38,934 nucleotides of DNA from Waddliaceae bacterium (GCA_963724325.1 CAVRUH010000010.1:1-38934), one strand, 5' to 3'; counted from the first letter of the stretch, positions 1 to 38,934 are shown. The notes: generated from the sequence alone by a model not told the origin. A program made the numbers and translations.

Positions 1-1980
1 CCCCTCAAAATAGCCTTTTTAAAATCAGGATTGTGCAAACAGGCCTCAGCATGGATGGATTCCGATATTACTGAAGTCCCCTTCGTACTAAATTTCAGAG
101 GATGCAATCCCGAAAATGCCGAACCTCTGGAAAAACTCACATACAAAACCCTTTCAAAAATAGCAGAAGAAGGCGTTCCCGAAAATTTAATTGAAAACGC
201 CATCCATCAAGTTGAATTCCACCGTTGCGAAATTACTGGAGACTCCTCGCCCTACGGATTATCCCTTTTTATGCGGGCAGTTCCCCTGAAACAACATGGA
301 GGCCTTCCTGAAGATGGTTTAAAGGCCATTTCACTATGCGAAACTCTACGTCAAAAGTTTAAAAATAACCCTGGATACGTAGGGGAATTGATTCGAAAAT
401 ACTACCTCAATAACCCCCATTTTGTCAGGATATCTCTCATTCCCGATAAATCACTCTCCGAAAAGGAAGCGGCTGATGAAAAAAACAAATTAGATAAGCT
501 ACGCAAAGAAATTAACCCCGATCAAATCATTAAAAAAGCACAAGAGCTCATCGAACTACAGAAAATGGAACATCAAGCTAATCATGACATCCTCCCTAAA
601 GTGACCCTTCAAGACGTTCCTAAAATGGGAAAAGACTACCCATTGACACAGGAGCAATGCGGCAATTTGAAGGTTTTTCATCACACCACATTTACGAATC
701 ATATTGTCTATGCCGATGTAATCATTCCTCTGCCAGAAATTAAAGAAGAGGAGCTTCCATTAGTGCAGCTCTTTGCCCTGTTGCTACCTCAAATTGGTTG
801 CGGAGGACGCGATTATGCCAAAAATCTAGAGTTTATTCAAGCCAATACCGGCGGATTATCAGTTTCAACGACATTAAACCGACAAGCGACTGACGGCAAT
901 ACATTTTTTCCATCCTTTACAATTCATGGGAAGGCGCTGTATCGAAAAGCCGACAAGTTATTTGAATTACTAAAAGACATGTCTCTATCGGCCGATTTTA
1001 CAGATGCAGATAGAATAAAAGAAATCATCTTAAAGCAGTATTCCGGCATGCAGGGAAGCCTGATTCAAAATGCTGTCAGGTACGCCATGAGCATGGCTTC
1101 AAGTGGAATTAATATCCCCTCTTACATAGCGAATGCTTGGGGAGGTCTAAATTACTATTGGTCATTAAAGAATATCGTTGAAAATTATGATAGTGATAAG
1201 TTGTTGAAACAAATGCAAGGACTGCAAAAACGATTGTTATGCCTAAAGGACTCGCATCTTATTTTGGCTTGCGATGAAAAAATGTATGAAGACCTTAAAA
1301 AAACCAATTTTTATGATTTAACAAAAGTTCCAGGCAATGACTTTACTTCGTGGAAAAGTGATTTTAAAGTCGAAAATGTGCCAGCACAAGGTCGTGTAAT
1401 CGCCTCTCCCGTTGCATTTATTTCTCAGGCCTTTGGGACAATACCCTATGTGCATCCAGACAGCCCTTGTTTGTCGGTAGCTTCGCATCTTTTTGATACA
1501 CTTGTCCTCCATCCGGTCATTCGGGAAAAGGGAGGAGCCTATGGAAGTCACGCGAACCTAAGCGCTACTGCTGGAATATTCTCGTTCTATTCCTACCGTG
1601 ATCCTAATATTAGTAAATCATTGAAGGCCTTTGAGGATGCTGTGAAAGGTGTTGTACAAGGTAAATTCACTCTGAGTGATTTGGAGGAGGCTAAGCTTGA
1701 GATGTTCCAGAATATGGATGCTCCTATTTCACCAGGCAGTCGTGCTTATGCTTCGTACAGCTGGCTACGCGAAGGCAAATCAGCTGAGGTTCGCCAAAAG
1801 TGGCGTGAGAGGCTTATTGCCATTACTAAAGAGGATATTGTGAATGCGGTTAAGACACATATTGAACCAAAGGTCCATAGTGCCAGTACAGTAGTGTTAG
1901 CAGGAAACGACCTCCTCCAAAAAGAGAACAAAGTGCTTGCCTCCCAAGGTAAGCCCGCATTAAAAATCGAACAGATTTAA
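1..1980 (+). CDS. M16C (PreP/Cym1-like, insulinase family) zinc metallopeptidase, C-terminal part; 5' end lies outside the window
   Basis: Frame is open from base 1 (PLKIAFLKSGLCKQ...). It has the PreP C-terminal motifs 'IREKGGAYG', 'FYSYRDP', 'TFTNHIVYAD' and 'ILPKVTLQDVP'. The HxxEH site is not in the window. Confidence 0.88.
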   Translation, partial: PLKIAFLKSGLCKQASAWMDSDITEVPFVLNFRGCNPENAEPLEKLTYKTLSKIAEEGVPENLIENAIHQVEFHRCEITGDSSPYGLSLFMRAVPLKQHGGLPEDGLKAISLCETLRQKFKNNPGYVGELIRKYYLNNPHFVRISLIPDKSLSEKEAADEKNKLDKLRKEINPDQIIKKAQELIELQKMEHQANHDILPKVTLQDVPKMGKDYPLTQEQCGNLKVFHHTTFTNHIVYADVIIPLPEIKEEELPLVQLFALLLPQIGCGGRDYAKNLEFIQANTGGLSVSTTLNRQATDGNTFFPSFTIHGKALYRKADKLFELLKDMSLSADFTDADRIKEIILKQYSGMQGSLIQNAVRYAMSMASSGINIPSYIANAWGGLNYYWSLKNIVENYDSDKLLKQMQGLQKRLLCLKDSHLILACDEKMYEDLKKTNFYDLTKVPGNDFTSWKSDFKVENVPAQGRVIASPVAFISQAFGTIPYVHPDSPCLSVASHLFDTLVLHPVIREKGGAYGSHANLSATAGIFSFYSYRDPNISKSLKAFEDAVKGVVQGKFTLSDLEEAKLEMFQNMDAPISPGSRAYASYSWLREGKSAEVRQKWRERLIAITKEDIVNAVKTHIEPKVHSASTVVLAGNDLLQKENKVLASQGKPALKIEQI

Positions 1981-1996
1981 AGACATGGCTTGAGCT

Positions 1997-3847
1997 CGCG
2001 GCAAAGGTTATTTTTTGCATTGACCCACGATTTGCGCTTACAGCGCTACATCTTGGGCTATTATTGAAGGCATCCCTATGGGATGCGCAAAGGTAATATT
2101 AATGGTTGTGTCTTTTGCCGGTGGAATTTCTTGCCCTTTATCCCGTAGGGATTTTTTTCAATAATAGCCCATGATTTGCGCTTACAGCGCTGCATCATGG
2201 GCTATTTTTGAAGGCATCCCTATGGGATGCTCAAAGGTGATATTAATGACTGTGTCTTTTGCTGGTGGAATTTCTTGCTCTTTATCCCGTAGGGATTTTT
2301 TTCAATAATAGCCCATGATGTAGCGCTGTAAGCGCAAATCGTGGGTAATGTCAAAATATTTCCTTAGTCGCGTAGCGACTATTTATCTTATATTAGGTGC
2401 CGCTACGCGGCAAAGGTTATTTTTTGCATTGACCCACGATTTGCGCTTACAGCGCTGCATCATGGGCTATTTTTGAAGGCATCCCTATGGGATGCGCAAA
2501 GGTGACATTAATGGCCGTGTCTTTTGCCGGTGGGATTTCTTGCCCTTTATCCCGTAGGGATTTTTTTCAATAATAGCCCATGATGTAGCGCTGTAAGCGC
2601 AAATCGTGGGTAATGTAAAATATTTCCTTAGTCGCGTAGCGACTATTTATCTTATATTAGGTGCCGCTACGCGGCTAAGGTTATTTTTTGCATTGACCCA
2701 CGATTTGCGCTTACAGCGCTGCATCATGGGCTATTATTGAAGGCATCCCTATGGGATGCGCAAAGGTAATATTAATGGCTGTGTCTTTTGCCGGTGGGAT
2801 TTCTTGCCCTTTATCCCGTAGGGATTTTTTTCAATAATAGCCCACGATTTGCGCTTACAGCGCTACATCATGCGCTATTATTGAAGGCATCCCTATGGGA
2901 TGCTCAAAGGTGATATTAATGACTGTGTCTTTTGCTGGTGGAATTTCTTGCTCTTTATCCCGTAGGGATTTTTTTCAATAATAGCCCATGATGTAGCGCT
3001 GTAAGCGCAAATCGTGGGTAATGTCAAAATATTTCCTTAGTCGCGTAACGACTATTTATCTTATATTAGGTGCCGCTACGCGGCAAAGGTTATTTTTTGC
3101 ATTGACCCACGATTTGCGCTTACAGCGCTACATCATGGGCTATTATTGAAGGCATCCCTATGGGATGCGCAAAGGTGACATTAATGGCTGTGTCTTTTGC
3201 CGGTGGAATTTCTTGCCCTTTATCCCGTAGGGATTTTTTTCAATAATAGCCCATGATGTAGCGCTGTAAGCGCAAATCGTGGGTAATGTCAAAATATTTC
3301 CTTAGTCGCGTAGCGACTATTTATCTTATATTGGGTGCCGCTACGCGGCAAAGGTTATTTTTTGCATTGACCCACGATTTGCGCTTACAGCGCTGCATCA
3401 TGGGCTATTATTGAAGGCATCCCTATGGGATGCGCAAAGGTGACATTAATGGCTGTGTCTTTTGCCGGTGGAATTTCTTGCCCTTTATCCCGTAGGGATT
3501 TTTTTTAATAATAGCCCACGATTTGCGCTTACAGCGCTACATCATGCGCTATTATTGAAGGCATCCCTATGGGATGCTCAAAGGTGATATTAATGACTGT
3601 GTCTTTTGCTGGTGGAATTTCTTGCTCTTTATCCCGTAGGGATTTTTTTCAATAATAGCCCATGATGTAGCGCTGTAAGCGCAAATCGTGGGTAATGTCA
3701 AAATATTTCCTTAGTCGCGTAGCGACTATTTATCTTATATTAGGTGCCGCTACGCGGCAAAGGTTATTTTTTGCATCGACCCACGATTTGCGCTTACAGC
3801 GCTACATCGTGGGCTATTATTGAAGGCATCCCTATGGGATGCGCAAA
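1997..3847. repeat. Mosaic tandem array of palindromic REP/BIME-like units: 14 copies of a 34 bp hairpin core with two alternating linkers and a ~673 bp super-period
   Basis: Core CCCACGATTTGCGCTTACAGCGCT(A/G)CATCATGGG occurs forward at 2024, 2168, 2433, 2697, 2841, 3106, 3371, 3515, 3780 and reverse at 2312, 2577, 2985, 3250, 3659. Spacings are 144 or 120-121 bp. No ORF >=60 aa. It lies between convergent genes. Confidence 0.95.
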
Positions 3848-3938
3848 TTTGTACAGAATACTAGGCTTATATATTTAAGGCCTTGAGCCTTTTTATGAAT
3901 CAATAAAAATCTCGTGGAAAAGCACTAATTTACTTCAC

Positions 3939-4394
3939 TTAAATCATCTTCAAAATATTTCTGATTGATACAGGAATCATTAATTTCCATTTGCTACCCA
4001 CACTTTTGTTTGCTCTTGTGGGTCGATGATCCTCAACTGCTACCTCAAACTTTTCACAAATGATTTCAAAAGATGGTTCATCATAAAGATCTAAAAACTG
4101 ATACACTTTATAAGGATGGTCCTCAGGAATTTCAATATATTCACTTTTTAATGCCTCTTGCAATAAGTCAGAATGAGAGGTTAATTCACAAAGGGTGCAT
4201 GTCCAATGACTTTTATCTACAAAATAAATAACATTTTTAAAAGAAATTTTTAGTACCCGAGCATCCCATGCTTCAATAGTAAAAAGAAGATTATCGCTAT
4301 CTAGTGTATAAGCATATGAAATAAATTCTGAGTCATCAAGTCCAACCGGCAATTTTATTTTATTTCTTTCGATATTCATATCTATAAAAACCAT
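3939..4394 (-). CDS. Putative RHS immunity protein, paralogue B' (the start may be MNIERN at 4379)
   Basis: Shares GLDDS..ISY.Y.L, WD, ELTS.S and YKVYQFLDL.DEPSFEIICEKFE motifs with three neighbouring genes; last gene downstream of the RHS toxin. Confidence 0.65.
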   Translation of the reverse strand: MVFIDMNIERNKIKLPVGLDDSEFISYAYTLDSDNLLFTIEAWDARVLKISFKNVIYFVDKSHWTCTLCELTSHSDLLQEALKSEYIEIPEDHPYKVYQFLDLYDEPSFEIICEKFEVAVEDHRPTRANKSVGSKWKLMIPVSIRNILKMI

Positions 4395-4476
4395 AACGAT
4401 ATTTTTTCAAATGTTGTTTTCATTTAACCCTTGTCAGAATCAATTTTTGGCAATTTTCTATACATCCCAAGACTTT

Positions 4477-4857
4477 TTATAATTTACTCGAATCAGGTCG
4501 ATAATCCTCAACCTCTACCTCAAACTTTTCACAAATAATTTCAAAGGATGGTACGTCATCAAGATCCAAAAACTGATATACCTTGTATTGATCGTATTCT
4601 CGTATTTTGGGATAAGGATCCTTCAAAGCTTGTTCTAGGAAAGCTGAATGCGATGTCAACTCATAAAAGCCACAGATCAACTGACATCCCACATCAATAA
4701 ATCTAAGTACTTTAAAAAATGAAATTTTTATAGAACTTGCATCCCATCCTTGAATATTAAATACAAGTGTATCATCATTTAATATATACATGTACGAAAT
4801 CAGATCAGAATCATCTAGTCCCGATCCGACTTTAATTTTTACTCTTTTAGTTTCCAT
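4477..4857 (-). CDS. Putative RHS immunity protein, paralogue A'
   Basis: 126 aa, near-copy of 5428..5808 at a 951 bp offset; AGGAG RBS upstream. Confidence 0.7.
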   Translation of the reverse strand: METKRVKIKVGSGLDDSDLISYMYILNDDTLVFNIQGWDASSIKISFFKVLRFIDVGCQLICGFYELTSHSAFLEQALKDPYPKIREYDQYKVYQFLDLDDVPSFEIICEKFEVEVEDYRPDSSKL

Positions 4858-4949
4858 AAATCTCCTATATTACTGACGTCTGGTCCCATGCTTCTTCATT
4901 TAATCTTATCGACTCCAGTGATACAGCCTTTTCAACAAATAGTTACAAA

Positions 4950-5336
4950 CTATAAATCGAGCAAACTTGGACTACGATCCCCAACATTTATTTCAAACTT
5001 TTCACAAATAACTTCAAAGGAGGGTTCATCATAAAGATCTAAAAACTGATAGACTTTGTAAGGATGGTTCTCAGGTACTTCCAAATATGTTGTATTTAAA
5101 GCCTCTTTAAGGTTTTCTGACTGTGAAGTCAATTCGCAAAGTAAACACGTCCAATGAGTGCCTTTATCTATAAAATGAATGACGTCCCTAAAAGTTATCG
5201 TTAGAACATGTGAATCCCAAGCCTGAATTATAAAAATAAGACTATTTTGATCTAACGCATAAGTATACGAGATGAAATCTGAGTCATCAAGACCAACAGG
5301 TAATTTTATTGAATTTCTTTCGATATTCATATCCAT
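4950..5336 (-). CDS. Putative RHS immunity protein, paralogue B
   Basis: 128 aa, same family motifs; most similar to 3939..4394. Confidence 0.7.
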   Translation of the reverse strand: MDMNIERNSIKLPVGLDDSDFISYTYALDQNSLIFIIQAWDSHVLTITFRDVIHFIDKGTHWTCLLCELTSQSENLKEALNTTYLEVPENHPYKVYQFLDLYDEPSFEVICEKFEINVGDRSPSLLDL

Positions 5337-5427
5337 AAAAACCCTAACGATATTTTTTCAAATGTTGTTTTCATTTAACCCTTGTCAGAATCAATTTTTG
5401 GCAATTTTCTATACATCCCAGGACTTT

Positions 5428-5808
5428 TCATAATTTACTTGAATCAGGTCGATATTTCTCAACTGCTACTTCAAACTTTTCACAAATGATTTCATAGGAT
5501 GGCTCATCATCAAGATCCAAAATCTGATATACCTTATATTTTCCCTTTTCTTGTATTTTAGGATAGGGTTCCTTCAAAGCTTGTTCTAGGAAGGTTGAAT
5601 GAGACGTCAATTCATAAAAGCCACAGGTCCATTGGCTTCCCGTATCAATAAATCTCATTACATTAAAAAATGAAATTTTTATAGAACTTGCATCCCATCC
5701 TTGAATATTAAATACAAGTGTATCATCATTTAATGTATACATGTACGAAATCAGATCAGAATCATCTAGTCCCGATCCGACTTTAATTTTTACTCTTTTA
5801 GTTTCCAT
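5428..5808 (-). CDS. Putative cognate RHS immunity protein, paralogue A
   Basis: Small acidic protein starting 17 bp after the RHS stop with an AGGAG RBS, the canonical immunity-gene position. Confidence 0.75.
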   Translation of the reverse strand: METKRVKIKVGSGLDDSDLISYMYTLNDDTLVFNIQGWDASSIKISFFNVMRFIDTGSQWTCGFYELTSHSTFLEQALKEPYPKIQEKGKYKVYQILDLDDEPSYEIICEKFEVAVEKYRPDSSKL

Positions 5809-5825
5809 AAATCTCCTATTTAAAA

Positions 5826-8800
5826 CTAAGCTCCGGGGAATCTTTCACCTGGTAAAAATCCTGTACCGTCCCCTAGATTGTAATTTTCTGGTTTACACTT
5901 TCTTATATTAGTCTTTTTCCATGGCTCCAAGGGATGAGCTCGATACTCTACATGATAATGCTGTTCATGGTGTCTTGGATTATACACATCTGCAGTTTCA
6001 AATGCATGCTTTTCTGGACGAATGCGAATATTATCAGCTGTGTAGATGCGGCCTTTATGATCTCGAGGCAACTGTGGCAATAGATCTTTAGGATTTTCTG
6101 GAAATACATTCTTGGGTAAAGACCGAGTGGAAACAGCATTCTTAACATTAGATCCTTCGTAAATAGTTAGAGATCTGTTCGCACAAATACCAGCACTAGT
6201 TTCCAAAGTTTGTGCTCCTGCGGCAGCAGGAGCGCGGAGTAGGCTGATGCCAGCTTCGGCAGCCTGAGCGCCGCCATAATATGCTGCAGCGCTTACTGTA
6301 GCTCGAACAAGGCTCACTACAACAATCCCCATTCCCAAATACCGGCCATTAGTCGCTCCTATATAATGTGCACGGTCATACCGGTCCATGTCTTCCCATA
6401 TTTCAGAGGGCATTTCCATGGAGTTTTTTGAATATGCACCAATAGGATCCATCATCCCATCAATGGCACCATAACATAATCCGCTTCCATGACATAAAAG
6501 CTCCATCGACGTTCTGCCGCATTCTGCAGCTCCACTGCAAAAACTTTCAAATCCCTCCGTCCAAAGTCCATTTGGATCAATATAAACAATCGGACTATTC
6601 TGAACATAAGCATAAAGATTCGTACCATCCTCAAACCAAATAGGATCAGGACCGATCCACTTGCCAATTTCAGGATCATAATACCTTCTGCCAAAATATC
6701 CCAAGCCAGTTTCACTATCAATACGTTTTCCACTAAAGCGCCATGGATTAATAGAATCAGTAGTTTTAACTCCTGCATAATCAAAAATTTCTTCCACACC
6801 ATAAGCTGAATATCTATATGTCTCAATAATATTTCCAACTTCTGTCAAAATGGAAACCACATTCCCACGATGATCATGAATAGGCACATATATCTTACTA
6901 TCAAATTCAAAAGCAGCGCTATTTTTCAAGCTCCCAGGAACCATGATTTTCAACTCTTTAATTTTTCCATGACGGTCCATGGCGCCAATCTCAGTATCAG
7001 TGGCATAAATGTACTTTTCGAATAAAGTTTCTTTCCAAATACCATCAATACTTTCTAAGACCTGCTTTGTCATCCTTCTATGGAAGGCATCATACTCAAA
7101 TTTCACCTTGGTTTTGCCTTCTACAACTTCAACTAACCGATCTAAAGTATCAAACTTACAATCCTGATTCTTAGCACTTCTCAAAACCGAATTTCGATTT
7201 CCATTCTGATCATATCGATATATGACAGGTCCCTGAGACAACAGTTGATTCAGTACGTTATTCTCATAAATAACATCATCCATTTTCGTTCGATTAAATC
7301 TCGAATCATAATTATAGGTATGATGCACAACACCATTCTCTGCAATCAATTGATCCAATGCATCATAGGCATAATTGTGAACAAGCGTTCCAACAGCATC
7401 CTCACTTCTATATTTGACCAATCGATTGCATGAATCATAACCGTCGACAGGAATATTCTGCGAAAAATAAGGTGTGCATATATCCGTCAAACGAAGCGCA
7501 TAGTCATAGGAATAGCTCGCTTCTCCTATCAAAAAGGGAAGTGCAACTTTCTTGATTTTTCCCGATAAATCATATGTATATTGATAATGGTAATGCCTTT
7601 TGCCTGTATCACGCGATAACTTTACCAAATTTCTCGCATCGTATTCACACGAAATCGAGGATCTATCTGGAAGAATCAACTTTCGAGTGCGGCCGAGATT
7701 ATCATAATAATATTTTAACTCAATGCCGTTATCTAAAATTTCTCTAACAACTCTATCATTCACATCATACTCGCGACATGTTATGACTTTGGTAATTAAA
7801 TTCGAGACTGAAATGATATTATCATTCGAATCATACTCATATTGATGATGGAATCCACCTGCACTGTCAATTTCATCTATCAAACGACCCAAGGCATTAT
7901 ACAGAAAGGCTATTTCTGCTCCATCCGGCTTGACGATGCGAGATATTTTCCCAAGACAATTATATTCTTTTCTGGTGATCTTGCAATCAGGTGTCCCAAC
8001 GGCTTCAATAATAGTAATCTCCTGATTTCTCTCATCATACTCAAACCTTGTTTCAATAGGTTTTTTGTCTTCATCAAGTTGGTCCTCGAACCTATTCACA
8101 AGATTTCCGGCTCCATCATATTGATGGGTCACACGACGCATGAGGTTTCCATATGGGCTTTTATACTGTTCCGCTTCTAAATCGCCCTTTTCATCGTAAA
8201 TGCTGATTGTACTGTTTCCTAGAGCATCAATTTCTTCTTCGTATTTAACGCAATTACCTCGTGAATTGTGATAATTATAATCTCTAAAAAATCGGGTTGC
8301 TTCACGATTTGGATGGATAATCTTTAGAAGCTGATCATAGCAATCATACTCATAAATCTCTTGAATAATGGCTTCTGAAGACTTCATTGATTTACTAGTT
8401 ATATTTCCATTTTCGTCATAGGTATAATTCAAATGGCTGAAAACTTTTCCAAGTGTATCTTCAATCCGTTCTTCAAGAACTCGATCAAGGAAGTCGTAAA
8501 GATTAATCGTTTTCCTATAATAACCGTGAGAATATTTTTCCCACGTTTCATGCTTTCTCCCTAAGGTATCATATACGTATCGCGACTCTGCGTCGCCCTT
8601 GATTGTTTTAATTAATCTTCCGGCATGATCATAAGTATATTTTGTAATATTTCCACTCCCATCTCTTTCTTGAAGCAGATGGAAAGCATTATAAACCCAA
8701 GTATTTTTTGAAACAAATATTCTATTTGAATCAAACGTCTGCTTCAATATCAATCTGTCCTTGAAATCGTATTTGTACAGGATGTAAGAACCATTTGGTA

Positions 8801-9866
8801 AAACTGATTGCTTTAAATTCCCTCGCAAGGTGTATAAATGCGACTCAACAGCTCCACAAGGATGGACAATTAGCGTAGGTTTGCCAAGTGCGTTGTATGT
8901 CATTCTTGTTATATGACCGTTGCCGTCTTCTTTTAGGATAACATTATTGAATTCATCGTAGCCGATTGTTTCGATTGATTTTGCTTCGGGATGTGTTGTT
9001 TTCTCAAGTCGATTAAATTCGTCATATTGATATCTTGTGGTATTGCCATAGATATCTGTGAAAGTGATTTTGTTTCCACGCAAGTCGTATGTAAACTGTT
9101 TTGAAAGGACAGTTCCATTGTCAAAAATTTGCGATTCATTAATTAGTCGATTTGAATAGTCATACGTATATGTTGTATAATAATCATTATCTGAAGTTTT
9201 GGAATAAATTTTATTTCTGTTTGCATCATATTTGTACTTAGAGATTTCTCCAATTGCGTTTTTCTCCCAAAGTACATTTCCCATGGAATCGTATTTCCAC
9301 TCCAAAGAGTATGCTAACTGGTAATCACTGCCATACACGTCATGTCGAACTGGACGTCCTGAATGGGAATAAGTAATGACTGTCCTTTTTAGCAAGACCT
9401 CATCCTCTGTTTCCAAATCAAGATATTTTTCCTCAATGACCTCAGGCAAACCTTTTGGCTCTTGTCTGGTGTAGCTAATTCTCTTTATATGTCTTTCGGA
9501 AACTCCTGAGAGGTTGTTGATATCCTCATTACTACCGTCATCTTTTATTTCCAGATTAACTGTTCCACACCCAGCGTATTCGAAATAATTTCGCACTAAT
9601 ATTTTATCATTTTTCTTGATATATCTTGTCTTGAGATGATCTGATTTGGGATAATACGTACTATATATTTGTTTGATGCCATCATTTTCAAAGCAAATTT
9701 GGTCATGGGAGGTATAGGAAAGGAATTTAGAATATACATCGAAATTCCCCATTCCCGTCAAGTCGCCGGATGTTTTTTCTTCAATGGGATTTCCTCGTTC
9801 ATCATATTCGTATTCTTTGATGAGAAGGGGGGTTTTTCCAGCATCAAAAAGAGTCCGTTTTTTCAA
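5826..9866 (-). CDS. RHS/YD-repeat polymorphic toxin with a C-terminal His-rich (HYH) toxin domain; probably N-terminally truncated
   Basis: Many YxYD..G repeats; RHS core end 'NPWRFSGKRIDSETGLGYFGRRYYDPEIGKWIGPDP...NLYAYVQNSPIVYIDPNGL'; then a Gly/Ala-rich segment and a distinct tip. Confidence 0.92.
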   Translation of the reverse strand: MKKRTLFDAGKTPLLIKEYEYDERGNPIEEKTSGDLTGMGNFDVYSKFLSYTSHDQICFENDGIKQIYSTYYPKSDHLKTRYIKKNDKILVRNYFEYAGCGTVNLEIKDDGSNEDINNLSGVSERHIKRISYTRQEPKGLPEVIEEKYLDLETEDEVLLKRTVITYSHSGRPVRHDVYGSDYQLAYSLEWKYDSMGNVLWEKNAIGEISKYKYDANRNKIYSKTSDNDYYTTYTYDYSNRLINESQIFDNGTVLSKQFTYDLRGNKITFTDIYGNTTRYQYDEFNRLEKTTHPEAKSIETIGYDEFNNVILKEDGNGHITRMTYNALGKPTLIVHPCGAVESHLYTLRGNLKQSVLPNGSYILYKYDFKDRLILKQTFDSNRIFVSKNTWVYNAFHLLQERDGSGNITKYTYDHAGRLIKTIKGDAESRYVYDTLGRKHETWEKYSHGYYRKTINLYDFLDRVLEERIEDTLGKVFSHLNYTYDENGNITSKSMKSSEAIIQEIYEYDCYDQLLKIIHPNREATRFFRDYNYHNSRGNCVKYEEEIDALGNSTISIYDEKGDLEAEQYKSPYGNLMRRVTHQYDGAGNLVNRFEDQLDEDKKPIETRFEYDERNQEITIIEAVGTPDCKITRKEYNCLGKISRIVKPDGAEIAFLYNALGRLIDEIDSAGGFHHQYEYDSNDNIISVSNLITKVITCREYDVNDRVVREILDNGIELKYYYDNLGRTRKLILPDRSSISCEYDARNLVKLSRDTGKRHYHYQYTYDLSGKIKKVALPFLIGEASYSYDYALRLTDICTPYFSQNIPVDGYDSCNRLVKYRSEDAVGTLVHNYAYDALDQLIAENGVVHHTYNYDSRFNRTKMDDVIYENNVLNQLLSQGPVIYRYDQNGNRNSVLRSAKNQDCKFDTLDRLVEVVEGKTKVKFEYDAFHRRMTKQVLESIDGIWKETLFEKYIYATDTEIGAMDRHGKIKELKIMVPGSLKNSAAFEFDSKIYVPIHDHRGNVVSILTEVGNIIETYRYSAYGVEEIFDYAGVKTTDSINPWRFSGKRIDSETGLGYFGRRYYDPEIGKWIGPDPIWFEDGTNLYAYVQNSPIVYIDPNGLWTEGFESFCSGAAECGRTSMELLCHGSGLCYGAIDGMMDPIGAYSKNSMEMPSEIWEDMDRYDRAHYIGATNGRYLGMGIVVVSLVRATVSAAAYYGGAQAAEAGISLLRAPAAAGAQTLETSAGICANRSLTIYEGSNVKNAVSTRSLPKNVFPENPKDLLPQLPRDHKGRIYTADNIRIRPEKHAFETADVYNPRHHEQHYHVEYRAHPLEPWKKTNIRKCKPENYNLGDGTGFLPGERFPGA

Positions 9867-10244
9867 GAAAGTGTACTCAAAAGTATCCTTAACACCCCAA
9901 ACGAATCTTTCACTGCGATATAACGAACCATTTTGACAATAGCTATCTATTGCTTTCAGCCTCTGTTCGGGTGAAAATGCATAAGTAGTTTTGTAAATAG
10001 TCTATAAGGCATCAACGGTCCCTTGAAATGTGAGTGAATCTAATCGATGTTTGCATTTAAATCAACAGGAATGGTGATCTTTTTCGTCGTTTCGGTAATA
10101 TCAGTTTGAGTGACAGAAAAAGTAACTTTAAGGTATATATAAGCAACTATTCTCTGGCTATTTTTACTACGCCTTCAGCGTAGGAAAAATGGGACGAAAA
10201 CCTCTGGGAGATTTAAAGAGAAAATTTGATGCATTTAAAGAAGG

Positions 10245-11513
10245 TCACGCACTATTCATGCTTCTCAACCAGAGATGTAAGGGAATGTATTGAATGGTGA
10301 AGGACTTGATATTTTCTTCATCTTCGTATGTGGAAGTTAGAATTGTTCCCTTTTTTAGTCCTAGTCTTCCTAGACATTCTATTAGAGCAGAGACTTCTCT
10401 TTCCTTGGTGTCTGGTTGATCCAATTTGGAATAGGCCACCTGAATCGCTTCAACGGGCCTTCCCAATTCTGTAATCACAAAATCGACCTCATTTTGCTCC
10501 TTAAAATAATAAATCTGTTTGCCTCTTCTCCGCAATTCAATATATACAATATTCTCAGCAAGCCTGCCCCAGTCTTCCCTCTCAGACACTAAAGAAACCG
10601 TCCTTAAACCAGAATCAATCACATATACTTTTTTCGGATCGCGCGCCTGCACTTTCAGATTAGGATGATACCGACCCATTTCAAATACCAAAAACGCTTG
10701 CTCTAGATATTTTGTCAAGGCAGATACAAACTCAATGGAGAATCCAAAGGCCTTGCGCAAAGAATTATAAGAATGCAGACAACTCAAACCTGTTAAATAC
10801 CATGTCACAATTTGATTCAATCCATGTTGATTCTTGATAGAATGCCGTGAAACAACATCCCGAAGAACAATATCGCTTAAATATTGTTTGAGCAACATAA
10901 TACGTTCACTTTCATCTTTAATGAGGGCTAACTTGGGAAATCCACCCCAACGCATATAATTGTCCAATTCACGAATCCATGCTCCTTCGGAAGAAGGTTT
11001 AATATTTATAAAAGACAAATACTCAGAAAAAGAAAGTGGCCATATTGTATGCTCGATTACTCTTCCACTTATCGCAGTGGCAATTTCGGAACTCAAAAGT
11101 TGCGAAGAAGAACCTGTGACAATGACCTGATATTGGCCAATATCGATTGCCTTTCTAACCCAACGTTCCCACCCCATAACATTTTGAACTTCATCTAAAA
11201 TAATCAGTGTTGGTGCTTTGCCCGTCTCTTCTTCAAAAAGAGTGATAAGAATATCAATGGATTCAACATTGACTCCAGAAAAAAAGATTGGGTCCTCAAA
11301 GTTAAAATAAAATGTTGACTCTACCTTTTTAAGTTCTTTTGCAATTTGTATGGCTGTGGATGTCTTGCCTGAACGGCGCACTCCTGTTAAAGCAAGACAA
11401 AGATCATGTTTAAAAGTTGGAATTTTCTGCCTAGGGACTAATTCCAAGGAAAATTTCTTGAACCAGCTCGTCCAATCTAAAACAGCTTTCTTTAAATCAC
11501 CTCGTGTACTCAT
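10245..11513 (-). CDS. COG1373-type AAA+ ATPase (AAA_14 + DUF4143)
   Basis: Walker A GVRRSGKT, Walker B IILDEVQ, 'VTGSS', 'PLSFSEY', 'GGFP', 'KKVYVIDSGL', 'ENIVYIEL', 'EVDFV'. Confidence 0.9.
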   Translation of the reverse strand: MSTRGDLKKAVLDWTSWFKKFSLELVPRQKIPTFKHDLCLALTGVRRSGKTSTAIQIAKELKKVESTFYFNFEDPIFFSGVNVESIDILITLFEEETGKAPTLIILDEVQNVMGWERWVRKAIDIGQYQVIVTGSSSQLLSSEIATAISGRVIEHTIWPLSFSEYLSFINIKPSSEGAWIRELDNYMRWGGFPKLALIKDESERIMLLKQYLSDIVLRDVVSRHSIKNQHGLNQIVTWYLTGLSCLHSYNSLRKAFGFSIEFVSALTKYLEQAFLVFEMGRYHPNLKVQARDPKKVYVIDSGLRTVSLVSEREDWGRLAENIVYIELRRRGKQIYYFKEQNEVDFVITELGRPVEAIQVAYSKLDQPDTKEREVSALIECLGRLGLKKGTILTSTYEDEENIKSFTIQYIPLHLWLRSMNSA

Positions 11514-11521
11514 AACCTAAT

Positions 11522-11575
11522 ATTAATCGGTTTACCGATTAAATATCAAGGATATTAATCGGTTTACCGATTAAT
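11522..11575. promoter_or_regulatory. Two tandem copies of the palindrome ATTAATCGGT-TT-ACCGATTAA(T), putative operator sites
   Basis: Copies at 11522-11542 and 11554-11575 (32 bp period) fill the spacer directly upstream of the ATPase start. Confidence 0.65.
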
Positions 11576-13032
11576 TATCTTAGAAAATTGTGAAACTGCC
11601 AGGGGTCGGAGGCGTCAACTTTACTGCCGTTAAAGGAGGCAAAGAGATCATTTGGCGTAGATATTGGATCCCAATTCGACTGCTGCGAATGAAAAGTTCC
11701 CAAATAAGGAAGAGCAATATCCAAAACTTCTTTCCATGGAAGATCATCCGGCACCATATAACCCCTATTCGGGTTATTAATCAGCCACATAAACGCCGAT
11801 ACCACACCCGCTGCCACTTGAACTGTTGTCGCACTTTGACCCGATATTATCGAACGCGCCTCATCAATCGATAAAATAGATCCCGTCCACCAACTGCGGA
11901 AATCATGACCCATCAACAAAACTCCAAGCTCTTCCCTGCCAGAAATAATCTCATTATTCATAATACGACGCTTCGGCGGCATGCGCCACTCACGCATTTC
12001 TAAGTCATAAACACTATTAATCGCTGCATCTGTTGGACAATACGAATAATGCACTGTAGGTCTGTATACAGTTTTTCCATCTTTCCACACAGTCAAATGA
12101 TCGCTCATGGTAAACGATTCACCATGACGGACAACCATACCTGTGATCGGACCACTGGGCACCCATGAACGGACATGAGTCTTCATCCCGGGACGTGCTA
12201 GGCAAATTTGATTGCATGGACCATCACCTTTATGCACAAATGCCCCGTGCGGCAGGGTCTTCTCATGCGTCCCCCACCCCATTTCAGCAGGAGCAACACC
12301 CTCTTCATAAAATCCCTCAACACTCCAGGTGTTGACAAACTCATCTATCGCCTTCGGTTGATTTGTAATTTGAGTATCTCTTTCTGCAATATGAACAACT
12401 TTTGTTCCTGTCAACATCGCAAGGGTTGGGAAATTTTCATGATCTAAGGCAGTCTCCAAAGAAGTACGTCGCTCTTGTTCTAGGCTTGCTTCATTTAGTA
12501 ACTTCTCGGAAATTTCCTTTAAGGCATATTTGACAAAATGGGAAACCAATCCAGGATTCGCTCCGTGTTCAACAATAGCTGTTGGGCCTTTATTATGACC
12601 CCAACGATTTACCATCTTACGTAAATCCATATGACGTGGATATAATGTTCGATCCAATGGATGTTTCGAAGCAGCATCTTTGTAAGGATCCCAAAGTTCA
12701 ACAGAGGTATTCAAGTAGGAAACACCATGATGATGGCACCAATCAATAATTAATGCAGTATCGATATTCCAGGCCAAATCGAGAAGAATATCACCTGCTT
12801 TGAGTCTAGAAGATAGAACATCTTTAATATTCTCGGGTGTTATCTTTAGGATCTCATATTTTATCCCTTTTTTAATTTCTTCAGCAATTCTGGCGCGATT
12901 ATCAACCATATCCAATATAGTGATATGTTTGGGATCAATCCCGTGATCTCGAATGAGTAATGGAATAGAACATTGCGTGATTGAACCACACCCTAGAACG
13001 AGAATATTGCCTTTGAATATCGTGCTTTTCAT
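11575..13032 (-). CDS. hss: Homospermidine synthase
   Basis: Rossmann LVLGCGSI, 'HGANPGLVSHF', 'FVNTWSVEGFYEEG', 'YRPTVHYSY.P', 'QSATTVQVAAGV'. Start placed at MKSTIF, after a GGAGA RBS. Confidence 0.9.
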   Translation of the reverse strand: MKSTIFKGNILVLGCGSITQCSIPLLIRDHGIDPKHITILDMVDNRARIAEEIKKGIKYEILKITPENIKDVLSSRLKAGDILLDLAWNIDTALIIDWCHHHGVSYLNTSVELWDPYKDAASKHPLDRTLYPRHMDLRKMVNRWGHNKGPTAIVEHGANPGLVSHFVKYALKEISEKLLNEASLEQERRTSLETALDHENFPTLAMLTGTKVVHIAERDTQITNQPKAIDEFVNTWSVEGFYEEGVAPAEMGWGTHEKTLPHGAFVHKGDGPCNQICLARPGMKTHVRSWVPSGPITGMVVRHGESFTMSDHLTVWKDGKTVYRPTVHYSYCPTDAAINSVYDLEMREWRMPPKRRIMNNEIISGREELGVLLMGHDFRSWWTGSILSIDEARSIISGQSATTVQVAAGVVSAFMWLINNPNRGYMVPDDLPWKEVLDIALPYLGTFHSQQSNWDPISTPNDLFASFNGSKVDASDPWQFHNFLR

Positions 13033-13125
13033 GATAGGTCTCCGTATTTTCAACAACATATATCACTATTATTTATTGGATAAAAGGAAAATTCCGTATA
13101 ATCAGCATTTCAAGGAGAAAGAACG

Positions 13126-13875
13126 ATGGTCGAACAACCAAAACATTTTCATGGAAAAGAGGCAATTGAACATGTAGCTGAAGCACATGCGCAAGGAATA
13201 CTGTCCTCGGCAGAGATTCATGGGACCGAAATTCCGGGACATATTTCCGCTGCCGCTGATGCCGCCCGAGAAACAGCAATTATCCTCACGATGTTGTGGA
13301 TTCTTTTGGCCAAATTTCATGTCATCAACACATACATTGCCTCAACTCTGACTATGTTTTCGATTGGATGGCTTTTCTGGAAAGGGTGCCGCAGCGCATG
13401 GCTGGGATGGTCTAGACTTGAACGGATGCATCGGGTCGTTGAACAGGAGCGTTGGGAAATCCAACATCACCGTGGACAGGAACGTGCAGAACTTAAAGAA
13501 CTGTATGCTGCAAAAGGACTCACAGGGAAGCTTTTAGATGATGTCATTGATGTGCTTATGGCCGATGAAGAAAGACTCCTTAATGTAATGGTTGTGGAGG
13601 AACTTTGCCTCTCTCTGGAATCCCATGAACACCCACTCAAACAGTCCTTTGGAGCATTAATCGGGGTTTCTTTGACTTCACTTGCAATCATTCTATCTTT
13701 ACTTTGGCTGCCCGCCTTCGGTGTGTGGATTGGCGCAATAGTTACCATGGCTATTTCGGCCTACTATTCAGCTACCTATGAGGGAAATAAACGAATTCCA
13801 GCAATCGTTTGGAATCTTGGATTCTTAGGTCTCTCTGCTGGTTCCCTGTTTTTCTTATTGGAGTACGTCAAGTAA
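13126..13875 (+). CDS. VIT1/CCC1-family Fe/Mn transporter-like membrane protein
   Basis: 'EQERWEIQHHRGQERAELKELYAAKGL...VMVVEEL' cytoplasmic metal-binding segment flanked by TM helices; AAGGAG RBS. Confidence 0.8.
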   Translation: MVEQPKHFHGKEAIEHVAEAHAQGILSSAEIHGTEIPGHISAAADAARETAIILTMLWILLAKFHVINTYIASTLTMFSIGWLFWKGCRSAWLGWSRLERMHRVVEQERWEIQHHRGQERAELKELYAAKGLTGKLLDDVIDVLMADEERLLNVMVVEELCLSLESHEHPLKQSFGALIGVSLTSLAIILSLLWLPAFGVWIGAIVTMAISAYYSATYEGNKRIPAIVWNLGFLGLSAGSLFFLLEYVK

Positions 13876-13882
13876 TCATTTT

Positions 13883-15865
13883 ATGGAACAAACTAGAACC
13901 CAACCAATACTTTTTGAAGAATTTTTCGAGCAGGGCCTTCCTGAAACTATCAGCCCATTCCTGACTCCTGAGTCTCGCAAATATGGCGCAGATCTCACAC
14001 TGAAATCGTCGTTAATTGCTGGAGCTCTACTCCTGCTTTGTTTCATCCTTTCATTCATTCCTGAGATGGTTCCACTTTCTAGATTTTTATTAATTGGCGT
14101 CTATTTTTTAGCAGGCATTCCTTCGTTGATTGAATCAATTGAAGACCTTCTTAATTTTGTGGTCAATATCGACATCCTCATGACCCTTGCAGCATTTTCC
14201 TCTGTTTTCATCGGCAGCGGAATGGAGGGAGGGCTTTTGCTAGTCCTTTTTGCTTTTTCCGGTGCGATGGAAGATGCAGTACGATCAAAAGCAAAAAGCT
14301 CAATAAGCAGCCTCCACAAGCTATCCCCCACAACAGCAAGCGTTGTTCAACCTGATGGAAGCTTAGTAGAACGTTCCATTAAAGAGATCTCTGTTGGAAT
14401 GCCAATTCTAGTAAAATCAGGTCAAGTTGTCCCTTTAGACGGCATTGTAATCCATGGAACAACCTCAGTTAACCTCGTCCACCTCACAGGAGAAAACTAC
14501 CCCGTCACAAAAACTGTGCATGATGAAGTAGCTGCAGGAGCCATGAACCTCGAAGGAGCAATCACTCTACAGATCACCCGAACTAGCGCTGATTCTACCC
14601 TAGCAAGAATCATACAGCTCGTAACTCAAGCCCAAGAAGCTCGACCCAAGCTGCAGCAATGGTTTGATAGTGTCAGTAGAGGCTATGCCATTACAATCAT
14701 TTTGCTTGCGGGTCTTTTTGCAACATCGCTCCCTTTTTTCCTCGATATCCCTTATTTGGGTCATGGAGGTTCAGTCTACCGAAGCCTTGCTTTTCTAATT
14801 GCCGCCTCTCCTTGCGCGCTGATTATTGCCATTCCAATTGCATACCTCAGCGCTGTCAGCGTTTGTGCCCGCCGAGGCATTCTTCTGAAAGGGGCTATCG
14901 TACTTGACGCCCTGGCGAGTTGCCAAGCGATGATTTTCGACAAGACTGGAACGCTTACCACCGGTGACCTCACATGCATAGGCTTGGAAGGGCCTGGAGA
15001 ATTCAAAATGCAGGCGCTTGCAATAGCCTATTCACTAGAAAAAAATGCCGTACACCCCATTGCTAAGGCAATTTTGGCCTATGCTCAAACAAAAAAGGTT
15101 CTTCCAGCTTCGCTAAAAGCTTTTAAATCCATTCCTGGATATGGGCTTGAAGGAAAAGCAGAATTTAATGAAGTAGAAAGCCAAGTTTATATTGGAAATC
15201 CCGAGTATGTTTTGGATAAACTTCCTGAGAAGCAAAATGCAATTCTAAAAATCAGAACGGAAGAAATTAGAAAAAATGGGGAGTTACTCGCCGTTCTCAT
15301 CATTGATACCTATGTATTTATTTTTAGGTTTACAGATACTCTACGACCCAAAATGAAAGAAACTCTTGCCAGCTTGAAAACTCATTGGAATATGGATATT
15401 GTGATGCTCACTGGAGATCACGAAAGAAGCGCACATCGAACAGCAGAAGAGGTCGGAGTGACCACATACCGCGCAGACCTGCGTCCTGAGGACAAATTAG
15501 AATACATTAGTGAATTATCACACAAGATGAAAGTCGCCATGGTTGGCGACGGCATAAATGATGCCCCTGCCCTTGCACGTGCCACTGTCGGAATATGCAT
15601 GGGAAAAGTAGGTACGACCGCTGCAATGGATGCTTCGGAAATCGTGCTGCTGCATGATAATGTTGAACTTCTCGATTGGCTTGTTGGTAAATCAAAACAG
15701 ACCCAAAGAATTGTGCGACAAAATTTGATTCTTGCCACTGCAGCCATAATATTTGCGAGTTCCCCAGCCCTAGCGGGTATTGTCCCACTATGGCTTGCAG
15801 TCATCATGCACGAAGGAGGCACCGTCCTCGTAGGCCTGAACGCCCTCAGGCTCCTAAAAGAGTAG
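13883..15865 (+). CDS. Heavy-metal P-type ATPase, P1B-4 subtype
   Basis: LTGE, SPC in the TM helix, DKTGT, HP, MLTGD, GDGINDAPAL and HEGGT (SPC + HEGxT is the P1B-4 signature). Confidence 0.92.
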   Translation: MEQTRTQPILFEEFFEQGLPETISPFLTPESRKYGADLTLKSSLIAGALLLLCFILSFIPEMVPLSRFLLIGVYFLAGIPSLIESIEDLLNFVVNIDILMTLAAFSSVFIGSGMEGGLLLVLFAFSGAMEDAVRSKAKSSISSLHKLSPTTASVVQPDGSLVERSIKEISVGMPILVKSGQVVPLDGIVIHGTTSVNLVHLTGENYPVTKTVHDEVAAGAMNLEGAITLQITRTSADSTLARIIQLVTQAQEARPKLQQWFDSVSRGYAITIILLAGLFATSLPFFLDIPYLGHGGSVYRSLAFLIAASPCALIIAIPIAYLSAVSVCARRGILLKGAIVLDALASCQAMIFDKTGTLTTGDLTCIGLEGPGEFKMQALAIAYSLEKNAVHPIAKAILAYAQTKKVLPASLKAFKSIPGYGLEGKAEFNEVESQVYIGNPEYVLDKLPEKQNAILKIRTEEIRKNGELLAVLIIDTYVFIFRFTDTLRPKMKETLASLKTHWNMDIVMLTGDHERSAHRTAEEVGVTTYRADLRPEDKLEYISELSHKMKVAMVGDGINDAPALARATVGICMGKVGTTAAMDASEIVLLHDNVELLDWLVGKSKQTQRIVRQNLILATAAIIFASSPALAGIVPLWLAVIMHEGGTVLVGLNALRLLKE

Positions 15866-15889
15866 AGAAAAGTTTCCTAAGCAATATTT

Positions 15890-15924
15890 CATATCACAAA
15901 ACTATAAAATAGTTTTGTGATATG
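15890..15924. terminator. Perfect 16 bp inverted repeat (terminator or operator) between the ATPase and the TA pair
   Basis: CATATCACAAAACTAT-AAA-ATAGTTTTGTGATATG followed by TTGTTT. Confidence 0.5.
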
Positions 15925-16000
15925 TTGTTTGGGAGGTGCCTTAGCATTCCATACTCAAGAACAATTGTATTTTTTAATGTGTCTATGTTATGGTTGGTAT

Positions 16001-16282
16001 ATGCGGTTAACAAAAATGGAAATAAAAGCTATAAAGGACACGATTGCTAGATTTGATACCGAAGCGAAGGTGTATTTATATGGATCAAGAGTAGATGACA
16101 TGAAACGAGGTGGTGATATCGATCTTCTCATTATTTCATCAAACATCACAGAAATAAATCGACGAGAATTAAAACTAAATCTATTTGATCAAATTGGCGA
16201 GCAAAAGATTGATATTGTCATTGCCTCGGATACAACACCACCCTTTGTACAAATCGCCCTTGAAAATGGAGTGCTCCTGTGA
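16001..16282 (+). CDS. Minimal nucleotidyltransferase (MNT) antitoxin
   Basis: 'LYGSRVDDMKRGGDIDLLI' is GS-x10-DxD. The ATG at 16001 gives a typical 93 aa MNT, overlapping the HEPN gene by 4 nt. Confidence 0.85.
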   Translation: MRLTKMEIKAIKDTIARFDTEAKVYLYGSRVDDMKRGGDIDLLIISSNITEINRRELKLNLFDQIGEQKIDIVIASDTTPPFVQIALENGVLL

Positions 16283-16731
16283 ATAAACGAAATCATGTAA
16301 AAAATCTAATAGACACGCTAGATCAGCTAAATCAAGCAAAAAAACATTTAGAAATTTCCTATAAGCGATGTCAAAAATTTGGATTGGAAAGCCCGCAAAC
16401 TGAAGAAAACCTCATTGAATTTGAAGCACTTATCAGTCGTTTTGCAAGATTAGTCGACATGCTCATTCACAAAGTGTTTCGATCAATCGATGCTGTCGAA
16501 CTAATAGACGGTGGTACTTTAATTGATGTAATCAATCGTGCAGAAAAAAGAGGATTAATTGATTCGGCTAGTGAAATACGAGTATTGAAAGATATCCGTA
16601 ATGACATAGCCCATGAATACCTGACAGAAAAATTAACAACCCTACATACAGAAGTTTATAAATCAGTTCCAAAAATTTTAGATACGGTAAAGAAAACCAA
16701 AGAATACGCGGAAAAATACACAAAGTTGTAA
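16279..16731 (+). CDS. HEPN-domain toxin / nucleotidyltransferase substrate-binding partner
   Basis: R-x4-H motif 'IRNDIAHEY', helical protein, coupled to the MNT. Confidence 0.82.
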   Translation: MNKRNHVKNLIDTLDQLNQAKKHLEISYKRCQKFGLESPQTEENLIEFEALISRFARLVDMLIHKVFRSIDAVELIDGGTLIDVINRAEKRGLIDSASEIRVLKDIRNDIAHEYLTEKLTTLHTEVYKSVPKILDTVKKTKEYAEKYTKL

Positions 16732-16741
16732 GGAAAAACCT

Positions 16742-19700
16742 ATGGAAAGCTCAACTAGATCAAGCATACCAGCAACTCAACTTGAATTAGCGATTCAAAA
16801 TGAATCACGCAAATTCAAAGAATTCTATACTTGGCTCGAACGGTCTATGCCTCCCCTGTTCTTTGAAGAAGTCAGCGACGAAAATATCATGCTAATTGCC
16901 CACAACCTGATCGGATTCCCCCTCCAAGACTTCTTTTCTACCATCAACCTCAAAAGGGCTGCTCTTGTCATGTGCCTCGACAGTGCTGACGCCGACCTCC
17001 GTGTCCTCCAAAATTACGAGATGTACGGAATTAAAAACTATCAAGCCTATGTCTCCGACACCCCCCCTCCTTTCCCCGGAATCAAGGTAAACCTCCGAAT
17101 CTCCCAAATTCTTTTCACTGATCTCATTGAATGCGTCGAAGCTCCCTTCCCAACCGAATCCAAAGAAGAACTACGCGCCCTCGTAAAACAGCGCAATCCA
17201 GAGGTCACTGACGAACAATTTGACAAAATCATTGCAAGCATGAGCATCGCTTTTCTACGGTCCATTCCGGTCGATCGCCTCATTCTCTCTTTGGATATGT
17301 ATTTCAGAGCCCAAACTCGTGACAACTGTCAATATGAAATCAGATACGATGAAGATTGGAAAGAAAAAGGAATTTCTTCCCTGCAAATCGTCCTTGCCTG
17401 GAAAAATACTCCCAAACACCACTTTCTATATAGAATGGCAACAGTGATTCATCGCAATGGACTGATGATGCAAAGAGTGAATGCGACTTACATTAATCCT
17501 TACAGCAAAGACAGCATCCTAGTGATGTCCCTAGGGCTTCATGGCATCAATGGAGAAGCTGCTTGGGATGTAGCAAATATCACCGACTTCATACGAGAAC
17601 TTGCTACTATTAAATATTTTGCAAGCTTTGATAGAATCAATCACGAGCTTATAGAAACCTGTGCAGTCCCTGGAAGATATGGAAACTTCCTCCGCGCAAT
17701 GGTTAACTTCGTCCACCAGAACCTCGTCAACATCAATCCAAATCTCTACACTGTCGAAAAAATCGAACAAGATTTGTGTAGACACCCCGAACTCTCTTTA
17801 CTCATCTGCGAAGCTTTCCAATATAAATTTGACCCTGATCAATACAATGAAGAAAAATATCGCGAAATCTGCGATAAATGCCTAAATGACATCAATAACC
17901 TTGACACAGGACATGCAGAAAATGACGAACGTCGCAAAAATGTTTTAACTCAAGGGATAAACTTAGTCCGATATGCACTGAAAACAAATTATTTTCGACT
18001 CAATTATACAGCAATCAGCTTCCGGCTCGACCCCAAATTCCTGGATGAAATTCCCTTCGATAGAAGAACCAAATTTCCTGAACTTCCCTATGGCATATTT
18101 TTCTTCAAAGGGATGCACTTCTTCGGATACCACATCCGCTTTAAAGACCTAGCTAGAGGAGGCCTCAGAACGGTCTATCCTAAGCAAGCCGAACACATTG
18201 TCTCCGAAGCAGTAAATGTCTTCACAGAATGCTATAATCTAGCCCTGACCCAGCACAACAAAAACAAAGACATCCCCGAAGGTGGGGCAAAAGGAATTAT
18301 TTTCCTTCGGCCCTTTGACCGACTAGAATCTGAAGCACTTATTCTCCAAAAAGAAATGGAAGAAATCCACTTTCCAAAAGAAGAGTTAAAGAAAAAACTG
18401 GACAACTTTCGGCTTGAACAGACAAGTGAGTTCCTATATCAAGCTCAAAGAGCCTATGTCGAAAGCCTTATCACCATCGTCAATTGCAACACAGATGGCA
18501 CTATCCGAGCCAAACACATCATCGACTACTGGAAGAGGCCTGAGTATCTATACCTTGGACCCGATGAGAATATGCATGACTCCATGATCACCTGGATAGC
18601 AAATTTTGCCCAAAGATATGGCTACAAACCCGGAAGCGCATTTGTCTCAGGAAAACCCTCAGTGGGCATCAATCACAAACAATATGGCGTCACCTCACTT
18701 GGCATTAATGTTTATGTCGAAAAACTCCTCAACCAACTCGGAATCAACCCTATCAAAGACATTTTTACAGTAAAAATGTCCGGGGGACCCGATGGTGATG
18801 TCGCCGGCAACCAAATCTGCAATCTCCAAAAATACTACCCTAAAACTGCTAAGCTGATTGCCCTGACCGATATCTCAGGAACCATCTATGATCCCGAGGG
18901 GCTTGATCTTGATATATTGGTTGAATTATTTCATAAGGAGCGTTCCATCCGATTTTATCCTCCTGAAAAACTTCACGACACAGGATTCCTCGTCGATCGC
19001 TCAACACGCAGGCAGCATACGACATACTCCCAACAGACCCTTTGCTGGAAGAAAGAGAATGGAAAGCTAGCCGAAGGGTGGCTCACTGGTAGTGAAATGA
19101 ACCATCTGTATCGAAATAATGTACATCATATCTTTGCTGATATTTTTATCCCCGGGGGAGGCCGTCCACGAACTCTGGATTCCCAAAATGTTGCAGAATA
19201 TCTCACAAAGACGGGAACCCCCACCTCAAAATGCATCGTAGAAGGAGCAAACTTATATCTCACTCCCCAAGCGCGCAGATTTCTCGAAGAAAAAGGATGC
19301 CTTATCATCAAGGATAGCTCTGCAAACAAGACCGGAGTGGTTTGCTCTTCATTTGAAGTGCTCTGCAGCCTTACTTTAAGCGATGAAGTATTTTTGCAGC
19401 ACAAAGAAGTACTTGTGAATGAAATTAAGGATAGGCTTGAGGAGTGTGCCTCGAATGAAGCAAACTTATTATTAAGGACCCTCAATGAACGTGGGGGCTA
19501 TCTCACAGATATTTCAGAAGAAATTTCGAATAGAATTAATCAATTTACCTACCAGTTGCTTGACCACCTTGAAACCATTGAGTTAAATGAAGCATTGATG
19601 AAACATTTCCTAAGCTACTGTTTACCAACACTCAGAAAAAAATTTGAGAAAGACCTCATTCACAATATTCCAGATCATCACAAAAAGGCGATTATTGCCT

Positions 19701-19795
19701 GCCACATTGCAGCCCAACTCGTCTATCGACGAGGACTCACCTGGACCCCCACCATCATCGATGTCCTCCCAGTCCTTCTTTCGGGTGCGATCTAG
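16742..19795 (+). CDS. Large NAD-specific glutamate dehydrogenase
   Basis: 'RFKDLARGGLR', 'KNKDIPEGGAKG', 'LGPDEN', 'GINHKQYGVTS', 'GGPDGDVAGN', 'IVEGANL', 'KDSSANKTGVVCSSFEVL'. Confidence 0.9.
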   Translation: MESSTRSSIPATQLELAIQNESRKFKEFYTWLERSMPPLFFEEVSDENIMLIAHNLIGFPLQDFFSTINLKRAALVMCLDSADADLRVLQNYEMYGIKNYQAYVSDTPPPFPGIKVNLRISQILFTDLIECVEAPFPTESKEELRALVKQRNPEVTDEQFDKIIASMSIAFLRSIPVDRLILSLDMYFRAQTRDNCQYEIRYDEDWKEKGISSLQIVLAWKNTPKHHFLYRMATVIHRNGLMMQRVNATYINPYSKDSILVMSLGLHGINGEAAWDVANITDFIRELATIKYFASFDRINHELIETCAVPGRYGNFLRAMVNFVHQNLVNINPNLYTVEKIEQDLCRHPELSLLICEAFQYKFDPDQYNEEKYREICDKCLNDINNLDTGHAENDERRKNVLTQGINLVRYALKTNYFRLNYTAISFRLDPKFLDEIPFDRRTKFPELPYGIFFFKGMHFFGYHIRFKDLARGGLRTVYPKQAEHIVSEAVNVFTECYNLALTQHNKNKDIPEGGAKGIIFLRPFDRLESEALILQKEMEEIHFPKEELKKKLDNFRLEQTSEFLYQAQRAYVESLITIVNCNTDGTIRAKHIIDYWKRPEYLYLGPDENMHDSMITWIANFAQRYGYKPGSAFVSGKPSVGINHKQYGVTSLGINVYVEKLLNQLGINPIKDIFTVKMSGGPDGDVAGNQICNLQKYYPKTAKLIALTDISGTIYDPEGLDLDILVELFHKERSIRFYPPEKLHDTGFLVDRSTRRQHTTYSQQTLCWKKENGKLAEGWLTGSEMNHLYRNNVHHIFADIFIPGGGRPRTLDSQNVAEYLTKTGTPTSKCIVEGANLYLTPQARRFLEEKGCLIIKDSSANKTGVVCSSFEVLCSLTLSDEVFLQHKEVLVNEIKDRLEECASNEANLLLRTLNERGGYLTDISEEISNRINQFTYQLLDHLETIELNEALMKHFLSYCLPTLRKKFEKDLIHNIPDHHKKAIIACHIAAQLVYRRGLTWTPTIIDVLPVLLSGAI

Positions 19796-19809
19796 CAAAT
19801 CGTTGAGAC

Positions 19810-19965
19810 TGATACCTTGTTAACCTCCCTGCAAAAGGAAAACAGGATATGCAGGATCGCAAGCGGCAGGATATGAAGGATTTTAGGAAGATGATCCTTC
19901 ATATCTTGCCGCTTGCGATCCTGCATATCCTGTTTTCCTTTTGCAGGGAGGTTAACAAAGTATCA
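19810..19965. repeat. Long inverted repeat (72 bp arms, 12 nt loop, 2 mismatches) between convergent genes
   Basis: Arms at 19810-19881 and 19894-19965, with internal CAGGATATG(C/A)AGGAT sub-repeats. Confidence 0.9.
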
Positions 19966-19993
19966 ATGTCTTTGTGGTAAAAGATATTTTAGA

Positions 19994-20665
19994 TTAATGC
20001 ATATGACTTGTGAACCTGCCGCAAACAACATTGGCCCAGTCCTCTGAGAACTTTTTGAGTGCCGCTAAAGTTGGGCCATAGTCTTGAATGAATTCAGCAA
20101 AAATGTCGTCTGAAAGAGTCATAGCGGAAATACCGATCTCTACACACGTTATGGCTGTATTTATCTCTCGTATCCCTGCGCCCATAATTTTTCCGCTAAA
20201 TCCATACTGTAATTTCAGGGCTTCCATACTAGCTAACACTTCAGAAGGATTTTTCGATGTATCTGCAATCCTCCCCAAATATGGCGCCAAATAATTTGCA
20301 CCAGCCTTAAAAGCCAAAAGTGCTTGTCGCACCTCAAAAATGGCGGTACCTAACGTAGGAATCCCCTCTTTACTCAGTGCATGAATGGCACGAATGCCAT
20401 TTTGAGTCACTGGTATCTTCACCAAAATTCTCGGCGATAATGCTGCAAATATTCTAGCCTGCTCATACATGCCCTTGGCATCGTCTGCAAGGACTTGAAC
20501 AGCTACCCATCCCGACTGGACCTCAAGCAAACTTCGTATTAACTCTTCTGGTTCCATAGATGCCGATGACACAATTGACGGATTCGTCGTTACCCCCTGC
20601 AAAATTCCCAAATCCGCTACCGACGCCACATAATCCACATTAGCTGTATCCAACCACAATTCCAT
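19994..20665 (-). CDS. Transaldolase/fructose-6-phosphate aldolase family protein (FSA-type residues)
   Basis: 'LWLDTAN', 'GVTTNPS', Schiff-base 'VKIP', 'YLAPYLGR'; GGAGG RBS. Confidence 0.88.
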   Translation of the reverse strand: MELWLDTANVDYVASVADLGILQGVTTNPSIVSSASMEPEELIRSLLEVQSGWVAVQVLADDAKGMYEQARIFAALSPRILVKIPVTQNGIRAIHALSKEGIPTLGTAIFEVRQALLAFKAGANYLAPYLGRIADTSKNPSEVLASMEALKLQYGFSGKIMGAGIREINTAITCVEIGISAMTLSDDIFAEFIQDYGPTLAALKKFSEDWANVVCGRFTSHMH

Positions 20666-20726
20666 AACACCTCCAATTGAACTCTCAATACTACCTCATG
20701 CATGAAAAAATGGCAAGCATTGACAT

Positions 20727-20756
20727 TTGACAAAATATGCTATAGATGCTTAGTAT
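20727..20756 (+). promoter_or_regulatory. Putative sigma70/sigma66 promoter
   Basis: TTGACA (20727-32), 18 bp spacer, TAGTAT (20751-56), upstream of a GGAG RBS and the ATG at 20780. Confidence 0.45.
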
Positions 20757-20779
20757 CACCATTAAAATATGGAGTCGTG

Positions 20780-21898
20780 ATGATAAAAATTATTCTTTGC
20801 ATCCTTTTTTGCACAAGCCTAAGTGCCGAATCAAAATATCCCGTCGATGTTTCTCATGTCATCGCCGACATAAAATTCAGTCAGGAAAACGGAGTAAAAA
20901 TCTGTGAAATCCAACATGGCATCCTATCAGCTTTTAGAGGAGATGCCTTTGCAAATGGTAATGACGGAGTTATTTCCCCTGAATTTGTAAATTTTTTCGC
21001 CCAGATTCCTGTTCCAAAATGGACCATGCCAAGGCAAATTGCCTATAAAAAGTTAGCGGGAATGCTTCAAGATTCACCCGATTGGAATACAAGAAATTCC
21101 ATGGATGCAATTCTTACCGACCCCGATTTTTATCCATCCTCTCAAATACTTCCAACGGACCCAAGCAGCATAGATTCATACTACGGAATGGTGTATGTTC
21201 AATCGCCTGTAGTGAGAAATTATGATCAATTTCGTCAAAAATTTCCCGGCATCATAATCATTGACGCCGCCACTCATCCCTATTGGATCGATAAGTACAA
21301 AATGAGCCTTCTTTTTAAAAACCATCCAGTCCTGGCAGCCATAAAACCGGAATGGCAACTTTACCCTAAACAGTACACTGAAACTCTAGCTCTACAAATT
21401 CAACATGATATTCCAAGCGACTTCTTCGTCATCAAACCACGCAGTAGCTGTGTAGGCAATGGTGTAATCATTGTATCTAAAGAAGAGCTCGATAGCACAT
21501 TGCAATTCATCTTAAATAGATCTCCCGAATTGCAATACCATCACGACAATTCGTACAATTATTGGTTCCAAGACCCGCACCACACATTTCTTGTTGAAAA
21601 ATACTACCACTCAGACAACATCCAAGTGCCACATTTTGAGAATAATACCTATGAACCCACGATACGGGTCGCTTTCATCATGAAATACGACAAAGGAACC
21701 ATCAGTCACCACTATTTAGGGGCTTATTACACAGTCCCATTCAAATCCATTGATGAAGAAGGGACCCTCAACGAAAGAAAAAAGGCCTATTGCAAACCCC
21801 CTCATTATTATCGCGTCTCCGATGAAGTGCTCAATCAAGTGCTGCAACAGTTGGATATAGCAATTCCACTTCTCTATAAGGAAATGCTACGGGGTTAG
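20780..21898 (+). CDS. Signal-peptide-bearing ATP-grasp-like hypothetical protein
   Basis: N-terminus MIKIILCILFCTSLSA; 'IDKYKM', 'FFVIKPRSSCVGNGVIIV', 'FLVEKY' and 'TIRV' resemble ATP-grasp motifs. Confidence 0.6.
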   Translation: MIKIILCILFCTSLSAESKYPVDVSHVIADIKFSQENGVKICEIQHGILSAFRGDAFANGNDGVISPEFVNFFAQIPVPKWTMPRQIAYKKLAGMLQDSPDWNTRNSMDAILTDPDFYPSSQILPTDPSSIDSYYGMVYVQSPVVRNYDQFRQKFPGIIIIDAATHPYWIDKYKMSLLFKNHPVLAAIKPEWQLYPKQYTETLALQIQHDIPSDFFVIKPRSSCVGNGVIIVSKEELDSTLQFILNRSPELQYHHDNSYNYWFQDPHHTFLVEKYYHSDNIQVPHFENNTYEPTIRVAFIMKYDKGTISHHYLGAYYTVPFKSIDEEGTLNERKKAYCKPPHYYRVSDEVLNQVLQQLDIAIPLLYKEMLRG

Positions 21899-21961
21899 GA
21901 AACACTTTTTAGCTTCACATTTCCAATGCCTTTGAGATATTGTAAAGAGTGAGGTATCGCT

Positions 21962-22465
21962 ATGACTACAGGAAAAAAAATAGTAAGACATAGACCAAAT
22001 AGATTGTCCGTAGCTCTGAAAAGCAAGCCAAAAGAAATCTTATCCTTCGACACGGATTTTTTTGGTTGGACACAGGACCAAGCAATTCTATTAAAAAAGG
22101 GAGAATTTAATAAATTGGATATAAATCATTTGGTTGAGGAGATAGAAGCATTGGGCAATTCAGAACAAAGAGTATTAGAAAGTTATTTGGTCATTCTCCT
22201 CATGCATCTATTAAAAATCAAATACCAACCTGCGAAACACACCAAATCTTGGGATAACTCAGTTAAAAATGCACAGTTCCGTGCCGAAAAATTGCTGAAA
22301 AAAAATCCAAGCCTGAAAAGCTACTTACCAGAAATTTTTAAAGATGCCTACTACCTCGCTCGATTGGATGCTGCCTCCGAAACAGGTCTAGACGAAAAAG
22401 ACTTTCCCAATAAATGTCCTTGGATTCCAAAAGAATTTTTCCCATTCATTGTCAAGAAACTGTAG
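21962..22465 (+). CDS. DUF29 family protein
   Basis: 'DTDFFGWTQDQA.LL', 'HLVEEIEALG', 'LLMHLLK.KYQP', 'SW', 'NPSLK', 'FP.KCPW'. Confidence 0.85.
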   Translation: MTTGKKIVRHRPNRLSVALKSKPKEILSFDTDFFGWTQDQAILLKKGEFNKLDINHLVEEIEALGNSEQRVLESYLVILLMHLLKIKYQPAKHTKSWDNSVKNAQFRAEKLLKKNPSLKSYLPEIFKDAYYLARLDAASETGLDEKDFPNKCPWIPKEFFPFIVKKL

Positions 22466-22838
22466 AATCATGAGCCTTCTTGACTTTAAGGAGAAAAATC
22501 AAAACAGCCAGCACAGCAGTTATGCCAGCGCTAACAGGTGATAACCAACCCAGGGCTACAACAATAACAATGAAAGCAGTGTCCACAACCAAATCGCTGC
22601 ATGCACGCAACTGCAAGATCGAAAACTTTGTCAGAGTATATTTTGCTCCAAGAGCTGAGATTAGTTCGGCAAAAGCAAACTTTAGCACCTCATCGATAGC
22701 CGAAAAGATACCCACTTTAAATGGATTAACATTTTTATAAGCAAAGATTAATCCGCGAGCATAACCCAGCGAAGCTCTAACCCCGACATCGCCAGCAAAA
22801 TCCAAAACTTTACCAATCGCGATCACAGAGCAACTCAT
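22452..22838 (-). CDS. Hypothetical membrane protein
   Basis: Hydrophobic C-terminal helices; ATGA overlap with the rluD stop. Confidence 0.55.
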   Translation of the reverse strand: MSCSVIAIGKVLDFAGDVGVRASLGYARGLIFAYKNVNPFKVGIFSAIDEVLKFAFAELISALGAKYTLTKFSILQLRACSDLVVDTAFIVIVVALGWLSPVSAGITAVLAVLIFLLKVKKAHDSTVS

Positions 22839-23737
22839 GCAAATGACTCCAAGTCTGGTGGAAGTTTGGCCTCAAATGTCATAAGAACTCCAGTGATTGG
22901 ATGATTAAGCTTAATGACTTTCGCATGAAGCAATTGCCGTCCAACATTGCATTTTTGATTCCACGAAGCAATACCATAAACCGGATCCCCTAAAACAGGA
23001 TAACCAATGCTCTTCATATGCACCCTAATCTGATGTGTTCTTCCAGTTGCCAATATCACTTTCACCAAGCTTACTTTACCATCGAATCTTACTGTTTCTA
23101 TAATTGTTTTGGAAGGTTTTCCATCTTCTCGTACAATCATTTTTTTTCGTTCAACCGGATGCCTTCCTATAGGAGCATTGATTTCGCGATTTCCAGGATT
23201 CCCCACACAAACAGCAAGATATTCTTTATAGATTTCTCGACCCGCAAACATCTCTATCAAACGCTGCTGAGCTTGCGTGTTTTTTGCAGCTATAAGAATG
23301 CCAGAGGTGTCTTTGTCAAGACGATGCACAATTCCCGGCCTCATGGAGCCCGTAGCATCTATTTCCTTGCAATGATAAAGAAGGGCATTGACAAAAGTAC
23401 CAGTCCAATTGCCAGGTGCCGGATGGACCACCATCCCAGGTGGTTTATTAATGACAAGAATATCATTATCTTCATAAATAATATCCAAAGCAATAGGTTC
23501 GGGAGTTACATCAATCTCAGGAGTTAGTGTAAAAAAAACCTCAACTTCATCACCCGCTACTGGTCTGACCCTTTTTTTTATAGCTTTTCCATTAAGCAAA
23601 ACTTTATGCCCTTCAATGAGATATTGAAAGTAAGTCCGCGAACGGACCTCTTTATGACGATCAGCCAGAATTTTATCCAGCCGCTCCCCCGCTTCTTCCT
23701 CGGTAATAATAATAGTATCGGATTCATCGGGTTGCAT
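22835..23737 (-). CDS. rluD: RluA/RluD-family 23S rRNA pseudouridine synthase with S4 domain
   Basis: 'ERLDK', 'INKPPGMVVHP', 'GIVHRLDKDTSG', 'TGRTHQIRVH', 'PVLGDPVYG', 'QLLHA'. Confidence 0.9.
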   Translation of the reverse strand: MQPDESDTIIITEEEAGERLDKILADRHKEVRSRTYFQYLIEGHKVLLNGKAIKKRVRPVAGDEVEVFFTLTPEIDVTPEPIALDIIYEDNDILVINKPPGMVVHPAPGNWTGTFVNALLYHCKEIDATGSMRPGIVHRLDKDTSGILIAAKNTQAQQRLIEMFAGREIYKEYLAVCVGNPGNREINAPIGRHPVERKKMIVREDGKPSKTIIETVRFDGKVSLVKVILATGRTHQIRVHMKSIGYPVLGDPVYGIASWNQKCNVGRQLLHAKVIKLNHPITGVLMTFEAKLPPDLESFA

Positions 23738-24032
23738 CTGTAAACTCTGGTATGGGGAAGAGGGTAAGAGGGATTTCTTCGTAGCGATAATCTTTTACCA
23801 AAATCTTTAAGATACTATAAATGAATGATTCTTTTAGATCAATTTCAGAAATTTTAGCCAATTTATCCATTTCCACACCAAAATAACGCATTCCACCATG
23901 GCTCACTTCACGCAAATAATCGCCCCTCGACTGGATAAATTGATCAATTAATCTTTGATTGGATTTTAACAACTCTTTCTCATAGATCGGATCTATGGGG
24001 AACCCCAAAAATAGCCTGTAATCTGTTATCAT
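23724..24032 (-). CDS. Hypothetical protein
   Basis: 102 aa, overlaps the rluD start; operonic spacing. Confidence 0.6.
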   Translation of the reverse strand: MITDYRLFLGFPIDPIYEKELLKSNQRLIDQFIQSRGDYLREVSHGGMRYFGVEMDKLAKISEIDLKESFIYSILKILVKDYRYEEIPLTLFPIPEFTDATR

Positions 24033-24036
24033 TAGG

Positions 24037-24321
24037 TCACGAATTCTCGTTATCTCTTCTACGATCTTCTTCCATTTGCTGCTTCAGACGAGCTTGCTGA
24101 TTGGACCAATCATTAATTATATTCTGGGCAATACCCTGCATAATTGCATTCCAGACTTCCGGAGCCTTCTTCTTTAGTTCCCCTAAACTACTTACAGTAC
24201 TATTCATGTCAAATGAACCCGCAGTACCACCGGGCGTACTTGAAGTGGAACTAGGGGTATTAGCCGCAGCAGCGGCCGCAGTGGTAGCGCTTACAGAAGC
24301 CGGAACATTGTCTTGTTGCAT
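24037..24321 (-). CDS. Hypothetical protein with an Ala/Ser/Thr-rich N-terminus and helical C-terminus
   Basis: GGAGG RBS; first gene of the putative rluD operon. Confidence 0.65.
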   Translation of the reverse strand: MQQDNVPASVSATTAAAAAANTPSSTSSTPGGTAGSFDMNSTVSSLGELKKKAPEVWNAIMQGIAQNIINDWSNQQARLKQQMEEDRRRDNENS

Positions 24322-24409
24322 AAATAAAGCCTCCCGGGCCTAGACCCTCTAACGCTTATTATACCACAATGCATGTTATTTAGCAAGTCATCCAGGCCTT
24401 AATCATACC

Positions 24410-24739
24410 TTAATCAATAGGATTTGATGGTATCGGATTATCAGGAATTGGAGCTTCCTGCAAAGGCTGTGCAGGCTGAGGGTTAGCCTCTATAGGGTGA
24501 CCCTCTTGAAAATAATTCCGATTTTTCTCAGGATTTTGGGGGGCGACTTTCTTATAATACTCAACTTCCGACTGTGTTTCCGGTTGACCAAACTGTTTAT
24601 ATCGTTCCCGTTCCATTTTCTGCTCCATCTCATCCTGTTTATTAAACCCAGTAGGTGAATTTGGGGGGGGAGGAGGCTCATCTTGAGCGCTCAAAGAGCC
24701 AATCACGAATGCTGAAGCCAAAAAAAGATAGGTTTTCAT
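24410..24739 (-). CDS. Hypothetical exported Pro/Gln-rich protein
   Basis: AGGAG RBS before MKTYLFLASAFVIGSLSA (signal peptide). Confidence 0.65.
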   Translation of the reverse strand: MKTYLFLASAFVIGSLSAQDEPPPPPNSPTGFNKQDEMEQKMERERYKQFGQPETQSEVEYYKKVAPQNPEKNRNYFQEGHPIEANPQPAQPLQEAPIPDNPIPSNPID

Positions 24740-24866
24740 AAAGATTTCTCCTGTTAATTGAGATATATCCAAATTTATCATTTTCTGTCTAGACTTGAAT
24801 TGACAAATCGGTTAACATACCACCCTATAAGCAAACATTATTATCAAAAAATTAAGGGCAAATATC

Positions 24867-25331
24867 ATGAAAATTGAATTTACAAAAGATCAATATGAAA
24901 ATCTTCTAAAAATGGCCTATCTAGGCAATTGGATGATCAACGCATTCCGTGAGGAAAACGAAACAACTCCCGAGTACGAACAGCTCGAAGAATACCTACT
25001 TAAACATGCGAAAGATTTCGACCTAGAACATTTGGCCATTGAAGATTCAGGCAACTTCTTCCCATCAGCTGACCTAGAAGCCGATGAAGAAATGGATACA
25101 TATATGGATGAGTACAAAGACGAAGTATTCTGGGAGCAACTCGCTTACAGACTCTCTCTTAAAGACCTACTAAACAAATTCGGCGAAGAAGAACTAAACG
25201 ACATGGAGCCCGAAAAAAGATTCCTTCTTATCAGCAACCTCGAAGAGCAATACAATGAAGAATTGTACCGCACTGGCCTAGAAAACGTCTCCATCAAAGA
25301 CTTCGAACCAAGCTTCGAAGAAGCAGTTTAA
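24867..25331 (+). CDS. Acidic hypothetical protein
   Basis: 154 aa Glu/Asp-rich ORF with an ATG start; no family recognised. Confidence 0.65.
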   Translation: MKIEFTKDQYENLLKMAYLGNWMINAFREENETTPEYEQLEEYLLKHAKDFDLEHLAIEDSGNFFPSADLEADEEMDTYMDEYKDEVFWEQLAYRLSLKDLLNKFGEEELNDMEPEKRFLLISNLEEQYNEELYRTGLENVSIKDFEPSFEEAV

Positions 25332-25384
25332 GCCACAAAATTGCTCCCTAGACAATAAATCCCTTAGGGTTTATTGTCTGGATC

Positions 25385-26362
25385 ATGTTTAAGACAAGAA
25401 TTACTGACCTCTTTGGCATCAAATATCCCATCATCCAGGGTGGCCTCATGTGGCTTGCAAGAGCAGAACTTGCCGCTGCTGTCGCTGAAGCCGGTGGAAT
25501 CGGATTCATGACAGCCCTCACCCACCCCAATGCCGAGGCACTTCGAGCTGAAATCAAAAAACTCAGAACCCTCACTGACAAACCCTTTGGAGTCAATCTC
25601 ACCTTCCTCCCATCCCTACGACAACCCGATTATCCTGCCTACATCAAAGTCTGCATCGAAGAAGGGGTAAAATTTATCGAGACTGCCGGTAGAAATCCCG
25701 AACCCGTACTCCCCCCGCTTAAGGCCGCAGGCATCAAAGTCATCCACAAGTGCACCAGCGTCAGACACGCCATTAAAGCTCAAGCTATAGGTTGCGATGC
25801 CGTCAGCATCGACGGCTTTGAGTGTGCCGGACATCCAGGAGAAGATGACGTAACATCCCTGATCCTCATTCCCCGCACAAGAGACGCAATAGACATTCCA
25901 ATTATTTCCTCAGGAGGCTTTGGCGATGGACGCGGCCTTGTTGCTGCTCTAGCACTAGGAGCCGATGCCATGAATATGGGAACGAGATTTGTAGCCACCA
26001 AAGAATGTCCTGCTCACGAAAATGTGAAACTAGCCATCAAGGGAGCCAAAGAAACCGACACTTGCCTTATCATGCGCAGCCTAAAAAATAGCGAACGTGT
26101 TCTAAAAAGTAAGAATGCCGAAAAAGTACTTGAGATCGAGTCCACAGGCCATGCAACAATCGATGACATCAGGCCCTATGTAGCTGGTATGGAAGGGGTC
26201 AAAATGTATACAGGGGGTGAAATGGAAAAAGGAGTCCTTTCCATAGGACAGGTCATTGGATTAATTAATGACATACCCACAGTGGCCGAATTGATTCAGC
26301 GCATCATCTCTGATGCGACTGAGATTATTCAAACCAAACTCCCGAGAATTATTATCCGTTAA
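25385..26362 (+). CDS. Nitronate monooxygenase / FabK-like flavin oxidoreductase
   Basis: 'YPIIQGGL', 'AVAEAGGIG', 'TDKPFGVNL', 'GFECAGHPG', 'SSGGFGDGRG', 'MGTRFVATKE'. Confidence 0.9.
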   Translation: MFKTRITDLFGIKYPIIQGGLMWLARAELAAAVAEAGGIGFMTALTHPNAEALRAEIKKLRTLTDKPFGVNLTFLPSLRQPDYPAYIKVCIEEGVKFIETAGRNPEPVLPPLKAAGIKVIHKCTSVRHAIKAQAIGCDAVSIDGFECAGHPGEDDVTSLILIPRTRDAIDIPIISSGGFGDGRGLVAALALGADAMNMGTRFVATKECPAHENVKLAIKGAKETDTCLIMRSLKNSERVLKSKNAEKVLEIESTGHATIDDIRPYVAGMEGVKMYTGGEMEKGVLSIGQVIGLINDIPTVAELIQRIISDATEIIQTKLPRIIIR

Positions 26363-28175
26363 CACCATTAGCTGGAGCTGGATTAACTTTTTCAAGAATA
26401 TACAGACGACCATAAGTAGCCATCACATCGTTAGCAGATGCTAAATTTTTATTTGCCGTTGGATGCATATCGTCTATAGATTTCCAACTACCACCTATTT
26501 TTGCATTAGCTACATAGTGACCACCACCATTGCCAACATGACCTCCAGCTATACCAACAACTTTATATTGAACAGGAGCACCAGCGATGGGTAATGTAAC
26601 AATATCATTTGCTGGCAGTACCACCCTTAGATAGTTAGTTACACCATAGTCATTGACCCTTGGTAAAGGAATAAATAGTAGTGGTGGCGCCACTCCTGTC
26701 AATTCAATCTTATCATCGTACTTATTAGCACCATTAATTTGGTTATTGAATGCAGCTTTTGTTAGCCCCCATGGTAGCTTAGCATTTTTCTTTTTAGGAT
26801 CGTACTTTTTGTATTCTTCAGGATCTAAGTTTACGCTTCTAAGGGCAGCATCGGAAACATCATCCTTTTTGCCTTTAGTTTTTTCAGCTAGCGTATATTT
26901 TTTTAATTCACCGGGTTTTTGTTTAAAAAATTCAGTCAAAACATGTTGGAAGGAAATACTGTTTTGTTCATTGATTATATCTGTCCATTCTTTAACTTTA
27001 TTTGCCCTTCTCAATGGTAAAACTATACCCGCCTCAGCTGCAATATCACGCTCCAACAGAGCATCCTGATCAAAACTTGCCTGTGCTATCTGAGCTGCTT
27101 CCATTTGCTGTGAATTCAAGGTTAACAGCTTAACCACCGGCATATTGACCGGAGGAAGCATTGGCTGATCCAGCATTTCTTCTTGTCTATCCACATAACC
27201 ATTTGCAAATGTTCTAGTTACAACTTGTTTAATACCATAATTCCCTGAAATATTGAGCTGACTAAAAATAATTTTTAAGAAGTCTGCAACATCTTGCTGC
27301 TTATACACATCACCACCCAATGTACCAATTTGATCCTCTGGCAAGTTTTGGATAGATGAAAGAATCCGATCACGCAAGATGTTAATATCCTTGGAACCAA
27401 GTCCCGCCTCTAGGCCTATGTGGTAGTATTTAAGGGCCGTGGCAACTGAATTTTGAAATCCAGGATCAGAAGCCTTCAAATGATTAATAAATTCTTTTGA
27501 AGCAAATAGTATTTGTAAAAGTGAATCTGCATAACAAGACATTCTTTTATTGCACAAAAGTGCTGGCTTATTTAGCGCAACAATACCTCCAAGTCTTGCG
27601 ATTAAGGGGTCTAATTGTGGTTTAAGAGCTGGATTTTCTGCTATAATGCGAAGTATTTGAAACTTAATTTTTGTTTTAATCACTGCAAAATTCTTATCAT
27701 ACCCTTCGAATACTTTTGCAATGAATACATCAACCAATTGCGTCCACTTTGCAGGATCTGTTTCTGTTTTAAGTGTTTCATTTAGCATTTTATTTAATTC
27801 GTCACTAACAGGAGTAGGTGGCAGCGCCTCAGTCTCTTCTGGGTTACCATAGAATATTCTTCTGAAAAATGCAGCTATGGCTGAAAATACAGATTTAATC
27901 CAAGCCACAAAACGTTGACCTACTGTAAGAGGTTTTGCCAATTGCGGTTGAACGGAATTATTGATGACATTTACGGGGTCAAGATGGAGAATTTGCATAA
28001 CTTCGCTAACCTTTGGTTTTTGAAATCGATCATACTTAGCAATCAATTGCTGATGAGTAGCGATAACCTCTGGTTTTGTAGTTTGCTTATACTTGGGAGC
28101 TCTCGGAACATCTATTCCTAATCTAGCAAAATCATTAGCATTGTATGCTCCTAGATCTACGTTTAAAGAACTCAT
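26352..28175 (-). CDS. USP (peptidase C19)-like deubiquitinase effector candidate 1
   Basis: Cys box 'LCNKRMSCYADSLLQILF', 'QQDVADFL', His box 'GGGHYVANAKIGGSWKSIDD'. Start placed at MSSLN, after GAGGTG. Confidence 0.78.
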   Translation of the reverse strand: MSSLNVDLGAYNANDFARLGIDVPRAPKYKQTTKPEVIATHQQLIAKYDRFQKPKVSEVMQILHLDPVNVINNSVQPQLAKPLTVGQRFVAWIKSVFSAIAAFFRRIFYGNPEETEALPPTPVSDELNKMLNETLKTETDPAKWTQLVDVFIAKVFEGYDKNFAVIKTKIKFQILRIIAENPALKPQLDPLIARLGGIVALNKPALLCNKRMSCYADSLLQILFASKEFINHLKASDPGFQNSVATALKYYHIGLEAGLGSKDINILRDRILSSIQNLPEDQIGTLGGDVYKQQDVADFLKIIFSQLNISGNYGIKQVVTRTFANGYVDRQEEMLDQPMLPPVNMPVVKLLTLNSQQMEAAQIAQASFDQDALLERDIAAEAGIVLPLRRANKVKEWTDIINEQNSISFQHVLTEFFKQKPGELKKYTLAEKTKGKKDDVSDAALRSVNLDPEEYKKYDPKKKNAKLPWGLTKAAFNNQINGANKYDDKIELTGVAPPLLFIPLPRVNDYGVTNYLRVVLPANDIVTLPIAGAPVQYKVVGIAGGHVGNGGGHYVANAKIGGSWKSIDDMHPTANKNLASANDVMATYGRLYILEKVNPAPANGVNG

Positions 28176-28253
28176 CTTACACACCTCATATTTGTTTTAT
28201 GCACTAATTCTAACATACAATTGTTAAGAAATTATAAATTTAAATTAATTTTA

Positions 28254-29726
28254 AGGAAAGGAACGGTAAAGTTTGACCCCCTAAAATTGGAGGTCATACC
28301 ATGTTTCAGTCCAATGTGCTTTTCAAGGCTTATTCGCACTGTTCAGGGCTTAGAAAAAGAGCTTGGATTACGAAAGTAATCGTAATCATTCAGAAGGCAA
28401 CTAATTTATTGTTGTTAGCTGAGGGAGAGGGGGCCACGGCTACTTCTTTGGGCCAACGCCCCTCCGGGGGCGGTAAAATAATCATTCGATGCCTGAAAAT
28501 AATTCACCGTGCCCCTTCGGTCGAGGGGGCCACGGCTACTTCTTTGGGTAATCTCATACTAACCAATAAATATATAAAAATAAATAGAAATAAAGCCCCA
28601 AATGGGTTATCTCATTGTAGTAACCAAACCATCAAGGAGGTGTAAACCATGGGGCATAGTTCATATTTAACATATTGTATAGGAAAAGGTAAAGCATATC
28701 CTTTCGGATTTAAGTTAGATGCGGTGTTCGCAGCTGAGGAACTTGGCAAAAAACCAGCGGCTAAAAAGTTTAAAATAGCTTTAAATACATTGAAATCTTG
28801 GATTAAAGAATTCCAAAAACATGGCAAGCAAGGCCTAATCGATAAGAGAAAGGGACCCAATTTTATTCCACATAAAATTCCTCCTGACGAGGAAGAAAGG
28901 ATAGTTAGCATTCGCACGATGGCACCTTGTTTTGGCCCTAATAGAATAAAGTTCTACTTCAATGTAAATTGTTCTGTTGGAGCTATTCGTCGGGTTATTC
29001 GATCTCATAATCTTACTAAGAAACAAAAGAAAAAGCAGGAGAAAAAAAGAGACTTAAGAGCTGTTAAGGCTAAGCGTGCATCGATGACGTATCTGCAGAT
29101 GGATGTAAAATACTTAACGGACATTCCTAACTATTGGGAACAGATAAAACCTATGGGATTACCCAGGTTCCAATATACCGTCCGTGATTCTAAGTCAGGA
29201 ATGCTATTCTTGGGGTATTCTGATGAGCTATCGGAATTAAATGCACGTACGATGATTGATCATATAATAAGCGAAATGAAGCTCGATTTACCCTTTGATA
29301 TCGAGAAACTTAATGTGCAAACGGATAATGGATCTGAATTTAGCGGTCAAGCAAGGAGAGTAGAAACAGCTCCCTTTGTTCAAATGATTGAAAAGACCCA
29401 TGGGGCTAATCATAATTACATAAGACCTGGTCATTGTAATGCAAATGCGGATGTTGAATCATCACATCAAACGATTGAAGTTGAATTTTTTGACTTAATA
29501 AAGGTTAAGAATCGAGATGACTTCTTCAAAAAGATCGAGTCGTATCGGTTATATTTTAATTTCACGAGGGTGAATTTTTCTAAAGGTAAAAAAACACCGC
29601 AACAAATTTGCGCAAGTGATTGGAATATAGATGTTTCTTATAATTTTTCCTTGATAAAAACTGTGGATTTAGATAAAATAAGTACATTCTCGTATCAACG
29701 GGGTCAATCTTTACCTGATTTTACCG
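28254..29726 (+). mobile_element. Insertion sequence (~1473 bp, IS481-like DDE) with imperfect 27 bp terminal IRs and a 14 bp target-site duplication
   Basis: Left end AGGAAAGGAACGGTAAAGTTTGACCCC; right end reverse complement CGGTAAAATCAGGTAAAGATTGACCCC (inner 16 bp match 15/16). Flanking direct repeat TTAAATTAATTTTA at 28240-28253 and 29727-29740. Confidence 0.85.
28301..28645 (+). CDS. Possible IS passenger/leader ORF (114 aa)
   Basis: GGAGG RBS 7 bp before the ATG; stops 3 bp before the transposase start; contains the in-frame repeat EGATATSLG twice. Could be non-coding. Confidence 0.3.
   Translation: MFQSNVLFKAYSHCSGLRKRAWITKVIVIIQKATNLLLLAEGEGATATSLGQRPSGGGKIIIRCLKIIHRAPSVEGATATSLGNLILTNKYIKINRNKAPNGLSHCSNQTIKEV

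Positions 29727-38934: not shown

Follow-up and report, generated by a model that had tools for sequence, protein, structure and literature searches.

A probably orphaned REP/BIME-like array of three-hairpin repeats in a Waddliaceae genome and its candidate partner, a two-domain Y1 enzyme

A 1.85 kb tandem array of hairpins has been analyzed between convergent genes of a Waddliaceae bacterium (genome G000; positions 1997..3847). With a probability of about 0.78, it belongs to an orphaned REP/BIME family of an enzyme with two Y1 domains, which would have cut and spread the repeat as single-stranded DNA, the repeat being then probably amplified head-to-tail at this place. Positions are those of the window, i.e., the whole stretch of 38,934 nucleotides that was analyzed. 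The array itself is a genuine tandem pile-up of a three-hairpin repeat. As no gene of the TnpA-Y1 subclass 1.2 is present in the G000 assembly, the link with the enzyme rests on other genomes. Taken alone, the array is an ordinary BIME-like architecture; what is new here is a chlamydial two-domain clade keeping both HUH motifs and both tyrosines, together with the repeat family specific to it and an orphan array that shows a higher-order period. The present case appears to tie a chromosomal BIME-like array to an IS200-side enzyme clade, in a subclass published as lacking repeats, and so bears on how REP/BIME repeats arose from IS200-like transposons.

The array contains fourteen copies of a 34-nt core, starting at 2024, 2168, 2312, 2433, 2577, 2697, 2841, 2985, 3106, 3250, 3371, 3515, 3659 and 3780. 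As claimed in an earlier note on this DNA, their orientations follow the order FFRFRFFRFRFFRF and two types of linkers separate them: all eight A linkers are 110 nt long, each located after an F core, and all five B linkers are 86-87 nt long, each located after an R core. No core match was obtained in 20 mononucleotide shuffles of the window. The BIME-like architecture between convergent genes described in the same note also stands. A CRISPR array or a known non-coding RNA was considered and rejected, the linkers being of two repeated types and not unique spacers, and none of six Rfam matches reaching the gathering score. A scan for promoters and terminators gave 12 and 17 consensus matches, all of them repeat copies, with no sign of function.

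The natural unit of the array is an arm of ~95 nt composed of a first hairpin (H1, with a 5-bp stem and a GNA loop), an A/T spacer ending in TAG, a second hairpin (H2), about 20 A-rich nt and a third hairpin (H3). H2 corresponds to the core and is a 34-nt bulged CCC...GGG hairpin. Two inward-facing arms, with 19 nt between both H3 hairpins, constitute a long element (L, 209-210 nt) which folds as a single hairpin at -85.4 kcal/mol (z = -16.8), none of 200 shuffles being equally good. Central-deletion forms of this element have 89 nt (M, H1-core-H1) or 36-37 nt, the latter without core. The M form is the L form minus 121 nt lying between direct repeats at the core ends and, among the solo M copies shown, the core has one orientation in five out of six and the opposite one in the sixth. 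Since a deletion at either repeat would give either core orientation, the strand switching formerly invoked for the cores at 2168, 2841 and 3515 is unnecessary: these cores belong to 89-nt central-deletion forms which occur solo elsewhere, in either orientation. The same central-deletion route has been noted for 'double-foot' REPs (Quentin et al., 2018; PMC6006769). The higher-order period decomposes into 144 + 265 + 264 = 673, and the 48-nt flank found before each element of the array (Table 1) also lies ahead of most dispersed copies in G000.

Table 1. Features of the array and of its surroundings in the window (L, long form; M, medium form; strand as given, "." for none).
Feature	Position	Strand	Remark
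Whole array	1997..3847	.	a partial long element followed by M L L M L L M L, with a 48-nt one-sided captured flank before each
First element, truncated (right arm only)	1997..2084	-	half of H3, core 2024-2057, H1 2072-2084
48-nt one-sided flank 'x' (middle of linker A)	2092..2139	+	again at 2236, 2501, 2765, 2909, 3174, 3439, 3583
M1, medium form H1-core-H1	2140..2228	.	121-nt central deletion; short-read contig 2076-2261, 0 differences
L1, long form, gene-less REPtron-like doublet	2284..2493	.	two inward-facing three-hairpin arms
L1 left arm	H1 2284-2296; H2/core 2312-2345; H3 2367-2379		
L1 right arm	H3 2399-2411; core 2433-2466; H1 2481-2493		
L2, long form	2549..2757	.	
M2, medium form	2813..2901	.	
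L3, long form	2957..3166	.	
L4, long form	3222..3431	.	
M3, medium form	3487..3575	.	
L5, long form, right end of the array	3631..3840	.	short-read contigs cross the boundary
Higher-order block 1	1997..2669	+	block 2, 2670-3343; partial block 3, 3344-3847
Solo medium-form copy of the same family	29827..29915	.	elsewhere in the window
Left flanking gene	1..1980	+	3' part of a PreP-like M16C peptidase gene
Right flanking gene, convergent	3939..4394	-	151-aa ORF lacking a Pfam match; the final one of four small ORFs past the RHS-repeat gene

The 673-bp higher-order repeat claimed previously holds in part: its blocks are backed by common SNPs, but the third one is truncated (FFRF) and the pattern is mosaic. 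Differences amount to 16 in 674 columns for blocks 1 and 2, to 8 in 504 for block 2 and the partial block 3, and to 14 in 504 for blocks 1 and 3. The A linkers at the second position (2202, 2875 and 3549) show 0-1 differences mutually and 5-8 with the other five. The A linker at 3405, the first of block 3, has a single difference from the linker at 3140 and four from its higher-order counterparts; being nearest to the former, it makes the higher-order repeat a mosaic. The array copies are 97-99% alike and are therefore recent. Short-read contigs match the array without any difference at 2076-2261, 2738-2838, 3525-3680 and 3551-3656, and three distinct A-linker haplotypes are recovered in them. 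Two stretches, 3761-3911 and 3774-3996, each with one difference, extend over the right boundary. The matching runs are possibly the source samples themselves. As none of these contigs spans the whole array (nor crosses the left boundary), its copy number is unconfirmed. The head-to-tail junction has no second occurrence in G000. In addition, a freshwater short-read run contains core-like pieces of 40-54 nt with other flanks.

A genome-wide search, which the earlier note had advised, revealed about 17 distinct sites beyond the array. Of the 43 hits given by the arm profile on G000, 17 belong to the array and the remaining 26 to 17 sites elsewhere. Two of these sites recur as duplicates across contigs C6 and C11, and core or pattern matching contributed two further ones. 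Contigs C6 and C11 share a 10.1-kb overlap at 99.5% identity (C6:12388-22495 and C11:1-10105), which is likely a duplicated assembly end or a strain variant. The sites listed lie between ORFs, so that the repeat is an extragenic dispersed palindromic unit, found both as inverted pairs with linkers and in BIME-2-like tandem arrays; its dispersed copy number is modest beside that of E. coli REPs. Several copies, located between tandem paralogues, have a flank of up to 65 nt in common on one side. At the 13 sites lined up, the hallmarks of DDE-type MITEs are missing, with no outer (terminal) inverted repeat and no target duplication. G000 also holds several other palindrome arrays of 1-3 kb, made of unrelated repeats, and calling the array unusual for a chlamydial genome was in this respect an overstatement.

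Other repeats of this genome deserve mention. A second hairpin repeat (C1:1077600-1083610, 5 sites) is interleaved with the arm family between tandem paralogues and resembles an inverted repeat found upstream of subclass-2.1 Y1 genes in genome G061 (L180); no subclass-2.1 Y1 gene was found in the G000 assembly. Orphan units with an H1-nAG-H2 grammar and a different sequence are present at C1:246264, C1:248956 and C4:52769, which suggests further lost subclass-1.2 genes. At C5:4407-5547, five tandem 228-bp copies have a consensus resembling the 3' part of a tRNA with its flank.

Across the phylum, the exact pattern was found in none of 400 genomes outside G000, including its congener G001, and the family is therefore patchy; G061 and G410, discussed below, are not recognisably in that sample. 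BLASTN searches in 60 relatives returned three hits of 20-24 nt, coding or due to chance. At the orthologous preP 3' region, G001 carries a different long palindrome (L289), from the most abundant repeat family of G000, and no array is present in G002, G004, G061 and G410. The downstream genes differ at this place, so that no empty target site can be defined.

Neither tblastn nor a six-frame profile search detected a subclass-1.2 gene or remnant in the G000 assembly, which is 84.6% complete. Weak hits at C1:775-776 kb were rejected as a gene remnant, being chance matches inside ABC-permease-like and efflux-like ORFs. The absence of a cognate transposase from the window, pointed out earlier, was likewise verified. 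The IS481-like gene by the solo copy (28649-29743) was discarded as a partner: it has 6 copies with their own ends, five of which are not beside the repeat. The G000 copies of this transposase are 99-100% identical, and a second group shares ~44% identity. The sole Y1 gene of the assembly encodes a RAYT (C5:207304-207846) flanked by a short perfect hairpin unrelated to the arms, which has a foot of the GGAG type and 148 matches. As this gene is bracketed by another repeat and its flanks are without H1-nAG-H2 unit, it was rejected as the partner of the array; the arm profile has no hit on contig C5. Its locus (L001, C5:207304-209473), with a class-2 RAYT and a GGAG-footed repeat, is in itself a clear REPtron in a chlamydial genome, and the arrays formed by the latter repeat reach 2.9 kb (at C1:769430-772304, where a 215-bp unit is present in 13 copies).

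The proposed link to an HUH Y1 transposase was upheld via other genomes, in which a cognate Y1 gene is flanked by the unit. The expectation of a classical RAYT was not, the matching enzyme being an IS200-like, two-domain protein of subclass 1.2. A pattern scan of genome contigs returned at least 115 stretches, mostly histidine-kinase coding DNA, and L048, in G061, is the one true relative among the matches listed. Its element has 76 DNA matches in G061, where four arms surround a 293-aa ORF (P0003, locus L179) with two Y1_Tnp domains. The adjacent arms point inward (H1-H2-H3-gene-H3-H2-H1), a group II intron being inserted between the P0003 stop codon and the downstream H3. A protein search revealed two more two-domain genes in G410 (L238 and L239, 56-57% identity) with the same arms on both sides. 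In such an intact locus, inward arms bracket the gene, and the long element of the window is that pair, with 19 nt replacing the gene. With one gene in G061 and two diverged ones in G410, these loci have neither the near-identical multicopy gene nor the asymmetric ends of an IS200/IS605 insertion sequence or MITE (PATE).

A profile built from 10 arms of G000 only was run against the 500-nt flanks at 53 Chlamydiota loci that are subclass-1.2-like, after removal of 8 duplicates and of the second L179 copy. Eleven hits were obtained at E<0.01, all in the flanks of L179, L238 and L239 (six flanks out of six), L179 having been found through DNA likeness and thus not being independent, and L238 and L239 by protein search. 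The next best hit had E = 0.2, and none of the 49 single-domain loci was hit. A fourth two-domain gene (L183, 35% identity) gave no profile hit and carries a different unit. The arm family is thus found at three gene loci, in two genomes. Judging from matching coordinates, the listed relatives of G061 coincide with genomes of family f3, not of f1, the family of G000.

Gene-less doublets accompany these genes. G410 has nine of them, and a medium form adjoins the L238 gene. In the doublets of G061 and G410, the arms are, as judged by eye, joined a few bases past H3; in one G410 doublet, also by eye, the upstream end belongs to one gene locus and the downstream end to the second. Arms are present as well on five contigs from a single metagenome, with no Y1 gene within 2 kb. 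In G061, 18 loci were examined and the ends of 14 doublets could be located: nine of the 14 are enclosed in an element that has outer inverted repeats of its own, two of these carriers showing by eye an 8-9-bp target duplication, and in the other five such outer ends are missing at one side or at both. Many doublet copies in G061 are thus spread by a DDE MITE, and dispersal need not be by the Y1 enzyme. At L147-L157, the small element carrying doublets as cargo is itself often inserted in other hairpin repeats. The G061 group II intron (RT of 457 aa; L179:4306-6183, L310, L311, L312) is found 3-4 nt from the foot of H3 at four places, i.e., beside the gene and at the center of three gene-less doublets. 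This targeting of a hairpin foot presumably recalls class IIC introns. An insertion sequence with a 454-aa ORF is located inside H3 in three of six split doublets examined (L308, L309, L313).

The two-domain family comprises 20 database proteins of 276-312 aa with two Y1_Tnp stretches, one more being found by profile. H55/H57, H203/H205, Y115, Y263 and Q267 are invariant in the 20 sequences. The C-terminal domain carries in 20/20 the DH[IVL]H, WQ and YxxxQxxHH motifs, which are the signature of subclass 1.2 (HUH, W, Y---Q--HH), the assignment to this subclass being here by motif alone; the length departs from the ~148-aa single domain of that subclass. Among the loci found with this domain, 96 of 98 have this signature. 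The N-terminal domain has a Y---[E/D]--RH motif, in which Tyr+4, the position of the third metal ligand in IS608 TnpA (PMC6006769), is Glu in 12 and Asp in 8 of the 20 sequences. A midpoint-rooted FastTree of 136 domains shows each of the two as monophyletic (21/21, with support of 0.94 and 0.90) and does not group them as sisters. P0003 scores 101 bits against the NF033573 IS200 model (cut-off 55) and 55 against the NF047646 RAYT model (cut-off 80), and it is not a class-2 enzyme (RAYT, Y---NP). Its predicted model (pLDDT 89.6, pTM 0.86) has ISDra2 and IS608 TnpA as best fold matches. Because IS608 TnpA is a dimer with hybrid sites (PMC3597680), the natural reading is that the two-domain protein would be a single-chain pseudo-dimer.

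On the substrate side, 30 arms from G000, G061, G410 and one metagenome were compared. Pairing is observed in 98.4% of 690 cells, and 12 of the 23 pairs change on both sides; neither the pairing nor the covariation score was reached by any of 500 shuffles, and slid controls pair at 30-43%. 'Further pair types' are not above shuffles (204/500). As the arms are related and the structure was derived from them, the covariation is supportive and is not proof. Template switching can produce covariation among related palindromes even when no selection acts. The TAG at the H2 foot never varies (30/30 arms), the foot being ATAG or TTAG. By contrast with this invariance, the H1 loop (C-GNA-G) is GTA in the window and GGA or GAA in most relatives. 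GTAG, formerly taken as the recognised tetranucleotide, is therefore a loop and not a guide. GT[AG]G is not found at the 5' hairpin foot, and GTAG accounts for 12 of 73 cases across subclass-1.2 loci.

The inward unit extends beyond this family. Using an H1-spacer-nAG-H2 rule written after viewing the Chlamydiota flanks, it was found at 31/53 loci in Chlamydiota (both sides, 21/49), 10/14 in Planctomycetota (9/14) and 2/31 in Bacteroidota (0/31), with an H1-H2 spacing of 16-17 nt in 62/73. For the same phyla, distant sequences gave 0/37, 1/11 and 0/27 (1/75 in total) and shuffles gave 1/530, 3/140 and 2/310 (6/980 in total); flanks of G000 ORFs gave 3/587. Four subclass-2.1 genes and the resident RAYT have no unit (0/5). 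In Bacteroidota, 13 of 31 loci show inverted similarity between flanks and, by eye, variant hairpin units. Subclass 1.2 has been listed as 'no REP', long fusion proteins having been discarded (Quentin et al., 2018; PMC6006769), and the weak result in Bacteroidota may explain why no REPs were reported there, the subclass being in that study mostly from Bacteroidetes and Cyanobacteria. It probably corresponds to IS200 Group 3, a 'RAYT-like' group with no duplicates and abundant flanking 16-mers (Bertels et al., 2017; PMC5581495). The literature consulted gave no description of a three-hairpin repeat accompanying subclass 1.2, nor of any Y1 protein with two domains, nor of a chlamydial REPtron; the supplements of PMC6006769 and PMC5581495 may list such repeats and fusions.

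For the preferred reading, i.e., an orphaned family of the Y1-Y1 enzyme, the following sequence of events is proposed. The enzyme would fold as a single-chain version of the IS608/ISDra2 TnpA dimer, bind the strand that displays both the GNA loops and the TAG foot, and nick and rejoin single-stranded DNA, so excising and inserting doublets. Its gene would have been lost from the G000 lineage or be unassembled. One long element with its 48-nt captured flank would have been duplicated in tandem (265 bp), one copy would have been shortened to 144 bp by deletion of the 121 bp separating the direct repeats of the core ends, and the M-L-L block of 673 bp would have undergone a further copying with gene conversion, the simplest route being host slippage or unequal recombination. 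This host route is favored for the making of the array, given that the G000 assembly has no gene, that no empty site was found, that the matches listed in the gene-bearing genomes include no array of this family and that G000 has arrays of unrelated repeats. A host role of the array, as a terminator or as a topological buffer between the convergent genes, would be purely hypothetical.

The main rival is that the enzyme itself built the array by rolling-circle-like nicking and strand transfer, the gene being later lost or unassembled. A process of this type has been modelled for E. coli BIME-2 (Ton-Hoang et al., 2012; PMC3333891), the junction is 2 nt short of a simple slippage via the shared AAATT end, and both the recent origin of copies that are 97-99% alike and an assembly that is 84.6% complete are in its favor. 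However, the gene was not found in G000, and no long tandem array of the arm family exists among the matches listed in G061 and G410, which have it; arrays of several unrelated repeats in G000 denote a general host tendency, and the mosaic SNP pattern fits unequal recombination. Enzyme-driven amplification is thus possible, with clearly less than an even chance. Less probable still, and in our view unlikely, is that the doublet is a passive hairpin cargo of DDE-type MITEs or of neighbor-gene duplication, the Y1 enzyme acting at its own gene only. The nine G061 doublets enclosed by outer inverted repeats, two of them with target duplication, are what such a process would leave, as are the G000 copies sharing a one-sided flank between tandem paralogues; yet five G061 doublets lack such ends on at least one side, none was seen at the 13 G000 sites, and spacing and pairing are kept across three genomes, in agreement with the gene-flanking arms.

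It is very improbable that the resident RAYT processes the arm repeat as a second REP family. The assembly has no Y1 gene other than the one encoding this enzyme, whose own repeat is also found in arrays of a similar kind, but the flanks of this gene, as described above, consist of the unrelated GGAG-footed hairpin, without arm-profile hit or H1-nAG-H2 unit. The chances are equally slight that an assembly error has inflated the array from one or two real elements. Such an error is suggested by the lack of a read or contig spanning the array and by likely frameshifts elsewhere in the window (rpoC in pieces); against it, the copies carry distinct and patterned SNPs, short-read contigs reproduce the three A-linker haplotypes and the right boundary, and the head-to-tail junction occurs nowhere else in G000.

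Compared with known systems, the orphaned family is reminiscent of E. coli BIME-2 and atypical BIMEs with TnpA-REP, which likewise have inverted units, two kinds of linkers and tandem as well as dispersed copies, and of the E. coli REPtron, in which a single-copy Y1 gene is bracketed by units with a bulged long hairpin (PMC3333891). Here, however, the unit has three hairpins (~95 nt) instead of one and its foot is TAG/nAG, not GTAG; the partner is a two-domain class 1 enzyme (Y---Q--HH), whereas the REPtron has a class 2 monomer (Y---NP), and the gene is missing from the G000 assembly. In its workings the system would be like a REPtron that has BIME-2 arrays, yet it lacks two features required of a REP, namely a foot of GTAG and an enzyme of class 2. 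The C-terminal motifs are shared with TnpA-Y1 subclass 1.2 (PMC6006769), with genes here bracketed by a composite repeat and a clade of fused two-domain proteins. IS200 Group 3 is similarly IS200-like, without duplicates and with abundant 16-mers; the repeat structure is not described in the portion of that paper drawn on here (PMC5581495). The fold is that of IS608 and ISDra2 TnpA (PDB 2vjv, 2xqc; PMC3597680), obligate dimers with hybrid HUH and Tyr sites that the two-domain chain would mimic. In IS200/IS605 elements, the ends are asymmetric with a single hairpin and the insertion sequence multiplies, whereas here the same inward-facing unit lies on both sides, the genes are diverged and number one or two per genome, and gene-less doublets are dispersed. 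REPINs of Pseudomonas and subclass-2.4 'double-foot' REPs also consist of an inverted doublet forming one long hairpin, with a central-deletion derivative, but differ in enzyme class and unit structure.

A further-reaching reading, which is tentative and which we consider doubtful rather than probable, is that a chlamydial clade of one-chain, pseudo-dimeric HUH enzymes with two complete, unequal sites reads a three-hairpin single-stranded signal via two different cuts, excises its own gene leaving an empty doublet, and rolls doublets into arrays. The two sites would be formed by His-His of domain 1 with Tyr/Gln of domain 2, and by His-His of domain 2 with Tyr/Glu-or-Asp of domain 1. If so, the enzyme would be a naturally occurring link from the dimer of IS200 to the RAYT monomer, and would provide a compact single-stranded DNA recombinase made of one chain, with a readable, covarying substrate. 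Enzyme and repeat would form a matched pair with natural compensatory variants, and in a fused dimer each active site can be mutated alone, which a homodimer does not permit. Under the orphaned-family reading, such repeats can outlast their gene and still form arrays.

The window also contains several other loci. At 3939-9866, four small ORFs, alternating and paralogous and with no match in Pfam, lie past an RHS-repeat gene (1346 aa), an arrangement reminiscent of a toxin-immunity tail. At 34578-38825, the RNA polymerase beta-prime gene (rpoC) is in several pieces, likely because of sequencing frameshifts. Finally, three tandem ORFs at 26352-34347 have ubiquitin carboxyl-terminal hydrolase domains and likely encode host-directed deubiquitinases.
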